Notes under the pieces: model-generated
Told to the model about the DNA's origin: nothing
Database searches by the model: none
The model's input: only the letters and a program-made list of their open reading frames with translations
Shown: one piece after another, positions 1-64,000 of the stretch
Position numbering within the stretch: position 1 is the stretch's first letter
How the letters are laid out: every line of letters begins with the position of its first letter
Made by a program: the position numbers and the translations under genes
Assembly (NCBI GenBank): GCA_020353155.1
Contig: CP070689.1
Span: forward strand, 3,105,299 to 3,169,298
Direction: 5' to 3'
Length of the DNA stretch: 64,000 nucleotides
DNA from: Deltaproteobacteria bacterium
GTDB lineage: Bacteria; Desulfobacterota; Syntrophobacteria; BM002

Positions 1-150
1 ATGCTGGGCTATGCCAACCATCTTGGTCTTTACGCTGAAGAGACCGGTCCAAGAGGCGAAGCCCTCGGAAACTTTCCTCAGGCTTTCACTCACTTGGCCC
101 TGATCAGCGCTGCTTTCAATCTCGATAGGGCTCTGGGCACGAGGGGCTAG
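1..150 (+). CDS. 3' end of a glycoside hydrolase family 15 (glucoamylase/trehalase-like) gene; the 5' part lies outside the window
   Basis: Frame 1 is open from the window edge to TAG at 148-150. The tail ...[38 protein letters not shown] carries the GNFPQAF(S/T)HLALI motif typical of GH15 C-termini. Confidence 0.6.
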
Positions 151-277
151 CCTGGGGAATTCGGGTAGGGTCTCGATCAGAGGAGAGATTATATGGAACC
201 AGGCATAGGGTGACAGTATCGGGATTACATCCAACGTAGGGAACGACACCTAATACATTCGGTTTCTTAAGCGCAGG

Positions 278-286
278 TGGTATAAT
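278..286 (+). promoter_or_regulatory. candidate extended -10 promoter element (TGgTATAAT) for the 345-1982 gene
   Basis: TGGTATAAT at 278-286 sits in an AT-rich spacer about 60 nt upstream of the GTG start. There is no convincing -35. Confidence 0.35.
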
Positions 287-344
287 AATAATTTATGTTA
301 ATTAATAATTTACTTTTTCCACTTCCAAGCTCAAAAGAATCACT

Positions 345-1982
345 GTGATAAAGGGAAATAGGAACAGTGATACCGTTGGTCAAGCCGCGGTCCTGACGAT
401 CCTCAAGGACCCAGAATTCTATCCCCATCCCGTAACTGCCATTCACATTGAAGAGACCCACATTTCAACAGTTTTTCTAACCGGTGACTTCGTCTACAAG
501 ATCAAAAAGCCGGTGGATTTTGGCTTTTTGGACTATACGACTCTGGAAAAACGATACCAATACTGCAAGCAGGAGGTCCTGCTCAATAGACGTCTCAGTG
601 AAGACGTATATCTCGATGTGGTGTCCATTACTGAAGAATCAACAGGGTACACTCTCAATGGTTCGGGCGAACCAGTGGAGTACGCGGTGAAAATGCGCCA
701 ACTCCCGAAAAAGAGGACGATGCTCCAACTGCTGCGACGGGGTGCATTCAACCTTGACATGCTAGGGGATCTGGTCCAGATGTTGGTGAGGTTTTACCAA
801 AAGACCGACAAAGGGCCAGAGATTGATGCCATGGGTTCCAGGGAGCTTATCTGGGTTAACATCGAAGAGGATTTCATCCAGACAAATCCTTTTGTTTCAA
901 CCGTCCTGGACAAGGTGCAATTCTCTGAGCTGCACAGGAGGGTAAGGACTTTTCTCAATTCTAATGCGGAGATTTTTGACCGTCGGGTACAAAGAGGCCG
1001 CATTCGCGACTGTCATGGTGATCTGCGCTTGGGCCACATATACTTTACGGACTCTATATCCATTATCGACTGCATAGAGTTCAATGAACGGTTCCGGTAC
1101 GGTGATGTGGCTTCTGATCTGGCTTTTCTTGCCATGGACCTGGACTACAACGGCTTTGCAGATATTGGGCAAAAATTGCTTGCCGAGTATGCCCGTTCGG
1201 CCGAAGATTCAGAGATCTTCCTGCTTGTTGATTTCTACAAGTGCTATAGGGCTCATGTGCGCTGCAAGGTAGAGTGTCTGAGGTATGAGGCAGGCGACCT
1301 TTCAAAAACAGAGGCAAGTTTAGCTAAAGCAAGAGCCCAGCACTATTTCGATCTGGCCTGGAGGTATGCAGAGTCTTTTAGTCGTCGGACCATCTGGATC
1401 GTCTGCGGCTTGAGCGGTAGCGGCAAGAGCACCATAGCCGCAGAGTTGGGGAAAAGAATGAACCTACAGTATTATAGATCCGATGTTGTCCGGAAAAGAC
1501 TATTTGGGTTTAGTCCCGAGGAGCAGGTTGTAGCACCCTTTGGTGAGTTGATTTACACACCAGCCGCGGGCGACAAGACTTACGAGCAGTTGCTGCTAGA
1601 AGCACGAAAAACCATTTCCCGAGGTAGGTCGGTTATTTTGGATGCTACTTTTGGCAGACTCCAGCACAGAGTATTGGCTCGGAGGCTTGCCGAGGAAATG
1701 GAGGCAAATGTAATCTTTGTCGAGTGCCGATGTAGGCAATCGCTTTTGCGCCAAAGGCTGAGCGCGCGGGAACAGCGAAAATCAATATCAGATGCACGGT
1801 TACAGCATTTGGATGCTCAAAGCCAAGCATTTGAGCCACTGGATGAGTTGTGGGACAGTTTGCATCTACCAATCGACACCGAACAACCGCTCCACCAGTG
1901 TGTACACGAGATCCTATCCAAGGGGTATTTGCTGCAAAGTCAACAAGGGGATGCCCGTAGAAAACAGCAAGAGACCAGTTAG
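345..1982 (+). CDS. bifunctional APH-like kinase domain / P-loop ATP-binding protein
   Basis: 545-aa ORF. The N-terminal two thirds has aminoglycoside/choline-kinase-type catalytic signatures (CHGDLRLGHIYF, IDCIEFNERFRYGD). The C-terminal third has Walker A GLSGSGKST and an adenylate/gluconate-kinase-like fold pattern. Confidence 0.75.
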   Translation: MIKGNRNSDTVGQAAVLTILKDPEFYPHPVTAIHIEETHISTVFLTGDFVYKIKKPVDFGFLDYTTLEKRYQYCKQEVLLNRRLSEDVYLDVVSITEESTGYTLNGSGEPVEYAVKMRQLPKKRTMLQLLRRGAFNLDMLGDLVQMLVRFYQKTDKGPEIDAMGSRELIWVNIEEDFIQTNPFVSTVLDKVQFSELHRRVRTFLNSNAEIFDRRVQRGRIRDCHGDLRLGHIYFTDSISIIDCIEFNERFRYGDVASDLAFLAMDLDYNGFADIGQKLLAEYARSAEDSEIFLLVDFYKCYRAHVRCKVECLRYEAGDLSKTEASLAKARAQHYFDLAWRYAESFSRRTIWIVCGLSGSGKSTIAAELGKRMNLQYYRSDVVRKRLFGFSPEEQVVAPFGELIYTPAAGDKTYEQLLLEARKTISRGRSVILDATFGRLQHRVLARRLAEEMEANVIFVECRCRQSLLRQRLSAREQRKSISDARLQHLDAQSQAFEPLDELWDSLHLPIDTEQPLHQCVHEILSKGYLLQSQQGDARRKQQETS

Positions 1983-1994
1983 CAGCTCTTTCAA

Positions 1995-2140
1995 CTAGGC
2001 ACTAAGGACTAAGCACTAGGCACGAAGGTGCTGAGAAGTCAAAGGTCGGAAGTCGGAGATCAGTATTGCCCCTGACATCTACCGTCTGATCTCTGACTTC
2101 TGACTTCTTGCTCCATGCTCCGTGCTCTATGCTCCATGCT
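1995..2140. repeat. word-array hairpin (GCACTAAG-type array | GAAGTCGGA-type array | loop | CTGACTTC array | CTCCATGC-type array)
   Basis: Inner arms at 2036-2063 and 2085-2108 are complementary: GAAGTCGGAGATCAG versus the reverse complement GAAGTCAGAGATCAG, with one G.U. The outer arms are tandem 8-mers. The element lies between convergent genes. Confidence 0.7.
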
Positions 2141-2218
2141 TTATCCGAGAGCTACATCGAAAAAATAGGAGAGCAAGGGTTGGTAGATATTGATCCTGAT
2201 CCAAGAGGTGCTACCATC

Positions 2219-2419
2219 TCAGCAAGTGGTGCACATGGGGCGACTTGGCGTGGATGGTATCTTACTACCCCCGCTGTCAGATGCTCCAACGGCAAAGGTT
2301 GACATTAGCTTCTTTACCTCTCCTTGACAGAGTGGGCAGTTCACCTCAGTTTCCTGGTGCATCACCAGTTTGTCGAAAGTATACTTACAACTTTTACAGC
2401 TATATTCAAAAATTGGCAT
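2219..2419 (-). CDS. FmdB-family zinc-ribbon putative regulatory protein
   Basis: 66 aa. N-terminus MPIFEYSCKSCKYTFDKLV...CPLCQG is the CxxC...CxxC FmdB/CxxC_CxxC_SSSS signature. GGGAG RBS upstream. Confidence 0.8.
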   Translation of the reverse strand: MPIFEYSCKSCKYTFDKLVMHQETEVNCPLCQGEVKKLMSTFAVGASDSGGSKIPSTPSRPMCTTC

Positions 2420-2496
2420 TTTATTACTCCCTATTTACTAGGAATTTGCCTAAATATAATACCTGGATCATGTTTCTTCAAGAGCAAGGGGAAATC

Positions 2497-2584
2497 ACCA
2501 GGAGATAGAATAGAGGAGTCAGGAGCTAGGAGGTCAAGAGAATCGCACTCATATTTTTTCTCCTGGCTTCTGTCTCCTGGCTAC
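2497..2584. repeat. word-array hairpin (CAGGAG-type words versus CTCCTGG words)
   Basis: Left arm caccaggagatagaatagaggagtcaggagctaggaggtcaagag, right arm ctcctggcttctgtctcctggcta. The pairing is imperfect. It lies in the divergent spacer between 2219-2419(-) and xth(+). Confidence 0.5.
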
Positions 2585-2630
2585 TAAGAGGGTAAGCTTA
2601 AAGACAAGTAACTAAAGGATCTTGCTTGTC

Positions 2631-3416
2631 ATGAAAATCGCGACGTGGAATGTGAACTCCATACGGGTACGGCTGGAAGCAGTCTTGAACTGGATAGACC
2701 AAGAGCAGCCAGACGTTCTTTGCCTACAAGAAATAAAGGTAACAGATGAACTGTTTCCCGCCGAACCGTTTGAGGCTCTCGGCTATCAAATAGCCGTCAG
2801 CGGGCAAAAAACCTACAACGGGGTTGCCATCCTCAGCAGGTACGAGGTCACCGAGGTTCTGGCAGGATTCCCTGACTATGATGCCGAAGGGCAGAAACGG
2901 TTAATTGCCGCAACGGTGGGCCGGGTGAGGGTGGTGAACGTCTATGTTCCTAATGGTTCAGCTCCCGATTCCCCTAAGTTCATCTATAAGCTGGAATTCA
3001 TAAAGCAGCTAAGTAATTATATGGAACGGTTGCACCTAATTGGAGAGAACCTGGTTTTAGTTGGAGATTTTAACATCGCTCCCGAACCTCGCGACGTCTA
3101 TGATGCCAAAGAGATGGAAGGTGAGATTGGCTTTCACCCCGAAGAGCGGTCCGCCCTGGCAGAATTAAAGAATTGGGGATTTGAGGATGTCTTCCGCCGA
3201 CACCATGAGGAAGGTGGTCTTTATAGCTGGTGGGACTATCGGGCTGGCGCCTTCCGCCGTGACCTGGGTTTGAGGATCGATCACATCTGGGCTTCACCGC
3301 CCCTGGCTTGTCTAAGTCTGGAATGTTCCATGGACAAAAAGCAGCGTTCTCTGCCCAAGCCATCCGACCACATTCCCGTCTGGGCCATCTTCGATCTTAG
3401 TTGGCATAGGGCATAG
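2631..3416 (+). CDS. xth: exodeoxyribonuclease III
   Basis: MKIATWNVNSIRVRL...LCLQEIK...DHIW...SDHIPV are classic ExoIII/AP-endonuclease motifs. ATG at 2631 is preferred over the TTG at 2622 used by the track. Confidence 0.9.
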   Translation: MKIATWNVNSIRVRLEAVLNWIDQEQPDVLCLQEIKVTDELFPAEPFEALGYQIAVSGQKTYNGVAILSRYEVTEVLAGFPDYDAEGQKRLIAATVGRVRVVNVYVPNGSAPDSPKFIYKLEFIKQLSNYMERLHLIGENLVLVGDFNIAPEPRDVYDAKEMEGEIGFHPEERSALAELKNWGFEDVFRRHHEEGGLYSWWDYRAGAFRRDLGLRIDHIWASPPLACLSLECSMDKKQRSLPKPSDHIPVWAIFDLSWHRA

Positions 3417-3543
3417 AGCATGGAGCATAGAGTAAGGAGCCAGGTTTCAGTGTTCAGGTTTCAGCCTTTTTGTTTTTTTCCCTGACACCTGAAACCTGAC
3501 ACCGTGGAAATTGGTGCCTAGTGCTTAGTTCCTGGTGCCTAGT
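3404..3543. repeat. word-array hairpin (GCATAGAG array | CAGGTTTCAG array | T-rich loop | CTGAAACCTG array | GTGCCTAGTGC array)
   Basis: Arms at 3441-3464 and 3482-3502 are complementary, and the outer arms are tandem 8-mers. The first words overlap the last three codons and the TAG stop of xth. Confidence 0.7.
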
Positions 3544-3603
3544 TGAAGAAGCTGCTAGCTTTTGTCTGCCCTTCGGAAAAAGTACTCCCCTTATCTACCA
3601 GTA

Positions 3604-4269
3604 CTAGATCTTTACCAAGAAAAGAAGCGTCCTTCCTCCCCGGCCCAGGGGAAGTTCCAGTGAGACCACTCGCTTAAGTTCGAGACTTTCAGCCAGGGCG
3701 CAATCCGCGTGTCTATGATGATCTTCGGTAGCTGTCGGACCCAACATGGCAACAAGCGTATTACCAGGTTCCATGAGGGGAGAAACAATTTTAACCAGCG
3801 GTTCGAGGTGAGCAAAAGCGCGGGAAATGATAGTGTCGAAAGATTCGTCTGGAAGTTCCGCATCCTCAACGCGACTGTGCATAGCAGCCACTGACTCCAG
3901 CTTGAGGGTGCGTATAATGTGCTTGAGAAATGAAACCTTTTTGCGGCTTGCTTCCACAAGTTGAACCTTAAGTCCAGGAGCAGCAATCTTGAGGGGAATT
4001 GAGGGGAACCCAGCTCCTGGGCCAATATCCAGTAGTCGAGCAAAAGGTTCCAAGTAGGGTAAAGGAGTGAGCGAATCCACAAAGTGCTTGATGACAATAT
4101 CTTCGGGATCTCTAATCCCGGTAAGATTGAAAGTTTTGTTCCACTCCAATAGCTCCTGCAAGTAGACCCCAAAAAGCTCGATCTGTAGGTCTTCCAGGGA
4201 GACGCCCACCTCTAGTGAACCCTGCCGGAGCAAGTCTCCAACTCTGACCTTGAGCAATTTATCCTCCAA
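3604..4269 (-). CDS. rsmG: 16S rRNA (guanine527-N7)-methyltransferase RsmG (GidB)
   Basis: 221 aa. It has WNKTFNLTGI, the SAM-binding LLDIGPGAGFPSIPLKI motif and overall GidB layout. Confidence 0.9.
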   Translation of the reverse strand: MEDKLLKVRVGDLLRQGSLEVGVSLEDLQIELFGVYLQELLEWNKTFNLTGIRDPEDIVIKHFVDSLTPLPYLEPFARLLDIGPGAGFPSIPLKIAAPGLKVQLVEASRKKVSFLKHIIRTLKLESVAAMHSRVEDAELPDESFDTIISRAFAHLEPLVKIVSPLMEPGNTLVAMLGPTATEDHHRHADCALAESLELKRVVSLELPLGRGGRTLLFLVKI

Positions 4270-4395
4270 TTAACCAGATCCTCGTGGGGTTTAACCTAGA
4301 TTGTAAGCCATCGGACTTGCCCAATTACCCCTGAAAACATGCTATTTTCTTACCCCTATATTAGTGACGTCTTTCTTTCTGGGATTTTTCTCACT

Positions 4396-4423
4396 CTTTG
4401 ACCTATTTGTCTATTTGTCAAAG
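4396..4423. promoter_or_regulatory. operator-like palindrome CTTTGAC-N14-GTCAAAG containing the direct repeat CTATTTGT x2
   Basis: Seen at 4396-4402 and 4417-4423 in the divergent spacer between rsmG(-) and the 4523 zinc-ribbon gene(+). It includes a TTGACC -35-like hexamer. Confidence 0.3.
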
Positions 4424-4522
4424 TAACTGAGACCAGTAATCCATTTGTGTTGCGCTTAGGCTAGCAATCTGGTAAGAAATTTTCTAATATCAAGACGAGA
4501 GACAAAAATCAGGAGGTTTAAA

Positions 4523-4735
4523 GTGTCCAAGGCCAAAGAAATTCATGTACGCTGCATGCGTTGCCGCGAATGGGTTCCTACCTCAATTACTTTCAAAGAC
4601 AAGAAAAGCTTTGATCTGGATGGATTGGTCAAGAATCGGCCTCCCTGCCCGAGATGCGGCGAAATGACGAGTTACAACAAAGAAAATCTATGTATCCGTG
4701 ACGGAAGTGGTGATTTTGTTTGTATTGAAATGTAA
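4523..4735 (+). CDS. small zinc-ribbon protein, function unknown
   Basis: 70 aa. GTG start is preceded by AGGAGG. Two CxxC pairs (CMRC...CPRC). Confidence 0.6.
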   Translation: MSKAKEIHVRCMRCREWVPTSITFKDKKSFDLDGLVKNRPPCPRCGEMTSYNKENLCIRDGSGDFVCIEM

Positions 4736-4858
4736 TTAGCGTCCATCCGAAAACTACCAACGGTCATATTAATCCCTTCCGGTCACTAGGAGCTTGTCGA
4801 TGGGGCAGAGCAAGCGAAGATTCCCTGCTGCCCTTGCATCTATGAGATTTTTCGTTTT

Positions 4859-6253
4859 TTACTTCCCAAGGCAAAATTGGCTGAAGATTTGATCCAGCAA
4901 ATCCTCAGTAGTGGTCAAACCAATAACCTCTCCCAGGTTAGCCAAGGCCTCCTGTACTTCCAGAGCAATCAGTTCGGCTGAAGATTGGCTGTCGAGAAGC
5001 TGCAAAGCCCGATTCACTGCCTCAAGACTGCGCTCGAGGCAGATCTTGTGGCGCAAGTTGGGGGCTACCACTGAAGTCTCTGTGTCCAGTCTTCGACCTA
5101 GTATGGTATGGAAAACGGCGTCCTTCAACTGTTCCATACCGTCACCATGGAGGGCGGAGATTTCAACTAATGTCTCTTCCGGAAAGCGGTCACCGATGGC
5201 GCCAAAATCTGGATGAGGATCTAGATCGATCTTGTTTAAAACGACAACTCTGGGCTTGCTGTCAATGTCTTCATAGATCTTCAAATCTTCCGAAGTCAGC
5301 GAGCTACTTCGGTCCAAAACGAAAAGCACCAGATCAGCTTGGGACAACCGCTCTCTGGTGAACTCCATACCTAGTTTTTCCACAAGATCGTCCGGTTGGC
5401 GCAGGCCAGCAGTATCCACCAGCCGCAGTGGAATTCCTCTGAGACTCAGGCTCTCTTCAATAACATCACGGGTAGTGCCGGGAACGGGAGTTACCAGGGC
5501 ACGGTTGGAGCGGAGGAGATTATTGAGGAGGCTGGATTTTCCAACATTTGGTTTGCCAGCGATGATAACAGACAAACCCTCTCTTAAGATCCGACCGTCC
5601 TCGTAATGGTCTAACAGTCTGGTTATGGGCTCTTTGACCTGCTGGCGCACCCGAGTTGAAAGGTCTGTTTCTGAAAGAATTTCTAAATCTTCGTCTGGAA
5701 AGTCGATGGCAGCCTCTACCATGGCCAAGGTCTCCAGCAGATGGCTGCGCAGTTCTGTAATTATAGTTTGCAGGCCCCCTTTTAGGTGTTCGCTGGCAAG
5801 ATGAAGGCTACGTCTAGTTTTCGAACTAACCAGGTCCAAGACTGCTTCCGCCTGGGTCAAATCGATACGCCCATTCAAGAAGGCCCGCCGGGTGAACTCG
5901 CCGGGTTCAGCCAGCCGTGCACCAGACCGAATTACCAATTCGAGAATGCGGTCTAGCACGGCGAGGCCGCTGTGACAATTAATCTCGACAACGTCTTCCC
6001 GCGTATAAGTTGCCGGCCCGCGCATGAAGCTCACTAGCACTTCGTCTACGGTCTTATCAGTTCCAGGCTCAAAAATGTGGCCGTGATAGAGGTGGTGAGA
6101 TTGTATGGCTTCCGGGGATCCAGACAGGTGAAGGAGATGGCGGCCCATGGCCCAGGCCTCAGGGCCGCTGATCTTTATAACGCCGATACCACCAGTTCCT
6201 ATGGGGGTGGCTATGGCGGCAATGGTATCCTCTAGGGGTTCACAGACTTTCAT
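4859..6253 (-). CDS. mnmE: tRNA modification GTPase MnmE (TrmE)
   Basis: 464 aa. G-domain GKPNVGKSSLLN, DTAGLR, NKIDL, and C-terminal ...CLGK motif. Confidence 0.95.
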   Translation of the reverse strand: MKVCEPLEDTIAAIATPIGTGGIGVIKISGPEAWAMGRHLLHLSGSPEAIQSHHLYHGHIFEPGTDKTVDEVLVSFMRGPATYTREDVVEINCHSGLAVLDRILELVIRSGARLAEPGEFTRRAFLNGRIDLTQAEAVLDLVSSKTRRSLHLASEHLKGGLQTIITELRSHLLETLAMVEAAIDFPDEDLEILSETDLSTRVRQQVKEPITRLLDHYEDGRILREGLSVIIAGKPNVGKSSLLNNLLRSNRALVTPVPGTTRDVIEESLSLRGIPLRLVDTAGLRQPDDLVEKLGMEFTRERLSQADLVLFVLDRSSSLTSEDLKIYEDIDSKPRVVVLNKIDLDPHPDFGAIGDRFPEETLVEISALHGDGMEQLKDAVFHTILGRRLDTETSVVAPNLRHKICLERSLEAVNRALQLLDSQSSAELIALEVQEALANLGEVIGLTTTEDLLDQIFSQFCLGK

Positions 6254-6975
6254 TTCTCCCCGGAACCACTTGGGTCGGATGGGGAACGGGTCGAGGAGTG
6301 ATGCCGGTTGCTCCGCTTTCTTGAGGAAAGCTCTTTTTTCACTGGAAAAACTACTACTTTGCGCAAGGCCCCATCCCCCTTACTTTTAGTCCGCACCTGG
6401 CGATCATCTTTCAGAGCCAGATGAATGATGCGGCGGTCGTATGCGCTTAGAGGGCTACTGGTTGCCGGCCTAGCAGATTTTTTGGCCCGGCTTGCCAAAT
6501 TCAGAGCAACTTCGGTAAGAGCCTGGCGTCTCCTTTCCCGATAATTCTCGGTATCTATAATAATGTGAGCCTTCTTAGATGCTAGGCGGTTATACATCTT
6601 GTTTACTATAAACTGCATAGAGTGGAGAGTCTGGCCCCGCTTGCCTATTAGCAAACCAGAGCCGTTACTCGATATGTCCAATCTGATCCGATTTTCCTCC
6701 CAGTTAGCCTCTACCGTGGCTGGAATCTGAATGTGGTTTAGAATGTTTTCCAGTATCTCTTTAGCTTGTTCGAGGGAGGTTTCGTCACCGGATTCTTTTG
6801 GGGATACGATAATCTTGGCGTTTCTGGTACCAATACCGAAGATCCCCGATGAGCCATGGGAGACAATTTCAATTTCGAGCTGATCTGCAGGAAGGCTTAG
6901 ACGTTGACAGGCCGTTTCGATGGCCTCTTCAACTGATTTTCCCTCGATTTCCATTGCAGACATGATTTCCTCCAT
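6250..6975 (-). CDS. jag: Jag/KhpB RNA-binding protein (KH + R3H domains)
   Basis: 241 aa. R3H motif RRIIHLALKDD. It has a 4-nt overlap with mnmE and the conserved position after yidC. Confidence 0.85.
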   Translation of the reverse strand: MEEIMSAMEIEGKSVEEAIETACQRLSLPADQLEIEIVSHGSSGIFGIGTRNAKIIVSPKESGDETSLEQAKEILENILNHIQIPATVEANWEENRIRLDISSNGSGLLIGKRGQTLHSMQFIVNKMYNRLASKKAHIIIDTENYRERRRQALTEVALNLASRAKKSARPATSSPLSAYDRRIIHLALKDDRQVRTKSKGDGALRKVVVFPVKKELSSRKRSNRHHSSTRSPSDPSGSGEK

Positions 6976-7028
6976 AATTCAGAAAGCAATATGAACATGA
7001 GTTAAAAAAGTATCAGCAATAATCACCC

Positions 7029-8699
7029 TCAGGCTGCTTTCTTGTTGATGTAATACTGCTGACCAATAGACAGTACGTTGTTGACCAACCAGTAAAGCAC
7101 CAGACCGCTGGGAAAGTTAACAAAAAAGACGGTGAAGACCACAGGCATCATCAGCATCATTTTTTCTTGCCTGGGGTCACCAGTGGTGGGTGACATTTTC
7201 TGCTGGGCGAACATTGAGACGCCCATAAGCAGAGTTAACACAGGAAGCCCCCCGAGATAGGGGATGTCGAAGCCCAAATACAAACGATCTGGCGCCGCCA
7301 GGTCGTTGATCCACAACATAAAAGGCGCGTGACGGATGGCTAAGGCGCTGTAAAGAACTCTATAGAGGGCGAAAAAAACCGGGATCTGCAAAAGCATGGG
7401 TAAACAGCCGCCCACAGGATTTACCTTATGGGTCCTATACATTTGCATGATTTCCTGGTTCATCTTTTCTTTGTCATCTTTATATTTCTCCCGTATCTTT
7501 TGCATCTTAGGCTGCAGTTTTTTCATTTGCTTCATAGATACATAGCTTTTGTGGGTGAGGGGCCAGAAAAGAAGTTTAATAAGGACAGTCAGTATGATGA
7601 TGTCCACCCCGTAGTTGTGAGTAACCCGGTTGGTGAGTTTGAGGAACTTGAGAAGGGGTTGGGCAATGACATCAAACCAGCCGTAGTTAATCATGTCCTT
7701 CAGCTTGGGATCAGCGGCCTTCAAGTAGCTCTCTTCCTTGGGTCCCATGTAGAGCTTGTAGCGAAATTCCTGCTGGACTCCAGGCTGCAGAGTTATCTTG
7801 GGGCCAACCAAGGTGCTTTCCACCATCTGCCGTTCAGTATCTAGGGCTTTGAGCTGAGAATGATTAGGGGCCAGATCTATAGGAACCATGGCCATGGTGA
7901 AGTACTGACTGGTATAAGCCACCCAAGCAATGGGCCCGGGAAACTGCGTCTCTCCTTTGATCTTTTTGATCTTCACCTCTTGTAATTCGTTGTTGGAAAA
8001 GAGAGCGGGCCCTTGGAAGGCGTAGCGGCTTCCACCCGAGGAGGAAATAGGCAAATTGATTAAGCTCAAAGTGGGGGCATTTTCCCACGCCTGACTGCTT
8101 AGGTTTTCGACATTGATGTTGAGGTCGATAAGGTATTTATCCGGATAAAACAGATAATTACGGGTAATTTTCAGCCAACCCGGTGCCTCGTATCGGAAGG
8201 TAAGAGGAATGTTTTCGCCCTCAACGACCTTTATACGCGCCTTATCGGCTACGTAGGGGGCCAGGTTTAAGGCTGCTACCGGGTTATTGACAAAATTGAA
8301 TGGGAGAGGTAACTCTTCGATTCTGCTGGTCTTGACCAGTTCCTTTCCTGGGGAGTTTTTATCTATGGTTTCCCGAAAGTTTTTGAGAACAAAGCTTTTA
8401 AGCCGAGCTCCCGTTTCAGTGAATACCGCACGGTAAAGCGGAGTTTCTACCACCACATCCTTACCTGTGTGAACCGCCTGAGAGGGAAAGGAAGGAGTCG
8501 ATACTGGGGGAGTTTCACTAACAGGAGGCTGAGGCTGCTGCGGGCTTACTGTGTCTGGCTTCACCGGGGTAGGGGTAGTTTTTTCAATCTCGGGAGAGGT
8601 AGTGGGGGGCGTAGGTTTCCGTTTGGGAACAAAAAACTTCTCCCACAATACAAGCACAATTACGCAGAGAACAATGGCTAACAGGACACGCTTTTCCAT
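7029..8699 (-). CDS. yidC: membrane protein insertase YidC
   Basis: 556 aa. N-terminal TM, P/T-rich linker, large periplasmic domain, and a C-terminal 60-kDa-IMP core (GGCLPMLLQIPVFFALY). Confidence 0.95.
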   Translation of the reverse strand: MEKRVLLAIVLCVIVLVLWEKFFVPKRKPTPPTTSPEIEKTTPTPVKPDTVSPQQPQPPVSETPPVSTPSFPSQAVHTGKDVVVETPLYRAVFTETGARLKSFVLKNFRETIDKNSPGKELVKTSRIEELPLPFNFVNNPVAALNLAPYVADKARIKVVEGENIPLTFRYEAPGWLKITRNYLFYPDKYLIDLNINVENLSSQAWENAPTLSLINLPISSSGGSRYAFQGPALFSNNELQEVKIKKIKGETQFPGPIAWVAYTSQYFTMAMVPIDLAPNHSQLKALDTERQMVESTLVGPKITLQPGVQQEFRYKLYMGPKEESYLKAADPKLKDMINYGWFDVIAQPLLKFLKLTNRVTHNYGVDIIILTVLIKLLFWPLTHKSYVSMKQMKKLQPKMQKIREKYKDDKEKMNQEIMQMYRTHKVNPVGGCLPMLLQIPVFFALYRVLYSALAIRHAPFMLWINDLAAPDRLYLGFDIPYLGGLPVLTLLMGVSMFAQQKMSPTTGDPRQEKMMLMMPVVFTVFFVNFPSGLVLYWLVNNVLSIGQQYYINKKAA

Positions 8700-8816
8700 A
8701 ATTTGTGAACTCCTGCCGCAGACGACAAAGGATGAATTAGAGCGAGTCTTATGGTTAAATCACCACAGAGAGAAAGGATCTCGCTCCAGTACAAGTAGTA
8801 CAGTTAAGTCTTTGGA

Positions 8817-9038
8817 TCACCGATAGTTGTCCACTGGATCATAACCACCGGCGTGGAACGGATGGCAGCGCAGGAGTCGTCGGGCGGTGAGGACCAGGCC
8901 TCGGACAACACCGTAGGTGCTAATGGCCTGGCGGGAAAATTCAGAACAAGTGGGGGTAAAACGGCAGGACGGGCGTGTCCATGGCGAAATTATGAGCTGG
9001 TAAGCTCGAATAGATGCGAGCAAAAAACCTCTGATCAT
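8817..9038 (-). CDS. yidD: membrane protein insertion efficiency factor YidD
   Basis: 73 aa. SCRFTPTCSEF...CHPFHAGGYDPV is the YidD signature. Confidence 0.9.
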   Translation of the reverse strand: MIRGFLLASIRAYQLIISPWTRPSCRFTPTCSEFSRQAISTYGVVRGLVLTARRLLRCHPFHAGGYDPVDNYR

Positions 9039-9421
9039 AAATAATTGTTTCCCATAAGCACGGCCGCTAATTCATCGCGCACGTCGTTATAAGCAAGGGT
9101 TGCCGCGTTTTCTTTAGCTATTATCACCACATCATGTGATGGTGGCAACTTGTGCTTATGTAAACGAAAAAACTCGCGAAGATAGCGTTTCACTCGATTT
9201 CGCTTGACTGCGTTACCTACCTTTTTACCAACCGTAACCCCTAGTCGCGAGAACTGCAGTCCATTTGACCTCAGGATGATGGCGAAGTTTTTAGTATGGC
9301 GGCGGCTTCCGTGGCGGAAGGCTAGGTCGAAATCCTTCCGGCGTCGCAACCGTTCGTGTTTTTTGAGAAAAAATCGTGTTTGTATAAACGGAGCCGACGC
9401 CACCATACGGATCCTGGGCAA
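9035..9421 (-). CDS. rnpA: ribonuclease P protein component
   Basis: Basic 128-aa ORF with LKKHERLRRRKDF and the RNR-like motif KRNRVKRYLRE, downstream of rpmH. The true start may be the ATG at 9406. Confidence 0.85.
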   Translation of the reverse strand: MPRIRMVASAPFIQTRFFLKKHERLRRRKDFDLAFRHGSRRHTKNFAIILRSNGLQFSRLGVTVGKKVGNAVKRNRVKRYLREFFRLHKHKLPPSHDVVIIAKENAATLAYNDVRDELAAVLMGNNYL

Positions 9422-9462
9422 GGTCTCGCTTTACCTGACTCGTACCAATCCGTCCCATTCGT

Positions 9463-9597
9463 TCAGACGGCGAGCCTTTTCCTCCCCTTTGCCCTTCTGC
9501 GGCTGATTACCTTCCGGCCCGACTTTTTGCGCATGCGGACCAGAAAGCCATGGGTCCTTTTCCTCCGAGTGTTGCTTGGTTGATACGTTCTTTTCAT
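9463..9597 (-). CDS. rpmH: 50S ribosomal protein L34
   Basis: Hand translation of the minus strand gives [44 protein letters not shown] (44 aa). It falls below the 60-aa cutoff of the ORF track and sits in the canonical position upstream of rnpA. Confidence 0.95.
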
Positions 9598-9710
9598 CTC
9601 TTACTGTTCCGTTATTAGCCGCTTCTTTGTCCCACTCCTGTGACGGCTTTTAGATGTTGTTGCAAAGGGAAAAGCTCAGAGCGGGAATTAACATGACCAT
9701 AAAGGCGTTT

Positions 9711-9740
9711 TTAATAAACACATAGGTGAGGTTTTGTCAA
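9711..9740 (-). promoter_or_regulatory. candidate sigma70-type promoter of the rpmH-rnpA-yidD-yidC-jag-mnmE operon
   Basis: The minus strand reads TTGACA (9740-9735), a 17-18 nt spacer, then TATTAA/TTATTA, about 110 nt upstream of the rpmH ATG. Confidence 0.45.
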
Positions 9741-9760
9741 GTGGAAAGGCATATTATGCT

Positions 9761-9902
9761 AGATGTGAGATGTGAGATGTGAGATATGGGATTGCAGATT
9801 TGGGAATAAAGAAATTGCGGGATTAGGGAATTGAGGAATTAGAAAATTAGCAGATAATGCTTCCTTTTTCTTAATCCCTGAATTCCAGAATTCCTTAATT
9901 TC
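9761..9902. repeat. word-array hairpin (GAGATGT x3, then GATTGCA/GATTTGG, then GGAATTG-type words | loop | complementary AATTCC-type words)
   Basis: 9761-9850 contains only 2 C in 90 nt, and 9861-9910 contains only 2 G in 50 nt (hand count). The words drift gradually from one family to the next. Confidence 0.75.
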
Positions 9903-9911
9903 TTTTAATTT

Positions 9912-10808
9912 TTACTTATCTCGGTTTTCTAGGAGGAAATCGACAAAGGCCTGTCCCAGTGGTGATCTGGACCGCTTTTTGTGAGTGACCAGATAGAAAT
10001 GGCGGGTGAAAGAAAGTTCTCTTATAGGGACTTGCAGCAGTTTCCTAAAATCTAACTCGTCGGCAATGGCCCGGCGGGACAGAATCGAGACTCCGACTTC
10101 GGCCTTAATCGCCTGGCGGATAGCATCAGTGCTGCCCATCTCAGCCACAACATTTAACCTCTGGAGGTCGAAATCCGCTTGCTCAAGGATTTGTAACATT
10201 ATCATCCTGGTTCCGGAGCCTTGCTCGCGCATTATAAAAGGAGCGTCAGCAAGTTCATCCAAGCTGATAGACGAACGCTCTGACCACTGATGATTGGGTG
10301 ATATGGCCAATACGAGTTCATCGTCGAATAGTCGGTCAAATTCCAGTTTGTTATTCTTCATTCTGGCCCCTACCACGCCCAATTCCAAAGAGCCTTCCAG
10401 GACCATATTAGTAATATTCATAGTATCGGCAATGACGAGTTTTATCCTGATGTCAGCGAAGCTTTGTTTAAATTTGCCTATAAGTAATGGGAGAATATAC
10501 TGGCCCGGTATAGTACTGCCGCCTAGCTCCAATTCACCTGACATTTTCCCCCGATACATTTCTAGAGTGCGGGTTACCTCTCGTCTGAGATTGAGCATGC
10601 GCTGAGCGTAGTCATAGAGGATCTCACCAGCGCGGGTGGGCACCACTTGCCGTCCGAGACGATCGAAGAGTTGCACGTCTAAAAAAGTCTCGAGATAGCG
10701 AATGTGCTCACTTACAGTGGGTTGGGAGAGCATGCATGCCTTGCCGCCGCGAGAGAAACTCTTCAATTCATAGACTTTGCAAAAGACCTCTAGCCGATGC
10801 AAATCCAT
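9912..10808 (-). CDS. LysR-family transcriptional regulator
   Basis: 298 aa. N-terminal wHTH (FSRGGKACMLSQPTVSEHIRYLE) and a LysR substrate-binding domain. It is divergent from the qrc-like operon. Confidence 0.9.
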   Translation of the reverse strand: MDLHRLEVFCKVYELKSFSRGGKACMLSQPTVSEHIRYLETFLDVQLFDRLGRQVVPTRAGEILYDYAQRMLNLRREVTRTLEMYRGKMSGELELGGSTIPGQYILPLLIGKFKQSFADIRIKLVIADTMNITNMVLEGSLELGVVGARMKNNKLEFDRLFDDELVLAISPNHQWSERSSISLDELADAPFIMREQGSGTRMIMLQILEQADFDLQRLNVVAEMGSTDAIRQAIKAEVGVSILSRRAIADELDFRKLLQVPIRELSFTRHFYLVTHKKRSRSPLGQAFVDFLLENRDK

Positions 10809-10888
10809 CTCCCATCCTTTCGAGGATAAGTCACCGATATAGAAAGCTCACCCGTTAGCCGGGCGCTACAGGATAAAACGGCGTAAAC

Positions 10889-10975
10889 GCATAGGGCATA
10901 GAGCCAGCCTATTTCGGATTTCGGATTTTTATATTCGAAGTTCGAATTTTGGACTCCATGCTCCATGCCCTCTGC
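10889..10975. repeat. word-array hairpin (GCATAGGGCATAGAG | TTTCGGATTTCGGA | loop | TTCGAAGTTCGAAT | CTCCATGCTCCATGCCCTCTGC)
   Basis: Hand alignment of 10912-10925 against the reverse complement of 10934-10947 gives 10 Watson-Crick pairs, 3 G.U and 1 mismatch. The outer arms are complementary 8-mer arrays. It lies in a divergent promoter region. Confidence 0.7.
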
Positions 10976-11266
10976 CCATCAACAGAGAGATCAATATCAG
11001 AATAAGAAAACTCTTGCCCCTGTGTCAAGGCAGGTAAGATTTAAGGTCTGTAGACCACGAATAACCTGTCTTTTGCAAACCTTTTCGCTTGACAAGGGCT
11101 AAGGAAATCGGTAGAAAAGTACAGATTTATCTTGTGAAAAAAAGCTTAATATGGCGTGATCCTGGCTCCATTCCCCGGTGCGAGTTGCAGCCCGGGAAGC
11201 GCGATCTCGCTAGAGTGTCTCACCTTTCATTCCTTAAACCTACACTCCAAAATACCGAGGCGTTCC

Positions 11267-11833
11267 ATGACCGGAGAAAACAAGCAACAGAATTCGGGTC
11301 TCCTAGGTTGGGCTCTATTTGTCGTTGGCTTCGCTGGTGCCTTGTTCGTTGGTTGGATAGTTTTCCCACAACTTCTCTATTCCACCAAGTACCAGCCGAT
11401 CAACTACAATCACGCCATTCACCAAGAAGAGGCAGGTATGAGCTGTGAGGATTGCCACTTCTTCCGTGAGGACGGAACTTATGCTGGCAAACCCAAGCTG
11501 GCTGCTTGCGCAGAGTGCCACTCAGAACCTCAAGGTGAAACCGAAGACGAGGCGAAGCTGGTTTCAGAGTATGTGGAGCCTGAAAAAGAGATTCCCTGGA
11601 TTTCCTATTCCAGGCAACCAGACAACGTCTTTTTCTCACATGCGGCTCATGTGAAGATGGCTGAGATGGATTGCACAGACTGCCATCGGGATGTTGAGGG
11701 GCAGACTAAGGCTCCTCCGGTCAAAATAAACCGTCTCACCGGGTACCCTAATGAAGTTATGAAGATGTACGTGTGTGAAGACTGTCATGCCCAGGAAAAT
11801 GTTTCTAACGCCTGTGACGTTTGTCATAAATAG
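11267..11833 (+). CDS. qrcA: membrane-anchored pentahaem cytochrome c (QrcA-like)
   Basis: Five CxxCH motifs (CEDCH, CAECH, CTDCH, CEDCH, CDVCH) after an N-terminal anchor LLGWALFVVGFAGALFVGWIVF. ATG at 11267 is preferred over the 5'-extended ORF that starts at 11156. Confidence 0.7.
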   Translation: MTGENKQQNSGLLGWALFVVGFAGALFVGWIVFPQLLYSTKYQPINYNHAIHQEEAGMSCEDCHFFREDGTYAGKPKLAACAECHSEPQGETEDEAKLVSEYVEPEKEIPWISYSRQPDNVFFSHAAHVKMAEMDCTDCHRDVEGQTKAPPVKINRLTGYPNEVMKMYVCEDCHAQENVSNACDVCHK

Positions 11834-11868
11834 CAGATTGGGAAATTTACAGTGAGGGGAAGGATCTC

Positions 11869-14241
11869 ATGAAATTAGACAGAAGAGCCTTCGTTAAACT
11901 GATAGCAGGAGGGGTGGGCGGCACACTTTTGTCGCCTCTGCCGTGGAAAATGGCAGATGATACAGCTATCTGGAGCCAGAACTGGTTCTGGCGACCTTCG
12001 CCGGAAAGAGGTGGCGCCACAACGGTGAATACGGTTTGTCAGCTTTGCCCAGGTGGTTGTGGTATCAGGGTTAGACTCATTGAAGACAAAAATGCGGTAA
12101 GGATTGATGGCAATCCCAGCCATCCGGTAAATCAAGGGGGTATTTGCCCTCTTGGCGCTTCCGGACTTCAGTATCTCTATGGTCCCAGCCGTATCGAGAC
12201 GCCCCTCAAGCAAACGGGCCAACGGGGGGATGTCACGACCCTGAAACCTATAAGCTGGGATGAGGCCCTGGAGATTCTAGCCACCAAATTGCGGGGCATG
12301 CGGCAAAAAGCCAGAGGCCTCGTCTGCGTAAGCGGCAAGCGGCAAGGTACTGTTTCTGAGCTTTTTGCTCGCTTCCTCCGTGCCTATGGCTCGCCAAACT
12401 ACATGTTAATGCCGGCGGCGGCTGACGCAGAATCGCTTGGTATGCTCTTCAGTCAGGGGCAAAGCAGACTTCCGGGCTATGACCTGGAAAATGCCAAGAT
12501 GATTGTCAGCTTTGGCAGTAGCTACATTGAAGGCTGGGGCACCCCGGCCCGCATGCTATTAGCTTTTGGTAACTGGCGCAAAAATGCCGAGAGCGACCAG
12601 GTCAAAATAGTTCAGGTGGAGACCAGAGGATCGCTTAGTGGTTCGAAGGCAGATGATTGGGTGGCAGTGGCACCGGGGACAGAGGCGGCATTTGCCCTGG
12701 GTCTCGCCCAGGTAATCATAAGCGAGGGTCGCTACGACCGTGCCTTTGTCAATCAATATAGTCACGGATTCGACGAGTTTAGAAGACTGTTGCAAAGGAA
12801 CTATACTCCGGAGAAGGTGACTGCCATCACTGAAGTTCCGAAAGAAAAAATAACAGCGCTCGCCAGAGAGTTCGCCCAGGCTAAGCCAGCTGTAGCCCTA
12901 AGTGGCTGGGGCCAAGGTAGAATGCAAGGAAGCATCTACGATTTCCTTGCTGTTCAGAGCCTCAATGCACTGGTGGGAAGCCTGCACAAACCTGGTGGAG
13001 TAACGAGAACACCTTCGGTACCTTTGGCTCCATGGCCTGAAGTCGTCCTGGATGCAATGAGTCTAGAAGGGGAGAAGGAACCCAGGTTGGACGGAGCTAG
13101 TGAGTTCCAGCCACCTTTGCCAGCAAACCTTTTCTATAACTTTGTGAAGAACGTTAACGAGGGGAAGCCATATCGGGCACAGATGCTCTGGGTCTACGAG
13201 GCCAATCCGGCCCACGACTTGGCTGATGTCAAACCCTTCATCGAGGCTTTGAGCAAAATAGAGACAGTTGTCTCCTTCTCTTCTTTTATGGATGAGACTA
13301 CCCAGCTTGCCGATCTGGTGCTTCCAGGCCCCACTTACCTGGAAAGGTTGGAGGACGTTGCTACCCCTCCAGGATTGCAATACGCTGTATTCGGCCTGAG
13401 CAAACCGGTTTTGATGCCGCGATTTGCAGCCATCCATCCCGGCGATATACTAATTCAGCTGGCAAAATCGCTGGGCGGTGGCGTTGCCTCCAGTTTCCCC
13501 TGGTCCGACTATGAAACGGCTTTGAAAGAAAGGGTGCAGGGACTGGCGGAAAGGGGCAGCGGTAGAGTGGCAGACGAGCCTGGGGTTGAGCCGTGGAAAG
13601 GTGGGCAAGGAAACACTTTAGCTTCCAACTATGATTCTTTTGACGACCTTTGGGAGAAATTGGGCGAACATGGTTGCTGGTTTGACACCTCCGCAGCCAT
13701 GCCTTCCTGGGATTCGGCTTTCAAGACCCCTTCTGGCAAGTTTGAGTTCTACAGCCAGAAAATGCGTCAAATTGGCATAAGGGGTAACGATCTCACCTAT
13801 TTGCCCCATTTCGAGCAGGTGGAACCAGCCGGCGATCCGAATGAATATCCACTGCTTCTCATGCCCTATGAAACCTTGATCATAACCAACGGCCCGCTGG
13901 CCAACTCTCCCTTCATGACCAAGATGCTTTTTGATTTCGAACTAAAAGGTGATGATTGCTTTGTTGAGATCAATGGCAAGACCGCTGCCGACTTGGGCCT
14001 CAAGGAGGGCGATAGGGTTGCACTTCAGACCGAACGGGGTTCGCTCGAGGCTCGTGTTCACTTGACTGGAGCTGCCCGGCCTGATGTGGTCTTTATTCCC
14101 ACCGGTTTGGGACACAGTGGTTTCGATTCTTATATCAGGGGCAAGGGGGTCAACGCCAACGCAATCTTGGTGGCCCAGCAGGAGAAGGTCACCGGCCTTG
14201 CCACCTGGTGGGGAACTCGGGTGAAAATCTACAAAGTATGA
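11869..14241 (+). CDS. qrcB: molybdopterin-oxidoreductase-family large subunit (QrcB-like), Tat-exported
   Basis: 790 aa. Twin-arginine signal MKLDRRAFVKL, N-terminal Cys cluster CQLCPGGCGIRV, and CISM-family length and layout. Confidence 0.7.
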   Translation: MKLDRRAFVKLIAGGVGGTLLSPLPWKMADDTAIWSQNWFWRPSPERGGATTVNTVCQLCPGGCGIRVRLIEDKNAVRIDGNPSHPVNQGGICPLGASGLQYLYGPSRIETPLKQTGQRGDVTTLKPISWDEALEILATKLRGMRQKARGLVCVSGKRQGTVSELFARFLRAYGSPNYMLMPAAADAESLGMLFSQGQSRLPGYDLENAKMIVSFGSSYIEGWGTPARMLLAFGNWRKNAESDQVKIVQVETRGSLSGSKADDWVAVAPGTEAAFALGLAQVIISEGRYDRAFVNQYSHGFDEFRRLLQRNYTPEKVTAITEVPKEKITALAREFAQAKPAVALSGWGQGRMQGSIYDFLAVQSLNALVGSLHKPGGVTRTPSVPLAPWPEVVLDAMSLEGEKEPRLDGASEFQPPLPANLFYNFVKNVNEGKPYRAQMLWVYEANPAHDLADVKPFIEALSKIETVVSFSSFMDETTQLADLVLPGPTYLERLEDVATPPGLQYAVFGLSKPVLMPRFAAIHPGDILIQLAKSLGGGVASSFPWSDYETALKERVQGLAERGSGRVADEPGVEPWKGGQGNTLASNYDSFDDLWEKLGEHGCWFDTSAAMPSWDSAFKTPSGKFEFYSQKMRQIGIRGNDLTYLPHFEQVEPAGDPNEYPLLLMPYETLIITNGPLANSPFMTKMLFDFELKGDDCFVEINGKTAADLGLKEGDRVALQTERGSLEARVHLTGAARPDVVFIPTGLGHSGFDSYIRGKGVNANAILVAQQEKVTGLATWWGTRVKIYKV

Positions 14242-14249
14242 GGTAGGAA

Positions 14250-14999
14250 ATGAGTGGGAACAAGTCAGGGAAACTTAGCTACGGCATGGTAATCGATGTG
14301 GACAAGTGCACCGGGTGCATGACTTGTGCAGTGGCCTGCCAGCAGGAAAACAATGTTCCATTCAGAGAGGATGAGACCAACAAGGTGCGCTCTATTACCT
14401 GGCTGGAGGTCTTTTATCTCGACAATGGGAAATCTTATCCGGACCATCGCAAGGCCTACTTGCCCAGACCGTGTCTCCAATGCGACGCGGACCCCTACCC
14501 ACCGTGCACCTTTGTCTGCCCGGTAAATGCCACCCAGCGCGATGAAGAGACCGGCTTGGTAAGCCACATTCCCGTACGCTGCATTGGCTGCAGATACTGT
14601 ATCTCTGCCTGCTCTTACCATGCCCGCTACTTCAATTGGTGGGATCCAAAGTGGCCCAAACCCATGGAAGAGATGCTTACTCCAGAGGTCTCCACCAGGA
14701 TGCGGGGGGTGGTGGAGAAGTGCACCTTCTGCGTCCACCGGTTGCAGCTGGCTAAAGACAAGGCCTTCGCGGAGGGTCGGCGGGAGCTGGACGACGGAGA
14801 ATACGTGCCAGCATGTGTTGAGGCCTGCCCGGCCAAGGCCATGGTTTTTGGCAATTTATCTGATTCCCATAGCGAGGTGGCCAAGCTGGCCAAGAGCCCA
14901 AAGGCCTTTCGCCTTTTAGAAAGGCTCGGAACCAAACCAAAGGTAATCTACCTGAGCGGCCAGGAATGGATTCACAAGCTGGCTGATAATGTGATTTAG
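14250..14999 (+). CDS. qrcC: four-cluster 4Fe-4S ferredoxin subunit (QrcC-like)
   Basis: 249 aa with repeated ferredoxin Cys motifs (CTGCMTCAVAC, CIGCRYCISAC, CTFCVHR, CVEACP). Confidence 0.75.
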   Translation: MSGNKSGKLSYGMVIDVDKCTGCMTCAVACQQENNVPFREDETNKVRSITWLEVFYLDNGKSYPDHRKAYLPRPCLQCDADPYPPCTFVCPVNATQRDEETGLVSHIPVRCIGCRYCISACSYHARYFNWWDPKWPKPMEEMLTPEVSTRMRGVVEKCTFCVHRLQLAKDKAFAEGRRELDDGEYVPACVEACPAKAMVFGNLSDSHSEVAKLAKSPKAFRLLERLGTKPKVIYLSGQEWIHKLADNVI

Positions 15000-15036
15000 G
15001 CTAGATTAGAACCACCATGGACAAGAGAGGAAAACC

Positions 15037-16269
15037 ATGGATTCAGCACTCATTCCCGAAGGGGTAAGACGTTGTTCTTTTAAAGCTTTTTGCCTTTGGC
15101 TGCTGGTGATATTCGCCGTAATCGGCTGGGGCGTATTGGGCGGTTTCCTGGTGCTGTGGAAGGGACTGAACGTTACCGGCCTGAACGATTATTTTGGCTT
15201 CGGCCTGTATATTACTGCAGACCTGGCAGTTATTGCTTTAGGGGCGGGAGCTTTTTTTACCGGCTTTCTTACTTATGTGATCGGTAAAAAGGAACTCAAA
15301 GATATTATCAACCTGGCCGTGGTCGTTGGGTTTATCTGCTATACTGGTGCTCAGCTGGTGTTACTCCTGGAAATTGGTCAGCCCATCCGCGGCTGGTTTT
15401 CCTTCTGGCACCCCAATGTTCACTCAATGCTCACAGAAGTGATCTTCTGCATCACCTGCTACACCATAGTGCTTACCATAGAGTTCCTACCTTTGATTCT
15501 TGAAAATCGACAATTGGACAAGGTGCCGGAATTCCACTTTTTCAGCCACAATCTCCACGAGATCATGGTGGTTTTTGCTGCAACGGGTACCTTTTTGAGC
15601 TTTTTTCACCAAGGCTCCCTGGGTGGTCTCTATGGTGTGATGTTTGCCCGGCCATTCGCCTTCCGTGAGGGATTTTTCATCTGGCCCTGGACCTTTTTCC
15701 TCTTTGTGGCATCGGCCATTGCTTCGGGCCCGGCCCTCACCATCCTGGTAACCATGATGGTACAGGGTATTACGCGGAAAAAACTAGTCCGTCGTGAGGC
15801 CATCTCTCTTCTGGCCAAGGTGACCGGCTACTTGCTTGCTTTTTATATGTTGGTCAAAATTCTCGACACTTGGTGGTGGGCGACTCACACGGCACCCAAT
15901 ATGGGAGTGAGTTTCAGCGAGTTCTTCCAGGCACCCTATGGATTATGGCTCCTTTTTGCCGAGATAGTAGTTTGCGGAATTATACCAGCCATCATCTTTC
16001 TCACGCCGAAAGCAAGGGCGGATGATGTCTTGCTCATTGTCGCCTGTGTACTGGACTGCGCCGGCATAGTCATAAATCGCTTCGTTTTTACCGTGCAGAA
16101 CTTAGCACTGCCGGTAATGCCCTTTGACCGTTTGGAAATTTATGTTCCCACCTGGCAGGAATGGGCACCTACTCTTGCCTTAATTGCCTATGGTGCCTTG
16201 ATAGTTTCACTTTCCTATCGATACCTGCCTGTGTTTCCAAGGGAGCGAGAGCTGAATCCTATTGATTGA
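15037..16269 (+). CDS. qrcD: NrfD/PsrC-family integral membrane quinone-interacting subunit (QrcD-like)
   Basis: 410 aa, highly hydrophobic with about 10 predicted TM segments. It is the last gene of the cytochrome/Mo-like/FeS/NrfD module. Confidence 0.75.
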   Translation: MDSALIPEGVRRCSFKAFCLWLLVIFAVIGWGVLGGFLVLWKGLNVTGLNDYFGFGLYITADLAVIALGAGAFFTGFLTYVIGKKELKDIINLAVVVGFICYTGAQLVLLLEIGQPIRGWFSFWHPNVHSMLTEVIFCITCYTIVLTIEFLPLILENRQLDKVPEFHFFSHNLHEIMVVFAATGTFLSFFHQGSLGGLYGVMFARPFAFREGFFIWPWTFFLFVASAIASGPALTILVTMMVQGITRKKLVRREAISLLAKVTGYLLAFYMLVKILDTWWWATHTAPNMGVSFSEFFQAPYGLWLLFAEIVVCGIIPAIIFLTPKARADDVLLIVACVLDCAGIVINRFVFTVQNLALPVMPFDRLEIYVPTWQEWAPTLALIAYGALIVSLSYRYLPVFPRERELNPID

Positions 16270-16297
16270 TCTTCTCTGAATAGAGATAGCGAAAAAG

Positions 16298-16327
16298 AAA
16301 AGCCCCGGATTTTCCGGGGCTTTTTTT
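16298..16327 (+). terminator. intrinsic terminator of the qrc-like operon
   Basis: GCCCCGG-ATTTT-CCGGGGC stem-loop (16302-16320) followed by T7 (16321-16327). Confidence 0.85.
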
Positions 16328-16344
16328 ATCCGCAAAGATTTTCA

Positions 16345-16593
16345 AGATGTGAGATATGAGATGTGCGATTTGAGATTGCGGATTTAGGATTGCAGATTGA
16401 TTGCCACATGGCACACAGCGCAGAGCGCATGATACATGACGGGAGGTCGGGCGAGACGAGCGAGACGGGATTAGTAGACGGCGGACATAAGTTACATAAT
16501 TTTGGATTTAGAATTGCGGAATCGGCTTTTTACTCTATGCCCTATGCTCTATGCCCCATGCGAAATCCCACATCCCACATCCCATATCATATC
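16345..16593. repeat. large nested word-array hairpin (GAGATGT | GATTGCGGATTT | CATGGCAC/GCGCAGAG ... centre ... GGATTTAGAATTGCGG | CTCTATGCCCTATGC | CCCACATCCCACATC)
   Basis: Outer left arm 16345-16375 is complementary to 16565-16593. Segment 16407-16431 is partly complementary to 16534-16560. The right end abuts the nadB stop codon. Confidence 0.75.
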
Positions 16594-18229
16594 AGGTCCA
16601 TTGATCCAGGCGGATTATGGTGTCCCGTTGCCAGCGCTCGTCGTCCTTCTGGGGGTGGTCGACGTTAAAATGAAGGCCCCGGCTTTCGCGACGCTTGAGA
16701 GCACAGGTCACGATCAACTCCGCAACGGTGGCCAGATTTCTCAGTTCGATGAGATCACTGTTTAGGCTGATATTGGGGTAGTGTTCGTTGATTTCTCGCT
16801 GCACCTGGGCCAGGTGATTTTGTGCCAGGTTTAACCGGCTGTCTTTACGGACGATGCCCACGTAGTTCCACATAAGGCGACGAATTATGTCCCAGTTGTA
16901 GGCTATGAGCACCATTTCGCTATCGTTGGCATTAAGTGGCATCTCCAAAGGAGGAACTTCTGGGAGAGAGATCTTTTTTCTCGGGGACAGGGGTTCGCTG
17001 TTAATCTGTTCAGCTGCTTTATGGGAAAAAACCAGGGCTTCAAGGAGGGAATTGCTGGCCAGCCGGTTGGCACCGTGAAGCCCGGTACAGGCAGATTCAC
17101 CCAAAGTATAAAGATGCTGGATGCTCGTGCGTCCATGCTTGTCAGTGCGCACTCCACCGCATATGTAGTGGGCTGCTGGCACCACAGGTATGGGCTCTTT
17201 GGTAAGGTCGATGCCAAGGGAAAAACATTTGTCATAAATACCGGGAAAACGCTGTCGCAGGAAATCAGCGTCCCGATGACTGATGTCAAGATAAACACAA
17301 TCGTCCCCACTCTGTTTGATCTCAGTGTCAATCGCGCGAGCCACTATATCTCGGCAAGCCAGATCCTTTAGGGGGTGGTATTTGGACATGAAGGCCTGTC
17401 CACGTTTGTCTATCAGCCGCCCCCCTTCTCCCCTTACCGCCTCTGAGATGAGGAAGTTTTTTGCGTGGGGGTGATAAAGACAGGTAGGGTGAAACTGGAC
17501 AAATTCCATATTTGCAACTTCTGCTCCTGCTCGGTAGGCCATGGCCACACCGTCACCGGTGGCCACATCAGGGTTGCTGGTGTAAACGTATACCTTGCCG
17601 GCACCGCCTGTGCACAATAGGGTATCCTTGGCCAGGAAGGTCAGGATACGATTTCCCTCGATATCCAGAACGTAAGCACCCCAGCACCTTTCCTGCCGCT
17701 GGGTGGTCAGCAACCCCCTTTTGAGCAGCTGACATTCGACGATCAAGTCGATGGCAATGTGATTTTCAAAAATAGAAATGTTGGGGTGCTGCTCGGCCAT
17801 GGAGACCAAGACTCGTTCCACTTCTCTGCCAGTCATATCCTGGGCGTGGACTATCCTGCTGCGAGAGTGACCCCCCTCGCGAGCTAAATCGAAGGGCACG
17901 GATTCCTGCTGTCCTCGCTGGAAGCGCACACCCATTTCGGCCAACTCCCTAATGCGGTCAGGGCCACCTTTAATCACCATGGCCACCACATCGGGATGAC
18001 AGAGCCCATCACCAGAGCTCAAGGTATCCTGAATGTGTAGATCGAAAGAATCCTCGGGGCCAAGCACCGAGGCAATCCCACCTTGGGCATAATTGGTGCT
18101 GGTTTCTACACTTTCCTTCTTGGTCACCACTGCGACCTTGCGGGTTGATGCTACCTTAAGGGCGAAAGTGAGACCAGCGATCCCGCTCCCAACCACCAGG
18201 GTATCGAATTCCATTATGTCAGTTGTCAT
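16592..18229 (-). CDS. nadB: L-aspartate oxidase
   Basis: 545 aa. FAD-binding DTLVVGSGIAGL, and succinate-dehydrogenase/fumarate-reductase flavoprotein-like motifs (GGIASV, HPTCL, GEGG). Confidence 0.9.
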   Translation of the reverse strand: MTTDIMEFDTLVVGSGIAGLTFALKVASTRKVAVVTKKESVETSTNYAQGGIASVLGPEDSFDLHIQDTLSSGDGLCHPDVVAMVIKGGPDRIRELAEMGVRFQRGQQESVPFDLAREGGHSRSRIVHAQDMTGREVERVLVSMAEQHPNISIFENHIAIDLIVECQLLKRGLLTTQRQERCWGAYVLDIEGNRILTFLAKDTLLCTGGAGKVYVYTSNPDVATGDGVAMAYRAGAEVANMEFVQFHPTCLYHPHAKNFLISEAVRGEGGRLIDKRGQAFMSKYHPLKDLACRDIVARAIDTEIKQSGDDCVYLDISHRDADFLRQRFPGIYDKCFSLGIDLTKEPIPVVPAAHYICGGVRTDKHGRTSIQHLYTLGESACTGLHGANRLASNSLLEALVFSHKAAEQINSEPLSPRKKISLPEVPPLEMPLNANDSEMVLIAYNWDIIRRLMWNYVGIVRKDSRLNLAQNHLAQVQREINEHYPNISLNSDLIELRNLATVAELIVTCALKRRESRGLHFNVDHPQKDDERWQRDTIIRLDQWT

Positions 18230-18387
18230 TTTTCATCTCGCATTTCGCCTACTTGGGTAGGACCAATATAGTAGGCTTATATTAAAATTATAAATCATAA
18301 CTTAAAAATGAAAAATGCGAAACTGGGAACCCGCTTGCGGGACTGAGCGGAGCAAAGCGAGCGCGAAGAAATGAAAAATGCGAAATG
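18227..18387. repeat. word arrays (CATTTTCATCTCGCATTTCGCC, and two 17-nt direct copies of AAATGAAAAATGCGAAA) flanking a GC-rich core hairpin
   Basis: The direct copies lie at about 18306-18322 and 18369-18385. The core is ctGGGAACCCGCttGCGGGACtgagcgg. The first word contains the nadB start codon. Confidence 0.7.
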
Positions 18388-18488
18388 TTGTTTTCACCTA
18401 CCACTTGAGATTTTCCTCTTCATTAGCCCTTTGAAAAAAATCCGGCCTCGTGATATATAGCTGCACGGATTGCTGCTGACAAGTTACT

Positions 18489-18743
18489 TTGGAGGTAAGC
18501 ATGGACACAGATCAGGTCGAGAAGAAAGAGCAGGTTGAAGAGGTTGAACAGGAAGAATCTGAATCTGCAATAGAATCGGTGGACCTGAACAGGGTCTTTC
18601 AGGAGGAAGAGCGCGATCTTAACACCATGTTTCCTGATGGTGAGATGAGGAAATTTCTCAGGCAGGTTGATAAAAATAGGCGCAGTAACCAAAGATTTCT
18701 CAAGGGGATGAAAAGGGACAAACTTTGGGAGGAAGATGAGTAG
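18489..18743 (+). CDS. hypothetical acidic protein
   Basis: 84 aa, E/D-rich. GGAGGT RBS 6 nt upstream. It overlaps the next gene by 8 nt (coupling). Confidence 0.55.
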   Translation: MEVSMDTDQVEKKEQVEEVEQEESESAIESVDLNRVFQEEERDLNTMFPDGEMRKFLRQVDKNRRSNQRFLKGMKRDKLWEEDE

Positions 18744-19404
18744 CACCAACTCCAAGACGATAGCGTCGCACCACGATGGAGCCATAAGAGCTGTAATATT
18801 TGACTGTGATGGTGTAATAGTAGATTCTCGTAAAGCAAATGCCTACCTTTACAATCAATTCCTCTCCCACTTCAACAAAGGGACTCTCAGCGAGGAGCAA
18901 ATCGATTATGTACACTGTCACACGCTGCAGGAGTCTCTGGAGTATTTGCTCGTCGATGACAGGCTAATTGAGGAGGCAAAGCGGCTTTGGCAGGAAATGG
19001 ACTATGGGCCTCTCATAGATTTACTTGCCTTAGAACCTGGATTGATAGAGTGTTTGGAAAAACTCACAGCCCGTTATAGAACTGCCATTGCCACAAGCCG
19101 AACACGGACGATGAAACAGTTACTGCAAAGATTTGGACTCGAACCGTACTTCGACATGGTAGTGACATCTCTTGATGTGCGCCATCCCAAGCCTCACCCG
19201 GAATCCCTCAATAAAATCCTTTCCTCTTTCGAGATCCCACCTCAGGCAGCTTGCTATGTCGGAGACTCCGATGTGGATCGGGAAACTAGCCAACGTGCGG
19301 GCGTACTTTTTATCGCTTACCGCAATGAAGAGCTCAAGGCAGACCATTATATCTCCCACTTCAATGAACTTATCCCATTGCTGGCAAAATACGGACAGAT
19401 ATAG
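18736..19404 (+). CDS. HAD-superfamily hydrolase (phosphoglycolate-phosphatase-like)
   Basis: HAD motif I VIFDCDGVIVDS, motif II ATSR, motif III/IV K...GDSDVD. Confidence 0.85.
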   Translation: MSSTNSKTIASHHDGAIRAVIFDCDGVIVDSRKANAYLYNQFLSHFNKGTLSEEQIDYVHCHTLQESLEYLLVDDRLIEEAKRLWQEMDYGPLIDLLALEPGLIECLEKLTARYRTAIATSRTRTMKQLLQRFGLEPYFDMVVTSLDVRHPKPHPESLNKILSSFEIPPQAACYVGDSDVDRETSQRAGVLFIAYRNEELKADHYISHFNELIPLLAKYGQI

Positions 19405-19428
19405 GGTGGGCACCGCCGTTCTATAACC

Positions 19429-19493
19429 AGGCACTAAGCACTAAGCACATTTTAATTTCACATTTTTCATTGCGCATTTCTCATTTTACATTT
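19429..19493. repeat. word arrays (GCACTAAG x2, then CATTTTTCATTGCGCATTTCTCATTTTACATTT)
   Basis: Two different word families are juxtaposed with no local complementary partner. The element lies between the HAD gene and the 19507 gene. Confidence 0.6.
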
Positions 19494-19506
19494 GAAATTG
19501 GGTGAA

Positions 19507-20250
19507 ATGCCGGACAAAGAACTACTTTTAATAGGTACGGTCCATAGGGATCCTGATGGCCCGGTCAAGCTGAGAAAGCTTCTGGCAGAAGAGCGCCCAG
19601 TAGCACTGGCAGTGGAGGTTAGTCCCTATGGGCTTTTCTACAGAAGAAGAAACTTCCGCCAATTGCGAAGGCGTCTTGTAAGAAGAGTAAAGAGGTTGGC
19701 TCTGGAGCTTGAGGTTTCCTGGCGAGACTGGGGACAGATCAATGCCATACAGCTTCAACTCGCAGTGCCCTTCGAATACCGCATGGGCCAGAAATATTGC
19801 CGAGATTCCGGTGCTGCACTCGCTTGCATAGACTCTTCGCTCTGGAGCAAAGAATGGATACATAAGCATTGGCAACTATTGCTAAGCAGCGAGAATCTCG
19901 AGGCCCTGCTGCAATGCTCTCCTGAGACACTTTCAAAAGAGGTTGCAAGGGAATACAAGATTGCCGCATTTCTCCTGAGCGAGAAAGATCAGTCATTTGC
20001 TTCAGCTTTCACTGGAACCTTTTATGCTGACTCCCGATGGCAGCAGCGAGAGGTAGAATTAGCACAAGTTCTAGAGGAAACTTACGCTCGAGTCCACGAG
20101 GGGCGAGTGGCCTATGTGGGAGGCTGGCAGCACTTGCTTCGCCCAAATAGTGGTGGCACTCTATATGATCGTCTTAAACATTTACAGCCCCGAAGAATTT
20201 TGCTCAATGACACCACTGGAGCAGGAAGAAGAGCACAATCAGCGAAGTAG
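19507..20250 (+). CDS. hypothetical protein, weakly TraB/GumN-like
   Basis: ORF with an ATG at 19507. N-terminal LLLIGTVHRDP and C-terminal VAYVGGWQHL resemble the GTxH...GxxH pattern of TraB/GumN proteins. The similarity is weak. Confidence 0.5.
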   Translation: MPDKELLLIGTVHRDPDGPVKLRKLLAEERPVALAVEVSPYGLFYRRRNFRQLRRRLVRRVKRLALELEVSWRDWGQINAIQLQLAVPFEYRMGQKYCRDSGAALACIDSSLWSKEWIHKHWQLLLSSENLEALLQCSPETLSKEVAREYKIAAFLLSEKDQSFASAFTGTFYADSRWQQREVELAQVLEETYARVHEGRVAYVGGWQHLLRPNSGGTLYDRLKHLQPRRILLNDTTGAGRRAQSAK

Positions 20251-20374
20251 GGGAAAGGTAAAGAGATGCGGGATGTGAGAATTGTCTTAGGTTTCTAAAT
20301 TTGGATCAAGGACTCATCAACCATAAATTGTGTTCCCTAAGTCCTTTGTGGTAGCATTCCCATCTCAGCCAAGC

Positions 20375-20380
20375 TAGAAT
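20375..20380 (+). promoter_or_regulatory. candidate -10 box (TAGAAT) for the SRP RNA
   Basis: TAGAAT ends 8 nt before the predicted RNA 5' end (20389). No good -35. Confidence 0.35.
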
Positions 20381-20388
20381 AAATGTGG

Positions 20389-20663
20389 CCCTTGGTCGTG
20401 CTAGATGGGGAGTTAGCGGTGCCCTGTAACCCGAAATCCGCTTATGCGGGATTGAATTCCCTGCAGAGAGTTACAGTTAGACCGGGGCCTGTCTGTGCTT
20501 GTTGCTGATTGGACACCGCGCAACAAACGGATACGAACCCCGTCAGGTCCGGGAGGAAGCAGCGGTAAGTATTGCAGTTTGTGTCGTGGTTACCTCTGAT
20601 CAGAGCTGCAACGCGGACGGTCCATGGGAAAGCTGAGCCCGAAGTGGGGTGCACGACCAAGGG
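20389..20663 (+). ncRNA. ffs: signal recognition particle RNA, long (Alu-domain-containing, Bacillus/archaeal-like) type
   Basis: Domain IV motif GTCAGGTCCGGGAGGAAGCAGCGGTAAG at about 20543-20570. 5' Alu-like motifs GGTGCCCTGTAACCC and GATTGAATTCC. A perfect 13-bp terminal helix joins 20389-20401 (cccttggtcgtgc) and 20651-20663 (gcacgaccaaggg). Confidence 0.85.
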
Positions 20664-20677
20664 TTTCTTCTATCTTA

Positions 20678-20704
20678 CCGCTGAGATCGCAGAGTACGCA
20701 GAGC
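20678..20704. repeat. left arm of the inverted repeat bracketing the GxxExxY gene (CGCAGAG-type words)
   Basis: ccgctgagatcgcagagtacgcagag matches the reverse complement of 21097-21122 at 20 of 26 positions (hand alignment). It ends 2 nt before the gene's stop codon. Confidence 0.7.
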
Positions 20705-20706
20705 TT

Positions 20707-21096
20707 TTATTCCTCAAGGTTCAAAACTAACCTGCGTATTCCTTTCCTAAGAACTTTTACATTAAAATTAAGCAATAATCCGACTTGGCAGCCGGAAAGC
20801 TTTAGATATGACAACAGCTGTGCCTCGTGTATCGGCTGCAATCTATCAACTGTCTTTAGCTCCACTATCACTTGTCCCTCTACAAGCAAATCCAACCGAT
20901 ACCCGCAGTCGAGTTTAACGCCTCTGTATCGCACTGGCATCGCCTTTTGTTGTTCCACCGCCAACCGACGTTCGGCCAGTTCGAAAGCCAGGCATGCCTC
21001 GTAGGCCGACTCCAACAAACCAGGCCCTAGTGCTTTGTGAACAGCCATCGCTGCACCGATGATAGCCTCTGTAATGGTATTTATATCTTTTGCCAT
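20707..21096 (-). CDS. GxxExxY-family protein (PD-(D/E)XK nuclease-like fold)
   Basis: 129 aa. [13 protein letters not shown] (GxxExxY), then D...E.K-like [16 protein letters not shown], and the typical C-terminal [19 protein letters not shown]. Confidence 0.85.
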
Positions 21097-21122
21097 CTCT
21101 GCGCCCTCACCGCTCTCTGCGG
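21097..21122. repeat. right arm of the inverted repeat bracketing the GxxExxY gene
   Basis: ctctgcgccctcaccgctctctgcgg starts immediately after the start codon (21096) and ends 14 nt before the mazG stop. Confidence 0.7.
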
Positions 21123-21136
21123 TAATTCCTCAGGCT

Positions 21137-21907
21137 TCAAATTTCCCAGAGCGCTCTCTCTTCTTCCTTGGAAAGGTCCGGCCAGTCTTTTCCATTACTG
21201 ACAAAATTGGCTTCTATTTTCTCAATTTGGTTACAGAATTTTTCCATGGCCCCTGTAAGAGCTTCCTCTGCCCGAATCCCTGCGGGGACTGTAAGGGCCA
21301 CTAGGAGGAGCAGGAGCCTGCCAAGGTCGGCCGTGACCGCAGAGGCATCATTTTCGCCCTCCTGCACTAATAATATCGAAAAAGATCGGTGCAGTTCAGA
21401 AAGTAGGACCTCCCGGCTAAGGGGACGTTTCAATGTCCGGCCCAGTCGGGAAAGCATTCGGTATGCCCGCATGAGAGCGGGAAGTGCGCGTGGTATATCT
21501 TTGAAATTAGCACTTAGGGGCTTTTGTGGTTTTTCCTGCTGCTTAATCTCCTCCCAGTTGAGCTTGACCTGGCTAGCGGAATCTACCTTGCGATCCCCAA
21601 ACACATGGGGATGTCGACGCACCATTTTGTCGCCCACCCTGCGAAGTACCTGGTCCATCTGGAACTGCCCTTCTTCGCCATAGAGATGGGCTAGAAAAAT
21701 CGCCATGAAAATTAGATCGCCGAGTTCGTCAGCAACCTGATCTGGAGCTTGATGATCCACCGCATCTACAACTTCATAAACTTCCTCAAGAAGGTAGCGC
21801 TTAATGGTGGCGGGCGTCTGGTCACGATCCCAGGGGCAGCCATCCTCAGCCCGGAGTCGAGCCATTAACTCCATCAACCCTTCGAACTCTTTACCTGTTT
21901 CAGACAT
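21137..21907 (-). CDS. mazG: nucleoside triphosphate pyrophosphohydrolase MazG
   Basis: Tandem MazG domains (CPWDRDQT, EEVYEVVDAV, ELGDLIF). ATG at 21907 is preferred over the 5' hydrophobic extension. Confidence 0.85.
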   Translation of the reverse strand: MSETGKEFEGLMELMARLRAEDGCPWDRDQTPATIKRYLLEEVYEVVDAVDHQAPDQVADELGDLIFMAIFLAHLYGEEGQFQMDQVLRRVGDKMVRRHPHVFGDRKVDSASQVKLNWEEIKQQEKPQKPLSANFKDIPRALPALMRAYRMLSRLGRTLKRPLSREVLLSELHRSFSILLVQEGENDASAVTADLGRLLLLLVALTVPAGIRAEEALTGAMEKFCNQIEKIEANFVSNGKDWPDLSKEEERALWEI

Positions 21908-22084
21908 AATGTCACCTTGAGCAATGATGAGTTGTAAAGATTTAATCACAAAGAGCACAGAGAATATCATATGGCCCAGGATGATCATATTGATTTTGAC
22001 TTTTTCGGGGGAGATTTAAAAAAATGAGAATCTGACAGGGGAAATGGCTTTGTAAACCATATGCTCCCGGGAGGCAGGGAGAGT

Positions 22085-22645
22085 TCACTTTTTGATTTTT
22101 TTCTTTATCGATTCTGTGATCTTCTGTTGTTCCAGCCGACGGACGAGAGTTTCATGTCTTTTTTTATAACGGTCCCGCAGTTCCTTAGGGGTCAATTGCA
22201 CAAAATAATACCCCACCCTTTGGACATGCACGCATAGGAGGGAATCTGACAGGACGCGAGATTTGCCTGGAAGAAACAAAGTTAGCACCGCAACCAGCAT
22301 CACTGCTGTCACCAGACCCTTGAAAAACCCCAAAATGCCGCCAAGAAGACGGTCCGCCCACGCCATGAGCATAGCTCGACTAAGTTTAACAAACAGATAT
22401 CCTAGCAACACCACGGCCAACCAGGTAGCAGTATAGACAGCCAAGTAAGTAAAAACCTCGAGGTAGGAAAGTGAAGGAAAGTAACGCTTAAATAAGGGGA
22501 TTAGCCGGACGTAAAGATGACCAGCCACAACAAAGCCAGCAATAAGCCCTAACAGGGAAGCGACCTGTCGAATCATGCCGCGAATAAGTCCACGGATTAG
22601 GGCTATAGCCAATATCGTCAGGAGTATAAAATCGAGGATGTTCAT
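22085..22645 (-). CDS. cvpA: CvpA-family membrane protein
   Basis: 186 aa. N-terminus MNILDFILLTILAIALIRGLIRG and four TM segments are typical of CvpA. Confidence 0.8.
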   Translation of the reverse strand: MNILDFILLTILAIALIRGLIRGMIRQVASLLGLIAGFVVAGHLYVRLIPLFKRYFPSLSYLEVFTYLAVYTATWLAVVLLGYLFVKLSRAMLMAWADRLLGGILGFFKGLVTAVMLVAVLTLFLPGKSRVLSDSLLCVHVQRVGYYFVQLTPKELRDRYKKRHETLVRRLEQQKITESIKKKIKK

Positions 22646-22661
22646 AGCGTTTCCAAGAAGA

Positions 22662-22800
22662 GTCCGTTGTCAGTTGTCAGTTGGGTAAAAAAGAGAGCGA
22701 ATTGGGTGTGGAGCGCTAAAAAAAATGAGATGAATTCTTCTTAACGCGTCATCTCGTGGACATTAAGGGCAACTGACCACGGACCATGGACAACTTACCC
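22662..22800. repeat. complementary word tracts (GTCAGTTG / GTCCGT / GGGTAA versus CAACTGAC / ACGGAC / TTACCC)
   Basis: The left tract (22662-22688) and right tract (22768-22800) share complementary words. Their order is not that of a simple hairpin, so only local stems of 8-10 bp are supported. Confidence 0.45.
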
Positions 22801-22990
22801 GCGGATGGCGTAGGACGTACCAGATTCACACCAGGTCGTCAAGGATAAATGGCTTTTTTTATTGATGGAAGAGGAAATCGACAGACCAATGTCGCCCTCT
22901 CCGACTTGCAGCCGCTTGTAGTTTATGTTAGATATCCAAGCTGATTGGCAAGAAGAAGGAATAAGGAAAACCAAGTATGGCGCATGGGGA

Positions 22991-23054
22991 GGAAATTGCG
23001 AATTTCAAACTTAGAAATTAGGAATATTGGAACTCTATGCCCTATGCTCTTTGC
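22991..23054. repeat. word arrays (GGAAATTGCGAATTTC / GAAATTAGGAATATTGG, then CTCTATGCCCTATGCTCT)
   Basis: The same word families as at 9800-9850 and 16534-16560. It lies upstream of yjbQ. Confidence 0.6.
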
Positions 23055-23093
23055 CAACTGAGGGAATTGAGAAGCCAAGCGAGTTGAGAGATA

Positions 23094-23525
23094 ATGGACG
23101 TGGCTTTAGTTACTGAAACTGTTGAGATAAACAGCAAAATCGGTACAGACATCATTGACATAACTGGACTGGTAGGTCAGCATCTGACCCAGAGTGGCAT
23201 TATAAGCGGAACAGTGATTCTTTTTGTTCCTGGTTCGACAGGAGCACTCACCACTATCGAATATGAGAGCGGCGTCATCCGAGATCTTGCTGAGGCCATC
23301 GAGCGGTTAGTGCCGCGCGACATCCCCTACGCCCATGATCAGCGCTGGGGTGATGGTAACGGTTACTCTCATGTCCGTGCAGCCCTGTTGGGCCCCTCTT
23401 TACATATTCCTGTGGTGGATGGAAGGTTGAGCCTTGGTACCTGGCAGCAGATAGTGCTTATCAATTTCGACAACCGGGCGCGCCGCAGACGCCTGATTAT
23501 TCAGATCATGGGAGAAAAGGGATAG
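23094..23525 (+). CDS. yjbQ: YjbQ/UPF0047 family protein (secondary thiamine-phosphate synthase)
   Basis: 143 aa. Family pattern ...DITGLV..., [38 protein letters not shown]. Confidence 0.85.
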
Positions 23526-23535
23526 AGAGTGGTCC

Positions 23536-24516
23536 ATGAGTTTTAATTCTAGTGAAAATGGCTCTATACTCAGCTTTGACGATAACGCTCTTCTTCAAAA
23601 CCTCTGCGGCGAGAGAAACAGCAACCTTAAGCTCATTGAAGAAGCTCTCCAGGTAAAGCTCAACCTCCGTGGCGACCAGATTACCCTGTTTGGGGAAGAG
23701 GCAGATGTTAAGCTGGCACGAAGGGTCTTGAAAGAGCTTTACGGCTTGCTCAGAGAAGGCTATCCTCTCTATCCGAGTGATATCAACCATGCAATCCAGA
23801 TTTTAAGCGGCCAATTCAAGGCTCGTCTCAAAGATATCTTCCTAGATGCTGTCTATGTCACCTCCAAGAAAAGAATAATCACCCCTAAGTCTCTTGCTCA
23901 GAAAGACTACATAGAGGCTATTCGGAACTATGATATCGTATTTGGCATAGGTCCGGCGGGCACAGGAAAAACCTATTTGGCCATGGCTACTGCCATATCG
24001 GCCCTCAACGCTGGTAAAATCAATCGTATCATCCTGGTGCGTCCGGCGGTTGAAGCTGGTGAGAAACTGGGTTTTCTTCCCGGAGATCTAGCGGAAAAGG
24101 TAAACCCCTACCTGCGTCCGCTCTATGATGCCCTCCATGATATGGTTGATTTTGATCAGACTTCCGCCTTGCTGCAGCGAGGTGTCATTGAGGTAGCTCC
24201 TTTAGCCTTTATGAGAGGCCGCACCCTAAACGATTGTTTCGTTATTCTGGATGAAGCCCAAAACACAACTTCAGAGCAGATGAAAATGTTTTTGACCCGT
24301 CTGGGGATAAGTTCCAAGGCGGTAATCACTGGAGATATTACTCAGATTGATCTACCGAACGGGACAACTTCGGGGCTAATTGAGACCATGAAGATACTTG
24401 CCGGTATCCAAGGATTGAAATTCGTCTACTTTACTGATAAAGATGTCATTCGCCATCGACTGGTTCAAGATATAATCAAAGCATACGAAAAGGCTGAAAG
24501 AAAGAAGCGAAACTAA
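23536..24516 (+). CDS. phoH: PhoH-family ATPase
   Basis: 326 aa. Walker [12 protein letters not shown], and PhoH motifs [18 protein letters not shown] and FMRGRTL. Confidence 0.9.
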
Positions 24517-24631
24517 ACAGTTACAGAGATATACTGGTCAACATCCGTGGCAGCAAAGGTGGAAATGGCTCACAATTTGCTTGCTCAAAAATAGCACCTA
24601 ATACTTTTTTCTTCCTGGGGCAAGGAACACT

Positions 24632-27115
24632 ATGGCGGTTCTAAAAAAACGACGACAGCAGAGCGGTGAATCCACGAGACGGTCAGCTAGCCATGATCGC
24701 CGTGATAGCGCTCAACCAACTGACAAAACTCTTACCCTTCTGTGGCAAAGGGTGCTTCTTCTTGTTGGTTTCAGTTTAATATTGGGAGTCTTGGTTACCC
24801 CTCACTATATTGTCCTGCCAGTCAACTTTCAGGTGGGAGATGTGGCAGACCATGATATCAAGGCAGCCCACGATTTCCTAGTGACAGACGAAGCAGCCAC
24901 CCAGAGAAAGAAAGAAGAGGCGGCGCAACAGTCTCTTACCGTGTATGATCTAGACGAAGAGACAGTCCAAAATCTGCATCAGAGACTCGGGGCTGTTTTT
25001 ACCCCCATGCGTTCTCTCTTTCACCAACCAGCCGAATCGAGTGTGGCGGCGAAGGGATCAAGCGCCAAGGGTCTCAGCGGAATCCATAAGTCCGGCAAAG
25101 AGCTGGCCCTGGAGCAAAAGAAGGATTTCGAGACCCAACTCGGCATAAACATCTCCGATACGGACTATGCCATTCTGATCAAAGAGAAATTTGATCCACG
25201 CATTGAGAACTCTATAATTGAACTGGTAGACAGTGTTTTAGCGGGCGGTGTAGTTGGCAATAAATCCTTTCTGCTCAGTCAGATCCAGAAGGGAATAATT
25301 CTTAGAAGCGTTCAAACCGGCGAGGAATCCAGGGTCATGGATCTCCTCAGATTTTTGAGCGCCGAGGATGCTCGACGGCAGCTCCGACTGAGAGCCGGTT
25401 CCATACTCGAAGAGGATGACAGGAGAGTGCGCACTGCGGTCGTGCATCTGGCCCAAGCACTGCTTCCGCCGAATGTAACTTTCAATCGCAATGAGACCGA
25501 ACTGCGCAGACAAAAGGCGGTAGAAGCCGTCAAGCCCGTCTTTTTTCAGGTAAAAAAAGGGGAGATGATTGTTCGCGAGGGCCAAAGGCTAGGTCAAGAG
25601 CAGGTGCTTAAGCTGCAAATGCAAGCCCAGGGCAAATTTGAGCGTGGGGTCATCTTTACCATGCTGGGCATTGCTTTGGTGGGCGGACTTCTCCTCTTGC
25701 TAACCGTTAACGTGGCGGGTAAATACGTCCGACAATTTCCAACCAAGATCAAGGATCTGCTATTTCTTGCCGTAGTGCTCACCATTTTACTCATACTCGC
25801 CAAACTCTCTGTAGGTGTGGCAGATGCAATACACAGTGGTTTTTCCTTTATCAGCCAGGAGGCCATCTTTTATATGCTGCCAATGGCTGCCGGGGCAATG
25901 CTGGTAACAATCTTCTTCGGCCCCACGATCGCCATCATATTCACCTTCTTCCTTGCTTTACTAGCTGCGTTAGTTCTAGACCGTCAGCTTGATTTATTGT
26001 TCTACTACCTCATTGGCTCTCTTGTAGCTGTTCAGGGAGTGGTAGTTTGCAGGGATCGCAGCACGCCCTTGAGGGCTGGGCTGACCGTCGGTTTAACCAA
26101 TGCTGTGGTCATACTTTTTATGACTTTCGCTTACCAAAAGTTGTTAACCACTCAGACGGGGGTTGCTCTGATTTTCGGCATCCTCGGAGGCATCCTGGCA
26201 GGTGTGGTCACCACCGGCTTGGGTCCCCTTGCCGAAATAGGATTTGGCTACACTACCGATGTTAAGCTTCTTGAGCTAGCCAGTATGGATCAGCCCTTGC
26301 TGAGACAACTCATGGTGCAGGTACCCGGCACCTATCATCACAGTATCGTGGTGGGCAACTTGGTAGAGGCGGCGGCCAAATCTATCGGAGCAAATTCGCT
26401 TCTAGCCAGAGTGTCTGCCTACTACCATGATATTGGCAAGATCAAGAAGCCCCTTTATTTTGTCGAGAATCAGGGAAGGGGAGAAAACAAGCACGAACGA
26501 TTGGCTCCGTCCATGAGCAGCCTTATTCTAATTTCACATGTTAAAGATGGAGTGGATCTGGCCAAGAATTATCGACTGGGTGAGGCAATTCAGGATATCA
26601 TCCAGCAGCACCATGGCACCAGTCTCATCACCTTTTTTTATCAAAAGGCGATAGATTTGCAGGAAAAGCTCAAGAGCAGCAAAGGAGGCGATGCACCGCC
26701 TGTTTCAGAACAGGACTATCGCTACCCCGGACCTAAACCGCAAACCAAAGAGGCCGGCCTGGTACTACTGGCAGATGCGGTGGAGGCGGCCTCCCGTACT
26801 CTTACTGATCCAACGGCTGCCAGGATTCAGGGACTGGTTCAGAAGATTGTCAACAGGATCTTCTCGGATGGGCAACTGGACGAATGCGAGCTGACACTCA
26901 AAGATCTGCATGAAATAGCAAAGAGCTTTATTCAGATTCTTATGGGAATATCACATCAGCGAATTGAATATCCCGAGCCTGCCGCCAAAGGTTCAGAAGG
27001 AAAAGCTCGCGCCAATGGAGATCCAGGTCAACGACCAACAAAACGAGATCGCAACGGAGCTCGAGAAGATAAAGACGAAGGCGAGGAAGATCTTAAACGC
27101 CTTGGCATGCTATGA
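24632..27115 (+). CDS. 7TM-receptor / HD(HDIG)-domain membrane phosphohydrolase (PgpH/YqfF-like)
   Basis: 827 aa. Extracellular N-domain, a 7-TM block, and a C-terminal HD domain (HHSIVVGNL, YYHDIGK, QHHGT). It holds the conserved position between phoH and ybeY. Confidence 0.85.
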   Translation: MAVLKKRRQQSGESTRRSASHDRRDSAQPTDKTLTLLWQRVLLLVGFSLILGVLVTPHYIVLPVNFQVGDVADHDIKAAHDFLVTDEAATQRKKEEAAQQSLTVYDLDEETVQNLHQRLGAVFTPMRSLFHQPAESSVAAKGSSAKGLSGIHKSGKELALEQKKDFETQLGINISDTDYAILIKEKFDPRIENSIIELVDSVLAGGVVGNKSFLLSQIQKGIILRSVQTGEESRVMDLLRFLSAEDARRQLRLRAGSILEEDDRRVRTAVVHLAQALLPPNVTFNRNETELRRQKAVEAVKPVFFQVKKGEMIVREGQRLGQEQVLKLQMQAQGKFERGVIFTMLGIALVGGLLLLLTVNVAGKYVRQFPTKIKDLLFLAVVLTILLILAKLSVGVADAIHSGFSFISQEAIFYMLPMAAGAMLVTIFFGPTIAIIFTFFLALLAALVLDRQLDLLFYYLIGSLVAVQGVVVCRDRSTPLRAGLTVGLTNAVVILFMTFAYQKLLTTQTGVALIFGILGGILAGVVTTGLGPLAEIGFGYTTDVKLLELASMDQPLLRQLMVQVPGTYHHSIVVGNLVEAAAKSIGANSLLARVSAYYHDIGKIKKPLYFVENQGRGENKHERLAPSMSSLILISHVKDGVDLAKNYRLGEAIQDIIQQHHGTSLITFFYQKAIDLQEKLKSSKGGDAPPVSEQDYRYPGPKPQTKEAGLVLLADAVEAASRTLTDPTAARIQGLVQKIVNRIFSDGQLDECELTLKDLHEIAKSFIQILMGISHQRIEYPEPAAKGSEGKARANGDPGQRPTKRDRNGAREDKDEGEEDLKRLGML

Positions 27116-27449
27116 GAGCGAACTGAGCATTGTCTTGGTGGATGATGACCAGATGAGTTCGCTTAACGAGAAGTACAGAAACCGCCAAGGCACTACCAAT
27201 GTTCTAGCCTTTGCAATGCGTGAGGGAGAGTTTGGTGAAATCTCCCCAGAACTTCTCGGCGACGTTATAATTTCCCTTCCCACAGCCCAGCGGGAGGCCG
27301 AAGAGGCGGGCATTTCCCTCGACAGCATGATCTCTCGTCTTTTAATTCATGGTATTTTACACCTAGTGGGTTTCGAGCACGATCGAGGCGAGGATGCAGC
27401 CCGAGAAATGGAACAGCGAAGCTCCGAACTGCTAGCGATAATCGATTAA
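27015..27449 (+). CDS. ybeY: rRNA maturation endoribonuclease YbeY
   Basis: ELSIVLVDDDQM...TNVLAF and the metal site HGILHLVGFEHD. ATG at 27015 gives a normal-length N-terminus (MEIQVNDQ...) but overlaps the upstream gene by 101 nt. Confidence 0.85.
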   Translation: MEIQVNDQQNEIATELEKIKTKARKILNALACYESELSIVLVDDDQMSSLNEKYRNRQGTTNVLAFAMREGEFGEISPELLGDVIISLPTAQREAEEAGISLDSMISRLLIHGILHLVGFEHDRGEDAAREMEQRSSELLAIID

Positions 27450-27486
27450 CACTGTCCGTTTTAGAAAACGCATAGCGCCTATAAAA

Positions 27487-27656
27487 CTAGGCACTAGGCA
27501 GTAAGCACTAAGCACTACAACTCGGAACGAAGAGCGGGGAACGCTGAATTATGGACAAAACTGATTGAAATTTCCAATGTCGAAACATTCCGAGTTTCTC
27601 GTTCCGAATTCCGCTTTATTTCCCTTGGTGTCTAGTCCCTAGTGCATAGTGCCTAG
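27487..27656. repeat. word-array hairpin (GCACTAGG/GCACTAAG array | CGGAAnn array | centre | complementary TTCCG array | CCTAGTGC array)
   Basis: Hand alignment of the outer 32 nt (27487-27518 against the reverse complement of 27625-27656) gives 24 Watson-Crick pairs, 2 G.U and 6 mismatches. The inner arms are complementary tandem CGGAA words. Confidence 0.8.
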
Positions 27657-27717
27657 TGAGGACGGCTCTGTGCTCTAAGCGTCTTTGAAACACAAACACT
27701 GATTGGAGGTGAGAGGC

Positions 27718-28461
27718 GTGGCTAAGTTGGCAGTGAATGTGGATCATGTGGCTACATTACGGGAAGCGCGCCGAACGGCAGAACCTGACCCGGTAACCGC
27801 CGCGGCCTTGGCCGAACTCGCGGGCGCCCAAGGAATCGTCGTGCACTTGCGCGAAGATAGGCGGCATATTCAGGATCGTGATCTACACCTTCTCAGACAG
27901 ACGGTGAAGACCAAATTGAACCTGGAGATGACTGCAACGCAAGAAATGCTTAAGACAGCTTTGAGCGTGAAGCCAGACATGGTCACCCTGGTGCCTGAGA
28001 GAAGGGAGGAACTCACAACTGAAGGCGGTCTAGAGGTTCAGCTCAATAGGGAAAATCTGAAGAAGTACGTTAGACTGTTTAAGGACGCTGACATCATAGT
28101 AAGCCTTGTGATCAACCCCGACCTGGATCAGATAAAGGCGGCCCAGTGGGTAGAGGCGGATTATATCGAAGTGCACGCAGGTTCTTTTTGTGAAGCCCGG
28201 ACACTTACCGAAAGGCAAGAAGAATTTGACCGGATCCAAAACGCGGTAAAACTGGCCCATAAAGTAGGACTGGGGGTAAATGTAGGTCACAGATTGGATC
28301 ATAGTAATATCGGTTGGTTGGTGGACGTTGCTGAAATCGAAGAGTTTGTTATTGGCCACGCCATTGTTGCTCGGGCGGTTCTGGTTGGCTTTGAACGAGC
28401 TGTTCGCGAAATGGTAGAGTTAATCAACTGGGGCGCTGGTTGGCGGCGGACTGGCCCATGA
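27718..28461 (+). CDS. pdxJ: pyridoxine 5'-phosphate synthase
   Basis: LAVNVDHVATLREARR and EVHAG motifs. GTG at 27718 follows the GGAGGTGAG RBS; the track starts at TTG 27703. Confidence 0.9.
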   Translation: MAKLAVNVDHVATLREARRTAEPDPVTAAALAELAGAQGIVVHLREDRRHIQDRDLHLLRQTVKTKLNLEMTATQEMLKTALSVKPDMVTLVPERREELTTEGGLEVQLNRENLKKYVRLFKDADIIVSLVINPDLDQIKAAQWVEADYIEVHAGSFCEARTLTERQEEFDRIQNAVKLAHKVGLGVNVGHRLDHSNIGWLVDVAEIEEFVIGHAIVARAVLVGFERAVREMVELINWGAGWRRTGP

Positions 28462-28835
28462 TTAAAGGAATCGGTGTTGACATAGTCAATATACACCGTA
28501 TGGAGCGGGCGGTAGAACGCTGGGGCTCTCGTTTCTTGAAGCGCATTTTTACTTCGGCTGAGATCGAACGCTGTAGGCAAAGAGCCCGGCCGGCACAATG
28601 CCTCGCCTCTCGCTTCGCTGCCAAAGAGGCTTTCGCCAAGGCTTTGGGCCTAGGTATGCGGGAAGGTCTACGCTGGCGTGACATCGAAGTTGTCCGAGAC
28701 CATCTTGGCAAACCAGGTCTGCAGTTGCACAATCGGGCTCAAGAATTGTTGGAGGCCATGGAAGCTAAGAGAACTTGGTTGAGTCTCTCCGATGAACGGG
28801 ACTCCGCCCTTGCGGTAGTAGTGCTTGAAGGATAG
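28458..28835 (+). CDS. acpS: holo-[acyl-carrier-protein] synthase
   Basis: MIKGIGVDIV...FAAKEAFAKA. The ATG overlaps the pdxJ stop (ATGA). Confidence 0.9.
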   Translation: MIKGIGVDIVNIHRMERAVERWGSRFLKRIFTSAEIERCRQRARPAQCLASRFAAKEAFAKALGLGMREGLRWRDIEVVRDHLGKPGLQLHNRAQELLEAMEAKRTWLSLSDERDSALAVVVLEG

Positions 28836-28840
28836 AGAGA

Positions 28841-30412
28841 ATGAGAGCGGTGACAGCTGAAGAAATGGCAGATATGGATCGCACCGCCATCGAAGTCTTG
28901 GGCATCCCTGGCGTTGTTCTAATGGAGAATGCCGGTCGTGGTGCCACCGAGGTCTTGTGGCGTTACTTCCCCGATCTCGGGAGGAAACGGGTGGCGGTGC
29001 TGGCTGGCGGTGGTAATAACGGGGGCGATGGCTTCGTTATTGCTCGCCATCTCTGGCAACAGCGAGTGGATGTCACCGTCTACCTGCTAAAAAAGGGAAA
29101 GAGCTACAGGGGTGACGCCAAGGTCAATCTGGAGATTGTTGAGAAGCTCGGCCTTCGGGTGGAGGAGTACACCGATAACAAATCTCTTGCGGGGCTGAAG
29201 AGAAAATTGGCGAAAGCCGACATCTTAGTGGATGCTGTTTTTGGAACCGGACTCAATGCTCCCGTTCGAGGTTTCTATCGATCAATCATAGAACTGGTTA
29301 ACCAGCTTGGACGGCCGGTACTTGCCGTGGATTTGCCTTCCGGGCTTAGTGCCAGCAGCGGAGCTCCATTGGGGGCCTGTATACAGGCCACCGTGACCGC
29401 CACCTTTGGGCTTCCCAAGGTGGGTCAGCTTGTAACCCCAGGCTGTACCTACGTGGGCCATCTAGAGGTGGTTGACATTGGTCTGCCGAGAAGTGTTACA
29501 GAGGCTGCAACGCCGCCAAGGCTCTGGTTGGAAGCAAGGGATGTTGCTACCCTTTTACCCTCCAGGTCTATTGTTAGTCACAAAGGTTCATTCGGTCATG
29601 TTCTAGTTGTGGGCGGCTCAGTGGGCAAGACGGGAGCTGGTGCCATGGCCGGTTTGGGTGCGGCACGAGCCGGTGCCGGTTTAGTGACCCTTGCGGTGCC
29701 CACTTCTCTTCACGGTTTAATGGAGATCAAGCTTACAGAGGTCATGACAGAGCCTTTAGCGGAAACGGCTGATCAAACGGTTGCTACGGCAGCTTTGCCT
29801 CGTTTGCATGCACTGCTCAAGGGAAAGCAAGCACTGGCTTTGGGGCCAGGGCTCTCCGTCGACGAAGAGACGATGGATGTGGTAGTGGAACTGGTGGAGA
29901 ACTGCCCGTGCCCGATTGTCCTCGATGCCGATGGGGTTACTGCCCTGGCGGGTCGTTTAGATGCGCTAAAGAGAGCTCGAGCACCGGTGATTTTGACGCC
30001 TCATCCGGGGGAGATGGGACGTCTGGTTAAACGTAGTGCCGAGGAAGTTCAGAATGAAAGGCTTTCTCTGGTTCAGTCCTTTAGCAAACAATACGGGGTA
30101 ACTCTTGTACTCAAAGGTGCTAGAACCTTGATCGGCAGTTCTGAAGGCAGACTGGCAATAAATAGCAGCGGTAATCCCGGGCTGGCCAGTGGCGGCACAG
30201 GAGACGTACTAACCGGTTTGATCGCCGGCTTTTTGGCTCAGGGACTTTCGCCCTTTGATGCGGCCTGCGCCGGTGTGTATTGTCACGGGATGGCGGCCGA
30301 TCGTTTAGCTAGGCGGTGGGGTGATCGGGGCATTCTGGCAACGGATCTGCTACCGGAAATACCGGTTGTCCTCAAATCATTGGTCGAGCAGCCTAACATA
30401 GCCGGCAGCTAG
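28841..30412 (+). CDS. nnr: bifunctional NAD(P)H-hydrate repair enzyme (epimerase/ADP-dependent dehydratase)
   Basis: 523 aa. N-terminal YjeF_N (GGGNNGGDGFV) and C-terminal carbohydrate-kinase-like domain (GGTGDVLTG). Confidence 0.9.
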   Translation: MRAVTAEEMADMDRTAIEVLGIPGVVLMENAGRGATEVLWRYFPDLGRKRVAVLAGGGNNGGDGFVIARHLWQQRVDVTVYLLKKGKSYRGDAKVNLEIVEKLGLRVEEYTDNKSLAGLKRKLAKADILVDAVFGTGLNAPVRGFYRSIIELVNQLGRPVLAVDLPSGLSASSGAPLGACIQATVTATFGLPKVGQLVTPGCTYVGHLEVVDIGLPRSVTEAATPPRLWLEARDVATLLPSRSIVSHKGSFGHVLVVGGSVGKTGAGAMAGLGAARAGAGLVTLAVPTSLHGLMEIKLTEVMTEPLAETADQTVATAALPRLHALLKGKQALALGPGLSVDEETMDVVVELVENCPCPIVLDADGVTALAGRLDALKRARAPVILTPHPGEMGRLVKRSAEEVQNERLSLVQSFSKQYGVTLVLKGARTLIGSSEGRLAINSSGNPGLASGGTGDVLTGLIAGFLAQGLSPFDAACAGVYCHGMAADRLARRWGDRGILATDLLPEIPVVLKSLVEQPNIAGS

Positions 30413-30545
30413 GTCATTTCCCATTTTGCATTGCCCATTTCTCATTTAACATTTCTCATCAATGTGAATTTGGACAGATGACTCTTGTACTGAGTTGATA
30501 ATGATAAATGATGAATGACCAATGAGAAATGAGAAATGAGAAATG
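30413..30545. repeat. word-array hairpin (CATTTCTC-type array | centre | GAGAAATG-type array)
   Basis: The left arm 30413-30460 has 3 G in 48 nt. The right arm 30498-30545 has 2 C in 48 nt. The period-7 array AATGAGA x3 contains the tsaE start codon. Confidence 0.8.
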
Positions 30546-31048
30546 AACAACCTCTCCTAAGGTGGACTACCCAGACATTAAGCCCTGAAGCAACTCAGTC
30601 TCTTGCCGAGCGACTGGGAAGATTGCTCCGGCCAGGTGATGTAGTTGCCTTGATAGGTGAGTTAGGAAGCGGTAAAACCGTTTTCTCTCAAGGCCTGGCT
30701 CGCGGCTTGGGGGTGCCGAAGACTTTCTATATTACCAGCCCAACCTTTGCCATCATAAACGAGTATCCTGGTAGAGTCCCCTTTTATCATCTGGATTTAT
30801 ATCGAGTGAGCGGTCCTGGCGAGTTGTCAGAACTGGGACTTGAGGAAATTCTTTACGGGCAAGGGGCAGTGGCAATTGAATGGGCTGAAAGACTAGACAA
30901 AGAATTGCCAGCGGAGCGGCTGGAAGTCCACTTGACATTTCTGAACGAAATGGGAAGAAATATTGCCTTCTCTGCATTTGGAGACAAATTAGAAAAGCGA
31001 CTGGCCACACTCGTCAGCTTTTATAAAAGCGCCAACGAGAGAAGCTAA
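30536..31048 (+). CDS. tsaE: tRNA t6A37 biosynthesis ATPase TsaE
   Basis: GELGSGKT Walker A, SPTFAIINEY, and YHLDLYR motifs. Confidence 0.9.
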   Translation: MRNEQPLLRWTTQTLSPEATQSLAERLGRLLRPGDVVALIGELGSGKTVFSQGLARGLGVPKTFYITSPTFAIINEYPGRVPFYHLDLYRVSGPGELSELGLEEILYGQGAVAIEWAERLDKELPAERLEVHLTFLNEMGRNIAFSAFGDKLEKRLATLVSFYKSANERS

Positions 31049-31078
31049 ATCCTAAGCATTAAACAAACTTGGTTTGCC

Positions 31079-31155
31079 GATGTGAGATAGTTTTTTGCAA
31101 AGGTGTTCCAGCAGATTGTCAGTACCTCCCATCCCACATCCCATATCTCACATCT
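31079..31155. repeat. word-array hairpin remnant (GATGTGAGATA ... CCCATCCCACATCCCATATCTCACATC)
   Basis: A short G-rich left arm and a longer complementary right array. Confidence 0.6.
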
Positions 31156-31342
31156 AGATATTACGGATACTTCTGAATAGCCATTTTCCTATCCGTCCCC
31201 CTTTTTTCCATTGACACTTCAAAAGGTATGGGTCATTTTTATAACTTTATGAGTTAATATAAGTTAAATTTGCTTAAATTGATAAATTTTCCAGCCGCAA
31301 CAGTTTAGTTTATGCTTCTACTGCTCTGTTGGAAACAGTTCC

Positions 31343-32584
31343 ATGGCGCTTATTGTTCAAAAATACGGGGGCACCTCGGTGGCCCACCCGGAAAGAATTA
31401 AGGCGGTCGCTAAAAGGGTCATACAGACCCGCGAGGCCGGCGATGATGTAGTAGTGGTGCTCTCCGCCATGGCCGGAGAGACAGACAGGCTCATTGAACT
31501 GGCCCATAAGATGGCGGAAGAGCCGGACCCCCGGGAGCAGGATGTGCTCCTCGCCACGGGCGAGCAAGTTACCATTTCTCTCTTTTGTATTGCCATCAAA
31601 AACATGGGTTATGAGGCCCAGTCCCTATTGGGCCATCAGGCCCGTATTTACACAGATCGCGCCTATGGACGAGCGCGCATAAGTGAAATTCGTACAGAAC
31701 CCATCTGGCATAATATATACAAGGGTTGTATTCCGGTTATAGCCGGCTTCCAGGGTTTAGATGAGAGAGGTAACATTACCACCCTTGGCCGGGGAGGTTC
31801 CGACACCACAGCCGTGGCGGTTGCTGCAGCCTTGGCAGCTGAGGTGTGTGAAATTTACACTGATGTAGCAGGTGTCTATACCACTGATCCAAATATTTAC
31901 CACAAAGCGAGGAAACTGCAGCGCATTTCCTACGATGAGATGCTGGAGATGGCCAGCATGGGGGCCAAGGTGCTGCATATCCGCTCGGTGGAATTTGCCA
32001 AGAAATATAATGTACCCGTTCATGTCAGATCTTCTTTTGTGGACGAGCCTGGTACCATGGTGGTAAAGGAGGATAAGTCCATGGAACAAGTGATGGTTTC
32101 AGGTGTGGCCTACAGCAAGGGTGACGCTCGCATAACCCTAGCAGGTTTGCCTGACGTGCCCGGCGTTGCCGCCAGGATATTTACCGAGATCGCCAGTGAA
32201 GGGATCGTGGTGGATATGATCATTCAGGGGAGCACAGGCGACACGAATCTGGCCAATCTGAGCTTCACTGTGCCGCGATTGGATCGCCAGGCAGCTATAC
32301 GCGTTCTAGAGGAGATGAAAAAAGAGTGGAAAGATCTGCGGATCTCCAGCGATGAAAATATCGCCAAGATCTCAGTCATAGGTGTAGGCATGCGCCACCA
32401 CGCCGGCGTTGCCGCTAAAATGTTCCAGGCGTTAGGCAAAGAGAATATCAATATCCATATGATCAGCACTTCGGAAATCAAGGTTTCCTGCGTGATTGAG
32501 GATCGACACACGGCGAAGGCGGTCCAAGTTCTGCACGATGTTTTTGAGCTAGATCAACCATTGCAGCACGAGATCCCAGGATAA
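31343..32584 (+). CDS. lysC: aspartate kinase
   Basis: ALIVQKYGGTSV, a GGSDTTA-like GRGGSDTTAV, and two C-terminal ACT domains. Confidence 0.95.
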   Translation: MALIVQKYGGTSVAHPERIKAVAKRVIQTREAGDDVVVVLSAMAGETDRLIELAHKMAEEPDPREQDVLLATGEQVTISLFCIAIKNMGYEAQSLLGHQARIYTDRAYGRARISEIRTEPIWHNIYKGCIPVIAGFQGLDERGNITTLGRGGSDTTAVAVAAALAAEVCEIYTDVAGVYTTDPNIYHKARKLQRISYDEMLEMASMGAKVLHIRSVEFAKKYNVPVHVRSSFVDEPGTMVVKEDKSMEQVMVSGVAYSKGDARITLAGLPDVPGVAARIFTEIASEGIVVDMIIQGSTGDTNLANLSFTVPRLDRQAAIRVLEEMKKEWKDLRISSDENIAKISVIGVGMRHHAGVAAKMFQALGKENINIHMISTSEIKVSCVIEDRHTAKAVQVLHDVFELDQPLQHEIPG

Positions 32585-32595
32585 AGCAGAACATC

Positions 32596-32674
32596 AGATG
32601 TGGGATGTGAGATTTGAGATGCGTGATGGTTAATTTTCCAAAAAAATGTTAAATCCCATATCGCACATCTCACA
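32596..32674. repeat. word-array hairpin (GATGTGGGATGTGAGATTTGAGATGCGTGATGG | loop | AAATCCCATATCGCACATCTCAC)
   Basis: Complementary GAGATGT/ACATCTC arrays lie directly after the lysC stop. Confidence 0.7.
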
Positions 32675-32787
32675 GCTAACTCGAATTTATTTGGTCCGCC
32701 TCCGGCGGAATGATATGCGGATTACATAACGTTGTTGGTATAACAAACATCCAGTCGATAATAAAACTCGAAAAATAGGAAAGACAT

Positions 32788-34371
32788 ATGCGCAAGATTG
32801 AAATCTATGACACCACATTGAGAGATGGGACCCAGGCTGAGGACTTCAACCTTTCCCTGGAAGACAAAATTCGCTGTTCCAAGAAGCTCGACGAGTTGGG
32901 GATCCACTATATTGAAGGTGGCTGGCCGGGCTCAAATCCAAAAGATGTTGCCTATTTCAAGGAAATCAAGAACTACGAGCTGAAAACTTCCAAGGTGGCA
33001 GCCTTTGGCAGCACCCACAATCCAAGGGCCTCGGCAGAAAAAGACCGCAACTTGGGCGCTCTCCTTAAAGCAAAAACAGAGGTGATTACTATCTTCGGCA
33101 AAAGTTGGACCGTCCATGTGCGGGACGCCCTGCGAACGACTCTGGAGCGCAATGTTGAGATCATCCGCGACTCTCTGGCCTACGTGCGGCCAAAGATATG
33201 GAAGCTCATCTATGATGCCGAGCACTTTTTCGATGGCTTCAAGTCCGATCCCGAATATGCTCTTGCGACCCTCAAGGCTGCACTGGAGGGAGGAGCCGAT
33301 TGCCTTGTCCTCTGCGACACCAATGGTGGAACCCTGACCACAGACCTCCAGAAGATCATCAAGCGAGTCAAGAAGGAGTTTCCCAAAGCAGAGCTTGGCA
33401 TCCACACCCACAACGACTCCGAGTTGGCTGTAGCCAACTCGTTGGCGGCGGTGCAGTTGGGCGCAAACCAGGTGCAAGGCACCATGAATGGGGTGGGGGA
33501 GCGCTGTGGCAATGCTAATTTGTGTAGCATAATTCCAGCTATTAAGTTGAAGTTGAAGATGGATTGCATTACAGATGAACAGCTCGCTCGACTGCGTGAG
33601 ACTTCTCGTTACATCCTCGAACTGGCTAATGTTCGGCCATTCAGGTACCAGCCTTATGTGGGGAGGAGTGCCTTTGCCCACAAAGGTGGCATACACGTTG
33701 CTGCAGTTGAACGAAACCCGGAAACCTACGAACACATTTACCCTGAGCTGGTTGGCAACCGCCGACGTGTTTTAGTGTCAGACCTCTCGGGTCGCAGCAC
33801 CATAAAGCAAAAGGCAGAGCAGTACGGCATTGAGATCTCCACCAAAGATCCGGTTGCCATGCAGGTCCTGGAAGAGCTCAAACAGCTTGAGCACGAGGGA
33901 TTTCAATACGAGGCGGCGGAAGGGTCTTTTGAGCTCTTGTTGAACCAGGCCCTCGGAAGGGTGAAAAGGTACTTTGAGCTAGTGGGCTTCAGGGTCCTGG
34001 TATCCAAGACTGATGAAACTCAACCTTCCGAGTCTGAAGCTACGGTGATGGTCAAAGTTGGAGGAAAGGTGGAGCACACAGCTGCCACAGGCGTGGGGCC
34101 GGTGAATGCTTTGGACAACGCTCTGCGCAAAGCCTTGGAGAAATTTTACCCTGAGCTTGCCCACATGAGACTCAATGACTACAAAGTACGCGTTTTGCCG
34201 GGCAAGGAAGGAACGGCCGCCAAGGTCAGGGTGCTCATCGAATCTGTAGACAAGGACAACATCTGGGGCACGGTGGGAGTTTCGGAAAACATTCTTGAGG
34301 CAAGCTGGTTGGCCCTGGTGGATAGCATCAACTATAAGATGTTCAAGGACGAAAAAGGGCATAAGAAGTAA
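32788..34371 (+). CDS. cimA: (R)-citramalate synthase
   Basis: 527 aa. IYDTTLRDGTQ, an HxH site (IHTHND), and the long CimA-type C-terminal regulatory domain. Confidence 0.85.
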   Translation: MRKIEIYDTTLRDGTQAEDFNLSLEDKIRCSKKLDELGIHYIEGGWPGSNPKDVAYFKEIKNYELKTSKVAAFGSTHNPRASAEKDRNLGALLKAKTEVITIFGKSWTVHVRDALRTTLERNVEIIRDSLAYVRPKIWKLIYDAEHFFDGFKSDPEYALATLKAALEGGADCLVLCDTNGGTLTTDLQKIIKRVKKEFPKAELGIHTHNDSELAVANSLAAVQLGANQVQGTMNGVGERCGNANLCSIIPAIKLKLKMDCITDEQLARLRETSRYILELANVRPFRYQPYVGRSAFAHKGGIHVAAVERNPETYEHIYPELVGNRRRVLVSDLSGRSTIKQKAEQYGIEISTKDPVAMQVLEELKQLEHEGFQYEAAEGSFELLLNQALGRVKRYFELVGFRVLVSKTDETQPSESEATVMVKVGGKVEHTAATGVGPVNALDNALRKALEKFYPELAHMRLNDYKVRVLPGKEGTAAKVRVLIESVDKDNIWGTVGVSENILEASWLALVDSINYKMFKDEKGHKK

Positions 34372-34443
34372 AGTTCTACCTTTTGGTTCATGGGGGCACT
34401 CCTTTCTCACTCCGTGGTCGGCTTCTGATCACAGTAAGAGCAA

Positions 34444-35025
34444 ATGAATTTTCTTTCCCGGTCTCAACCCGGCGCTGTTTTATTGGTGGCACTCGTTCTG
34501 CTGTCTGTCTACAGCTTGAGTCACCATACCCAGCATGGCAAGTCGAGAAAATCCACTGAAGTCTCCGCGAAATACATCTTTATCCAGGTGGTGGGCAAGG
34601 TAAAAAGTCCGGGGATATACTGCTTCGATCAAGGGGTTACAGTAGGTGAGGCGTTAGCTCGGGCTGGAGGACCACTGTCATCGTTAAGTCACGGCGACGA
34701 ATTGACATGGGCTAAAGTTCAAACACTAAACGGCAGCAGAATTCAAATTATAACTGAGCCAAGGGGAGTCGCCGTTTTGAAATTGGGGTGGATGGCGGTG
34801 CCCATCCGCCTGGCTTTAGGGGTGCCACTGGATATCAATCAGGCCTCTGTAGCTGATTTGACCCAAGTGCCTGGCATCAATGACGAGTTGGCGGATAGGA
34901 TTGTGGCTCTGAGGGTACGTAGGGGGGGATTCTCCAAATTAGATAGTCTTTGCGAGGTAAAGGGTATAGGGCCGGCCACGGTCAGGCGGCTCAAGCCCTA
35001 CCTTGCACTAGGCACTAAGCACTAG
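34444..35025 (+). CDS. comEA: ComEA-family helix-hairpin-helix DNA-binding protein
   Basis: Signal/anchor, SLBB-like region, and C-terminal HhH pair (INQASVADLTQVPGI...VKGIGPATVRRL). Confidence 0.85.
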   Translation: MNFLSRSQPGAVLLVALVLLSVYSLSHHTQHGKSRKSTEVSAKYIFIQVVGKVKSPGIYCFDQGVTVGEALARAGGPLSSLSHGDELTWAKVQTLNGSRIQIITEPRGVAVLKLGWMAVPIRLALGVPLDINQASVADLTQVPGINDELADRIVALRVRRGGFSKLDSLCEVKGIGPATVRRLKPYLALGTKH

Positions 35026-35073
35026 GCACCATGCACCGCGGAGCAGGCAGCGAGCAGCGGACAGCAGGCAGTA
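35005..35073. repeat. word arrays (GCACTAGG/GCACTAAG x3, then GCAGGCAG/GAGCAGCG-type words)
   Basis: The first 21 nt encode the last six residues (ALGTKH) and the TAG stop of comEA. No local complementary arm. Confidence 0.65.
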
Positions 35074-35135
35074 GTGTGATGATCTAATTACATTCAAGAA
35101 TTTTGCTAGCTTGTAGCCGGCCGTTGTCAGCAGGT

Positions 35136-36257
35136 TTACAATCGTCTTACCCTAATCGGTCTGCGCTTCTCTCGCGGGATCTCTAAGGTAACCGTAGTTC
35201 CCTTACCGACTGCGCTGTCAATCTCAATACTTCCGCCGTGATCGTGCACGATTCTCTGGCTTATTGTAAGGCCGAGACCGACGTGCTCGTTTTTTGTGGT
35301 GAAAAGAGGGTCAAAAACAAGGGGTAGGTTCTCCGGTTTAATCCCGCGGCCGTCGTCACGGACGCTAAAGCGAATGCGGTCTTCCCTTTCTTCCACAAGA
35401 AAATTGATCAGCACAGACGGATCTCCGGATTCCAAGGCATTGGTGAAGATGTTGGCCAAACATTGGGCGAGGATTTCCACATCCATAAAGGCGCGGATCG
35501 AGCGTAGTTTTTCGCTAGGGGGTGTTTGCCAATCCGAAGCTGCCGCCAATAAAGTCTTGGGAACCATATCCTTAGATCGTTTCAGCAGGTTGTCGAAATT
35601 GTCTTCTGCCATAGTGGGGAGAGGTAGGGTGGTGAAACTGGCCAGATTCTTTAGCAGGTTGTCCAGCCTGCTGGCTTCCTGATAAATGATTTCCTTGTAG
35701 AGCTGTCTGTCTTTGTCGCCCAGCCCCATTTTGAGTAAACGGGCGGCAAATCCACCAATTGCAGCGATTGGGTTGCGTATATGATGAGCCATCTGATCGA
35801 CCACCTTTGCCATGGACCTCACTCGCTCCGTTTCGATGGACTCGCGCTGAAGGGTTTTTAGAGTTCCAATATCCTGAATGGTTAAAACAATAACATCCTT
35901 GTGACTGCCGCAGTAAAGGAAGGTGGTGAGGTAGGCGAAAAACTTTTGATCTTTCCGGTCCCGGAGAAGAGCCTCTCCCTCAAAGCTTCCTTTTTCCAAA
36001 GTCAGTTTTATTATGTTGGGCAGAAAGATGTCGTAGTCATCTTCCAGGAACAAGGAGGAGATCGCATGGTCAATCCACTCGTCTGGCCGAAATCCGAATA
36101 GCTGCTCAGAGAAATTGTTGGCAAATAAAATTTTTCCTGAGGGCTCAAAGAGGACAATTCCGTGGGGTATTGACTGGAGAACCGCTTCGAGTAAGGCCTG
36201 ATCGAGAATGCTGGAGTCGGTCATCGCTATTTTCCGGGAAGGTTGGAAGTCGAACAA
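35136..36257 (-). CDS. PAS-domain sensor histidine kinase (orphan)
   Basis: 373 aa. PAS region, H-box MAHHIRNP, N/G boxes (NALES, DDGRGI, GLGLTISQ). Confidence 0.9.
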   Translation of the reverse strand: MFDFQPSRKIAMTDSSILDQALLEAVLQSIPHGIVLFEPSGKILFANNFSEQLFGFRPDEWIDHAISSLFLEDDYDIFLPNIIKLTLEKGSFEGEALLRDRKDQKFFAYLTTFLYCGSHKDVIVLTIQDIGTLKTLQRESIETERVRSMAKVVDQMAHHIRNPIAAIGGFAARLLKMGLGDKDRQLYKEIIYQEASRLDNLLKNLASFTTLPLPTMAEDNFDNLLKRSKDMVPKTLLAAASDWQTPPSEKLRSIRAFMDVEILAQCLANIFTNALESGDPSVLINFLVEEREDRIRFSVRDDGRGIKPENLPLVFDPLFTTKNEHVGLGLTISQRIVHDHGGSIEIDSAVGKGTTVTLEIPREKRRPIRVRRL

Positions 36258-36328
36258 GGGACAGACACAGGACGATTCTAGAACGGAAAAAACTCTGAGT
36301 CAACGGGGGCAGGATAGAAAGATCCTGC

Positions 36329-37321
36329 CTAACCACCTATGGCGACCATTGGTCGGCTTTGGCATTTACGGAATACATCAGGCTGGAGGCTGTGTTTTTC
36401 GGGTTTGTTGACAATAGAAGCTCTGAGAAATTGAGAGAGCTCAGAATCTGTCGCTCCTTGGCGGAGAGGTGATTTAATGTCCAATTCCTGGTCAGAAAAA
36501 AGACAGTTACGCAACTTGCCGTCGGCGGTGAGGCGTATCCGATTGCAAGAGGGACAAAAGTGGTGACTTATTGGACTTATTATGCCGATCATCCCTAGCG
36601 CATCCGGCCAGCGGAAATGGCGAGCAGGGCCGTTGGTGTGCTGGGCGGCAACTTGCTCTAGCGAGCCCACTTTGCTGAGCTTCGCCAGAATCTCATCGGC
36701 GCTGAAGTAATGCTGGAGGGTCCATTGGCTATCGTTGTTAAAGCCCATGAACTCAATAAAGCGAATGTGATAAGGGCGGTGGAGGCTTAGTCTCGCAAGA
36801 TCCAAAACTTCGTCATCATTGATCCCCCGCATTACCACTACATTGATTTTTACTGGATTGAACCCGAGTCGCTCGGCAGCCTGGATGCCCCGCCAGACTC
36901 TATCGAACTCATCACGGCGGGTGATGCGAAGAAATTTCTCACGCTGGAGAGTGTCAAGGCTAACATTGATGCGGCGAATGCCGGCGGCGTAAAGTTCCTG
37001 GGCGAGTTCTTCCAGTAGTACTCCGTTAGTGGTGAGGCTTAGGCTCTGCAGATCGGAGATTCCGGTCAAACGGCGGCAGAAGTCAACAACTCCCTTGCGG
37101 ACGAGCGGTTCTCCGCCCGTAAGCCGGACCTTATTTATACCCATCTTCACCGCTATTTCAATGAGGCGGAGAAACTCCTCATATGAGAGGATATCTTCAT
37201 GATCCAGCTTGACTGCACCCCCTAAGGGCATGCAATAAAGACATCGCAGGTTGCAACGGTCGGTAATGGAAACCCTGAGGTAGTCAATAGGTCGTTCATA
37301 GCGATCAGTGAGCAGGGTCAT
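36329..37321 (-). CDS. moaA: GTP 3',8-cyclase MoaA
   Basis: Radical-SAM CNLRCLYC, C-terminal CxxCxxxR...C cluster (CPSCNRIRLTADG), and a GG tail. ATG at 37321 is preferred over the TTG at 37345 in the track. Confidence 0.9.
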   Translation of the reverse strand: MTLLTDRYERPIDYLRVSITDRCNLRCLYCMPLGGAVKLDHEDILSYEEFLRLIEIAVKMGINKVRLTGGEPLVRKGVVDFCRRLTGISDLQSLSLTTNGVLLEELAQELYAAGIRRINVSLDTLQREKFLRITRRDEFDRVWRGIQAAERLGFNPVKINVVVMRGINDDEVLDLARLSLHRPYHIRFIEFMGFNNDSQWTLQHYFSADEILAKLSKVGSLEQVAAQHTNGPARHFRWPDALGMIGIISPISHHFCPSCNRIRLTADGKLRNCLFSDQELDIKSPLRQGATDSELSQFLRASIVNKPEKHSLQPDVFRKCQSRPMVAIGG

Positions 37322-37447
37322 TGAAATCTTCCAAGAACTAGTCAAGGATAAGCCAGAAGAATTGAAAAAAGGTTTCTTTATGTCATTTTTGTCATAATAA
37401 AAGAGGAGGTGGGCGAAGTCAAGAAATTAACCATCTGAGGGAGCGGC

Positions 37448-37602
37448 TTTCTCATTTGTCATTGCGCATTTGTCATTGCGCATTTATCATTACACATCGC
37501 AAATGATTTTGCTGATGTCGTTCTAATTAAATTCGCAATCCGAAATCGGGAACCCGCCCGAAGGGTGGGAGTCCGAAGGACAAATTCAGAATTCACAATT
37601 GC
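37448..37602. repeat. word arrays (CATTTGTCATTGCGCATT x2-3; AATCCGAAAT / AATTCAGAATTCACAATTGC) flanking a GC-rich core hairpin
   Basis: The core is cgaaatcGGGAACCCGCCCgaaGGGTGGGAGTCCgaagg at 37541-37580. It shares the 10-mer GGGAACCCGC with 18325-18334. Confidence 0.7.
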
Positions 37603-37631
37603 AGAAACAATGGATATTTAGAGGGAAACCG

Positions 37632-38702
37632 TTGATAGTACTCGGCATTGAGAGTTCTTGTGATGAAACCGCTGCAGCTGTGGTGGAAGATGGGTGGCGC
37701 ATTCTTTCCAGTGTAGTTTCCTCTCAGATTACAATTCATCGCCCCTATGGTGGTGTGGTCCCCGAACTGGCCTCCAGACAGCACGTCAAAGTCATCATCC
37801 CGGTTATTGCCGAAGCCCTGCAACGAGCAGATCTGGAGATGTCATCGGTAGATGTTATCGCAGTTACACAGGGACCAGGACTGGTGGGATCACTCCTGGT
37901 AGGCATTGGGGTGGCCAAGGGGTTGGCCTATGCTAGCGGTAAACCGCTGGTCGCCGTGAACCATCTTGAGGGCCACATTCAGGCCGCTTTTATGAATGAG
38001 GCGCAGCCTTCCTTTCCCATTGTTGCCCTGGTAGTTTCCGGGGGCCACACTAACCTTTATCTTGTTAAGGATTATGGCAGTATTGATCTGGTGGGGCGGA
38101 CAAGGGATGACGCTGCTGGTGAGGCTTTTGATAAAGTGGCCAAATTTTTGGACCTTGGCTATCCTGGTGGGGTGGTTATTGATAGTCTTGCCAGGAAGGG
38201 AAATCCGCAAGCGATTTCTTTTCCCCGAGCCTATTTGGAAAGGGACTCCCTGGATTTTAGTTTCAGTGGCATCAAAACTGCCGTAGTCAATTTTGTTCGC
38301 AAATATGCTCAAACCAACCAGCCAAATGAATCCTCCAAACCTGGAGTTAGCGGGGTTGCGGCAAAGGAGCTCCCCCTGCCGGTTGCTGATATCGTGGCCA
38401 GCTTCCAGGAGGCGGTAGTTGAGGTTTTGGTGGAAAAGACTTGCACTGCAGCGAAAAGATTCCAGGTGCGTCAGGTGGTGGTGGCAGGTGGAGTGGCGGC
38501 CAACAGCCGTCTTCGCCAGCGGCTGCAGGAAGAGGTGGGTGGTCTGGGCCTTTTCTTGAATTTGCCCGCGCCGGAGCTTTGCACTGACAACGCAGCCATG
38601 ATAGCTGCTGCCGGGTTTCATAAACTCAAGCATGGGGACCCGCCCTGGGAGCTGAATTTCGACGCTATTTCTCGCTGGCCGGATGTTCCAGCAGGCAGCT
38701 AA
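37632..38702 (+). CDS. tsaD: tRNA N6-adenosine threonylcarbamoyltransferase TsaD
   Basis: (M)IVLGIESSCDETAAAVV, HLEGH, and GGVAAN motifs. TTG at 37632 has a GAGGG RBS 6 nt upstream and gives the canonical N-terminus; the track begins at TTG 37599. Confidence 0.9.
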   Translation: MIVLGIESSCDETAAAVVEDGWRILSSVVSSQITIHRPYGGVVPELASRQHVKVIIPVIAEALQRADLEMSSVDVIAVTQGPGLVGSLLVGIGVAKGLAYASGKPLVAVNHLEGHIQAAFMNEAQPSFPIVALVVSGGHTNLYLVKDYGSIDLVGRTRDDAAGEAFDKVAKFLDLGYPGGVVIDSLARKGNPQAISFPRAYLERDSLDFSFSGIKTAVVNFVRKYAQTNQPNESSKPGVSGVAAKELPLPVADIVASFQEAVVEVLVEKTCTAAKRFQVRQVVVAGGVAANSRLRQRLQEEVGGLGLFLNLPAPELCTDNAAMIAAAGFHKLKHGDPPWELNFDAISRWPDVPAGS

Positions 38703-38710
38703 TAGGAAGA

Positions 38711-38741
38711 ACTAGGCAATAAGGACTAAACACTAGGCACC
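38711..38741. repeat. short word array (ACTAGGCA ATAAGGACTAAACACTAGGCAC)
   Basis: Degenerate GCACTAAG-family words between tsaD and the SDR gene. Confidence 0.5.
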
Positions 38742-38756
38742 GATAGGAGATTAACA

Positions 38757-39734
38757 GTGATGGCTGAAATAACCGGTAAGATACTATTAACAGGGGCCAC
38801 GGGTTTTGTGGGGGGTCGTTTGCTCCATGCCCTCACGGGACATGGGATGAAGGTGCGATGCCTCGTGCGTTCTCCTGAAAAACTCCGTGGCAAACTCTTT
38901 TCAGAGGAAGAGATAGAAATAGCCACGGGTGATCTGCTTCAAGAAGACACATTGGATTCGGCCCTCGAGGGGATTGAGGTAGCCTATTATCTGGTTCACT
39001 CCATGGGTGGTCGCACCATTGGTGAGAACAAGATCTTTGCAGAGCGGGACCGTGTCGCGGCGAGAAATTTTATCCGAACAGCAGATAAGGCCGGAGTGAG
39101 CCGTGTCATTTACCTGGGAGGTCTTGGTGAGACCGGCGATCAACTTTCCAAACACCTAGCCAGCCGGCAAGAAGTAGGCGAAATATTATCTTCAGGTCGA
39201 GGACAAGCTACCGAACTCCGAGCGCCCAACATCATGGGCGCAGGTGGAGCGCCCTTTGAAATGCTTCGATATTTGGTTGAACGGCTTCCAGTAATGGTTT
39301 GTCCCAGATGGATCGAAACGCGCTGTCAACCCATAGACATTCGGGACATGGTAAACTATCTTCTCGGTTGTATGCGGGAACCTGCCACTGCTGGCCTTTC
39401 CTTTGATGTCGGGGGCCCTGATATTGTCACCTATCGGGAGATGATGGAAATATACGCAAAGGTTCGCGGTCTCAAGCGGCTGATTATCACAGTACCAGTC
39501 CTAACACCTCGGCTTTCCACCTATTGGGTTAACATGGTAACGCCGGTTCCTTCAGGTGTTGTCAACCCCTTGGTGGAGGGGTTGAAAAACGAGGTGATAT
39601 GCAGGGAAAATCGCATCCGTGAACTCATTCCCATGAAGCTCACGACTCTTGAGGAGTCAATCTGTATTGCTTTACAAGAAGTGGAAAAAGGCCCGGGCAA
39701 ATTGATCTCCCGACAGACCTGTTTACTAAAATGA
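38757..39734 (+). CDS. NAD(P)-binding SDR/NmrA-like oxidoreductase
   Basis: 325 aa. Rossmann motif LLTGATGFVGGRLL. The start is GTG 38757 or ATG 38760, after the RBS TAGGAGA. Confidence 0.8.
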   Translation: MMAEITGKILLTGATGFVGGRLLHALTGHGMKVRCLVRSPEKLRGKLFSEEEIEIATGDLLQEDTLDSALEGIEVAYYLVHSMGGRTIGENKIFAERDRVAARNFIRTADKAGVSRVIYLGGLGETGDQLSKHLASRQEVGEILSSGRGQATELRAPNIMGAGGAPFEMLRYLVERLPVMVCPRWIETRCQPIDIRDMVNYLLGCMREPATAGLSFDVGGPDIVTYREMMEIYAKVRGLKRLIITVPVLTPRLSTYWVNMVTPVPSGVVNPLVEGLKNEVICRENRIRELIPMKLTTLEESICIALQEVEKGPGKLISRQTCLLK

Positions 39735-39754
39735 ATCTCTCCCCCAAATAAAAA

Positions 39755-39779
39755 CCCCCCTTCCTTGGCGGAAGGGGGG
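39755..39779. terminator. bidirectional intrinsic terminator
   Basis: A 10-bp GC-rich stem, CCCCCCTTCC (39755-39764) with GGAAGGGGGG (39770-39779). It is flanked by an A-run upstream and TGTTTCTT downstream, between convergent genes. Confidence 0.8.
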
Positions 39780-39814
39780 ATGTTTCTTAGTGATACAAAG
39801 GGTTACTCATAAAT

Positions 39815-40003
39815 TTAGCCGTTGTGGTAACCTTTGCCACAAAATGGACTGGCTGCCAGGGTCGGAATGCTACATTCCAGATGCCTCCTGGCGTTCTGGC
39901 GCATGGAGCGCCACATTACATAATCATCCTCTTCAGGCCAAATCTCTATACCAGGACCAGCCCAACCAGACTCCATAATTTCCTTCTCTTTGTGATCTTT
40001 CAT
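39815..40003 (-). CDS. hypothetical small Trp-rich protein
   Basis: 62 aa. Strong RBS GGGAGGAATATAAAATG. It ends next to the bidirectional terminator. No recognisable family. Confidence 0.5.
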   Translation of the reverse strand: MKDHKEKEIMESGWAGPGIEIWPEEDDYVMWRSMRQNARRHLECSIPTLAASPFCGKGYHNG

Positions 40004-40057
40004 TTTATATTCCTCCCTATGGTTCTTATTAAAGGTTAAATGTCGATAGTTAAGTAT

Positions 40058-40885
40058 TTACCCTTTGAATGGATGGTCTGTCTTCAAATGGTCATCTTCA
40101 ACCAGGAAATTTTCCTTGTGGTCTCCGAGTTCATCTAAAATTAACTCCTCTACAATGGCCCAGACCTCCGGGTCAGCGTCCATCATACTATGGGGCGTCG
40201 AAAAAAGCCTTCTTTGCCAGGGCTGAGCCGTCATATCAACTTCCTTGTTGGAATAATCAAACTCGATATTTGCTAATATACTGGTTGCCTCAGGATCTAG
40301 AGCCAGAATTTCATTCTCACCTCTAAAAATCCAATCGTTGCTCTGAAAAAGATTAGCTGCTTTTAATACGTTGGAAGGTATCAGGTGGTCGTTGAATCCC
40401 ACACTATCCACCTGAACAGTCAAAAGAACAGGAATGTCTAATTTCTCCAAATCTTTAGAAAGCTTTACTACCGTTGAACCACCGAGGCTCTGTCCGTAAA
40501 GAATAAGACGAGCAGAAGCTCGCTCCTGTGAACCAAGATTATCGTCCTCGTTTCGATCGAGAGCCTTGTGGATGAATTCCATGGCTAAGTCGCGCCTTCT
40601 GTTCTGAAAAGTCTCTATTTCTACCTTTGGTAGACTCATCTCATCAAGCTTGACTGCCAATTGTCTTACCCCGCGAGAGTCGTCATCCCATCGCTGCCTT
40701 CCCCCAAGAAATCCAATTACCAGAGTCTGATCGTCGTTTAGGGGTGTGGGTGTAGTTAAATGGAAATGCTGCTGTTCGGTTAGATAGGCACAACCGGTTT
40801 GTAGAGACATAGTCAAAACCACGAATACAAAGACTAATAAGCGTGATTTCCGAATATTTTTAACCTTTGCTTTCTTGTCTTCCAT
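40058..40885 (-). CDS. putative lipoprotein with alpha/beta-hydrolase-like nucleophile elbow
   Basis: Signal peptide plus LQTGC lipobox-like site. GQSLG (GxSxG) in LILYGQSLGGSTVV. ATG at 40885 is preferred over 40942. Confidence 0.55.
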   Translation of the reverse strand: MEDKKAKVKNIRKSRLLVFVFVVLTMSLQTGCAYLTEQQHFHLTTPTPLNDDQTLVIGFLGGRQRWDDDSRGVRQLAVKLDEMSLPKVEIETFQNRRRDLAMEFIHKALDRNEDDNLGSQERASARLILYGQSLGGSTVVKLSKDLEKLDIPVLLTVQVDSVGFNDHLIPSNVLKAANLFQSNDWIFRGENEILALDPEATSILANIEFDYSNKEVDMTAQPWQRRLFSTPHSMMDADPEVWAIVEELILDELGDHKENFLVEDDHLKTDHPFKG

Positions 40886-41008
40886 GATCTCTTCAACCTT
40901 TTGAGGAAAATTTCCTCTTTTAAAATAAAATACTTGAGTCATAAGTTAACCCTCATCTCGCGGACCGCAATGGTTAATTAAAGATAGTATAATGGTAGCA
41001 ATATACTA

Positions 41009-41965
41009 CTAGGAGAGAGACAATAGGTGGGTTCTAAGGTTGGCCTTCTTGTTCTTCAAACCGAGTTTTTGCCGAATGTTTTTTCGGTGGAAGTCCACCG
41101 CATTCATGGACAGATTCAACATTTCGGCTATTTCTTTTGTTGCTTTGCCTTCTTTAACTAGAGTGGCTACCTCAATTTCCCTTGGGGTAAGATTCAAATA
41201 CTTGGACGACAACTGGTGTAAGAAAGGAGAAATAATATCATTGAGGTTGGACTCAATGAGTTCCAGATGTGCTCTTTGCTGACGATCCAGTGAAGTATTT
41301 TTCAGTCTATTTAGATAGGGATTAACTAATTCTTTAACGTTTGACAAAACTTTTTCTTCCAGCTCCCCTTTATCTTCTTCCCGTTTTTTTAATAAAACTC
41401 TTAGGGCCGTATTGGCTTCCTCTAAGTTTTGCTTTTGCAGTTCCAGCTCAAGCTCCCTCTCTCTCAGAGCTTCCTCAACCAGCTTGATCGGCGTTACGTC
41501 TTCATGGCTTACTACCACCCTCAAGGGACCGGCACCTTCTAGTCGGTTGGCCCTAACGAAGCACCAGTGTTTTTCCGTGGGTGAATGGCAGGGGTAATCG
41601 GTGCCAAACTCATCTAGCTCACCTGCGATGATCTTTCTTATTCCTTCAGCAACCTCACGTGCTTTTTCCACTTCCTCCGGGGCTCCCACCGTGGAGTCGC
41701 ATATTTTTAAATAATTGAGACCTACAGTGTCAGCTGAACTTTCAATCTTGTTTTTTTGGCCGAATTGTTGCCATGAGCGATTAGTTTCCAAAATAACGCC
41801 ATTTTCATCCAGTATGGCTATGTTGGCTGAGAGGGAGTCTATTGCTACATTGATGTACTGTCCAGTGAGCCGTAAGGATTCAGCGGCTTCCCTGCACTTT
41901 GAAGCTTCTTCTTCCAACTCTTTTATTCGATTGAGGAGTTCCTCATAAGATGGGCTCGGCTTCAC
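41009..41965 (-). CDS. PAS-domain / LuxR-type HTH transcriptional regulator
   Basis: 318 aa. Coiled-coil regions, a PAS-like sensor, and a C-terminal GerE/LuxR HTH (LTPREIEVATLVKEGKATKEIAEMLNLSMNAVDFHRKNIRQKLG). Confidence 0.85.
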   Translation of the reverse strand: MKPSPSYEELLNRIKELEEEASKCREAAESLRLTGQYINVAIDSLSANIAILDENGVILETNRSWQQFGQKNKIESSADTVGLNYLKICDSTVGAPEEVEKAREVAEGIRKIIAGELDEFGTDYPCHSPTEKHWCFVRANRLEGAGPLRVVVSHEDVTPIKLVEEALRERELELELQKQNLEEANTALRVLLKKREEDKGELEEKVLSNVKELVNPYLNRLKNTSLDRQQRAHLELIESNLNDIISPFLHQLSSKYLNLTPREIEVATLVKEGKATKEIAEMLNLSMNAVDFHRKNIRQKLGLKNKKANLRTHLLSLS

Positions 41966-42014
41966 GGATTGATACCTTTCAGACCGAAAAATTACTCTTG
42001 TCGCAAAGGTTAAA

Positions 42015-42076
42015 CAGATCAGATTTCAGCAATGGTGTTTCTTCTTCCCGACACCTGAAAACTTACACCTAAAACC
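42015..42076. repeat. degenerate word tract (CAGATCAGATTTCAG ... CGACACCTGAAAACTTACACCTAAAACC)
   Basis: It resembles the CTGACACCTGAAACCTGACAC array at 3482-3502. It is the only such tract I saw inside the 39.8-58.9 kb block. Confidence 0.35.
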
Positions 42077-42077
42077 A

Positions 42078-43085
42078 TTAATCCACAATACCCTCTTTCA
42101 GAGCGTGGAGATTAGGAACGGGAACTGACATGCACTGGTTACGATCTGAGTTATAGGCGAAACGGTAAGACAATCCCATGTTGCCTTGGCGGTACATGAC
42201 CTCCCAGCCTCTAACCAGAAAAGGGCATGTATCGTTAAAACAGACATAGAGAAATTCCATGTCCCATTCGGTGAAAGGGTTCTGAGGCAATTCCCATTTC
42301 AGTAAAATCTCGTTGCAGTGGGGACACTGTAATGTATCGTTTACCGCTTTTTTCCTGCGCTCAAGTTCCTCTGGATCCGGGAGATCCGTGAGGGGCCAAA
42401 TCAATGAGAGGTCAGGCCTTTTGCTCCTCCCTCCTCCACTTTTCTCAGCGTATACTGCGTAAATGGGATCACTAGGGATATTAAGATGGGCGTACTTATC
42501 ATCCTTGGGCCTTGGTTTACCTTTTGAGACGAAAACCTGTGGACTGGTAAAGATCCCAGCCCGGTTGAAAAACTCTTCAACCAGCAAAACCCGCTCTTCC
42601 TCTCCAGACTGGCGCCAGATTTTGACCGCCTTTTGCTCGAACATGCGATTGGAAAAAATTATCAGGAACAACCCTCCTGGTCTTAGAATTCTGCCCACCT
42701 CGCGAAAGACGTCAATAGGTTTGGTTATATAGTCTACCGAAACCACGTTGAGGACAGCATCAAAAGTGGTATCTGGGAAAGGCAGAGAGGGATCCTTGTT
42801 CAGGTCGTGAATGCCATATTCCGTGAGAGCCTGGTTTTTCGAGAGCTCATTTCGATTGAGACCAAGCCCTACGACTTTCTGGGGTTGAATGGTCGAAGGA
42901 ATATGGGAGTCCCAGCCAGCCATCAAGTCCAAAATAACCGGATTATCCTCGATGACAAGTTCTCCAATTATCCTTTCCACCGTCTCCAGGGCAAGGGAAT
43001 CTATATGTTGAACGAATCGATCAGTGGTATAGAATATGGAATCATCTGATTCGTCCAGCCTGGAAAATGAATCATCACTGTTCAT
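42078..43085 (-). CDS. class I SAM-dependent methyltransferase fused to a C-terminal Cys-rich domain
   Basis: 335 aa. Methyltransf_11-like core (ILDLMAGWDSH, LRPGGLFLIIF). The roughly 100-aa C-terminal region carries CPHC...CFNDTC. Confidence 0.75.
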   Translation of the reverse strand: MNSDDSFSRLDESDDSIFYTTDRFVQHIDSLALETVERIIGELVIEDNPVILDLMAGWDSHIPSTIQPQKVVGLGLNRNELSKNQALTEYGIHDLNKDPSLPFPDTTFDAVLNVVSVDYITKPIDVFREVGRILRPGGLFLIIFSNRMFEQKAVKIWRQSGEEERVLLVEEFFNRAGIFTSPQVFVSKGKPRPKDDKYAHLNIPSDPIYAVYAEKSGGGRSKRPDLSLIWPLTDLPDPEELERRKKAVNDTLQCPHCNEILLKWELPQNPFTEWDMEFLYVCFNDTCPFLVRGWEVMYRQGNMGLSYRFAYNSDRNQCMSVPVPNLHALKEGIVD

Positions 43086-43086
43086 C

Positions 43087-43554
43087 TCACTCCTCCTCCA
43101 GGGCCTTGAGGGCTTTGGACACTGTATCTTTGGGACTGACCTTGTACCAGGTCTGCATTACTTTCCCCTCCTCGTCCAGAAGCAGGGCGGAGCGGATGAT
43201 GCCCTCGTACTTTTTGCCGTACATAGATTTCTCCCCCCAGGCGCCGTAGGCTTTGGCCACTTTGTTGTCCTGGTCAGATAACAGGGTAAAGCCCAGATCG
43301 TACTTGTCATCGAATTTTTTTTGCTTACCCGGGGCATCCGGACTGATTCCGATAACATCGACGCCTAGATCGGCTAGTTCCGCCCTGGCGTCTCTCACAC
43401 TACACGCCTGTTTAGTGCACCCAGGCGTATCCGCTTTAGGATAGAAATAGACAAGAATTTTTTTACCCCTGTAATCTTTAAGGTTAACTTCTTTTTCATT
43501 CTGATCTTTCAAGGCAAAATTTGCAGCCTTATCACCAGTATTTAGCTCAGTCAT
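43087..43554 (-). CDS. bcp: thiol peroxidase Bcp (peroxiredoxin)
   Basis: FYPKADTPGCTKQAC peroxidatic-Cys motif. ATG at 43554. It ends 1 nt before the methyltransferase start. Confidence 0.9.
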   Translation of the reverse strand: MTELNTGDKAANFALKDQNEKEVNLKDYRGKKILVYFYPKADTPGCTKQACSVRDARAELADLGVDVIGISPDAPGKQKKFDDKYDLGFTLLSDQDNKVAKAYGAWGEKSMYGKKYEGIIRSALLLDEEGKVMQTWYKVSPKDTVSKALKALEEE

Positions 43555-43722
43555 GGTAATGTCTCCCGTTCTATAAAAATTCAAAATTTTGTAATGAAAA
43601 TAAGCAGGCGTGCTTATTTGTCAATGCTGATGCAGCATGGCCATGTATTCTTTTAACGGTCTATCTTGTCGATATTTCAATAAATATTTATAGTGGAATC
43701 GCGGCCCATAGAAAAGGGAGAT

Positions 43723-45900
43723 CTAAGAGTGTTTGATTACAATCCCCAAATAGCCGTCTACGGTAAGTTCATCACCGGTGTGGATTAGGGAGGCAGCGTC
43801 TGGTATACCAGTAACGCAAGGAAGGCCGTATTCTCTAGCAATAATGGCGCCGTGGATGAGCATTCCGCCCCTGCGCTCTACTACACCGGCTGCAAGGGGC
43901 ACCACAAAGGTCATGTTCGGATCAACGGCGTCGCACACAAGAATCTCTCCCGCTTTAAAATCAAAGAGGTTCGACGGCTCAGTGATGACCCGTGCACTTG
44001 CCCGGACCACACCTGGACTTGCTGGTTGCCCCACAAGCTGTCTCGGCCTGATGTCAAAATGCGCCGACTCCTCCGGCATAGCCACAGCTTTCTGCGGTAT
44101 ATAATCTGGGTCATTCAGGGCTTCGATAACCTCAAAGGGATCTAAGGTCTCAACTTCCAGATTGCCGCGACCTGTCAAACGATTTTTGCTCTCTTCCAAG
44201 GCCGATCTCAGTTGATTTTGAATCATGCCAAGATAGATGTTGTCGTCATCTCTTAGCCTGTAACTGGCCCTGCCAAGATCCAATAGCTCTTCCATACTAA
44301 GTCTTTTCGCGCCCTCGAAGTGGGAGAGAAACCTTTCTCTTAATCTCTCGAGATCTGTGCTGCGGAAGCGTTCTTTTGCAGCAGGACGGGAAGCCAATTC
44401 CAGCAATAGCCTTATGATACCGTCCCGTCCCTGGACACAGAGCTCTGCCGAGCAGGAAAGATCGCCGAATCTCTCTATGAAAGAGTCCAATGCTTTGAAA
44501 AATGAATGGTCCGCCCCTGGATAGTCACGGTTTCTTATTTTGTCTGCCAGGACTGGATCTTCTCGAATCATACCAGCCATATCCTCCAGTCTTCTATTGC
44601 GCTCGAGACTTGCCATCTCGGTTGCACCTAGCAAGTCCATGAACTCATAGGGGTCATCAGGGCGAACCGTGTCATTATAGACCTGACCAAAGAGCCTTAT
44701 ACCATGGGCCAGGGGAATGAACTCGTCCCAGTATATTTGCAGCCATTTATCGTGGGCCTCCTGTCTTTGGTAGAGCTCCTTGGCTAATTCTGCATCGGTG
44801 AGTTCAGCAGGATTGCTCTGGGCAAAACTTTTGGCTTCACCCTCCATGGCAGGTATGAGCTCACCTTCTACCCTGCTCCGCAGTGCCTTCAAATTGTCGA
44901 AGCTCCTCCTCAAGGTAAAGTACCAGGCACGTTTATCACCTTTATTTTCCCCAGCCATAGTTGTGATTGGACGAGATTGCAGAACGTACAGTTCATCTCC
45001 TAAAAAGGTCCATTCCACATCCTGGGGAGAACCGAATAACTCTTCCAGCTCAAGAGCAAGGCGAAAAACCTTGGCCACCTCATTATCACTAAGGGGTGGA
45101 GCACTCTGCTTCTCGGCTGACAATTTTTCCAAACGGGTGGACCCTGTATGCGCGGAAACCGCCAGGTCCCGCTGTGCCGAATGGTGATTGATCATGGTGC
45201 CGCTCTTGCGGTCTAGGAGCCAGCGGTCAGGTTCAATGCTCCCTTCAACCAGTCCCTGGTTGAGACCGTAAACGCTTTCAACTACAGCCTGTGACGGGTC
45301 ATTAGGGTTCCTGCCAAAAGTGACACCAGAGCGTTCTCCAGCTATGAGCTCCTGGATGACAACCGCCATGGAACTCCGGTGAACATCCAACCCCAGTTCT
45401 TGCCGGTATAGCAAAGCCCGGTCTGACCAGAGGGAAGCCCACACAAGTCTGATGTGCTCCAAGATGGAATCTATCCCCAGGATGTTTACGAAGGATTCAT
45501 GTAGACCGGCAAAAGATGCGTGGGAGGAGTCTTCGCCGGGGGCGGATGAACGCACCACCAGAGGTTTGCCAGAGAGTTCAGATTCTAAAGAAGATTCAAT
45601 TAAGCTGCGCAAGTCTCCCGGTATGGGTGTTTTGATGAAAAGATTGCGAATCCTCAAGGAGACATCCCACATTTCTTCCCATCTCACTTCGGCAAAATCC
45701 TTACGGTCGAGCTCCATCAAAATTCTGGCGCCGAGACCTGTTTCAGCCAAATAACGATTGTAACCATCCACTGCGATACAGAGCCCGTCAGGTACTTTCA
45801 ACCCTTTTTTGATCATAGTGGCCAGGGCAAATCCCTTGCCGCCGACTCGCTCTCGGTCGCTAACCGTTATATGCTCCAGCCTCAGGACAGATCTCATCAT
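43723..45900 (-). CDS. PEP-utilizing-enzyme family protein: ATP-grasp (PPDK_N) domain, middle domain and swivel phosphohistidine domain, with no PEP/pyruvate TIM-barrel domain
   Basis: 725 aa. N-terminal VGGKGFALATM...VPDG. The C-terminal mobile domain is GGMLIHGAIIAREYGLPCVTGI, and the protein ends about 45 aa later. Confidence 0.8.
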   Translation of the reverse strand: MMRSVLRLEHITVSDRERVGGKGFALATMIKKGLKVPDGLCIAVDGYNRYLAETGLGARILMELDRKDFAEVRWEEMWDVSLRIRNLFIKTPIPGDLRSLIESSLESELSGKPLVVRSSAPGEDSSHASFAGLHESFVNILGIDSILEHIRLVWASLWSDRALLYRQELGLDVHRSSMAVVIQELIAGERSGVTFGRNPNDPSQAVVESVYGLNQGLVEGSIEPDRWLLDRKSGTMINHHSAQRDLAVSAHTGSTRLEKLSAEKQSAPPLSDNEVAKVFRLALELEELFGSPQDVEWTFLGDELYVLQSRPITTMAGENKGDKRAWYFTLRRSFDNLKALRSRVEGELIPAMEGEAKSFAQSNPAELTDAELAKELYQRQEAHDKWLQIYWDEFIPLAHGIRLFGQVYNDTVRPDDPYEFMDLLGATEMASLERNRRLEDMAGMIREDPVLADKIRNRDYPGADHSFFKALDSFIERFGDLSCSAELCVQGRDGIIRLLLELASRPAAKERFRSTDLERLRERFLSHFEGAKRLSMEELLDLGRASYRLRDDDNIYLGMIQNQLRSALEESKNRLTGRGNLEVETLDPFEVIEALNDPDYIPQKAVAMPEESAHFDIRPRQLVGQPASPGVVRASARVITEPSNLFDFKAGEILVCDAVDPNMTFVVPLAAGVVERRGGMLIHGAIIAREYGLPCVTGIPDAASLIHTGDELTVDGYLGIVIKHS

Positions 45901-46388
45901 TTGACATGAAGCTCCATGACGTTTTGGAATCTCCTCACCAGGTAGTAGGTTTGCACCTCCACCCGCAGAAGAGCGCAGGTTGGGGATCGGACAAACTCTT
46001 CCAACATTGGATGTTTGGTCAGGTAAATGGCGAGGACCTCATCTCGCTTGGAATCCACCAACTCTCTGGCGGTGCCAGTTGCGGTAACAGCAGCAGCTTG
46101 AGAAAAATCAGAGTCTTCATTCGAGCGATTGTCAATCAAAACTGTTACTCTGGCATCAGCCTCGATGTTGGCATACTTGCGGGTGGCGCGAGCTGTGGCA
46201 AAGTACAAGCTCTTCAGGTCGTCGCTAGCGGCAAAAGCTATGAGGTTGGCATAGGGCTGCCCCTTGTTTTGGGTGCCCAGTACTGCGAGTTTTTGCGACT
46301 CAAACAATTCTCTTATCAATTGTTCCAGCTCCGATTCCTCTCTCAAAAGGGCCTTTTTCCTGGAACCTGAATCAGTAATTTGTGCCAC
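45897..46388 (-). CDS. pyridoxamine 5'-phosphate oxidase-like FMN-binding split-barrel protein
   Basis: 163 aa. The pattern LAVLGTQNKGQPYANLIAFA...LYFATARATRKYANI is typical of the PNPOx-like family. It has a 4-nt overlap with the downstream gene. Confidence 0.7.
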   Translation of the reverse strand: MAQITDSGSRKKALLREESELEQLIRELFESQKLAVLGTQNKGQPYANLIAFAASDDLKSLYFATARATRKYANIEADARVTVLIDNRSNEDSDFSQAAAVTATGTARELVDSKRDEVLAIYLTKHPMLEEFVRSPTCALLRVEVQTYYLVRRFQNVMELHVK

Positions 46389-46400
46389 CGCTCACCTCCA

Positions 46401-46820
46401 CTACGGATTTTGTCTTGCCTCTAGTCTATAAAGAATCACTTTGTAAAGAGCCAAAAGCTCATCCCCGGCGGGGATATTCTCTGCCGAAGCCAATGCCGCT
46501 GAAACTTCCTCTTGATCCACGCCAAACTGGTCACAAAGCAAACGTGCCTGATGGTAAGTTGGCAGCCAGACCAACTTCTTGGAGATTTCCTCGGGTGAGC
46601 CGAAGATCCTGAGAAAGTGGCCTAAATTTAAAATGAAATATGTGCGGCCTGGGAAAGGAGAGGTCACCTCAATGATTTCATCAGGATCCCAGACAAAGCA
46701 GCCTACGTGCGGGGTCCATGATAAGCCCCTTTCCTTGAGTTGGGCAGCAGCCTGGCAATGTCGCAGGTCAAAAGGAATTGGAGGTAGATCCGTCTCTGGA
46801 TTAAATGGAGTAGGCTTCAT
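46401..46820 (-). CDS. hypothetical protein
   Basis: 139 aa. It has a 4-nt overlap with uvdE upstream. No recognisable motif. Confidence 0.55.
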   Translation of the reverse strand: MKPTPFNPETDLPPIPFDLRHCQAAAQLKERGLSWTPHVGCFVWDPDEIIEVTSPFPGRTYFILNLGHFLRIFGSPEEISKKLVWLPTYHQARLLCDQFGVDQEEVSAALASAENIPAGDELLALYKVILYRLEARQNP

Positions 46821-47725
46821 GCGACTAAAATGATTTCCTTTCCCTTCTGAAATTCTCTCATGATCTTGAGGGCTTTTAAGGCGCTGGTTTCCTTGTCCTT
46901 TATCTCCAGCATTAAATCAAAGTCTAATCCTCTGGTCTCTCGGAGAAACTTTTTGAACATTTCTTTGTTCAGCGTTTTTGCGTGTGACCCAGGCCGCTGA
47001 CCTCTCTGCTGACTACTGAAGTCTACCATAGGAATGCCATCTGCTTCTTTCCAGGTACTGGCAGATAGTTCCAAGCCTCGTCGCAATGTTTCACCGTTGT
47101 TGAGGCATTGGTGGTGAAAAACGTCGAATATTATGGGAATGCCAATTTTTTGGTGTACCGACAAACAATCGTCCAGGCTATATGACCTGTCGTCGTTCTC
47201 GATAACCAACCTGCTTTTGAGGGACTTACTCAAAGAGTTGTAAGTAGCAATAAACCTATCCATGGCGGATTGCTTGTCGCCGTACACCCCACCCAGATGA
47301 ATCTGGATCTTTGCGGTGCTGTCCAAGGCCATTTTGTCGAGGACGGTAAGGTGATATTCAAGTTCCCTTAAACTTCTCTCCACCACATCCTCTTTGAGCG
47401 CGTTAATAATTACAAATTGATCAGGATGCATGGAAATTCTTATGTTGTGCTCTTTTATAAACTCGCCAATTTCTCTAAATTGTCCCGAAAAATGGCCGGC
47501 CCAATCAAAGGTGCAAACGGGGTGTGAGGCGAAAGGGATCAGGTCAGAGCTGATTCTAAAAAAGTAGAAACCCTTCTGAACATTGTACTGCAAAATCTTA
47601 GAGAGACAGTTTAAATTGTTTTCCACCTTCTGAACTAAACGCTCCTCTGAATAAGAGGCCAGTCTGAAAGTGGAATTGCTTGTGCACCCGATGCCACGAT
47701 TTATACAGGGGTATCCTACTTTCAT
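46817..47725 (-). CDS. uvdE: UV damage endonuclease UvdE/UvsE
   Basis: 302 aa. MKVGYPCIN...FRLASY, RISSDLIPFASHP, and HPDQF are UvdE TIM-barrel signatures. Confidence 0.85.
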   Translation of the reverse strand: MKVGYPCINRGIGCTSNSTFRLASYSEERLVQKVENNLNCLSKILQYNVQKGFYFFRISSDLIPFASHPVCTFDWAGHFSGQFREIGEFIKEHNIRISMHPDQFVIINALKEDVVERSLRELEYHLTVLDKMALDSTAKIQIHLGGVYGDKQSAMDRFIATYNSLSKSLKSRLVIENDDRSYSLDDCLSVHQKIGIPIIFDVFHHQCLNNGETLRRGLELSASTWKEADGIPMVDFSSQQRGQRPGSHAKTLNKEMFKKFLRETRGLDFDLMLEIKDKETSALKALKIMREFQKGKEIILVA

Positions 47726-47899
47726 AATATTTTCCTGGAAGTCTGAAAAAAATCGGATAGTATTAATATAGTGTCGACCTCTTGAACTTACAACAACCCC
47801 GGTATGACAGAATTTGTTGGAAACTGAGCAGTCGGGTGCCTAAGAAAGGGAGATAAGACTAAATTTCGTCTGGACCAGAGAAAAATTTTTTATAATCAC

Positions 47900-47928
47900 T
47901 TGACGGACCGAAATGGAGTTCTTACATT
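47900..47928 (+). promoter_or_regulatory. candidate sigma70-type promoter for the 48017 small gene
   Basis: TTGACG (47900-47905), a 17-nt spacer, then TACATT (47923-47928). This leaves a leader of about 85 nt rich in A/C (aactcaaaacaaaacaaaataaag). Confidence 0.4.
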
Positions 47929-48016
47929 TTCGAACAAATGGAATTAATCCAACTTAAGATTTTCTAAGTCCAACGCTAACTCAAAACAAAACAAAATAAA
48001 GACAGGGAGGTTAATC

Positions 48017-48178
48017 ATGGCTGAGGCAACGAAAGGTTCAATGGTGTATGTTTACGACAAAGACGGAAATGCTTACATCTGCGACATCGAAGATTTAAGG
48101 GATGCATCAACTGTAAGTGATGAAGAGAAAGCTACCTGTACTGATTTAGATAGGGGTGGATTCAGCAGGAACGAATAA
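48017..48178 (+). CDS. hypothetical small acidic protein (53 aa)
   Basis: Hand translation gives MAEATKGSMVYVYDKDGNAYICDIEDLRDASTVSDEEKATCTDLDRGGFSRNE*. RBS GGGAGG 7 nt upstream. It has its own terminator and is below the ORF-track cutoff. Confidence 0.55.
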   Translation: MAEATKGSMVYVYDKDGNAYICDIEDLRDASTVSDEEKATCTDLDRGGFSRNE

Positions 48179-48208
48179 GTCGTAAGAACTTCACCCATAA
48201 CAAACGCA

Positions 48209-48236
48209 GGCGAGTTATAGTCCACTCGCCTTTTTT
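48209..48236 (+). terminator. intrinsic terminator
   Basis: GGCGAGT-tatagtcc-ACTCGCC followed by T6 (48231-48236). Confidence 0.8.
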
Positions 48237-48436
48237 GTTTTCAACCTCCAGACGTAAGCCAACTTATTGCCCTAGACTTGTCTGCCAAAGTTCATTCCCC
48301 GACTTTCCTTGGTACGCCAATTCCTTGACATGAACCCTGCAGTGATTATTAAATCACTATCCGGTAAGTCGCTGGTCGAAAAAATATTTTAAACCTTGGT
48401 GAAGATTGCTAGCTGGTCGGACGAGCAAGAGGAAAC

Positions 48437-49861
48437 ATGGGAAATTTTAACAAGAAGATGAAAAGTAGCGAAACAGACAGAGTTCCAATTGCAAAAAAAC
48501 TGGCCTATGCGGCTCCAGCCTTTGCCCTAGCTATTGTGGGAATACCGGTATACGTTTACATCCCCAAATTCTACACTGACGTGGTGGGGGTAAATATCGC
48601 TATGCTGGGTTATTTGCTTTTGGCGGTGCGACTTTTCGACGCAGTGACTGACCCGGCAATTGGCTTTCTTTCCGACAAGACAAAGACCCGCTTCGGCAGG
48701 CGTAGACCTTACATTGCCGTTGGGGCAATCTTTCTCTCACTGTCGATGTATTTTCTCTTTAATCCACCCGAGGCTTCTCCTTATTTCGAGACTATCTGGT
48801 TCGGCGTGACGATTTTCTGTTTGTTTCTTTTCTGGACGGCAATTGTGGTTCCCTACGAGTCTCTTGGGCCTGAGATCACCTTTGATTATGACGAACGAAC
48901 CACCCTGCTCGGCATGAGAGATGGAGCCCTTATCGCGGGAACTCTCGCAGCGGCAAGTTCACCGGCAGCCGTGGCCTGGGCCTTTAGTCTTTCGCCAACC
49001 AACGAAGGTGAGCGGGCCAAGTTTTTTTGGATTGCGGTGCTCTATACGCCTTTGTTAGTTGCCTTCTGTTGGTGGTGTGTTTTGTCGATTCGCGAAAGGC
49101 CACAACTTTTCCGAGGAGATAAGCAAGGACTGCTGCAGGGACTCAGAGAGGTATCACAAAACAGGCCCTTTATAATTCTGCTGATCTCTTACATTGTAGC
49201 TGCCTTTGGTAGCAATCTGCCGGCTACTTTGATTCTCTACTATGTGGAATACGTGCTCCAATCAAAGCAAGCTGATCTATTCCTTCTCATTTACTTTGCT
49301 ACAGGCGTCTTTTTTCTGCCTGGCTGGATTTATATGGCACGGAAGCTGGAGAAAAAGGTTGCCTGGCTTACTGCCATGGTAATAAACACCGGCGCCTTTT
49401 TAGGCGTTTTTTTCCTTGGGCCGGGTGACGCTCACATCTACGGGGTCCTGGTCTTTCTCTCGGGAATCGGCTTGGGTGCAACCCTTGCCATACCCTCGGC
49501 CATGCAAGCTGATGTTATTGACTATGACGAGCTTATCTCAGGCCAGAGACGAGAGGGCCAATACATCGGCATATGGTCTATAACCAAAAAGCTTGCCGCT
49601 GCACTGGGGGTTGGCTTGGCACTATCTATTCTGGGCGCTGTAGGTTATACCCCAAATGTTGAGCAATCAGAACAGGTGCAGTTCACTCTCAGAGTTTTAT
49701 ACGCTCTAGTGCCTTCGCTTTGTAATGTTGCGGCTTTAGTCATAGCCTTGGCCTATCCTATTAGCCGCAGGATGCACAAAGATATTTTGGCAGCCATTGA
49801 AGGGCGGCGCGCGGGACAGCCTGTTACAGACCCTCTACGACATGGTCGAATACTCAGCTGA
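48437..49861 (+). CDS. MFS transporter of the glycoside-pentoside-hexuronide (GPH) type
   Basis: 474 aa, 12 TM. GPH signature DAVTDPAIGFLSDKTKTRFGRRRPY. Confidence 0.8.
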   Translation: MGNFNKKMKSSETDRVPIAKKLAYAAPAFALAIVGIPVYVYIPKFYTDVVGVNIAMLGYLLLAVRLFDAVTDPAIGFLSDKTKTRFGRRRPYIAVGAIFLSLSMYFLFNPPEASPYFETIWFGVTIFCLFLFWTAIVVPYESLGPEITFDYDERTTLLGMRDGALIAGTLAAASSPAAVAWAFSLSPTNEGERAKFFWIAVLYTPLLVAFCWWCVLSIRERPQLFRGDKQGLLQGLREVSQNRPFIILLISYIVAAFGSNLPATLILYYVEYVLQSKQADLFLLIYFATGVFFLPGWIYMARKLEKKVAWLTAMVINTGAFLGVFFLGPGDAHIYGVLVFLSGIGLGATLAIPSAMQADVIDYDELISGQRREGQYIGIWSITKKLAAALGVGLALSILGAVGYTPNVEQSEQVQFTLRVLYALVPSLCNVAALVIALAYPISRRMHKDILAAIEGRRAGQPVTDPLRHGRILS

Positions 49862-49899
49862 TCTCATGGTGGGAGCAAGTGTAGTCAGAGGAGAAATAA

Positions 49900-50691
49900 A
49901 TGGAGTATTTATGGTCCATTTTCGTCACTAACTTGTTTGCTGTAATGGTGATGATGTTTGGAGTCTGGGTACTTAGTCTGATTAAACGGGATGCGAGCAT
50001 AGTGGACGTGTTCTGGGGACTGGGTTTCGTTGTGGTTGCCTGGCTCACTTTCCTGCAAACGGACGGCTACCTGGGTCGAAAAATTCTGATAACCTTGCTC
50101 ACCACCCTTTGGGGACTCCGTTTAGCCATGCACATTCTCATAAGAGATTGGGGTCATGGTGAGGATCGCCGCTACCAGGCCTGGAGAGCCCAATATGGCG
50201 CCCGGTTCTGGTGGGTAAGTTTGTTTACCGTATTCGGCCTGCAAGGGGTCCTTTTGTGGGCTATCTCCCTCATCCTGCAAGTTGGGCAGATGTCAGCAAT
50301 TCCTGCGAGGCTGGTGATACTCGACTTTCTGGGGACGATTGTCTGGACCGTTGGTTTCATATTCGAGGCGGTAGCCGATTGGCAATTGTACCGCTTCAAG
50401 GCAGATCCAGAGAACAAAGGCAAAGTGATGAAAAAGGGGCTATGGGCTTACAGCCGACACCCCAATTATTTTGGTGAATCACTGATTTGGTGGGGCCTGT
50501 TCTTAATCACCCTGGCAACCCCAGGTAGCTTCTGGACGGTTATCAGTCCCATGGTCATAACTTTTCTATTACTAAAGGTTTCGGGAGTTACCCTGTTGGA
50601 GAAAACTATAGTTGATTCCAGACCTGAATATCGGGACTATATAGAATCCACCAGCAGTTTCATTCCCCGGCTTCCGCGAAAAAGGCATTAG
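49900..50691 (+). CDS. DUF1295 / steroid-5-alpha-reductase-like membrane protein
   Basis: 263 aa polytopic. C-terminal GLWAYSRHPNYFGE motif. Confidence 0.75.
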   Translation: MEYLWSIFVTNLFAVMVMMFGVWVLSLIKRDASIVDVFWGLGFVVVAWLTFLQTDGYLGRKILITLLTTLWGLRLAMHILIRDWGHGEDRRYQAWRAQYGARFWWVSLFTVFGLQGVLLWAISLILQVGQMSAIPARLVILDFLGTIVWTVGFIFEAVADWQLYRFKADPENKGKVMKKGLWAYSRHPNYFGESLIWWGLFLITLATPGSFWTVISPMVITFLLLKVSGVTLLEKTIVDSRPEYRDYIESTSSFIPRLPRKRH

Positions 50692-50809
50692 TGATGAGGG
50701 TCATGGCATATTTTGTTTTTAGTATGTGCCGAGTTTTGCAGGAATGAAAATGGCCAGCAGTGGCTGGTATCCCACTACCGGTTGAAGAAGTCAAAAGGGG
50801 TTGCGATCG

Positions 50810-51217
50810 TTAGAGAAAGCGCGTGGCAACAAGAAAGCCGCCTGCTGAAACAAGGCCACAGAGCACCATTCCCCAGAGGATATCCACCACTACAATTTTC
50901 ACCGGCCAATCTTTGAGGGTAGCCAGATTGGTGAGATCATAGGTTGCGTAGGTGAACAGACCGTAGAGCATACCCAGGATGACGGTTCGAGCAAATGAAC
51001 CACTATTGATTCCAGGTAATAGGGCGAAGACCAGTATTCCAAGAATGTAAAGAGAATAGAATATGCTGGCAGCAGTCCAATTGACCCGCTCTCTAAAAAA
51101 GCGGCCCAAATGCTTATTGTAAAAAGTCTTGGCAATGACACCCAACCAGAGACTGTCGATAGCGAAAAATAAAATGGCCGATGCTATATAGAGCTGAACA
51201 AGTTTTGCTGCAACCAT
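50810..51217 (-). CDS. DUF2177-family membrane protein
   Basis: 135 aa, 4 TM. The N-terminal pattern AILFFAIDSLWLGVIAKTFY matches my recollection of DUF2177. Confidence 0.65.
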   Translation of the reverse strand: MVAAKLVQLYIASAILFFAIDSLWLGVIAKTFYNKHLGRFFRERVNWTAASIFYSLYILGILVFALLPGINSGSFARTVILGMLYGLFTYATYDLTNLATLKDWPVKIVVVDILWGMVLCGLVSAGGFLVATRFL

Positions 51218-51314
51218 AAGCTTCCCTTTACTTTTGCTGTTTTGGATTAACTGCTCAACTTAGGTGGTTCTCTTAGTTGCCGCCGCCGAGGGAAGGACAG
51301 AGGGAACATGTCAC

Positions 51315-52085
51315 CTAGCTTTCATGGGAATAAGTAATAGTCACTTTTTTGTGTTTACCTGCAATATCTTCAAGGTTAGAAATTCCCTCATAGCGAAGGA
51401 GGTGACGATTCTTCAAGTCGTAATCAACATCGATATGGGGCGCGAAGGGTCTGAGCAACCAGTTGTCAACTTCAAGCCGGATATACAGGGTGTCACCATT
51501 GATCTTTCGTTTGCGAATTCTAAACTCATATTGGTCCAGCCTTGATGGCAATACTAGCCGAACCTGGAAAACTTCCCCTTGGGCTATCTGCTCGAGATTG
51601 TGGACAATAAACTGATGAAAACCTTGGCCTACTATTTGATCTGTTTCTTTGGGCAAATACTTTTCTTCAATATCATATTCGGGACTTTTCTTTCTAAATA
51701 GCCAAATCCTATCCTTTGCCACTTTTGCACCGTCCTGGTATTGGGCACGGATATCTCTGAAATCGTAGCTGCCAAACTGAGGACCGGAAGAATATTCTGA
51801 AATTAACTCTCCAATTTTATTGTTATTGGCGTCGTAATAAATAGTTTGGATCTCACTGACTTTGCCGTTTACGTGCGTAACAGTATGATACTCAACATAT
51901 TCCAAGGTGCCTTTGGAATCTACTGCTTTGCCTGCAAATTTTTCCCCGTGAGCTAGGGTTCCGAAACAACTTAGATTGAGGGCAGTGAAAAAAAGGAGTG
52001 ACCAAACTATGAGTATATATTTTCTATCTGTACCAGAAACATCCCTAAATCGCATATCTAAGAAATCCCCTGTGAAGCAATCCAT
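51315..52085 (-). CDS. hypothetical exported protein
   Basis: 256 aa. Signal-like segment ILIVWSLLFFTALNLSCFG. The start may be the ATG at 52055. No family recognised. Confidence 0.55.
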   Translation of the reverse strand: MDCFTGDFLDMRFRDVSGTDRKYILIVWSLLFFTALNLSCFGTLAHGEKFAGKAVDSKGTLEYVEYHTVTHVNGKVSEIQTIYYDANNNKIGELISEYSSGPQFGSYDFRDIRAQYQDGAKVAKDRIWLFRKKSPEYDIEEKYLPKETDQIVGQGFHQFIVHNLEQIAQGEVFQVRLVLPSRLDQYEFRIRKRKINGDTLYIRLEVDNWLLRPFAPHIDVDYDLKNRHLLRYEGISNLEDIAGKHKKVTITYSHES

Positions 52086-52150
52086 TTGAAAGTGTAAATT
52101 AGTTAAGTTTTTGCAAAATAAGACTTAGATTGTAAATGTCAAATATGAAG

Positions 52151-52191
52151 AAAAAACTAGTAGTATTAAACTACCATTTTGCTAGTTTTTT
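52151..52191. promoter_or_regulatory. perfect 10-bp inverted repeat AAAAAACTAG-N21-CTAGTTTTTT in a divergent promoter spacer
   Basis: The repeat arms are 52151-52160 and 52182-52191, with an inner TAGT-attaa-ACTA mini-hairpin. TAGTATT is repeated at 52161 and 52194. Confidence 0.4.
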
Positions 52192-52267
52192 ATTAGTATT
52201 GTTTTGTCTGTGTTCGCAACTATCATCTAAAATATATTTATTTTATTAAAATCAAAAATTAGGAGTT

Positions 52268-52621
52268 ATGTCGATGGAGAGATCAACTCATTATTTTCTA
52301 GCAGCGCTTTTTACCTTTGTTCTTTTAGCCATGCTTTCCATAACAATAACTGCGAGCATTGACCAGAACATTTTCGAGGCAGTGGGAAACATGTGGCCCA
52401 ACTGGTGGTTTAAAGCCACATTGGTGGATGCTTACTTCGGATTCCTTACCTTCTTCATTTGGGTAGCTTATAAGGAGCTCAGGCTCTGGCGCAAGCTACT
52501 TTGGTTTGCCCTCATCATGCTCTTGGGAAATTTGGCAATTCCAGCATACATGCTGATTGAAATCTATAAACTACAAGCTGGGGACACTTTTGCAACCTTG
52601 CTTACGAGGCGTAATGGCTAA
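52268..52621 (+). CDS. DUF1475-family membrane protein
   Basis: 117 aa, 4 TM. The motif WWFKATLVDAYFGFLTFFIWVAYKE matches my recollection of DUF1475. Confidence 0.6.
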   Translation: MSMERSTHYFLAALFTFVLLAMLSITITASIDQNIFEAVGNMWPNWWFKATLVDAYFGFLTFFIWVAYKELRLWRKLLWFALIMLLGNLAIPAYMLIEIYKLQAGDTFATLLTRRNG

Positions 52622-53100
52622 TGATTACAGGACTTCTCTATAGGAAAATAGTTGAACCTTTACTGACACTAATCAAACAGGGTATTTCTCCTGAGAAAAT
52701 TTCTCTGGGCATGACGTGCGGAATTGTACTCGGTGTATTCCCGGTTTTGGGTTCAACCACTATTTTATGCGGGCTCGCAGCAATTATTTTCCGGTTGAAC
52801 CTCCCGGCAATTCAGCTAGTAAATTATATAGTCTATCCCTTGCAGATCATGCTCCTAATTCCGTTTTTTCACCTTGGTGACCTCTTGTTTCAAGTAGAGC
52901 CTCTTCCTCTTTCAGCTCAAGAGCTCATCACCTTATTGCAGGCTGATTTGTGGGGTACCATCCGAGCCTTCTGGAACACCACCCTGCGAGCCATAGTAGC
53001 CTGGCTTCTGGCGAGCCTGCCAATTTTCTTAATCTTGCATTTCACTCTTATTCGGCTTATAAAGACATCTAGCTTTGCAAACATGGGAGCCAAGAGGTAA
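52621..53100 (+). CDS. DUF2062-family membrane protein
   Basis: 159 aa. GISPEKISLGMTCGIVLGVFPVLGSTT pattern. Its start overlaps the upstream stop (TAATG). Confidence 0.6.
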   Translation: MITGLLYRKIVEPLLTLIKQGISPEKISLGMTCGIVLGVFPVLGSTTILCGLAAIIFRLNLPAIQLVNYIVYPLQIMLLIPFFHLGDLLFQVEPLPLSAQELITLLQADLWGTIRAFWNTTLRAIVAWLLASLPIFLILHFTLIRLIKTSSFANMGAKR

Positions 53101-53299
53101 CACCGTTAAGGTCTTGGGGCTAATCCCCGAGCGCCAATCTTAGCCTGTACAACACGGCAAAAATCGAATCATCAAAGAAACTTCTAAGCGATCCATTCTG
53201 GTAGAACTCGGCTGCAAGTCATGTACTTGAAAATGGAAAGCGTAGCAGAAACTTTTGAATTTTCCGCATGAGTTTCTCCGTAAGGGAAGGGATGGCCAA

Positions 53300-53836
53300 A
53301 TGAAAAAGGTTTGGTCCATTGCCAAAGCATCTGTCATGCTGCTACTCCTCGGATGCACGACCATTCCTGATGGCCTGCAACCAGTGACAGGCTTCGAGCT
53401 TGAAAGGTATCTGGGCAAATGGTACGAGATCGCCAGGCTTGATCACTCCTTCGAGCGCAACCTATCCAAAGTGACTGCCCAGTACTCCCTGAGGCAGGAT
53501 GGTGGGGTTGAGGTGGTGAACCAGGGTTTTAACCAGAAATCCGGTAAGTGGGAGATGGTTACCGGTAAAGCCTACTTTATTGGAAAAGAAAGTGTTGGTA
53601 GTCTCAAGGTATCCTTTTTCGGCCCCTTTTATGGTGGTTATCACATCATTGCCTTAGACCAGCAAGATTACAGGTACGCCATGGTTACGGGTCCGAGTCG
53701 TTCATATCTCTGGATTTTATCGAGGGACATGACCTTGGACAATGTCATACTATTAGAACTTGTCGGCAAGGCCAAGCAATGGGGCTTCGAGACAGATAAG
53801 CTCATCTATGTAGACCATAACCTGTCTGAAACATAA
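53300..53836 (+). CDS. blc: bacterial lipocalin (Blc-like outer-membrane lipoprotein)
   Basis: Lipobox LLLGC and the lipocalin signature LERYLGKWYEIARLDHSFER. ATG at 53300. Confidence 0.85.
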   Translation: MKKVWSIAKASVMLLLLGCTTIPDGLQPVTGFELERYLGKWYEIARLDHSFERNLSKVTAQYSLRQDGGVEVVNQGFNQKSGKWEMVTGKAYFIGKESVGSLKVSFFGPFYGGYHIIALDQQDYRYAMVTGPSRSYLWILSRDMTLDNVILLELVGKAKQWGFETDKLIYVDHNLSET

Positions 53837-53930
53837 CTATAAGCCGGACGCAACCAACTCGTGTCGAAGACATACTAGTAAGAGTAGTATTGACAGATGG
53901 CTGCAAAAAAGTGTGGTGAGGAGCATGCTC

Positions 53931-55694
53931 ATGGATCGGCCTAAACTTTTGCTTACCACGGTATTCGGACCATACGGCATAAAGAACAAATATGCCGAAG
54001 GTGTCGGTATGCAGATGGAACTCTTTAACAACCAAATTACTCGCGAACAGGGTGTGCATTCACCCCGGGCAAATTACTGGACCTTTCCCCTTTACTTCCT
54101 GGCAGAAAACCTCTCCGCCGTTCCCACAACTGTACTCGATTTTCCTACCTGGAAAGACTACATCAGAGAACTGAAAAAAGGATACACCCATGTGGGTATT
54201 TCCTTTACCCAGCAAAATGTTATCAAAGCGAAGAGAATGACTAAGTATCTGCGAGAACAGTATCCGGAAACGAACATCATCTTGGGCGGCTATGGCACCA
54301 TGCTACCTGACCTGGAGGATATTGTTCCCTGTGATGAGATTTGCCGGGGGGAAGGAGTAGGCTGGCTTCGAGAATACTTCGGCGAAAATCCTGAGGCACC
54401 GATCAAGCATCCTATAATGCACGGTGTTTCTCAGAAGTACCTCTACGGTTTCAGAGACGTCATCGATGATAGCGGGGTGCTCTTTCCGGGACTCGGCTGC
54501 ACCAATGGTTGTTTTTTCTGTTCCACTTCAAACAAATTCAACAACTCTTACATTGCCTTTTTGCCCACAGGAGAATCAGTTTTTGCAGTGTGCAGAGAGG
54601 CGCAAGAAAAGTTAGGTGTCGAAGGCTTCGCCATCCTTGATGAGAACTTTCTCAAAATGCCAGAGAGGGCGCGGGATTTATTGGTAGAAATGGAACAACA
54701 CCGCCGGCCTTACTCCTTTGCCATGTTCTCCTCGGCAGAAACCATAGCTGAAGTAGGAGTGGACTTCCTAGTCAGGCTCGGCGTTTGTCTTATTTGGGTG
54801 GGGGTTGAATCTAAAAAGACCATCTTCTCCAAGGTAAAAGACATCGATGTCCACTCCCTGATTGCTGAGTTGCAAGCCAAGGGTATTACGGTGATTTCGT
54901 CATCGATTCTTTTTGTGGAGCACCATGACAAAGTGACCCTTGAAGAGGAGATCAACTGGGCAATTGGGCTGGGTACAGATCTTCATCAGTTTATGCAGCT
55001 CATACCGTTTCCGGGAACGCCCCTATACAGTAAGTACGTTGCTGAGGGGAAGATGATCCCTGACTTTCCTTACACCAAGCTGCACGGACAGGATGAACTG
55101 GCCTTCTACCATCCACATTTCACCAGCAAAGAGGCAGGAAGAATCACCCGGGAGGCTTTTCGCAAGAAGTATGAAACGGACGGACCAGGTGTCCTAAACA
55201 TGGCCCTTACAGTCATTCGTGGCTACAAAAGGGCGAAGGGGGATATGAAGTCCAGGGAAGAAGCGGGGCTATTTTGGAATCCCCAAACTCTCCGCTACGA
55301 AAGATCGACCGGCTATCAAATTGATGAATTTATGAATCTTCGGATTGAGCAAATGCGCCAGCGCGCCCTCGAATTTCGTCCTTTGATTCCGAGTGCCAGG
55401 ATTTTCGCTCCCAATAATGGTTCTCGCAAAAAGGCCGCACAGGCAGCCGCACTCTATAATGAAACCCTCGGAAAGCCCACGCTAAGGGAGCGTATCAGAT
55501 CCTACGGGCTTGTCTGCTTCGCCACTATTGAATGGTTGCGTATCCGAGTAAGGAGACTTTTCAGTAGAGGGGAAATTGTGCGACAACCTCTAACCTGCAG
55601 GGTGGAGTACAACAGCGAGTGCTCCAACTTCTCACCGGTTGAAACGTCAAAAATCCCATCTGGTCTGCAACACCGCTGTAATCTTTCAAGTTAG
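53931..55694 (+). CDS. B12-binding-domain radical SAM enzyme (class B)
   Basis: N-terminal cobalamin-domain-like HVGISF...IILGGYG, then the CTNGCFFC (CxxxCxxC) cluster motif near residue 190. The start is ATG 53931 (or 53925) after the GGTGAGGAG RBS. Confidence 0.8.
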   Translation: MDRPKLLLTTVFGPYGIKNKYAEGVGMQMELFNNQITREQGVHSPRANYWTFPLYFLAENLSAVPTTVLDFPTWKDYIRELKKGYTHVGISFTQQNVIKAKRMTKYLREQYPETNIILGGYGTMLPDLEDIVPCDEICRGEGVGWLREYFGENPEAPIKHPIMHGVSQKYLYGFRDVIDDSGVLFPGLGCTNGCFFCSTSNKFNNSYIAFLPTGESVFAVCREAQEKLGVEGFAILDENFLKMPERARDLLVEMEQHRRPYSFAMFSSAETIAEVGVDFLVRLGVCLIWVGVESKKTIFSKVKDIDVHSLIAELQAKGITVISSSILFVEHHDKVTLEEEINWAIGLGTDLHQFMQLIPFPGTPLYSKYVAEGKMIPDFPYTKLHGQDELAFYHPHFTSKEAGRITREAFRKKYETDGPGVLNMALTVIRGYKRAKGDMKSREEAGLFWNPQTLRYERSTGYQIDEFMNLRIEQMRQRALEFRPLIPSARIFAPNNGSRKKAAQAAALYNETLGKPTLRERIRSYGLVCFATIEWLRIRVRRLFSRGEIVRQPLTCRVEYNSECSNFSPVETSKIPSGLQHRCNLSS

Positions 55695-55700
55695 TGCGGC

Positions 55701-56984
55701 CTAAACAACAAGGGGCGGTAATAGTGATGGGCGGCGGCAAAGGGGTTTAGTGAGAAGCATCTGTACGTCACCCAGGTAGCGCTCGGCAAAGCCAGCCTCG
55801 CAGTAACAAAGATAATAATCCCACATGCGAATGAAGGTCTCTGGATAGCCAAGATCGAGCACTTTGTCTAGGTTGGCAAAGAACCTTTGCCTCCAGGTTT
55901 GGAGGGTTCTGGCATAGTGAGTAGTTATATCCTCTAAGTGGAAAAGCTTTAAGTCGCTGGCGCGGGCAAGGGATCTACATATGGCCGTAATAGAGGGTAT
56001 GCAGCTTCCCGGAAAGATGTAGCGTTTGATGAAGTCTACACTCCGTTTGTGCCGGTCAAAAACTTGGTCTGCAATAGTTATGGCCTGAAGGAGCATCATG
56101 CCGTCTTCTTTCAAAAGTTTGCTACAAGAGCGGAAAAATGTGTCCAAATACTTATGGCCCACGGCCTCTATCATTTCGATGGAAACCAGCTTGTCGTACT
56201 TACCTCTAAGATCCCGATAATCCTCCAACAGCAGTTCTACCCTATGGGCCACTCCGGCTTTGTCGATTAGCTCTTTTGCCAGATCATATTGGGCTGTGGA
56301 AATTGTGGTTGTGGTTATGCGGCAGCCATAATTCTGTACTGCGTAGATGGCAAAACCACCCCAGCCAGAGCCGATTTCAACTACATGATCTTTTGAGGAC
56401 AGATCCAGCTTCTGGCAGATACGAGCGTATTTCGTCATGGACGCCTCTTTGAGGGTGCTGTCCTCGCACTCGAATATGCCGCAGGAGTAAGTGAGGGTCT
56501 CGTCGAGAAAGAGCTTATAGAAGTCGTTTCCCAGGTCGTAATGGGCAGCGATGTTGAGTCGACTTCCCTTTTTTGTGTTGCTCCGAAAAAGATGATAAAT
56601 CATGTGGAGAGGAGCTGTGAGCCAGGCCAGACCTTTTTCCATTGACTCCAGAACTCCTTGATTCAAGATGATGATACGCACCACCGTGGTCAAGTCATCG
56701 GTTGACCAGTAGCCTGCCATGAAAGCCTCGCTGGCGCCAATACTGCCGCCAAATACTATGGAGCTATAGAAGCGGGGATGATGAACGGTGATTGTGGCTT
56801 CAAGGGGGAATTGGCTGTTTTTTTCGCCGAAAAGACGACGGACAGAGCTGTCGATTATAGTGAGTTCTCCCCATCGCAGACCACGGAGGAGCGAAAAAAG
56901 TAATTTTTTTGCCAGCTGATCAAACCGACTTGGTTTAGTCTGCTCAATAGCTGAAGCTTCTGCTGGCACAATGGAGTCAGTCAT
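55701..56984 (-). CDS. cfa: cyclopropane-fatty-acyl-phospholipid-synthase-family SAM methyltransferase
   Basis: 427 aa. AHYDLGNDFY, SAM site VVEIGSGWGGFAIYA, and a C-terminal YLCYCEAGF motif. Confidence 0.85.
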   Translation of the reverse strand: MTDSIVPAEASAIEQTKPSRFDQLAKKLLFSLLRGLRWGELTIIDSSVRRLFGEKNSQFPLEATITVHHPRFYSSIVFGGSIGASEAFMAGYWSTDDLTTVVRIIILNQGVLESMEKGLAWLTAPLHMIYHLFRSNTKKGSRLNIAAHYDLGNDFYKLFLDETLTYSCGIFECEDSTLKEASMTKYARICQKLDLSSKDHVVEIGSGWGGFAIYAVQNYGCRITTTTISTAQYDLAKELIDKAGVAHRVELLLEDYRDLRGKYDKLVSIEMIEAVGHKYLDTFFRSCSKLLKEDGMMLLQAITIADQVFDRHKRSVDFIKRYIFPGSCIPSITAICRSLARASDLKLFHLEDITTHYARTLQTWRQRFFANLDKVLDLGYPETFIRMWDYYLCYCEAGFAERYLGDVQMLLTKPLCRRPSLLPPLVV

Positions 56985-56987
56985 AAT

Positions 56988-57746
56988 CTACTCTCTTTTG
57001 TCTGGGTGGACATAAAAAGGCACCCCCTTGGACCATAACCTAAGGGCCTGGAGATAAATCATAGTGGTGACCTTGAGGGTCATGAAGGGATAGGCCAATA
57101 AGACTCTGTTTAAACCATAGCTGTCAATCTCCCTTCGATTCAGGGTCAAGGTAGCATCGAAAAGCTTTTTCCCCTTTTCAAAGTTGTTCATATGCACACT
57201 CAATAGTTTGCCCGGCTCTCTAAATCTCCAATCATACCATATATCCATATCCATAAAGGGTGAGACGTGGAAATTCTTGCTGAACTGATAGCGCTTCCAC
57301 CCCCTAACAGGATGCTCATTCAGCTCCTCAGCAAGAACGTAGCAATATTCTTCACCCCACGGGGTGTTGTGAATCTCAACCACCATGGTTTCAACCTGCT
57401 GGCCTGATTGGTCATAACAGTAATAAAAACTTACAGGATTGAAACAGTACCCGAAGTATCTCAAGTGAGTGAGCATACGAATAGGGCCGGTGACCCGTTT
57501 TTGCAATCGATCTTCCACAAGGTCACTGACAGCTTGCTGGAGAGGAACTCTCGGGTCGCCCAGGTGATCGCGACGGCGTAGATAAGCAAGATTAACCCGA
57601 TCATGCGACCAGATAATATTCCTCTGGAACAGCCCCGGCAGTTCCTCCAGGTCTAGGAACATAAAAAAAACACGATAACGAAAGGAGTTCTCCACCGGAC
57701 GGAAGCGACGGTGGCGAACATGACCCTCGTAGATGCAGCTATTCAT
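56988..57746 (-). CDS. DUF1365-family protein
   Basis: 252 aa. The N-terminus CIYEGHVRHRRFRPVENSFRYRVFFMFLDLEEL is the characteristic DUF1365 opening. Confidence 0.8.
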   Translation of the reverse strand: MNSCIYEGHVRHRRFRPVENSFRYRVFFMFLDLEELPGLFQRNIIWSHDRVNLAYLRRRDHLGDPRVPLQQAVSDLVEDRLQKRVTGPIRMLTHLRYFGYCFNPVSFYYCYDQSGQQVETMVVEIHNTPWGEEYCYVLAEELNEHPVRGWKRYQFSKNFHVSPFMDMDIWYDWRFREPGKLLSVHMNNFEKGKKLFDATLTLNRREIDSYGLNRVLLAYPFMTLKVTTMIYLQALRLWSKGVPFYVHPDKRE

Positions 57747-57748
57747 GT

Positions 57749-58993
57749 TTAAATGGTTTTTCCGAAATGTTCACACACAGCCAGAGCACTGTTGACGCCG
57801 TCTTCATGGAATCCATAACCCCAGTAGGCACCGCAGAAATAGGTGCGATTGACACCGTTTATCTCCAGGCGACGCTTCTGGGCCATAAGACCCTGGGGTG
57901 TGTAAACTGGATGGTGATAGATGAACTCTCGAATGATCTTGCTTCGATCAATAATCTCAGGACGATTTAGGGTTACGCAGAAATCAGTCTGAGAGGTGAG
58001 GCTTTGGAGCATATTCATGTAATAGGTTAGAGCTACCCGCCCCAGTTCCTCCTGGGGAATAAGGTAGTTCCAGCTTGCCCAGGCGGCTTTTCTCTTAGGA
58101 AGAAGAGAGGAGTCAGTATGCAAGGTGGTGACATTTTCCTGATATGGGATTGATTCTAAAATCTCCTTTTCGGCATCAACCGGATCGGCCAGCATGGCAA
58201 GGGCCTGATCGCTGTGTGTTGCTATTACGACCTGATCAAACCTCTCAGGGTCACCATGACGCGGTATTATCTCCACCTGGTCAGGATGACGCTTTATCGA
58301 CTCCACCGGGCAATTGAGTCGCACTTTTTCTCTGTATGGCCTGGTAAGGGGTTCGACATAGCTCCTTGAGCCACCTTTGATTACCTGCCACTGGGGTTGG
58401 TCTTTCACGTTAAGGAATCCGTGGTTGTTGAAAAACTGGACAAAAGAATGGGCTGGAAACTCTTTGAATTTCTTGGGATCGGCCGACCATATGGCCGCGC
58501 CCATGGGGATGATGAAATGATTGATAAAGGGCCGAGAGTATCTTTTTTCCGCCAAGTAACCTCCGAGGGTAGTTTCGTAGTCCTTTGAGCGCAAAATTTC
58601 TTGAGCCTCCCGACGAAAGCGAAACACCTCAAAGAGCATACGGTAAAAAGAGGGGCGAAAGAGATTTCTTCTCTGGGCAAAGAGGGAATTCAGGGTGCTG
58701 GGGCAATACTCCAAGCCGGTTAGTTCACACTGCACACTGAAGCTCATGTTGGAAGGTTGATAGGTTACGCCCAACCGCTCCATCAGTTTGACAAAATTGG
58801 GGTAGTTTTCCTTGTTGAAAACTATGAAGCCGGTATCTACCCTATAATTCGCGCCATTGAGCTCAACATCCATAGTGTTGGTATGCCCACCAATGTAATC
58901 GTTTGCCTCGAAAACAACCACGTCGTGGTCTTCACACAACAGGTGGGCAGCAACCATTCCTGAAATACCAGCACCGACAATGGCGATTCTCAT
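57749..58993 (-). CDS. NAD(P)/FAD-dependent oxidoreductase (amine-oxidase/phytoene-desaturase-like)
   Basis: 414 aa. Dinucleotide fold MRIAIVGAGISGMVAAHLL. It is the first gene of the FAD-ox/DUF1365/cfa operon, with gaps of 2-3 nt. Confidence 0.85.
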   Translation of the reverse strand: MRIAIVGAGISGMVAAHLLCEDHDVVVFEANDYIGGHTNTMDVELNGANYRVDTGFIVFNKENYPNFVKLMERLGVTYQPSNMSFSVQCELTGLEYCPSTLNSLFAQRRNLFRPSFYRMLFEVFRFRREAQEILRSKDYETTLGGYLAEKRYSRPFINHFIIPMGAAIWSADPKKFKEFPAHSFVQFFNNHGFLNVKDQPQWQVIKGGSRSYVEPLTRPYREKVRLNCPVESIKRHPDQVEIIPRHGDPERFDQVVIATHSDQALAMLADPVDAEKEILESIPYQENVTTLHTDSSLLPKRKAAWASWNYLIPQEELGRVALTYYMNMLQSLTSQTDFCVTLNRPEIIDRSKIIREFIYHHPVYTPQGLMAQKRRLEINGVNRTYFCGAYWGYGFHEDGVNSALAVCEHFGKTI

Positions 58994-59018
58994 AGAAAAT
59001 CTACCTCAGGTGTCTAAT

Positions 59019-59147
59019 ATGGGTGATTGGCGATGGGTAATGGGGCATAGGTAGTGGATTATGGGATGTCTCTTACCTATTACCTAACGCGACGCTATTC
59101 TTTATGCTTTTAAAAATCCGCCATCCGAATTCCACAATCCGAAATCT
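59019..59147. repeat. word arrays (GGGTGATTGGCGATGGGTAATGGGG... versus CTTACCTATTACCTAAC; then AAATCCGCCATCCGAATTCCACAATCCGAAATC)
   Basis: A C-poor left tract, a complementary right tract, then an AATCCG-family array. It lies between the VWA gene and the FAD-oxidoreductase operon. Confidence 0.6.
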
Positions 59148-59166
59148 ACGGGCTGCTAGCTGCGAG

Positions 59167-60402
59167 CTAGCCCTGAGCCTGTCGAAGGGCTGCTATCTGC
59201 CTGCTTGCTTTTCTCGGTGGTGCCCCGGTATTCAGCCATTCCACCGACCGTCTTATGCCGGCCAGGGTGAGATCTTCCATGGGAAAGATCTCGCCTATTT
59301 GATAAATGGTCTGGCTTTCCTGAGGCCATCGGTTTCGGGGGATGGGGTTGAGCCACACGCTGTGACCGAAGTAGTTGCGCACTTGCCAGAGCCAGTCCCG
59401 TCCGGGCACTCTCACCTTGGAAAAATAATCCATAGCACCGTCGGAGAGCATGAGCTCGGCCGGAGCCATGTTGGCGTCACCTATGATGATCACCCGAGTT
59501 TCAGGGTCCCGTCTTAACATCTGGTAGATGGGATAGGGAGTCAAACGTTGGGGATCACTGTAGACGCAGCCGTAGATGCAGTTGTGGAAATAGTAGTAGT
59601 CCAGGTCCTTGAACTGATCGCGCATGAGGCCAAAGACCAGCTTTACCAGATCCAAATAAGGTCGCATGGAGGCGCCACCATTGTCCAACAATACCATAAG
59701 TTCAATGCGATCTTTCAATTCTCTTCTAAATACCAGTTCGATCTCCCCCCCGTTTCTGCAAGATTGATCTATGGTCTCATCAACATCTAGTTCGGTTGGT
59801 GGACCTGCCGGAGCCATGTGTTTGAGTGCCGCCAATACCTGGCGGAGGTTTTCGGCCCGCAGGGTAGCACTGGCAGTATAATCCACATATCGACGACCTT
59901 CTATCACCTTCAGGGCGGAGCCGTACAGGGAGTCGCCGTATACTCTAATTCCTTCCTGATCGCCACCGGAGTGACCAAAGTGGGAGGTTCCGCCTGTACC
60001 GACCCAGGTGGCACCGCCCTGGTGTTCTCCTCTCTGCTCCAGGGCGACTTCCCAGAAGCGCTGGAGCAGTTCCGACAGTGACAGTCGTTCCAGGGCGTCG
60101 TCCGGCAGAGAACCCTTGCCGATCTCTTCTTCCAGCCAGCGACGAAACAGGGTGTTCTCCCACTCCTGCCGGGAAAATCTTGTCCCCTCTGCCCCTTCAG
60201 TGCCAAAAAAATAGGCAGCGAAAGCTTGCTCAAAAACATCGAAATGCTCCACTTTCTTGACGAAAATCAGTCTCATCAAGAGAAAGAGCCGATCAAGGTC
60301 TGGGGCAAGTCCCTTCTTTAAGGCCTGATAGAATTCCAGTACGTATTTCAGGCTTACCGGAATACCCTGGTCGCGCAACTGGTAAAAGAAAGGAAGGAAC
60401 AT
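59167..60402 (-). CDS. VWA-domain protein of the CoxE type
   Basis: 411 aa. The N-terminal pattern FYQLRDQGIPVSLKYVLEFYQAL is typical of VWA_CoxE. The C-terminal region is VWA-like (LMVLLDNGGSM-like LLDNGGASM). Confidence 0.75.
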   Translation of the reverse strand: MFLPFFYQLRDQGIPVSLKYVLEFYQALKKGLAPDLDRLFLLMRLIFVKKVEHFDVFEQAFAAYFFGTEGAEGTRFSRQEWENTLFRRWLEEEIGKGSLPDDALERLSLSELLQRFWEVALEQRGEHQGGATWVGTGGTSHFGHSGGDQEGIRVYGDSLYGSALKVIEGRRYVDYTASATLRAENLRQVLAALKHMAPAGPPTELDVDETIDQSCRNGGEIELVFRRELKDRIELMVLLDNGGASMRPYLDLVKLVFGLMRDQFKDLDYYYFHNCIYGCVYSDPQRLTPYPIYQMLRRDPETRVIIIGDANMAPAELMLSDGAMDYFSKVRVPGRDWLWQVRNYFGHSVWLNPIPRNRWPQESQTIYQIGEIFPMEDLTLAGIRRSVEWLNTGAPPRKASRQIAALRQAQG

Positions 60403-60410
60403 GGCTGTCT

Positions 60411-61235
60411 CTAAGGTTTCTCTCGCTCAACGCCCTTGTGATGCAGCAAGTCCTGGGTACGCTTTAACAGGGTTCCGAGAAAAGGAACTGTATCTGGAGA
60501 AAGTGGTGGTTTCACGCCGTCGAGCTGCAAGGCGCCAAGCCAATCTAGCAGTTCTGCTGTGGCAGGTGGTTTTTCAAATCCCTGTTCTCTTAGATGATAG
60601 AAGATTGCCAGGGCCGAATCCATCAAGGGTGCCGAAATTTCAGGGTAGTGTAGCCGAACAATGCGGCTCATTTCTTCCATGTCCGGAAAGGGAATGTGAT
60701 GGCAATAGCAGCGCCGGAGGAAAGGATCGGAGAGCTCCCTTTTGGCATTGCTTGTAATGACGATGACAGGCATATATTTTGCCTTCACCTTATAATTTAT
60801 CTCACGAATGATGAAAGATCCATCTTCCAGCACGTCCAATAAGTTGTCTTGAGTGTCCGAATCAGTCTTGTCTATCTCGTCCAACAGAAGAACCCGCCTT
60901 TCGTCTGACATGAAAGCACGACCAATAGGACCGAAATTCAAATAATCCCAAATATTGTTAACATCTCTGCCGCTTTCTTCAGTGCCGAACCTCGAATCGT
61001 TGAGACGCAAGACCGTATCATAGACGTAGCAGAGTTCTTCTCCTTTAAAAGTCGACTTGCATCGAGCCTCTTCCAGGGTCAAGTCCAGAGCCCGAGAAAT
61101 TTGGAAGGCCAATTGAGTCTTGCCGGTGCCAGCCTCGCCAGTGACCAGCAAAGGTTTATCCATGGCCATGGCGATGTTGACAATTTCTTTTAGCTCGGGG
61201 TTGAGGTAGTATTTGTCAGTGCCATGAAACTGCAT
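60411..61235 (-). CDS. MoxR-like AAA+ ATPase (AAA_5)
   Basis: 274 aa. Walker A GEAGTGKTQLA and Walker B LLLDEIDK. It is paired with the downstream VWA gene. Confidence 0.85.
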   Translation of the reverse strand: MQFHGTDKYYLNPELKEIVNIAMAMDKPLLVTGEAGTGKTQLAFQISRALDLTLEEARCKSTFKGEELCYVYDTVLRLNDSRFGTEESGRDVNNIWDYLNFGPIGRAFMSDERRVLLLDEIDKTDSDTQDNLLDVLEDGSFIIREINYKVKAKYMPVIVITSNAKRELSDPFLRRCYCHHIPFPDMEEMSRIVRLHYPEISAPLMDSALAIFYHLREQGFEKPPATAELLDWLGALQLDGVKPPLSPDTVPFLGTLLKRTQDLLHHKGVEREKP

Positions 61236-61406
61236 TCATCCCTCTCTTATGGTTTTTGTCATGTTTTCCAAAGGTTAAGGTTATTCTAGCGAATTGAAAG
61301 GAAAAATGCAATTAAACCTCCTGTTTTTTGCATTGCCACCATGGGGCTACATACTTATAGTTAAGAGAGTCGACCCGAGAGGAAAAACTTGCCAAGGGAA
61401 GAAGTG

Positions 61407-61967
61407 ATGCCAGAAAGACGGATAGCACTTTCCAAAGATAAAATAGAATTTCTGGAAAGCTGGAAAGTTGAAAAGCATGACCACCTGCAGGAGATCATTC
61501 GACACGCAGAGTCTGACAGAAAACTCAAGAATCACTCCCATTCAATTGATTCAACTACCCATGACATATTCTATACCGGGCTTACTTTGCTGCCTCTTGA
61601 TGTGGCCAAGAAAGTCCTAAGCGAATGTACTTTTTTCACCTCTTATCTCCACAATTATAAGCCTGGATATTTCCTGGACGAGTCTGATATCAGTGGATAT
61701 CATTTGGTCGTTTTCCTCCTGCCCCATGGCGAATCCATTCCAAAGTACTGGAGCTATTTCCTCCATCAAATTGCCCATTATGTTCTAGGACATTTTGACT
61801 CCAACAGTGGTGGCCAAATTACGGAAGAGGAGGAGGCGGAAGCGAACAAGCTTGCTTGCAAATGGGTCAGTGAGTCTCCCTACCTAGTCCCTCGGGACAA
61901 TTTCACGCACTGCAGTTGTCCCCAAGAGACCATTAATTTTTGTAAAGCCCTGGCAACCAGTGCATGA
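61407..61967 (+). CDS. hypothetical protein with a degenerate ImmA/IrrE-like metallopeptidase motif (HQxxH)
   Basis: The C-terminal segment FLHQIAHYVLGH...EEEAEANKLACKWV parallels the ImmA/IrrE HExxH...E.EAN.FA pattern, but with Gln in place of the catalytic Glu. ATG at 61407. Confidence 0.5.
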   Translation: MPERRIALSKDKIEFLESWKVEKHDHLQEIIRHAESDRKLKNHSHSIDSTTHDIFYTGLTLLPLDVAKKVLSECTFFTSYLHNYKPGYFLDESDISGYHLVVFLLPHGESIPKYWSYFLHQIAHYVLGHFDSNSGGQITEEEEAEANKLACKWVSESPYLVPRDNFTHCSCPQETINFCKALATSA

Positions 61968-62061
61968 GATTCTAGACTATTCTTTGAACATATACAGGAT
62001 GTCCAATAAATCCTATAGCCGCGTTTCGAGCTAACTCATGAAAAGTAAAGGGGAGGATTCA

Positions 62062-62661
62062 ATGGCGAAGGTAAATATAGGGGATCAAGCATATGTCATG
62101 CCCATGGCCACCACCATCCTCGGTTCTCGCCTGGAAGACCGACCTAATTTCATGGCTCTGGGTTGGCTCACCAGAGTCAACTTTAAGCCGCCCATGCTTG
62201 GGGTGGCGGTAAGCCAGGGCCATGCTTCCCACAGGGCGATCGTGGAAACGGGGGAGTTCAGCGTCAACTTCCCCACCGTCGAAATGGTGGAGGTGACCGA
62301 TTATGTTGGGCTGGTATCAGGAAAAAGGGTAGATAAGTCCAACCTTTTCAATCTTTTCTACGGCGAACTAAAAAATGCTCCCATGATTAGCGAATGTCCA
62401 CTTACCATGGAGTGCAAACTCGTGAAAACGGTTGAATTGCCCACCAACTCTTTCTTCATCGGCGAGATTGTAGGAGCTTACTCCGAAGAGCGTTTTCTCA
62501 CCAACGGCGTGCCAGACATCAAAAAAATTAATCCTTTTTTGCTTACCATGCCGGATAATGGATACTGGTCGGTGGGTGAATTGATCGGTCGCGCCTGGAG
62601 CGATGGCAAGGCAATGCGAAAACGACTAAAAGAACAAACAGCGGCAGGAGATCCTCACTAG
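62062..62661 (+). CDS. flavin reductase-like FMN-binding protein
   Basis: About 199 aa. Flavin_Reduct-type split barrel pattern (PMATTILGS...NFMALGW...SHRAIVETGEFSVN). ATG at 62062 follows the GGGGAGG RBS. Confidence 0.75.
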   Translation: MAKVNIGDQAYVMPMATTILGSRLEDRPNFMALGWLTRVNFKPPMLGVAVSQGHASHRAIVETGEFSVNFPTVEMVEVTDYVGLVSGKRVDKSNLFNLFYGELKNAPMISECPLTMECKLVKTVELPTNSFFIGEIVGAYSEERFLTNGVPDIKKINPFLLTMPDNGYWSVGELIGRAWSDGKAMRKRLKEQTAAGDPH

Positions 62662-62670
62662 GAGTTGAAT

Positions 62671-63759
62671 ATGAAGCTTCTGTCTTCTTACAAATTGGGC
62701 CCCTACGAGCTGAAAAACCGCATGATCATGGCACCGATGACCCGAAACCGTGCCGGCAGAGGAAATGCTCCCCAGCCCATGAATGCGCTCTACTACGCGC
62801 AACGAGCAGGAGCTGGCCTCATCATCACCGAGGCCTCGCAAGTTTCACCCCAGGGGTTGGGCTACCCGGATATGCCAGGGATTTATTCGCCTGAGCAGAT
62901 TGCCGGCTGGCGGCTGGTTACAGATTTGGTGCATAAAAGGGGAGGCCTGATTTTTCTTCAACTCTTTCACTGCGGACGCATTTCCCATCCCTCGTTGCAG
63001 CCGGGAGGGGCAATTCCGGTTGCTCCCTCAGCCGTCAAACCGGAAGGAGAGGCGATGACCTACATAGGTCCTAGTCCCTTCGTTGAACCGCGAGCTTTGG
63101 AAACAGAAGAAATACCTGGGATTGTGGAGCAGTTTCGCCGGGGGGCGGAAAACGCTCGGGAGGCGGGTTTTGATGGGGTTGAGCTGCACGCAGCCAATGG
63201 CTATCTGCTGGATCAATTCCTCCGCGATGGCTCGAACCAAAGGACTGACCAATACGGCGGTAGTGAGGAGAATCGCACCAGGTTCTTATTTCAAGTGATC
63301 GAGGCTGTGGTAAATGTCCTGGGTGACGGGCGGGTAGGGATTCGTATCTCTCCTGAGAATCCTTTCAATGATATTTCCGATTCTAACTCTGAGGTACTTT
63401 TCAGCCACGTTGCTCAAGGACTGAACCGCTTTCCCCTCGCATACTTGCATGCTGTTGAGATCGATCTTACCAATCCAACTGATTACAGCGCTTCCTTGAA
63501 TCCTCTTACCCAGAAACTGCGAGGAATCTATAAGGGGGTCTACATGACCAACGGGGGATACGATCGAGACAGGGCAGAACGGGTGCTGGAAAGAGGTGAT
63601 GCCGACCTCGTCTCTTTTGGCAGACTCTTCCTGGCCAATCCGGATCTTCCAGAGCGATTCAAGAAAGGTGCACCTTTGAATGAACCGGATGAGAGAACCT
63701 TCTATGGCGGAGATGAAAAAGGCTACACAGACTATCCCTTCCTGGATTCTGCAAAATAA
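62671..63759 (+). CDS. Old Yellow Enzyme family NADH:flavin oxidoreductase / alkene reductase
   Basis: LKNRMIMAPMTR, HCGR, ELHAANGYLLDQF, and FGRLFLANPDLP are OYE signatures. ATG at 62671 follows the AGGAG RBS. Confidence 0.9.
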   Translation: MKLLSSYKLGPYELKNRMIMAPMTRNRAGRGNAPQPMNALYYAQRAGAGLIITEASQVSPQGLGYPDMPGIYSPEQIAGWRLVTDLVHKRGGLIFLQLFHCGRISHPSLQPGGAIPVAPSAVKPEGEAMTYIGPSPFVEPRALETEEIPGIVEQFRRGAENAREAGFDGVELHAANGYLLDQFLRDGSNQRTDQYGGSEENRTRFLFQVIEAVVNVLGDGRVGIRISPENPFNDISDSNSEVLFSHVAQGLNRFPLAYLHAVEIDLTNPTDYSASLNPLTQKLRGIYKGVYMTNGGYDRDRAERVLERGDADLVSFGRLFLANPDLPERFKKGAPLNEPDERTFYGGDEKGYTDYPFLDSAK

Positions 63760-63904
63760 AGTGTCCTTTATTCAATTTTTTCTTTACCAGAATAAAAAAA
63801 AACATCATAATTACCCGTCAATTTACTCAACAATATAAAGATACAGTAATATCAAAGATATATTTATAATATATTAAACATTTACTGTAGATTAGAGCGT
63901 TGAA

Positions 63905-64000
63905 ATGGCCCTTTCAGAGAAAATCAGAGAACAGTTGCACAAGATACTAGAGAATATGCGCCAGGAAATACTTGACGAGGTAAAAGTCCAAAAAGAAAAA
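63905..64000 (+). CDS. 5' end of a hypothetical gene that runs off the window
   Basis: An ATG at 63905 opens a frame (MALSEKIREQLHKILENMRQEILDEVKVQKEK...) after a 145-nt very AT-rich spacer. The RBS is weak. Confidence 0.3.
   Translation, partial: MALSEKIREQLHKILENMRQEILDEVKVQKEK

Follow-up and report, generated by a model that had tools for sequence, protein, structure and literature searches.

A layered tandem-heptamer composite between qrcD and nadB in a deltaproteobacterial genome, most likely a large example of an intergenic repeat class found throughout its lineage

The REP sequences of enterobacteria consist of one conserved unit of ~35 nt, and BIMEs alternate orientation side by side. 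Short tandemly repeated repetitive (STRR) heptanucleotide sequences were reportedly described in cyanobacteria by Mazel and co-workers in 1990; to our knowledge, neither a nested inverted architecture nor a strict polarity forms part of that description. Dispersed heptameric repeats, GGGAATC in Xanthomonas and GGGGAYT in Nostoc, were reported by Rehm et al. 2015 (PMC4692102). In Xanthomonas ~90% of the GGGAATC repeats are intergenic, with a preference for ~4 units, and their distances to the upstream and downstream ORFs are 28 and 160 nt, respectively; each genome holds 70-75 convergent inverted pairs, and most of the repeats are transcribed, with unknown function (PMC4692102). In Geobacter metallireducens, sites made up of three to five 7-9-nt units in tandem, most of them in pairs on the two strands with variable spacing and some assigned to two classes, were read as global-regulator binding sites without a test of that reading; the classes are few, and their copies number tens (Aklujkar et al. 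2009, PMC2700814). For the marine Beggiatoaceae, MacGregor 2015 (PMC4679880) gives 169 direct sets of TAACTGA repeats and one indirect set, and proposes a post-transcriptional regulatory role for them. The heptamer-repeat class is therefore an already published one, and the element analyzed here shows its hallmarks, i.e., tandem 7-nt units, dispersed intergenic copies, proximity to a stop codon and variability among relatives. What differs here is the large word vocabulary, a handedness set family by family and independent of G content, and the stacking of modules into composites.

The element lies in the window (the whole 64,000-nt stretch of DNA that was analyzed), which belongs to a 3.21-Mb genome of 48.6% G+C on a single contig. 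The nearest relatives by QrcD are uncultured MAGs labelled Syntrophobacterales or Deltaproteobacteria. The features of the locus are collected in Table 1; an ORF heuristic, in place of a gene caller, was used to set the gene boundaries. Behind qrcD, a hairpin with the stem GCCCCGG (16302-16308)/CCGGGGC (16314-16320), the loop ATTTT and a T7 tract (16321-16327) was found, just as the preliminary description of this DNA had reported it. In this terminator (16298-16327) an A-rich run precedes the stem and the T-run follows it. The preliminary description had assigned termination to the plus strand. The plus strand does bear the T7 tail, but the terminator scan also gave the 16298-16327 hairpin, with a 12-pair stem, a score on the minus strand, so that its action would not be limited to the plus strand. 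The terminator is kept ~25-30 nt 3′ of qrcD in the relatives with the qrcD-nadB arrangement (L002-L012, L017 and L018), and its distance from the nadB stop codon ranges from ~60 to ~560 nt among relatives. The array is unnecessary for the termination of qrcD, as had been proposed.

Table 1. Coordinates of the genes, the terminator and the modules of the repeat element in the qrcD-nadB region.
Feature	Coordinates	Strand	Evidence or remark
qrcD, menaquinone reductase membrane subunit	15037..16269	+	NF041784 1.5e-202 (NCBIfam); ORF
nadB, L-aspartate oxidase, convergent with qrcD	16592..18229	-	TIGR00551 3.7e-180 (NCBIfam); ORF
Intrinsic terminator, both strands	16292..16327		A-rich run, stem GCCCCGG/CCGGGGC, T7
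Spacer ATCCGCAAAGATTTTCA	16328..16344		remnant of TCCRCGAAGG word; 5 clustered substitutions versus conspecific contig
Left module 1, outer arm: four in-phase GAGATGT-family units, left form	16345..16372
Left module 2: four GCGGATT/GGATTTA-family units, left form	16373..16400
Left module 3: about five AGCGCAK-family units, left form	16401..16435
GCGAGAC-type 9-nt words CGGGCGAGA/CGAGCGAGA	16436..16470		complementary arm absent here
Unique core, no 7-nt periodicity	16471..16498
Units ATTTTGG ATTTAGA ATTGCGG AATCGGC	16499..16526		direct repeat of left module 2 (15/17)
Polarity switch TTTTTAC, left-form to right-form words	16527..16533
Right module: four ATGCYCY-family units, right form	16534..16561		partly complementary to left module 3
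Right module, outer arm: about five ACATCCC-family units, right form	16562..16596		holds nadB stop codon

The repeat-rich element extends from 16345, 17 nt beyond the terminator, to ~16596; the nadB stop codon (TCA at 16592-16594) falls within its final units, in agreement with the earlier statement that its right end reaches this codon. Since the terminator reads as such on either strand and every relative retains it, the element is most likely situated within the 3′ UTR of nadB, upstream of the shared terminator, and would be transcribed passively as part of it. A promoter scan of 16000-16900 gave no candidate. The TCCRCGAAGG word, a remnant of which fills the spacer beside the terminator, is also the left arm of the inverted repeat of a GxxExxY-gene cassette in relatives.

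The lag-7 self-identity of the element was 0.55, against 0.25 in shuffles (z = 11). When the sequence was written in rows of seven, 13 in-phase heptamers were found at 16345-16435 and 14 at 16499-16596; TRF placed period-7 rows at 16345-16399 and 16533-16588. The 63-nt core between the two heptamer tracts is without 7-nt periodicity and has the 9-nt tandem words CGGGCGAGA/CGAGCGAGA. Words of the GCGAGAC type make hairpins at other loci. As a whole, the element reads as about seven modules of ~four units (~28 nt) each.

The preliminary description had seen three concentric inverted layers in this element. The outer arms are indeed inverted, with 21 of 26 positions complementary, a value matched by none of 500 shuffles. 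Partial complementarity between the segments 16407-16431 and 16534-16560 was also recovered: 18 of 24 positions are complementary between 16407-16430 and the ATGCYCY run, and three of 500 shuffles were as good. The second layer, in which GATTGCGGATTT was said to face GGATTTAGAATTGCGG, had to be abandoned, for this pair (GGATTTAGGATTGCAGA/GGATTTAGAATTGCGGA) is a direct repeat (15/17) whose inverted score is at chance (178/500 shuffles). Since the second pair is direct, the layers are not concentric; the order of the modules is A B C core B C′ A′, and two module pairs happen to be complementary. Words in the left form (GAGATGT, GCGGATT, AGCGCAK and again GGATTTA/GAATTGCGG) run up to ~16526, and words in the right form (ATGCYCY, ACATCCC) begin at 16534, so that all left forms precede all right forms. 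The family at 16499-16526 is in the left form despite its right-side position. The functional centre is accordingly placed near 16527-16533 and not at the geometric middle, because the boundary between left and right words is found there.

To place the element among its kind, the whole genome was scanned with TRF, and 1243 period-7 and 295 period-14 arrays in ~750 clusters were obtained, with 88% of the array bases outside long ORFs. The cluster of the element, at 244 nt, is the sixth longest of 771. The dominant word families are few (ACTAGGC, CGGATTT/GCGGATT, ATGCYCT, CTCATTT, GAGATGT/GGGATGT, AGCGCAT and others), and the small word vocabulary is common to the species of the genus. In the 9 kb sampled from the complete chromosomes of L011 and L012, however, arrays were absent. 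Every module of the element belongs to a dominant family, and its words have 15-165 other matches. Array density was 0.088 in convergent, 0.075 in tandem and 0.032 in divergent spacers. Within tandem spacers the arrays lie a median of 24 nt from the upstream stop versus 64 nt from the next start, and 282 of 429 are nearer to the stop. Array size has its maximum at 4-5 units and falls steeply above 5. The copy numbers of the two arms of hairpins are weakly correlated (r = 0.28), and the loops of simple hairpins are unique to each locus.

The arrays obey a strict polarity. Nearly all of the 30 commonest families have distinct left and right forms, which are complementary and are found towards the left and the right of a spacer, respectively, and same-family inverted pairs were one-handed (71:0) in eight families, i.e., in all families with at least three pairs. 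The rule here is not that the G-rich arm comes first, because there are families in which the G-poor arm does so (CTCATTT then AAATGAG, 15:0; AAGCACT then AGTGCTT, 11:0). Inspection of the word lists revealed no common rule for the left-form words in stop-codon, purine/G or keto content. Polarity was assigned on half of the spacers and tested on the held-out half, where adjacent arrays were left-left (LL) in 29 cases, left-right (LR) in 116, right-right (RR) in 37 and right-left (RL) in none; hence outward-facing pairs amounted to 0 of 182. All 145 spacers with at least two assigned arrays (145/145) fit a pattern in which left forms are followed by right forms. From these counts it can be deduced that additions of arrays are nested, since an RL junction, which two adjacent hairpins would create, never occurred.

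Like enterobacterial REP/BIME sequences, these arrays make imperfect palindromes in 3′ spacers and occur in hundreds of copies. They differ from them in being variable heptamer arrays, in the absence of outward-facing neighbours (0/182) and in having no RAYT-type gene flanked by the repeats: the single Y1_Tnp-domain gene of the genome (G000:614746-615720) is flanked by GGGGTCAGGCATAA/TTATGCCTGACCCC and not by heptamer arrays. An assignment of the element to the REP/BIME class was rejected on account of its variable heptamer arms and the lack of a RAYT gene flanked by the repeat. With the cyanobacterial STRR sequences the arrays share the presence of several tandem-heptamer families that are intergenic, belong to one lineage and have no known function; the lineage here is a Thermodesulfobacteriota-type MAG.

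A detailed likeness is shared with the Xanthomonas and Nostoc repeats: dispersed tandem 7-nt units, about four to an array, near the upstream ORF, rare between divergent genes, with convergent inverted pairs and with length and sequence variable between sister species. However, more than 20 word families are present here versus one in those genomes, many of these families are neither G-rich nor able to form quadruplexes, in several the G-poor arm precedes its partner, and modules drawn from different families are piled up in composites of several layers, of which the present element is one. The element does not qualify as a quadruplex-type G-rich repeat, for its GAGATGT, GCGGATT, AGCGCAK and ATGCYCY units are without G3 tracts; the only exception, GGGATGTGGGATGTGGGATTTCGCATGGGG on the minus strand at ~16556-16588, is not conserved in L002. 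The Geobacter sites also come from a deltaproteobacterial-type genome and are paired short tandem repeats; layered composites and an analysis of turnover, both given here, are not described in that report (PMC2700814). Abundant intergenic tandem heptamers in an uncultured sediment bacterium are a trait in common with the Beggiatoaceae, whose TAACTGA repeat is a single word in almost solely direct orientation (PMC4679880).

The history of the qrcD-nadB site was drawn from a qrcD tree and a comparison of spacers. Whether the element is present, absent or rearranged in relatives, a question raised in the preliminary description, is answered differently by different genomes: in some the GAGATGT/ACATCCC outer arms persist across species with a replaced interior, and more distant ones have a decayed GxxExxY cassette or nothing. 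Four relatives (L002, L008, L017 and L082) carry a simple hairpin, (GAGATGT)n - GGTAGRGACGRGTTTCTAKC - (ACATCNC)n, with a conserved loop and arms whose unit numbers vary independently, the left arm of L017 having more than 10 units. The outer arms are shared by L018, sister to the species of the window, whose second and ATGCCCC modules are also similar; its core, however, is different and consists of a dispersed ~50-nt module, of which the genome of the window contains at least 18 copies (~90% identity). A GGCAGCA/CTGCCAG hairpin occupies the site in L005 and L006. The basal L010 has, at exactly this site, a frameshifted GxxExxY gene (TIGR04256, 2.6e-28), and L004 has an internally deleted remnant of such a gene, bracketed by a 21-nt inverted repeat. 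In L003, a close sister of L004 with identical flanks, an 88-nt segment with the GAGATGT hairpin replaces ~215 nt of the remnant. Neither the element nor the cassette was observed in L011 and L012.

A conspecific contig (L081), whose QrcD protein is identical, has one extra 7-nt unit (ATAGCGT) at 16429. Seven substitutions separate it from the window in the 322-nt spacer, versus 10 in ~2940 nt of the flanking genes. Five of the seven are clustered at 16332-16342, and no donor for this cluster was found in the genome. An exact NadB look-up for further conspecific alleles was empty, and when metagenomes were scanned for a 19-nt pattern, L082 was the one true orthologue recovered, four further matches being due to chance.

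Replacement of the interior was also seen elsewhere. At 27486-27658 the outermost words, GTCCGTTGT...ACAACGGAC, and an AGCGCAT/ATGCGCT layer are common to congeners, and the innermost layer is an AAACGGT hairpin in five relatives and is made of ACTAGGC and CGGAACG words in the window. At individual loci, G000:1650402-1650849 among them, an inner hairpin is present or absent within a conserved outer layer. In the comparison with the nearest congener, G005 (865 kb compared, 261 orthologous spacers aligned, flank identity 88.7%), identity fell from 0.77 in array-free spacers and 0.74 in outer flanks to 0.65 for the arrays themselves and 0.57 for loops and cores. Outer and inner arrays of the same side had mean identities of 0.64 versus 0.47, a difference that was not significant (n = 14, Wilcoxon p = 0.22), and at this degree of divergence indels in multiples of 7 were not enriched (7% versus 6%). 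That outer layers are older than inner ones is clear for the qrcD-nadB site and a few further loci; across the genome it amounts only to a trend.

These results suggest that the element most likely represents a large composite example of the intergenic tandem-heptamer arrays that occur throughout this lineage. We also think it probable, though well short of certain, that it is a DNA-level, self-renewing repeat composite tolerated in the 3′ spacer of nadB, and not a selected RNA or protein-binding device. A DNA-level process is suggested because unit gain and loss, replacement of the interior, strict polarity and the 4-5-unit size were all observed. New modules would be added or exchanged mainly inside an existing hairpin, and slippage would then alter the number of units; a whole-unit change is seen between the conspecific sequences. 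Any effect on the stability of nadB mRNA would be secondary. The preliminary description had argued that, termination being provided already, the array should have another role, and 'selfish DNA' was among the options that it listed. That option comes nearest to the evidence. The argument from existing termination itself fails, given ~750 similar clusters in the genome, the replacement, shortening or absence of the element at this site in close relatives, its difference by a whole 7-nt unit from a conspecific contig, and the lack of a signature of selected RNA structure.

An alternative that we regard as unlikely is that the element is a REP/BIME-like RNA hairpin in the nadB 3′ UTR, which would protect against 3′-5′ exonucleases or serve as a processing point and would be kept by selection. 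Its position between the nadB stop codon and the terminator is consistent with such a role, as are the enrichment of arrays beside stop codons and their depletion in divergent spacers. Furthermore, most such repeats are transcribed in Xanthomonas (PMC4692102), and the mismatches of the outer arms slightly favour the nadB-sense strand (3 A·C versus 1 G·T). However, when the folds of both strands were compared, a point also raised in the preliminary description, the whole element folded only weakly better than its shuffles (z = -1.19 for the plus strand and -1.74 for the minus strand). If hairpins were kept for their RNA structure, transition mismatches should appear as G·U on the transcribed strand. 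The wobble test, which covered 252 intergenic inverted repeats, gave no bias to the transcribed strand: no excess of G·U over A·C was observed among 174 hairpins in co-directional spacers (202 sense-wobble versus 235 antisense-wobble mismatches). Replacement of the interior and the independent change of arm unit numbers in close relatives, together with the weak correlation of arm copy numbers noted above, also speak against a conserved RNA hairpin. In a strict scan canonical terminators were rare (77 gene ends) and equally frequent with and without arrays; array frequency is thus the same where canonical terminators occur, which is a further point against this alternative. On the same equality the idea that arrays substitute for terminators was rejected. 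A known RNA family was rejected as well, for Rfam 15 gave no family at gathering score over 15800-17200 and only sub-threshold terminator-like matches at 16213-16349. In short, no sign of selection on RNA structure was found, and nothing indicates a role of the element in the expression of qrcD or nadB.

Passive slippage by itself does not readily account for the strict polarity, the 4-5-unit size and the proximity to stop codons, which could reflect selection or a dedicated process. A stronger form of the DNA-level reading, which we put forward as a rather improbable conjecture, is that a dedicated, directional DNA process, and not passive slippage, writes the arrays. Where an existing hairpin had been broken or nicked at its apex, healing would add to each 3′ end a module of ~four heptamers, for which a small set of templates would serve as the source. 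If true, this process would account for the left-before-right rule, for arms of different families and for the 4-5 units, and likewise for the onion-like nesting and for old outer arms with a young interior at the qrcD-nadB site. The 249-nt element would then be a stratified record of about three events.

We consider it doubtful that the arrays form a protein-binding scaffold, in which a word-specific DNA- or RNA-binding protein, nucleoid-associated or of the insulator type, would read ~four oriented tandem heptamers and the arrays would be kept for this binding. The small word vocabulary common to the genus, the strict polarity and the preferred size of 4-5 units would fit such a reader, and sites for global regulators were proposed for the paired heptamer repeats of Geobacter (Aklujkar et al., PMC2700814). 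But with more than 20 word families that look unrelated, either many proteins or a very loose specificity would be required, the families are swapped freely at orthologous sites, and no candidate protein was identified.

There is likewise only a slim chance that the element is what remains, after decay and without a gene, of a MITE or mobile hairpin cassette, for instance the one with the GxxExxY gene. In favour of this origin are the frameshifted gene in L010 at the same site and the L004 remnant with its 21-nt inverted repeat, the word TCCRCGAAG, shared by the spacer beside the terminator and the left arm of the cassette, and the dispersed ~50-nt module that forms the core in L018. Against it, no GxxExxY coding residue could be seen on reading the sequence of the window's element, and on this ground its identification as a GxxExxY cassette, present in L010 and as a remnant in L004, was rejected. 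A MITE was also rejected: inverted arms are present, but no target-site duplication is visible at 16345/16596, interiors differ between copies, and interiors and simple-hairpin loops are unique to their loci. Moreover, the genome has one GxxExxY gene versus ~750 array clusters, an inverted repeat of another kind brackets its single Y1-transposase-domain gene, and plasmid and phage collections gave no match.

That the element itself is the nadB transcription terminator can hardly be right: it starts from the stop codon of nadB and is able to fold into a long hairpin, but neither arm is followed by a U-run on either strand, the conserved terminator with a U-rich tail on the minus strand stands just beyond it, and relatives without the element retain that terminator. 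The GC-rich stem and U-run of an intrinsic terminator are found in the 16298-16327 hairpin and not in the 249-nt element, which was therefore rejected as one.

For qrcD and nadB the element has little consequence, since relatives dispense with it. At this one orthologous site a conserved terminator readable on both strands, an old outer hairpin, interiors exchanged from species to species, slippage by one unit within a species and, in more distant relatives, a decayed cassette can all be traced. The absence of outward-facing pairs (0/182), the family-specific handedness, the size of 4-5 units and the absence of an RNA wobble bias are constraints on any explanation of heptamer repeats, and because of them the evidence points away from a purely RNA-structural one. 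We conclude that the composite between qrcD and nadB is a well-resolved example of a widespread, as yet unexplained class of bacterial repeats.

Across the whole genome (G000), period-7 arrays favour a length of 4-5 units. Of the 1243 arrays, 477 fall in the range of 4.0 to 5.0 copies and only 62 in that of 5.0 to 5.5, and the sizes did not follow a steady decay from short to long. The orthologous hairpin in L017 (5303-5400), a relative's contig that carries the qrcD-nadB spacer, has a left arm that has grown to more than 10 GAGATGT/GAGATAT units and a right arm of ∼4; this left arm is an unusually long array for the heptamer-repeat class. Two composite array clusters of the window, at 1994-2144 and 3404-3543, share the same family make-up (ACTAGGC ... 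ATGCTCC), and lie in opposite orientation with ∼1.3 kb between them.

The features located are collected in the table below. The GxxExxY gene is the only one of its kind in G000, and a word-type inverted repeat, TTACCGCTGAGATCGCAGAGTACGCAGAG / CTCTGCGCCCTCACCGCTCTCTGCGGTAA, brackets it. A gene of the same family is present in the qrcD-nadB spacer of L010, and a remnant in that of L004, both contigs of relatives. The Y1 transposase-domain gene carries a 14-nt inverted repeat on its flanks (GGGGTCAGGCATAA / TTATGCCTGACCCC), and heptamer arrays are not associated with this gene. The dispersed module, which is common to several species, contains two small hairpins, is flanked by CGGATTT/CGAAATT words, and occurs in at least 18 copies in G000 with an inter-copy identity of ∼90%.

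Coordinates and defining matches of the features
Feature	Location	Match or sequence
GxxExxY gene	window 20707-21096 (flanks 20678-21122)	TIGR04256, 1.9e-46
325-aa protein, N-terminal Y1 transposase domain	G000:C1:614746-615720, outside the window	PF01797, 2.3e-16
Dispersed ∼50-nt module	L018:5326-5390 (sister species); copy at window ∼37527-37585	GTCCTTCGGACTCCCGCCC..GGGCAGGTTCCCGGTTTCG

A strict stem-plus-T-run scan of G000 revealed canonical intrinsic terminators at only ∼77 of ∼2360 gene 3′ ends, the qrcD/nadB terminator being among them. Directly past the nadB stop codon, the nadB-sense strand (window 16556-16588, minus) reads GGGATGTGGGATGTGGGATTTCGCATGGGG, a possible quadruplex motif that is not kept in L002, a relative's contig. 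Beside the terminator, at 16332-16342, the window differs from the conspecific contig L081 by 5 substitutions in 11 nt, against a divergence of ∼0.3% elsewhere. No donor for these substitutions was found in the genome. L081 retains GAAGGCTTAC, the state of the other species, and therefore the substitutions represent a single-patch change on the lineage of the window.

Follow-up and report, generated by a model that had tools for sequence, protein, structure and literature searches.

A GxxExxY nuclease gene enclosed by inverted heptamer arrays resembles a mobile cassette of a kind not yet described

Among the described systems closest to the locus reported here are the intervening sequences (IVSs) of 23S rRNA, known from Coxiella, Leptospira and Salmonella. 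The Coxiella 23S IVS measures 428-444 nt and carries an ORF in the loop of a 28-bp stem; 23S IVSs are sporadic, horizontally acquired and have been proposed to be mobile elements whose ORF aids mobility (PMC4990558). In REPIN-RAYT systems, an enzyme gene is flanked by a repeat that is dispersed as gene-less, hairpin-forming doublets, and the repeats are extragenic, occurring as singlets, doublets, clusters and nested insertions (PMC3116915, PMC3337134). Terminal inverted repeats composed of several repeated sites characterize MITE/TIR transposons and the ends of Tn7 and Mu, with short gene-less MITE/TIR forms outnumbering the gene-bearing one. Homing endonuclease genes, either free-standing or intron-borne, include PD-(D/E)XK representatives such as I-Ssp6803I. 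Finally, cyanobacterial STRR arrays are intergenic tandem repeats of 7-nt words, frequently arranged in inverted pairs, and we know of no gene associated with them.

Here, we analysed a 64-kb window (the whole stretch of DNA under study), for which a GxxExxY gene bracketed by inverted word arms had been predicted. A repeat search combined with the ORF coordinates confirmed this bracket. In gene order, the locus comprises:

21137..21910 (-): mazG, lying upstream in the same orientation
21126..21136 (-): left host flank, AGCCTGAGGAA, between the mazG stop codon and the 5′ arm
21097..21125 (-): 5′ arm, in gene sense TTACC-GCAGAG-AG-CGGTGAG-GG-CGCAGAG; three C-R-C-N-R-A-G words with a 9-nt period (array score 17/18), adjoining the ATG
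20707..21096 (-): GxxExxY/PDDEXK_3 ORF, 129 aa
20675..20703 (-): 3′ arm, in gene sense CTCTGCG-TA-CTCTGCG-AT-CTCAGCG-GTAA; begins 3 nt past the stop codon (array score 18/18)
20665..20674 (-): right host flank, GATAGAAGAA, immediately beyond the 3′ arm
20396..20656 (+): SRP RNA (ffs; Rfam RF01854, 152 bits), the convergent neighbour bounding the insertion site, outside the cassette

The whole unit extends from 20675 to 21125 (451 nt; 445 bp as originally delimited), with 29-nt arms (20675-20703 and 21097-21125) that are complementary at 23/29 positions (79%) and leave 393 nt between them, such that the ORF exactly fills the hairpin loop. The 26-nt arms of the original prediction indeed match at 20/26 positions, the upstream arm directly adjoins the start codon as had been claimed, and the mazG stop codon (21137-21139) begins at the position given for it (21137). 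Other details had to be corrected: the downstream arm lies 3 nt, not 2 nt, from the stop codon; each arm is built of three heptamers with a 9-nt period (CGCTGAG-AT-CGCAGAG-TA-CGCAGAG) rather than of 8-mers; and the SRP RNA, thought to end at 20663, is mapped by Rfam to 20396-20656.

Within the window, the bracket is singular. No C-R-C-N-R-A-G array in the 64 kb other than its two arms scores 17-18/18 (background maximum, 15), and by flank-inverted-repeat score the GxxExxY gene, present in one copy, ranks top among 58 non-overlapping ORFs (14 vs 8 for the runner-up). The bare CGCAGAG word is not significantly enriched across the window (13 matches vs 8 expected). A direct repeat at 20709-20725 and 21125-21141 was considered as the remnant of a tandem cassette and rejected: such repeats are not general (7.4 vs 6.95 ± 0.9), and the left copy proved to be ancestral host spacer.

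Profile searches assigned the ORF to PF13366 (PDDEXK_3; 152 bits at a cut-off of 22, E = 1e-44) and TIGR04256 (GxxExxY; 157 bits at a cut-off of 35, E = 2e-46) and to no other profile, including those of HUH tyrosine transposases and PF05635. The eponymous motif is present (G26-L-L-E29-S-A-Y32), as is a PD-(D/E)XK triad of D69, E79 and K81. Across three alignments (A1-A3; 20, 58 and 144 sequences), D69 is invariant and E79 at least 90% conserved; K81 shows no variation in A1 and A3 and reaches at least 90% conservation in A2. An AF2 model computed with 144 sequences (pLDDT 87.9, pTM 0.82) has a restriction-endonuclease-like α/β fold, for which Foldseek returned small viral PD-(D/E)XK nucleases (TM 0.72-0.76, E = 6e-9), Cas4 SSO0001 (probability 0.99, TM 0.51), and LHK-Exo and lambda exonuclease (E = 4e-3). 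The predicted fold is thus Cas4/lambda-exonuclease-like. A sequence search of the PDB gave no match, PADLOC reported only a weak resemblance to Cas4, and two-domain GxxExxY fusions suggest the protein to act as a dimer. The family is large (23,209 clusters at 50% identity, E ≤ 1e-3), yet the literature on GxxExxY, PF13366 or TIGR04256 is almost nil and assigns it no function.

Members of the family are 55-75% identical between phyla, archaea included, and multiple lateral transfers have been published (PMC3424549). A possible vehicle was sought in several collections: there was no GxxExxY sequence match in PHROGs or GenBank phages, none in 1.02 Mb of array-rich IMG/VR contigs, and only 8 across 72,556 plasmids. 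Some copies are pseudogenes, and one Chlamydiota MAG carries two copies (L065, L075). For the window cassette and its relatives, dN/dS amounts to 0.07-0.15.

Comparison of the spacer between mazG and the SRP RNA in relatives revealed the cassette to be present or absent at the same site. Filled sites occur in four lineages (the window, L007, L008 and L010), and in these relatives the arms accompany the gene. Clean empty sites of 14-19 nt were found in L352/L353, L341 and L344; the first of these, at a mazG dS of 0.12, is the closest relative of the window. The same SRP RNA neighbour is present in the relatives. The unit thus inserted where mazG and the SRP RNA gene converge, in a spacer of 14-19 nt, and the arms travel with the gene; it behaves as the small selfish cassette suggested earlier. 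A further relative (L343) lacks the gene and has a ~95-nt spacer followed by masked sequence where the SRP RNA junction would lie. L340 and L354 bear other word hairpins in this spacer and differ in their hairpin at a mazG dS of only 0.09; the words seen at this site in relatives are TGGAGTAA and TCATTTA.

At the junctions, a short flanking duplication is probable. GA(A/G)GAA flanks the filled allele on both sides and is single in the empty allele, and the filled flanks total 9-12 nt more than the empty spacers. The left flank AGCCTGAGGAA copies the spacer AGCTGAAGAA of the empty L352/L353 allele and is one putative duplication copy; the right flank GATAGAAGAA contains the second GA(A/G)GAA and continues into an A-run complementary to the T-run of the SRP RNA terminator. 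The flank copies are short and diverged, with six identical bases and 6/10 matching positions overall.

The gene-in-hairpin design is not a local peculiarity, as it recurs across phyla. We collected 80 homologous loci from more than ten phyla of bacteria and archaea and scored 77 genes. For 44 of these, a forward array lies upstream and a reverse array downstream, both within 150 nt, as compared to 0/162 other ORFs of the same loci. The design was confirmed in cultured isolates, namely Bacteroides finegoldii, Bernardetia and Sphingomonas. Distances between paired arrays are bimodal: 39 pairs enclose less than 150 nt, and pairs at least 350 nt apart enclose GxxExxY save for a few distant pairings; one 269-nt loop belongs to a gene-less hairpin. 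In place of the arms, remoter members of the family (35-43% identity) carry direct repeats or an inverted repeat of a single word. In an unbiased metagenome sample of array matches, 70 hairpins were empty (loops of 7-212 nt) and the gene was present in only 4 of 120 loci, bracketed in all four. The word hairpin is therefore far commoner without than with the gene. Nested word hairpins occur, and arrays without the gene are also found in viral contigs (IMG/VR). In cellular loci, no gene other than GxxExxY was found inside such loops. In phages, three ORFs without annotation are located between arrays, which is probably a chance arrangement. The word-array repeat family spans gut Bacteroides to methanogenic archaea and is absent from Rfam, and literature searches on GxxExxY, PF13366, TIGR04256, CACAGAG hairpins and STRR turned up no description of a gene-in-word-hairpin architecture.

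The arms share a heptamer consensus, C-R-C-N-R-A-G, of which C1, C3, A6 and G7 are near-invariant between phyla. The variant differs by locus (CACAGAG, CGCGGAG, CACAAAG or CGCCAAG), and all six word copies of one hairpin share one variant, with a word identity of 0.83 inside a hairpin vs 0.54-0.56 among loci. Homologous hairpins have three heptamers per arm, spaced at 8-10 nt. Among relatives, the p-distance of the arms is 0.05-0.10; the 3′ arm shows 0-2 differences per 29 nt in four lineages, against a pS of 0.21-0.61 in both comparisons, and the outer and inner words of the 5′ arm are invariant in L007, L008 and L010. Protein and arms are thus both under purifying selection. The long vertical retention and strong purifying selection also fit a gene that benefits its host.

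The two arms pair in both the MFE and the centroid RNA structure. However, in-register pairing was no better than out-of-register pairing (0.83 vs 0.80, p = 0.13), and the covariation among loci is therefore not classical stem covariation. G-U wobbles gave no sign of strand-specific RNA selection, with no sense/antisense asymmetry in words (30 vs 24) or spacers (24 vs 18). As this asymmetry is absent and the purine-rich spacers are barely complementary (0.47 vs 0.34 expected), a selected RNA stem is not demonstrated. Rfam scans returned only the SRP RNA and sub-threshold matches to miRNA-like hairpins, placing the arms in no described RNA family. Solitary arrays were also considered as 5′-UTR or ribosome-binding elements; they lack an orientation preference toward gene starts (50 vs 52 of 150), and this candidate was dropped.

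As to genomic context, the neighbours of GxxExxY genes are co-oriented in 54/74 cases, the gaps having medians of 82 and 66 nt, and cassettes sit inside operons, e.g. fabD-fabG, as well as after radA. No promoter-like site was found between mazG and the cassette, which makes mazG the likely source of read-through transcription. Empty hairpins are scarce in divergent spacers (3/40, compared to 92/438, or 21%, of background adjacent ORF pairs).

The window itself harbours more than 14 intergenic word arrays, and its gene-less hairpins had been proposed to be MITE-like, decayed relatives of the cassette. Their words (ACTAAGC, AGATGTG, TCATTTC, GCACTAG and others, with a period of 7) bear no sequence relation to the cassette arms, and neither another C-R-C-N-R-A-G array nor an empty doublet of this word family occurs in the 64 kb. 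The link between the cassette and these hairpins consists in a shared design and the shared mazG/ffs niche and is not supported by sequence; judged by the refuting condition that came with the proposal, this part of it fails on sequence. Within the CGCAGAG-type words, on the other hand, a MITE-like relation of filled and empty forms is plausible, since gene-less hairpins of the same words are abundant elsewhere.

How does the cassette relate to the systems described above? The likeness to ORF-bearing IVSs, suggested at the outset, is apt in size and shape (cf. the Coxiella 23S IVS; PMC4990558), given its 451 nt, 29-nt arms and ORF-filled loop, and at locus L059 a word-like inverted repeat of 23 nt likewise encloses one PF05635 gene, a member of the IVS-protein family. 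Unlike an IVS, the cassette lies outside rRNA in the mazG-ffs intergenic spacer, its arms are tandem heptamer words common to many phyla, and its ORF encodes a PD-(D/E)XK nuclease instead of a four-helix-bundle S23p/Avd-like protein (PF05635). With REPIN-RAYT systems it shares an extragenic location, an enzyme gene flanked by a repeat dispersed as gene-less doublets (seen for the cassette word family in other genomes and metagenomes, not in the window), and the occurrence of singlets, doublets, clusters and nested insertions (PMC3116915, PMC3337134). The enzymes differ (PD-(D/E)XK vs the HUH/Y1 IS200-like RAYT), as do the repeats (a three-heptamer array vs the single REP palindrome); words and protein are cross-phylum rather than species-specific; and the gene resides within the hairpin itself, gained and lost. 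In contrast to the typically single-copy, vertically inherited RAYT, GxxExxY is patchy already at a mazG dS of 0.12 and present twice in the Chlamydiota MAG.

Terminal inverted repeats of several repeated sites and a majority of short gene-less forms recall MITE/TIR transposons and Tn7/Mu ends, but the cassette lacks a DDE or other recognised transposase, its sole ORF being the 129-aa nuclease; moreover, unlike in MITEs, the loops of empty word hairpins are unrelated to the gene and the target-site duplication is weak. Homing endonuclease genes likewise are small nuclease ORFs with presence/absence polymorphism at one precise site, pseudogenes and lateral spread. The cassette, however, is not in an intron or intein, and simple homing into an empty allele does not account for this locus, because gene and arms came together into a site that had no hairpin; as empty alleles lack arms, flank homology for homing would have to come from mazG and ffs. 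An integron gene cassette would have a single attC site downstream of its ORF and lie in an array beside an integrase, in place of arms on both sides of the ORF and mazG and ffs as neighbours. The STRR arrays resemble the window's other, 7-nt hairpins, whereas the cassette words differ and have a period of 8-10 nt.

Given its occurrence in many phyla, its gain and loss at one site and the predominance of gene-less hairpins, the unit resembles a mobile cassette of a kind not yet described. The reading we favour, and to which we give an even chance, is that the cassette is a single representative of a widespread unit that lacks a promoter and moves horizontally, with a minimal nuclease gene carried in the loop of a word hairpin. 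The nuclease probably reads the words, and of the two relations originally envisaged, action of the GxxExxY protein on the hairpin structures is the one we prefer. A nuclease dimer would recognise the repeated words of both arms, either in duplex form or in a hairpin that has snapped back, and would cut at them. As the nuclease would recognise and cut the words, the filled unit would be the autonomous form and empty hairpins its non-autonomous, MITE/REPIN-like relatives. Loss may proceed by a precise deletion that spans the hairpin from one short flanking duplication to the other. In a host transcript, the arms may pair and loop out the insert as in an IVS, which would explain both the tolerance of cassettes inside operons such as fabD-fabG and their expression by read-through. 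To our knowledge, no transposase consists of a PD-(D/E)XK nuclease alone. As a counterpoint to a nuclease-mobilised cassette, arrays exist without the gene.

Together with the failure to find a vehicle in phages, plasmids or IMG/VR, these gene-less arrays mean that another enzyme could act in trans. The hairpin would then be the mobile entity, moved by that enzyme or by host replication and repair, with GxxExxY a passenger retained for some benefit to element or host, e.g. in repair, defence or addiction. The vast excess of empty over filled hairpins, the gene-free arrays in viral contigs, the nested hairpins and the gene-free hairpins of other words at mazG/ffs, which differ between L340 and L354 at a mazG dS of 0.09, all agree with such a passenger role. 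Yet GxxExxY is the sole gene found in these loops among cellular loci, the word consensus is conserved between phyla together with a very conserved protein, and no candidate trans-acting enzyme was seen; we regard this alternative as rather unlikely. A host-retained GxxExxY that maintains useful word hairpins under mainly vertical inheritance, akin to a domesticated REPIN/RAYT system, would account for purifying selection on protein and arms, for the location of hairpins downstream of genes and for the RAYT-like combination of an enzyme gene with a flanking repeat dispersed as gene-less inverted doublets (PMC3116915). This scenario is quite unlikely in view of the 55-75% protein identity between phyla and archaea, patchiness even at a mazG dS of 0.12, pseudogene copies and a window devoid of empty hairpins of the cassette word family; besides, RAYTs belong to the HUH enzymes and typically occur in one copy (PMC5581495).

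The arms might also serve expression only, with the stem either cleaved by RNase III or making the message more stable, releasing or insulating a promoter-less mRNA from the host operon, while the 5′ arm provides GAGG-like ribosome-binding sequences and gene-less hairpins are ordinary stabilisers or terminators. Pairing of the arms in MFE and centroid structures, the packing of a promoter-less cassette into operons, purine-rich spacers, the avoidance of divergent spacers by empty hairpins (3/40 vs 92/438) and a geometry like that of RNase III-processed 23S IVS elements (PMC4990558) speak for a function of this sort. It is nonetheless decidedly improbable as the whole account: G-U strand asymmetry is absent (30 vs 24), spacer complementarity is near-random, with in-register pairing at 0.83 vs 0.80 out of register, solitary arrays show no orientation preference toward gene starts, and neither the single cross-phylum word consensus nor the block-wise gain and loss of the unit is explained. 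That the arms are two of the genome's many tandem-word arrays flanking a short gene by chance could be entertained in a window with more than 14 intergenic arrays. However, no other array of their word family exists in the 64 kb, relatives retain them together with the gene, and they recur as a bracket in 44/77 homologues across phyla against 0/162 controls; coincidence is thereby refuted and retains practically no probability.

Beyond this locus, it is possible, albeit doubtful, that word hairpins constitute an unrecognised class of mobile DNA in bacteria, archaea and their viruses, with GxxExxY as the minimal mobilising nuclease and the IVS as a special case. If true, GxxExxY would be a non-HUH counterpart of the REPIN/RAYT system whose enzyme gene is carried inside the loop, and the classical ORF-bearing 23S rRNA IVS would be the same design with a different passenger; word-hairpin cassettes may also account for how rRNA intervening sequences arose. 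A minimal nuclease that reads sequence, if borne out, would be of practical interest. The cassette is also a tractable system in which to study how selfish genes without a promoter establish themselves harmlessly in operons, as in fabD-fabG or after radA. For a huge protein family without an assigned function, the hairpin-forming array of conserved heptamer words provides a concrete, testable candidate substrate.

Annotation and repeat searching placed the GxxExxY gene of the window between two inverted arms, in the spacer that separates mazG from the SRP RNA (ffs):

20396-20656, plus strand: SRP RNA (Rfam, 152 bits)
20675-20703: cassette arm, 29 nt
20707-21096, minus strand: GxxExxY ORF, 129 aa, with full-length matches to PF13366 PDDEXK_3 (E 1e-44) and TIGR04256 GxxExxY (E 2e-46)
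21097-21125: cassette arm, 29 nt; the arms are 79% complementary and 393 nt apart
21137: end of mazG

The upstream arm abuts the ATG, and 3 nt separate the stop codon from the downstream arm. With a flank-inverted-repeat score of 14, the GxxExxY gene ranked top of the 58 ORFs in the window (runner-up, 8), bearing out the bracketing in the original prediction. The arms are not composed of 8-mers, as had been proposed, but each of three heptamers with a 9-nt period, reading in gene sense TTACC-GCAGAG-AG-CGGTGAG-GG-CGCAGAG and the complement of TTACC-GCTGAG-AT-CGCAGAG-TA-CGCAGAG. No other array of this word type occurs within the 64 kb. No promoter-like or terminator-like site was found between mazG and GxxExxY in the window, and in a 472-nt transcript the arms paired in both MFE and centroid structures, with an overall z-score of only -1.5. 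A 17-nt direct repeat (20709-20725 and 21125-21141; 15/17 matches) relates the last codons of GxxExxY (TTTGAACCTTGAGGAAT) to the host spacer and mazG stop (TTTGAAGCCTGAGGAAT); since the second copy also stands in the cassette-free allele L352 and so belongs to the ancestral host sequence, the resemblance reflects chance or microhomology, and the pattern is not general across GxxExxY loci. The longest mazG ORF (283 aa) starts 26 codons (21911-21988) upstream of the start in relatives and at NCBI (256-257 aa), an extension that is probably not translated.

Homologues of GxxExxY at 70-99% identity number in the thousands, and 23,209 clusters at 50% identity matched it at E <= 1e-3. Scanning species-representative genomes yielded 80 loci (54-74% identity) in Chloroflexota, Desulfobacterota, Planctomycetota, Acidobacteriota, Verrucomicrobiota, Bacteroidota, Cyanobacteria, Chlamydiota, Methanosarcinales and others. 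The upstream flank recurred across loci as (T/A)NACC followed by three C-R-C-N-R-A-G words, the downstream flank as the complementary array with a GGT(G/T)A end. Under a strict three-word score, with arms within 150 nt of the gene, 44 of 77 GxxExxY genes carried both arms, 7 only the upstream and 16 only the downstream one, whereas word arms bracketed not a single one of 162 other ORFs at these loci. Flanking inverted repeats, a check posed at the outset, are thus borne by many homologous copies as well. Cultured hosts include Bacteroides finegoldii (cassette between radA and an FAD protein gene), Bernardetia (ade and guanylyltransferase) and Sphingomonas (fabD and fabG). Neighbouring genes were co-oriented in 54/74 cases upstream and 53/72 downstream; the gaps had medians of 82 and 66 nt. 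Distant members (35-43% identity) deviate, two having direct repeats and one an 11-bp inverted repeat: the gene lies between 24-nt direct repeats (CAGATTTAATCCGTGTACCTAT) on a Fusobacteria ZRK30 plasmid (L348) and between ~60-nt direct repeats containing ACAAATC words in Prevotella nigrescens (L349). Pseudogenes made up 4 of the 79 copies surveyed; those at loci L021, L038, L075 and L043 have an in-frame stop or frameshift and retain their arms, i.e. are decaying copies. Because the arrays lack stop codons, gene callers often extend GxxExxY ORFs through them, giving N-terminal FTAENAESAE-M and C-terminal SLRSPRSRR (homologues P0287, P0289, P0371 and P0100; L347:395-823); the annotated Sphingomonas ORF enters the 3′ arm and stops 2 nt short of fabG.

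Words almost always have C, C, A and G at positions 1, 3, 6 and 7, and positions 2, 4 and 5 differ between loci (variants CACAGAG, CGCAGAG, CACGGAG, CGCGGAG, CACAAAG, CGCCAAG, CACCGAG and CGCGAAG). Comparing the forward arm with the reverse complement of its partner gave an identity of 0.91 for words and only 0.47 for the 1-3-nt spacers (composition expectation, 0.34). At the variable positions, identity between arms was 0.83 in register and 0.80 out of register, 0.80 within one arm, 0.70 to other hairpins of the same locus and 0.54-0.56 between different loci, indicating all six words of one hairpin to be homogenised. Such homogenisation differs both from classical stem covariation and from a recent inverted duplication. 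Wobble counts of the arms showed no strand asymmetry. Given that a forward-then-reverse hairpin is identical on both strands, its "polarity" is uninformative on gene orientation; the reverse-then-forward arrangement was rare (8 versus 70 among the metagenome matches listed).

Protein and arms are both under selection. GxxExxY dN/dS was 0.07-0.15, and arm positions differed by 5-10% where synonymous sites differed by 21-61%. G26-xx-E29-xx-Y32, E33, D69, E79 and K81 were invariant or at least 90% conserved in alignments of 20, 58 and 144 sequences. An AF2 model on the 144 sequences (pLDDT 87.9, pTM 0.82) matched Cas4 SSO0001, LHK-Exo and lambda exonuclease in Foldseek, as well as small viral PD-(D/E)XK nucleases at TM 0.72-0.76, with weaker matches to Hjc and tRNA-splicing endonucleases; PADLOC gave a weak Cas4 match. 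Proteins of 270-295 aa (P0400-P0408 and others) carry two GxxExxY domains, of which the second has a degenerate E-x-K. These are pseudo-dimers with a single active site, and such fusions suggest a dimeric working unit.

The window belongs to a closed 3.21-Mb "Deltaproteobacteria bacterium" MAG near Syntrophobacterales MAGs, whose relatives differ in what occupies the same spacer.

Occupancy of the mazG/ffs spacer (mazG amino acid identity to the window)
Window: GxxExxY cassette
L007 (84%): cassette, arms conserved
L008 (76%): cassette, arms conserved
L010 (70%): cassette, arms conserved
L352/L353 (92%, dS 0.12): empty, 16-nt spacer AGCTGAAGAAAAACCC before the SRP RNA end
L341 (74-76%): empty, 19-nt spacer
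L344 (55%): empty, 14-nt spacer
L340 (85%): TGGAGTAA-word hairpin
L354 (86%): TCATTTA-word hairpin

Filled and empty alleles, as sought in the comparison of relatives, thus both exist, and they occur in both mazG clades; as empty alleles lack arms, the arms arrived with the gene. In L343 (67%), the gene is absent and a ~95-nt spacer is followed by masked sequence hiding any SRP RNA junction. In the window, the cassette divides the host spacer, with AGCCTGAGGAA to its left and GATAGAAGAA-ACCC to its right, so that GA(A/G)GAA occurs twice; added together, filled-allele flanks exceed empty spacers by 9-12 nt. The two GA(A/G)GAA copies are probably a diverged target-site duplication. Between the window and L007, cassette dS (0.24) was near mazG dS (0.32), and the simplest history would be one old gain followed by precise losses. 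Between L007 and L008/L010, cassette dS (0.45-0.49) was about half of mazG dS (0.97-1.19), which hints at exchange between lineages.

Two relatives whose mazG differ by a dS of only 0.09 nevertheless carry different gene-less hairpins at this site, one with four TGGAGTAA words and CCCATTACTCCA (L340:3296-3402), the other with TCATTTA-type arrays and their complement (L354:2296-2420). Together with the empty spacer of the window's closest relative, this indicates that word hairpins turn over very fast at mazG/ffs. It is this turnover that keeps alive the main rival explanation, namely that a different agent mobilises the hairpins and the GxxExxY gene is a passenger, which we regard as unlikely. 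In our preferred reading, the GxxExxY nuclease would recognise the words and power gain of the cassette, loss would occur by precise deletion across the hairpin, and RNA pairing of the arms would render the insert harmless within operons.

Gene-less hairpins far outnumber cassettes. Word arrays in the 80 loci were ~100-fold above chance expectation, and loop length was bimodal: 39 pairs spanned less than 150 nt, and pairs of at least 350 nt enclosed the gene, except for a few distant pairings (L080, L086, L098); one 269-nt loop (L068) is a gene-less hairpin. The exact pattern CACAGAGNNCACAGAGNNCACAGAG matched more than 120 stretches each in IMG/VR and JGI metagenomes. Among the metagenome matches listed, 70 forward-reverse pairs had unrelated loops of 7-212 nt, and only 4 of 120 loci held GxxExxY, all four bracketed; hairpin stems reached 4-12 bp past the arrays via locus-specific complementary sequence. 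Empty hairpins were rare in divergent spacers (3/40 versus a background of 92/438 adjacent ORF pairs, 21%). GxxExxY was absent from 1.02 Mb of array-bearing IMG/VR contigs (among the matches listed) and from GenBank phages, and present in only 8 of 72,556 plasmids. Exact CACAGAG x3 arrays are common on IMG/VR contigs (L100-L219), often several per contig (L123:9556-13341, L140, L111/L112), adjoin other word arrays (CTTAAAA, TATCCAG, AAATCGn) and show no orientation preference relative to gene starts. Local tandem copies occur in L068, L098 and L326, and nested hairpins in L201 and L138, where a CACAGAG hairpin sits inside a CGCAAAG (or CACGAAG) hairpin loop (L201:633-796, 1729-1810 and 5214-5386, the unit being present three times; L138:1774-1900). 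No Rfam family matched word hairpins.

The window itself has a high density of tandem 7-nt word arrays between genes, many in inverted pairs and some nested (1994-2140, 3404-3543, 9761-9905, 16345-16588, 19431-19493, 22662-22791, 27486-27658, 30414-30546, 32596-32674, 35000-35037 and 37448-37606), each pair with its own word (ACTAAGC, AGATGTG, TCATTTC, GCACTAG and others). The proposed kinship of gene-less hairpins with the cassette is plausible for the same-word hairpins of metagenomes but lacks sequence support for those of the window, none of which is built of C-R-C-N-R-A-G.

The only statement on the GxxExxY family found in the literature reads "unknown; multiple transfers" (PMC3424549). 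In geometry, the cassette comes nearest to ORF-bearing 23S rRNA intervening sequences (IVS; PMC4990558), but it lies outside rRNA and its ORF is not PF05635. A PF05635 gene (23S_rRNA_IVP, four-helix bundle; E 5e-34) at L059:1240-1670 lies between the arms of a word-like 23-nt inverted repeat of its own (GGTGTACGGTTTGAGGTATAAGG / CCCTACACCTCATACCGTAAACC, 19/23 complementary), and the hairpin-cassette design may extend to this IVS-protein family. In logic, REPIN-RAYT is nearest (PMC3116915, PMC3337134, PMC5581495); in contrast to it, the cassette enzyme is not HUH, and the cassette is neither single-copy nor vertically inherited. It has no recognised transposase. Overall, the cassette consists of an ORF set between two arms, compact and promoter-less; it occurs in many phyla, is mobile over evolutionary time, and is greatly outnumbered by hairpins that use the same words but hold no gene. 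We rate it a selfish nuclease gene tied to a dispersed hairpin repeat, with a fair chance of being a class of its own.

Follow-up and report, generated by a model that had tools for sequence, protein, structure and literature searches.

To our knowledge, no explanation has ever been given for the excess of heptamer repeats between bacterial genes, which has been on record since 1990; the heptanucleotide repeats of cyanobacteria called STRR were reportedly described by Mazel in 1990. In Xanthomonas, (GGGAATC)n forms an array together with a convergent inverted array, at 70-75 pairs per genome, and these arrays give transcripts of either strand (Rehm et al. 2015, PMC4692102, where the over-representation of heptamers in bacteria is also cited). 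TAACTGA direct repeats occur in Beggiatoaceae, cyanobacteria and Bacteroidetes (MacGregor 2015, PMC4679880). In the sections of Aklujkar et al. (PMC2700814) drawn on here, Geobacter metallireducens is described as carrying opposite-strand paired sites of tandem octa-, nona- and heptanucleotide repeats, which are read there as IHF/HU sites. In Nostoc, heptamer repeats alter the expression of recF and recO (bioRxiv 10.1101/2022.06.06.494920). A sequence-only reading of the DNA analysed here had known of no described family built from degenerate tandem words and inverted arrays. That claim does not stand, since the cyanobacterial STRR, the Xanthomonas inverted pairs and the G. metallireducens paired sites are precedents.

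The DNA analysed here, hereafter the window, is a 64-kb stretch of the genome of an uncultured sulfate-reducer-type bacterium, and its dispersed repeats are heptamer arrays only. TRF gave a period of 7, or the double period 14, at nearly every locus listed below, and an autocorrelation scan over periods 3-15 found arrays at 7 and 14 only, covering 369 nt of non-coding vs 57 nt of coding DNA. At a looser threshold, 30 period-7 arrays (26 of them non-coding) were counted against 1.64 in block shuffles, the shuffle maximum being 4. The tandem word runs proposed earlier are thus real, but their period is strictly 7 rather than 7-9, the 8-mers being a heptamer plus one base. About eight word families can be distinguished (GCACTAG, GCATAGA, AGATGTG, GAAATGA, CGGATTT, GTCCGTT, CAGGTTT and GCAGGCA), none of which contains G3 tracts repeated in phase, i.e., G-quadruplex potential. 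In non-coding DNA, the words of these families reach 2-7 times their density in coding DNA. Arrays are borne by 15 of the 23 spacers in 1-39.7 kb vs 0-1 of the 13 in the low-GC accessory half.

In the usual layout, an array on one side of a spacer is accompanied by its reverse-complement array on the other side, and pairs of different families are nested, so that the whole spacer becomes a long imperfect layered palindrome. Same-word opposite-strand pairs lie at 27487/27632, 10889/10955, 16345/16569, 32596/32664, 18226/18368, 30435/30526 and 22662/22771, with varying distances between partners. The forward word is always on the left for AGATGTG, GCATAGA, GCACTAG and GTCCGTT and always on the right for GAAATGA, while CGGATTT is mixed, all on small numbers. 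Unit order is shared between some loci (blocks D1 and D2). The modules are combined as a mosaic from locus to locus, and tandem, convergent and divergent spacers all carry them, both as the earlier reading had it. The hairpins fold on both strands, which places the palindromy at the DNA level.

The exemplar is a palindrome of several layers, lettered S, H, K and E from the outside inwards, with the following features:

27470..27680, no strand: the exemplar as a whole, a nested imperfect palindrome between ybeY (stop 27449) and pdxJ (start 27718), whose MFE structure is one long hairpin
27453..27460, plus strand: remnant of layer S (GTCCGTT family), outermost, with its right-side partner missing from the window
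27470..27476, plus strand: left arm of layer H, GCATAGC (GCATAGA family)
27487..27518, plus strand: left arm of layer K, CTAGGCA CTAGGCA GTAAGCA CTAAGCA CTAC (GCACTAG family), from TRF
27523..27543, plus strand: left arm of layer E, a degenerate CGGAAC/GGGAAC array pairing with 27588-27613 in the MFE structure
27544..27587, no strand: unique centre, the loop region
27588..27613, minus strand: right arm of layer E, ATTCCGAG ... GTTCCGAATTCCG, from the fold and the layer map
27629..27656, minus strand: right arm of layer K, TGTCTAG TCCCTAG TGCATAG TGCCTAG, from TRF
27665..27680, minus strand: right arm of layer H, GCTCTGTGCTCTAAGC, from the layer map

The hairpin is imperfect, nested and roughly 200 nt long. 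On the plus strand, 27470-27690 folds at -74.7 kcal/mol vs -54.7 +/- 4.6 kcal/mol for shuffles (z -4.31), and on the minus strand z is -3.66; in both cases 0 of 200 shuffles were as good. The left arm of layer K is reported by TRF with period 7, 4.6 copies and 88% matches. An earlier hand alignment of 27487-27518 with the reverse complement of 27625-27656 had counted 24 Watson-Crick pairs, 2 G.U pairs and 6 mismatches, and a recount gave identical figures. The layer K arms are 75-80% complementary in each in-phase register from -14 to +14, and partner arms have nothing beyond the family consensus in common. Because complementarity is the same across these registers, there is no unit-specific covariation of variant units between the exemplar arms, and G.U pairs and A.C mismatches are balanced there at 2:2.

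The other loci of the window are as follows, with paired z values referring to the fold of the spacer:

1993..2144, no strand: GCACTAG array (left) and reverse-complement GCATGGA array (right) enclosing GAAGTCG / CTGACTT inner arrays; spacer z -2.8 / -2.0
2497..2584, no strand: CAGGAGN array and its complement
3401..3543, no strand: GCATAGA, CAGGTTT, a T-rich centre, CCTGACA and reverse-complement GCACTAG, in a convergent spacer
9755..9904, no strand: perfect (AGATGTG)3 grading into GGATTGC / AGATTTG / GGAATTAG units (family D1), with a complement (CTTAATTC) for the inner part only
10889..10977, no strand: GCATAGG/GCATAGA, two ATTTCGG, a centre and two CTCCATG, in a divergent spacer; z -4.2 / -2.5
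16344..16593, no strand: the largest composite array, with AGATGTG, GATTGCG and GCAGAGC layers and their complements, in the convergent spacer qrcD/nadB; z -3.1 / -5.8
18216..18387, no strand: CATTTTT/CATTTCG on the left and AAAAATG / GAAATG arrays on the right; z -1.2 / -2.3
19425..19495, plus strand: one-armed; (GCACTAA)2, then a CATTTNN array reaching the start of the next ORF, unstructured (z -0.3 / +0.8); its unit order resembles 30420-30454 (31/35 match by manual reading, block D2)
22660..22796, no strand: GTCCGTT GTCAGTT GTCAGTT on the left and CAACTGA CCACGGA CCATGGA on the right, fold not significant (z -1.1); orthologous arrays were found in relatives L004, L010, L014, L016 and L017
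22991..23055, no strand: one-armed; GGAAATT-type units, then an array of reverse-complement GCATAGA
30414..30546, no strand: left arm (CATTTCN)6 and right arm (NGAAATG)7, from TRF; z -4.25; the tsaE ATG sits inside the right arm of the hairpin
31079..31155, no strand: left arm GATGTGAGATAG, short, and right arm CCCATCCCACATCCCATATCTCACATCT
32596..32680, no strand: AGATGTG/GGATGTG array, an A/T-rich centre and the complement; z -4.47, 0/200 shuffles as good
35003..35073, plus strand: one-armed; (GCACTAG)4, then GCAGGCA/GCAGCGA units; ORF 34444-35025 takes its last 6 codons and its TAG stop from the first three units
37448..37606, no strand: left side (CATTTGTCATTGCG)2.8, right side CGCAATCCGAAATC and AATTCAG units, in a divergent spacer (TRF period 14, 96% matches); z -2.5 / -1.4
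38710..38741, plus strand: a short one-armed array of the GCACTAG family (family D3)
59019..59147, no strand: a weak, degenerate AAATCCG-type array (TRF 61% matches, score 31; z +0.9 / +1.1); the second half of the window has no other candidate

Most of these loci have the form array, centre, complementary array that had been ascribed to all of them, but about a third are one-armed and have no hairpin. Hairpins had been expected at 19429-19493, 35005-35073, 38711-38741, 22991-23054 and 59019-59147, all of which proved to be one-sided arrays with no significant hairpin, the last of them (61% matches in TRF) being weak even as an array. At 22657-22803 the arms are indeed complementary, but the fold reaches a z of just -1.1. 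Folding better than shuffled sequence was borne out, at a whole-spacer z below -2 on at least one strand, for 11 of the 15 array-bearing spacers and not for the rest.

The evolution of these sites was followed in metagenomic relatives whose PdxJ is at least 82% identical to that of the window (numbered L002 and so on). Array sites stay occupied while the word family changes, even between 97% relatives, and some orthologous sites are empty. Between relatives, indels of 7 nt (n=18) and 14 nt (n=12) were counted vs 8 nt (n=8), 13 nt (n=2) and 15 nt (n=3), in sequence pairs that are phylogenetically redundant; the long indels of the closest pairs nearly all measure 7, 14 or 42 nt. Gains and losses in steps of 7 or 14 nt point to slipped-strand mispairing or unequal exchange. 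Layer K, for example, has 4 right-arm and 4 left-arm units in the window and 3 and 5 in L006, and layer H is 22 nt long in L002 vs 15 nt in L007, with its left arm grown to 2-4 units in L002 and L016.

At the ybeY-pdxJ site the layers resemble an onion, of which the outer ones are common to more distant relatives and the inner ones differ. The window and L006 share the order S>H>K>E, and L002, L007 and L016 show S>H>V, the composite K+E of the window thus occupying the place of V in 95-97% relatives. L010, L012 and L017 have layer S intact, with 3-4 units per side; L002, L006 and L007 keep its right arm. The unique centre (27544..27587) diverges strongly between the window and L006 despite PdxJ being 97% identical. 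From the layer order, the outer layers are probably older than the inner ones. In L010-L018, layer S surrounds a unique cargo of 222 nt, which was considered as a mobile element or structured RNA and rejected as either, being single-copy, with no Rfam match and no convincing covariation. At the site orthologous to 32596..32680, L006 has other families, whereas in L017 the site is empty (76 nt). Comparison of filled with empty sites (L017 vs L004, L014 and L015; L004 and L011 vs the window) showed no target-site duplication and no defined ends. The yjeF-tsaE hairpin, including the tsaE start codon, is conserved in five to six ~80% relatives (L004, L006, L010, L012, L017), and this conservation hints at a function at some sites.

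Comparable arrays are also present in isolate genomes of other phyla. A scan of genome contigs for (GCACTAR)3 matched more than 119 stretches in many phyla, with ~2 expected at random, and (GCACTAG)n inverted pairs were found in many phyla. GCACTAG was considered as a special pan-bacterial word and rejected as such, since permuted control words are arrayed about equally often, heptamer arrays being common whatever the word, which favours a word-independent generating process. In viral contigs, the control words GACTCAR (an imperfect control, itself arrayed in Longimicrobium) and CGAACTR gave 29 and 10 arrays, and the window-family words GCACTAR, RGATGTG and GCATRGA gave 13, 8 and 27. The polarity of GCACTAG inverted pairs in other phyla is 17 reverse-then-forward vs 3 forward-then-reverse by loci and ~10 vs 2 by genomes; a polarity bias was not retained, being not significant by genomes, and the clade of the window shows the rarer polarity. 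CCCCAGT and TAACTGA arrays were recovered at distant pdxJ loci. In a Hymenobacter locus (L110), the two arms mirror each other's irregular units (0.86 at register 0 vs 0.68-0.73 at the other registers). The same word with the same nesting is seen in Gemmatimonadota, Planctomycetota, Acidobacteriota and Bacteroidota, and the recurrence of the architecture in unrelated phyla counts in favour of the hypermutable-repeat reading given below.

With respect to described classes, the window arrays share with STRR a head-to-tail 7-nt unit in at least 3 copies, intergenic confinement with several word families in one genome, and copy number that shifts by whole units between relatives. They are not STRR in the strict sense, which requires a cyanobacterial host: the window encodes a QrcB-type menaquinone reductase and other markers, and its nearest named relatives are labelled 'MAG: Syntrophobacterales bacterium'. 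Inverted pairing is likewise present, with arrays of the same word on opposite strands of one spacer at variable distance and with sites that are conserved among close relatives while length and sequence vary; the G-quadruplex subtype of Xanthomonas and Nostoc is excluded by the lack of in-phase G3 tracts. A REP, which a RAYT mobilises, is a unit palindrome of 20-40 nt bearing the conserved tag GTAG or CGTC, and a CRISPR array consists of identical direct repeats of 24-48 nt separated by unique spacers of similar length. The sequence-only reading had set the arrays apart from REP/BIME, MITE and CRISPR, and rightly so. No near-identical 20-40-nt unit palindrome tagged with GTAG/CGTC was found, the arms being periodic and pairing in several registers, and no RAYT or transposase gene lies within the 64-kb window. 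Array lengths vary continuously, with no terminal inverted repeats plus target duplication and no defined ends, unlike MITEs, and the 7-nt units are contiguous, with no regular spacers of the CRISPR kind. The arrays match no Rfam family: at the gathering threshold only the SRP RNA was hit, and at E<=0.5 nothing at the arrays. Nor are they simply terminators, as had been argued, because the array hairpins have no T-tail and a scan of the window for terminator-like sites gave 25 vs 20.1 +/- 4.8 in shuffles; the single clear bidirectional terminator (39755-39779) lies outside the arrays. A literature search for the array strings themselves found no paper.

The arrays are a real, fast-evolving repeat class. 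The reading that we favour, and to which we give about an even chance, is that they are hypermutable DNA-level repeats, i.e., STRR-type heptanucleotide arrays in inverted pairs, rather than sequence-specific functional sites. Units would be added and removed by 7-nt slippage or unequal exchange, and new material would enter an existing palindrome in or close to its centre, copied from other loci by ectopic recombination, template switching or some mobilising enzyme. Genes may be nearly free of arrays because a 7-nt unit would break the reading frame and many words contain stop codons, and the low-GC accessory half may have no arrays because it arrived recently. Where transcribed, the elements would form register-tolerant hairpins between cistrons or in 3'-UTRs, with a REP-like effect as an exonuclease barrier, an RNase III substrate or, as at tsaE, an occlusion of the start site; such an effect would be incidental or co-opted later, and the elements would not owe their existence to it. 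Against this reading, slippage alone leaves unexplained the recurrence of a few word families at many loci and, although the numbers are small, the single polarity of each family. Likewise, the mechanism that would place a symmetric array pair around an older core is a putative one. The innermost layer of the exemplar is also its most degenerate, a misfit with the simple rule that the innermost layer is the youngest, and the conserved yjeF-tsaE hairpin, with its hint at function, is a further point against.

Alternatively, the arrays would be non-autonomous mobile palindromes of the REPIN/MITE kind, whole array-centre-array units being copied to new sites, preferentially into hairpin centres or loops by a putative trans-acting enzyme encoded elsewhere, e.g., a hairpin-specific HUH/Y1 transposase. 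The nested layers with younger, variable interiors at one orthologous site, the whole K+E composite where 95-97% relatives have V, the fixed polarity of each family, the ordered blocks of variant units common to several loci and the mirrored irregular units of Hymenobacter L110, best at register 0, all fit such copying, as do the IS elements described, in the sections drawn on, at a fixed distance from comparable paired sites in Geobacter (PMC2700814). However, the window holds no transposase or RAYT gene, the copies are alike at the family level only (65-90%) and have undefined ends, filled and empty sites differ by no target-site duplication, one-armed arrays are common and array lengths are continuous, so that this reading is rather unlikely. 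It is distinctly unlikely that the layered heptamer palindromes are a widespread class of self-propagating bacterial DNA growing by repeated insertion into hairpin centres, which would call for dedicated putative machinery with a 7-nt register (a hairpin-specific nuclease, a transposase or a polymerase-associated activity), each word family being an element lineage of fixed polarity.

The significant fold z-scores would suit selected cis-acting RNA structures, that is, REP-like hairpins between cistrons or in 3'-UTRs that set differential mRNA stability or termination in housekeeping operons or occlude translation starts, for which a build of tandem words would give tolerance to slippage. Elements do stand between co-directional genes of conserved operons (e.g., phoH-HD-ybeY | pdxJ-acpS-nnr | tsaE), site occupancy is kept across the clade, the tsaE start codon lies within the 3' arm of a conserved hairpin, and heptamer repeats change recF/recO expression in Nostoc (bioRxiv 10.1101/2022.06.06.494920). 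Yet the sense strand folds better than the antisense in just 4 of 7 co-directional spacers, which is no signal of selection on RNA; G.U and A.C are balanced in the exemplar, no single register is maintained, orthologous sites can be empty, divergent spacers carry elements too, about a third of the elements are one-armed and there are no U-tails. That the elements are selected RNA structures is unlikely. If the arrays bound nucleoid-associated proteins or global regulators, each 7-nt unit or each 21 nt (two helical turns) taking up one protein, the regular period and a paired layout like that of operator pairs would fit, and a protein partner was proposed both in the sections of the G. metallireducens report drawn on (IHF/HU, PMC2700814) and, speculatively, in Nostoc (bioRxiv 10.1101/2022.06.06.494920). 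Against a common binding protein stand at least 8 unrelated word families in one genome, the swapping of families at a fixed site between 97% relatives, the degeneracy of the units, the dispensability of the sites and the lack of a candidate protein, which makes this very unlikely. Chance or an assembly artefact has a virtually negligible probability: short-read assemblies do break at arrays, and the Logan contig L001 begins 22 nt before pdxJ, just past the right arm, but 30 arrays stand against 1.6 in shuffles, the same elements recur in independent assemblies from different samples (L002, L003, L006, L007), and isolate genomes of other phyla have comparable arrays.

The clade is an unusually informative case because many word families occur in one genome, nested layers can be dated against relatives, and unit slippage, family replacement and empty sites can be seen at the same positions in close metagenomic relatives. 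The origin of the arrays, the reason for the 7-nt unit and their importance to the cell thus become directly testable. In practical terms, the arrays break short-read assemblies of the lineage (most near-relative contigs with a pdxJ orthologue are below 10 kb, and one ends at the array), and they can give neighbouring genes their stop or start codons.

Comparison with known systems places the window arrays among several partial counterparts. REP/BIME/REPIN elements are likewise extragenic, palindromic and mosaic, lie in tandem and convergent spacers, fold in mRNA and plausibly have similar consequences for mRNA ends; the window elements differ in having no tag, no such unit palindrome and no RAYT in view, their arms being 7-nt tandem words. 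STRR and TAACTGA repeats share the 7-nt unit, the tandem intergenic arrangement and several families per genome, some of their arrays also abut start codons, and the window word GTCAGTT (AACTGAC) is one base off a rotation of TAACTGA. However, they are described as direct repeats, inverted ones being rare (one inverted repeat among 170 sets in BOGUAY), and their hosts differ from that of the window. The Xanthomonas (GGGAATC)n arrays share the paired layout, as intergenic heptamer tandem arrays in convergent opposite-strand pairs that are capable of forming stem-loops and whose site is kept while length and sequence differ between close species. In contrast to the at least 8 families of the window, which have no G3 tracts, they form one G-rich family with G-quadruplex potential, and their pairs are neither nested nor mosaic.

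The paired sites of Geobacter metallireducens, whose host belongs to the same phylum in a broad sense, resemble the window arrays as follows: they are intergenic, with 3-5 tandem copies of a 7-9-nt word at two opposite-strand sites a variable distance apart, a genome has more than one class of them and some sites combine two classes as a mosaic, they are lineage-specific, G. sulfurreducens being without them, and one lies between co-directional biosynthetic genes (proB, proA). The words given in the sections of the report drawn on (GTTGCTYN, TCTCCGTS[Y], MTYCTGA and GGACCGG) differ from those of the window, and the units are mostly 8-9 nt, whereas those of the window are strictly 7 nt. The likeness is one of description, not base by base, and those sections describe neither layer nesting nor comparative turnover. 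What appears to be new here is the number of word families, their layered nesting and the comparative evidence on their turnover.

The word arrays described from the sequence alone in the spacers of the window are real, although details need correction. At almost all of the loci listed in that reading, TRF returned a period of 7 or of twice that, 14, and an autocorrelation scan of periods 3–15 found arrays at 7 and 14 only, covering 369 nt of non-coding versus 57 nt of coding DNA in a window that is 86% coding. Thus, the proposed period of 7–9 nt should be read as heptamers. At a looser threshold, 30 period-7 arrays were detected, 26 of them in non-coding DNA, whereas block shuffles gave 1.64 on average and 4 at most; the same scan gave mostly coding hits at periods 5 and 6 and almost none at periods 8–11. 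The family words are not equally frequent in both kinds of DNA: their density is 2–7 times higher in non-coding than in coding stretches. The arrays have a 7-nt unit and are confined to spacers. About eight word families recur:

GCACTAG, variant GCACTAA
GCATAGA, variant GCATGGA
AGATGTG, variant GGATGTG
GAAATGA, on the opposite strand as CATTTCN
CGGATTT, variants CGGAATT and GGAATTG
GTCCGTT, variant GTCAGTT
CAGGTTT, listed without a variant
GCAGGCA, likewise without a variant

A frequent 14-nt super-period consists of two alternating variants, e.g., (CATTTGTCATTGCG)2.8 with 96% identity, and words can grade along an array, as from AGATGTG through AGATATG, GGATTGC and AGATTTG to GGAATTA at 9761–9848 and again at 16345–16398. 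In the window and its relatives, the forward word lies on the left for AGATGTG, GCATAGA, GCACTAG, GTCCGTT and GTAAACG (a family of the relatives' spacers), on the right for GAAATGA, and on either side for CGGATTT; a fixed polarity for each family except CGGATTT is, with few independent loci, suggestive only. The window holds no dispersed repeats other than the heptamer arrays.

The window (G+C about 49%) encodes a QrcABCD-type menaquinone reductase together with nadB, yidC-rnpA-jag-mnmE-rsmG, phoH-HD-ybeY, pdxJ-acpS-nnr, tsaE, lysC, cimA, moaA and tsaD. The nearest named PdxJ relatives are labelled "MAG: Syntrophobacterales bacterium" (97–98% identity), and related contigs were recovered from metagenomes of estuarine and marine sediment; the window is therefore assigned to an uncultured lineage of Desulfobacterota. 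Arrays occur in 15 of the 23 spacers that measure 50 nt or more in 1–39.7 kb, whether the flanking genes are tandem, convergent or divergent, as had been claimed, and in 0–1 of 13 spacers in 39.7–64 kb, where G+C is lower (0.43–0.47 in places) and the genes are accessory (LuxR, methyltransferases, UvdE, MFS, DUF1295, CFA synthase, amine oxidase). This segment (39700–64000) may be a recently acquired island, and its recent arrival would explain why it lacks arrays. At the boundary, 39755–39779 forms a G+C-rich hairpin with a perfect 10-bp stem that resembles a bidirectional terminator (CCCCCCTTCC...GGAAGGGGGG). One structured RNA of the array-rich part was recognized by Rfam:

20396–20656, large-type (Alu-domain) bacterial SRP RNA, 152 bits

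This RNA is flanked by a 252-aa ORF without a Pfam match (19492–20250) and a PDDEXK_3 nuclease-family gene (20707–21096). The related contig L004 also carries the RNA, with only short spacers between HAD, SRP RNA and MazG and no counterpart of either gene at the orthologous position; both look like lineage-specific insertions.

The exemplar array locus and the spacers that fold best are as follows:

27449–27718, + strand, exemplar spacer from the ybeY stop to the pdxJ start, both genes +, GGAGGTG upstream of pdxJ
16270–16591, array spacer, z −3.1 / −5.8
10809–11155, array spacer, z −4.2 / −2.5
30413–30535, array spacer, z −2.6 / −4.5

The fold of the exemplar (27470–27690) is a single long, nested hairpin (z = −4.31 on + and −3.66 on −), and none of 200 dinucleotide shuffles folded equally well. 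The hand count for its outer arms (24 Watson–Crick pairs, 2 G.U, 6 mismatches) was exact. Whole-spacer z fell below −2 on at least one strand in 11 of 15 array-bearing spacers; 19429–19493, 22991–23054, 35005–35073, 38711–38741 and 59019–59147 are one-armed (no inverted partner array) and show no significant structure, and 22657–22803 has complementary arms yet z = −1.1. The palindromy is at the DNA level. Complementarity of the exemplar arms stays at 0.75–0.80 across all in-phase registers between −14 and +14, and the same behaviour is seen in the other hairpins of the window. Therefore, pairing in several registers, suggested for the inner arms, extends to the outer ones, and pairing is independent of register. 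The arm-to-arm match reaches the family consensus level only, with no unit-specific covariation between arms in the registers compared. The array hairpins have no T-tails and a scan of the window for terminator-like sites showed no enrichment, in agreement with the view that they are not simply terminators, and no Rfam family matches the arrays. Directly upstream of the array at 16345, 16258–16343 gave a sub-threshold Rfam match to the Brucella sRNA BSnc120 (27.7 bits versus a gathering threshold of 114, E 0.02), almost certainly by chance.

Family words marked on the ybeY–pdxJ spacers of the window and related contigs revealed a consistent nesting, given here from outside to inside:

window and L006: GTCCGTT, GCATAGA, GCACTAG, CGGAATT, unique centre
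L002, L007, L016: GTCCGTT, GCATAGA, GTAAACG, centre
L010, L012–L015, L017, L018: GTCCGTT arms of 3–4 units around a 222-nt unique single-copy sequence (L010:5729–5950; L012:573–795; L013/L014:5740–5957; L015:4749–4970; L017:5736–5957; L018:1160–1390)

The layers are nested and the outer ones are older. The outer layers are common to more distant relatives while the content inside differs, which suggests that new material arrives or is replaced at the centre of a palindrome already in place. The nesting is not a simple "inner = younger" series, because in the window exemplar the innermost CGGAATT layer is the most degenerate and the GCACTAG layer the most regular. The 222-nt cargo is conserved at 81–95% in the sister clade and changes about as fast as the genes on either side; Rfam gave no match for it, and its covariation was unconvincing, with compensatory change in only 2 of 59 predicted pairs.

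Synteny around pdxJ is kept in the metagenomic contigs, where heptamer arrays number 1–9 per 10 kb if PdxJ is at least 82% identical and fall to background beyond. As positive controls, the scan recovered CCCCAGT, the cyanobacterial STRR1 word, in L043, L046, L052 and L064, and TAACTGA in L050, all distant pdxJ loci from other metagenomes; the cyanobacterial STRR were reportedly described by Mazel in 1990. At orthologous spacers, array presence tends to persist while the word family is exchanged. The lysC–cimA spacer has AGATGTG arms in the window versus AAATCCG/AAAATTC arms in L006, with flanking proteins 96–97% identical, direct arrays of GGCACTA, GCGGATT and GCTGATC in L015, and is empty (76 nt) in L017. 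The ybeY–pdxJ spacer holds a (GTGAACG)3 ... (GTTTACC)4 hairpin in L002, L003 and L007 (95–97%) and only a simple 78-nt hairpin spacer in L004 and L011 (85–86%), and nothing comparable was found in that of L005 (80%). Families are thus replaced at fixed sites, some of which are empty. Gain and loss of units proceeds in steps of 7 and 14 nt: indel lengths between relatives peak at 7 nt (n = 18) and 14 nt (n = 12) versus 8 nt (n = 8), 13 nt (n = 2) and 15 nt (n = 3), a pattern rather than a formal test because the pairs are phylogenetically redundant, and long indels in the closest pairs are nearly all 7, 14 or 42 nt. L001 (Logan contig SRR35494107_98818), the only public contig with an identical PdxJ, begins 22 nt upstream of pdxJ, right after the exemplar right arm, and contigs of near relatives are mostly <10 kb; short-read assemblies appear to break at the arrays. 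L006 ybeY lacks 48 nt of its 3′ part (~560–610) that in the window encode the HGxLHLxGxxH metal-binding motif; either the gene is a pseudogene or the stretch was lost in the assembly of that contig.

Two arrays overlap gene ends. The comEA-like ORF 34444–35025 (HHH_3/SLBB) enters a (GCACTAG)n array (35003–35037), from which it takes the final six codons (A L G T K H) and the TAG stop. The tsaE ATG falls in the right arm, (GAAATGN)n at 30526–30546, of a hairpin; this yjeF–tsaE hairpin, (CATTTCN)n ... (NGAAATG)n with the start in the 3′ arm, is kept in six genomes down to ~80% protein identity, and the start region reads atgagaaatgaa or atgcgaaatgaa across the window, L004, L006, L010, L012 and L017. 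The hairpin could occlude the tsaE translation start.

An even chance is given to a composite origin, in which slippage and copying into palindrome centres come first and RNA effects are secondary. Slipped-strand mispairing would generate and remodel the arrays, and new or replacement layers would be copied between loci into palindrome centres. The route could be ectopic recombination, template switching or centre-break repair of hairpin-forming DNA, all established processes for palindromes. Selection would keep arrays out of coding regions, since adding a 7-nt unit causes a frameshift and stops occur in many of the words. At the RNA level, the elements may act like REP hairpins, at tsaE possibly as a start-site occluder; such a role is plausible for some sites without being needed to explain the class.

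Among the rival readings, dedicated, REPIN-like mobility is considered unlikely. A selected RNA function is slightly less probable again. Protein-binding arrays, the reading given to Geobacter metallireducens repeats as IHF/HU or global-regulator sites (PMC2700814), are improbable here, and an artefact, set against the shuffle counts and the orthologous arrays, is scarcely credible.

Beyond the relatives, a (GCACTAR)3 scan of one genome per GTDB species found at least 119 stretches versus ~2 expected at random. The matches listed span Gemmatimonadota, Planctomycetota, Acidobacteriota, Bacteroidota, CPR phyla, Proteobacteria, cyanobacteria and one archaeon, and include isolate genomes and genomes of 70–75% G+C. 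An inverted partner array lay within 600 nt at 19 of the 80 GCACTAG loci read among the matches listed, several with other-family arrays nested inside (e.g., GGACTCA units in L103 and L125). With z from −7 to −9, such hairpins are far cleaner than the window's, and a Hymenobacter locus (L110) mirrors irregular units in both arms. GCACTAG as a special word was rejected: in a viral collection, two permuted control words were arrayed as often as window words. What can be defended is that heptamer arrays, whatever their word, are widespread and often form inverted pairs.

No paper in the literature searched contains the GCACTAG array strings. Heptamer SSRs are over-represented in many bacterial genomes, with polymerase slippage proposed, according to Mrazek 2007 as cited in PMC4692102. 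Beggiatoaceae, cyanobacteria and Bacteroidetes carry direct repeats of TAACTGA, in many cases directly upstream of start codons (PMC4679880), and in Nostoc deletion of heptamer repeats alters recF and recO reporter expression (bioRxiv 10.1101/2022.06.06.494920). The observation made from the sequence alone stands with these corrections and its interpretation is partly supported, but the architecture is not wholly undescribed. Xanthomonas has ~185 (GGGAATC)n arrays, of which 70–75 cases are convergent inverted pairs capable of forming stem-loops, with sites conserved between species, variable length and transcription from either strand (PMC4692102). Geobacter metallireducens has three classes of opposite-strand paired sites with 3–5 tandem octa-, nona- or heptanucleotide units (24, 21 and 8 pairs), some belonging to two classes and absent from G. 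sulfurreducens, as well as 49 (GGACCGG)4 elements (PMC2700814). Compared with these precedents, the layered build from several families, together with its evolutionary dynamics, is, as far as could be found, new.
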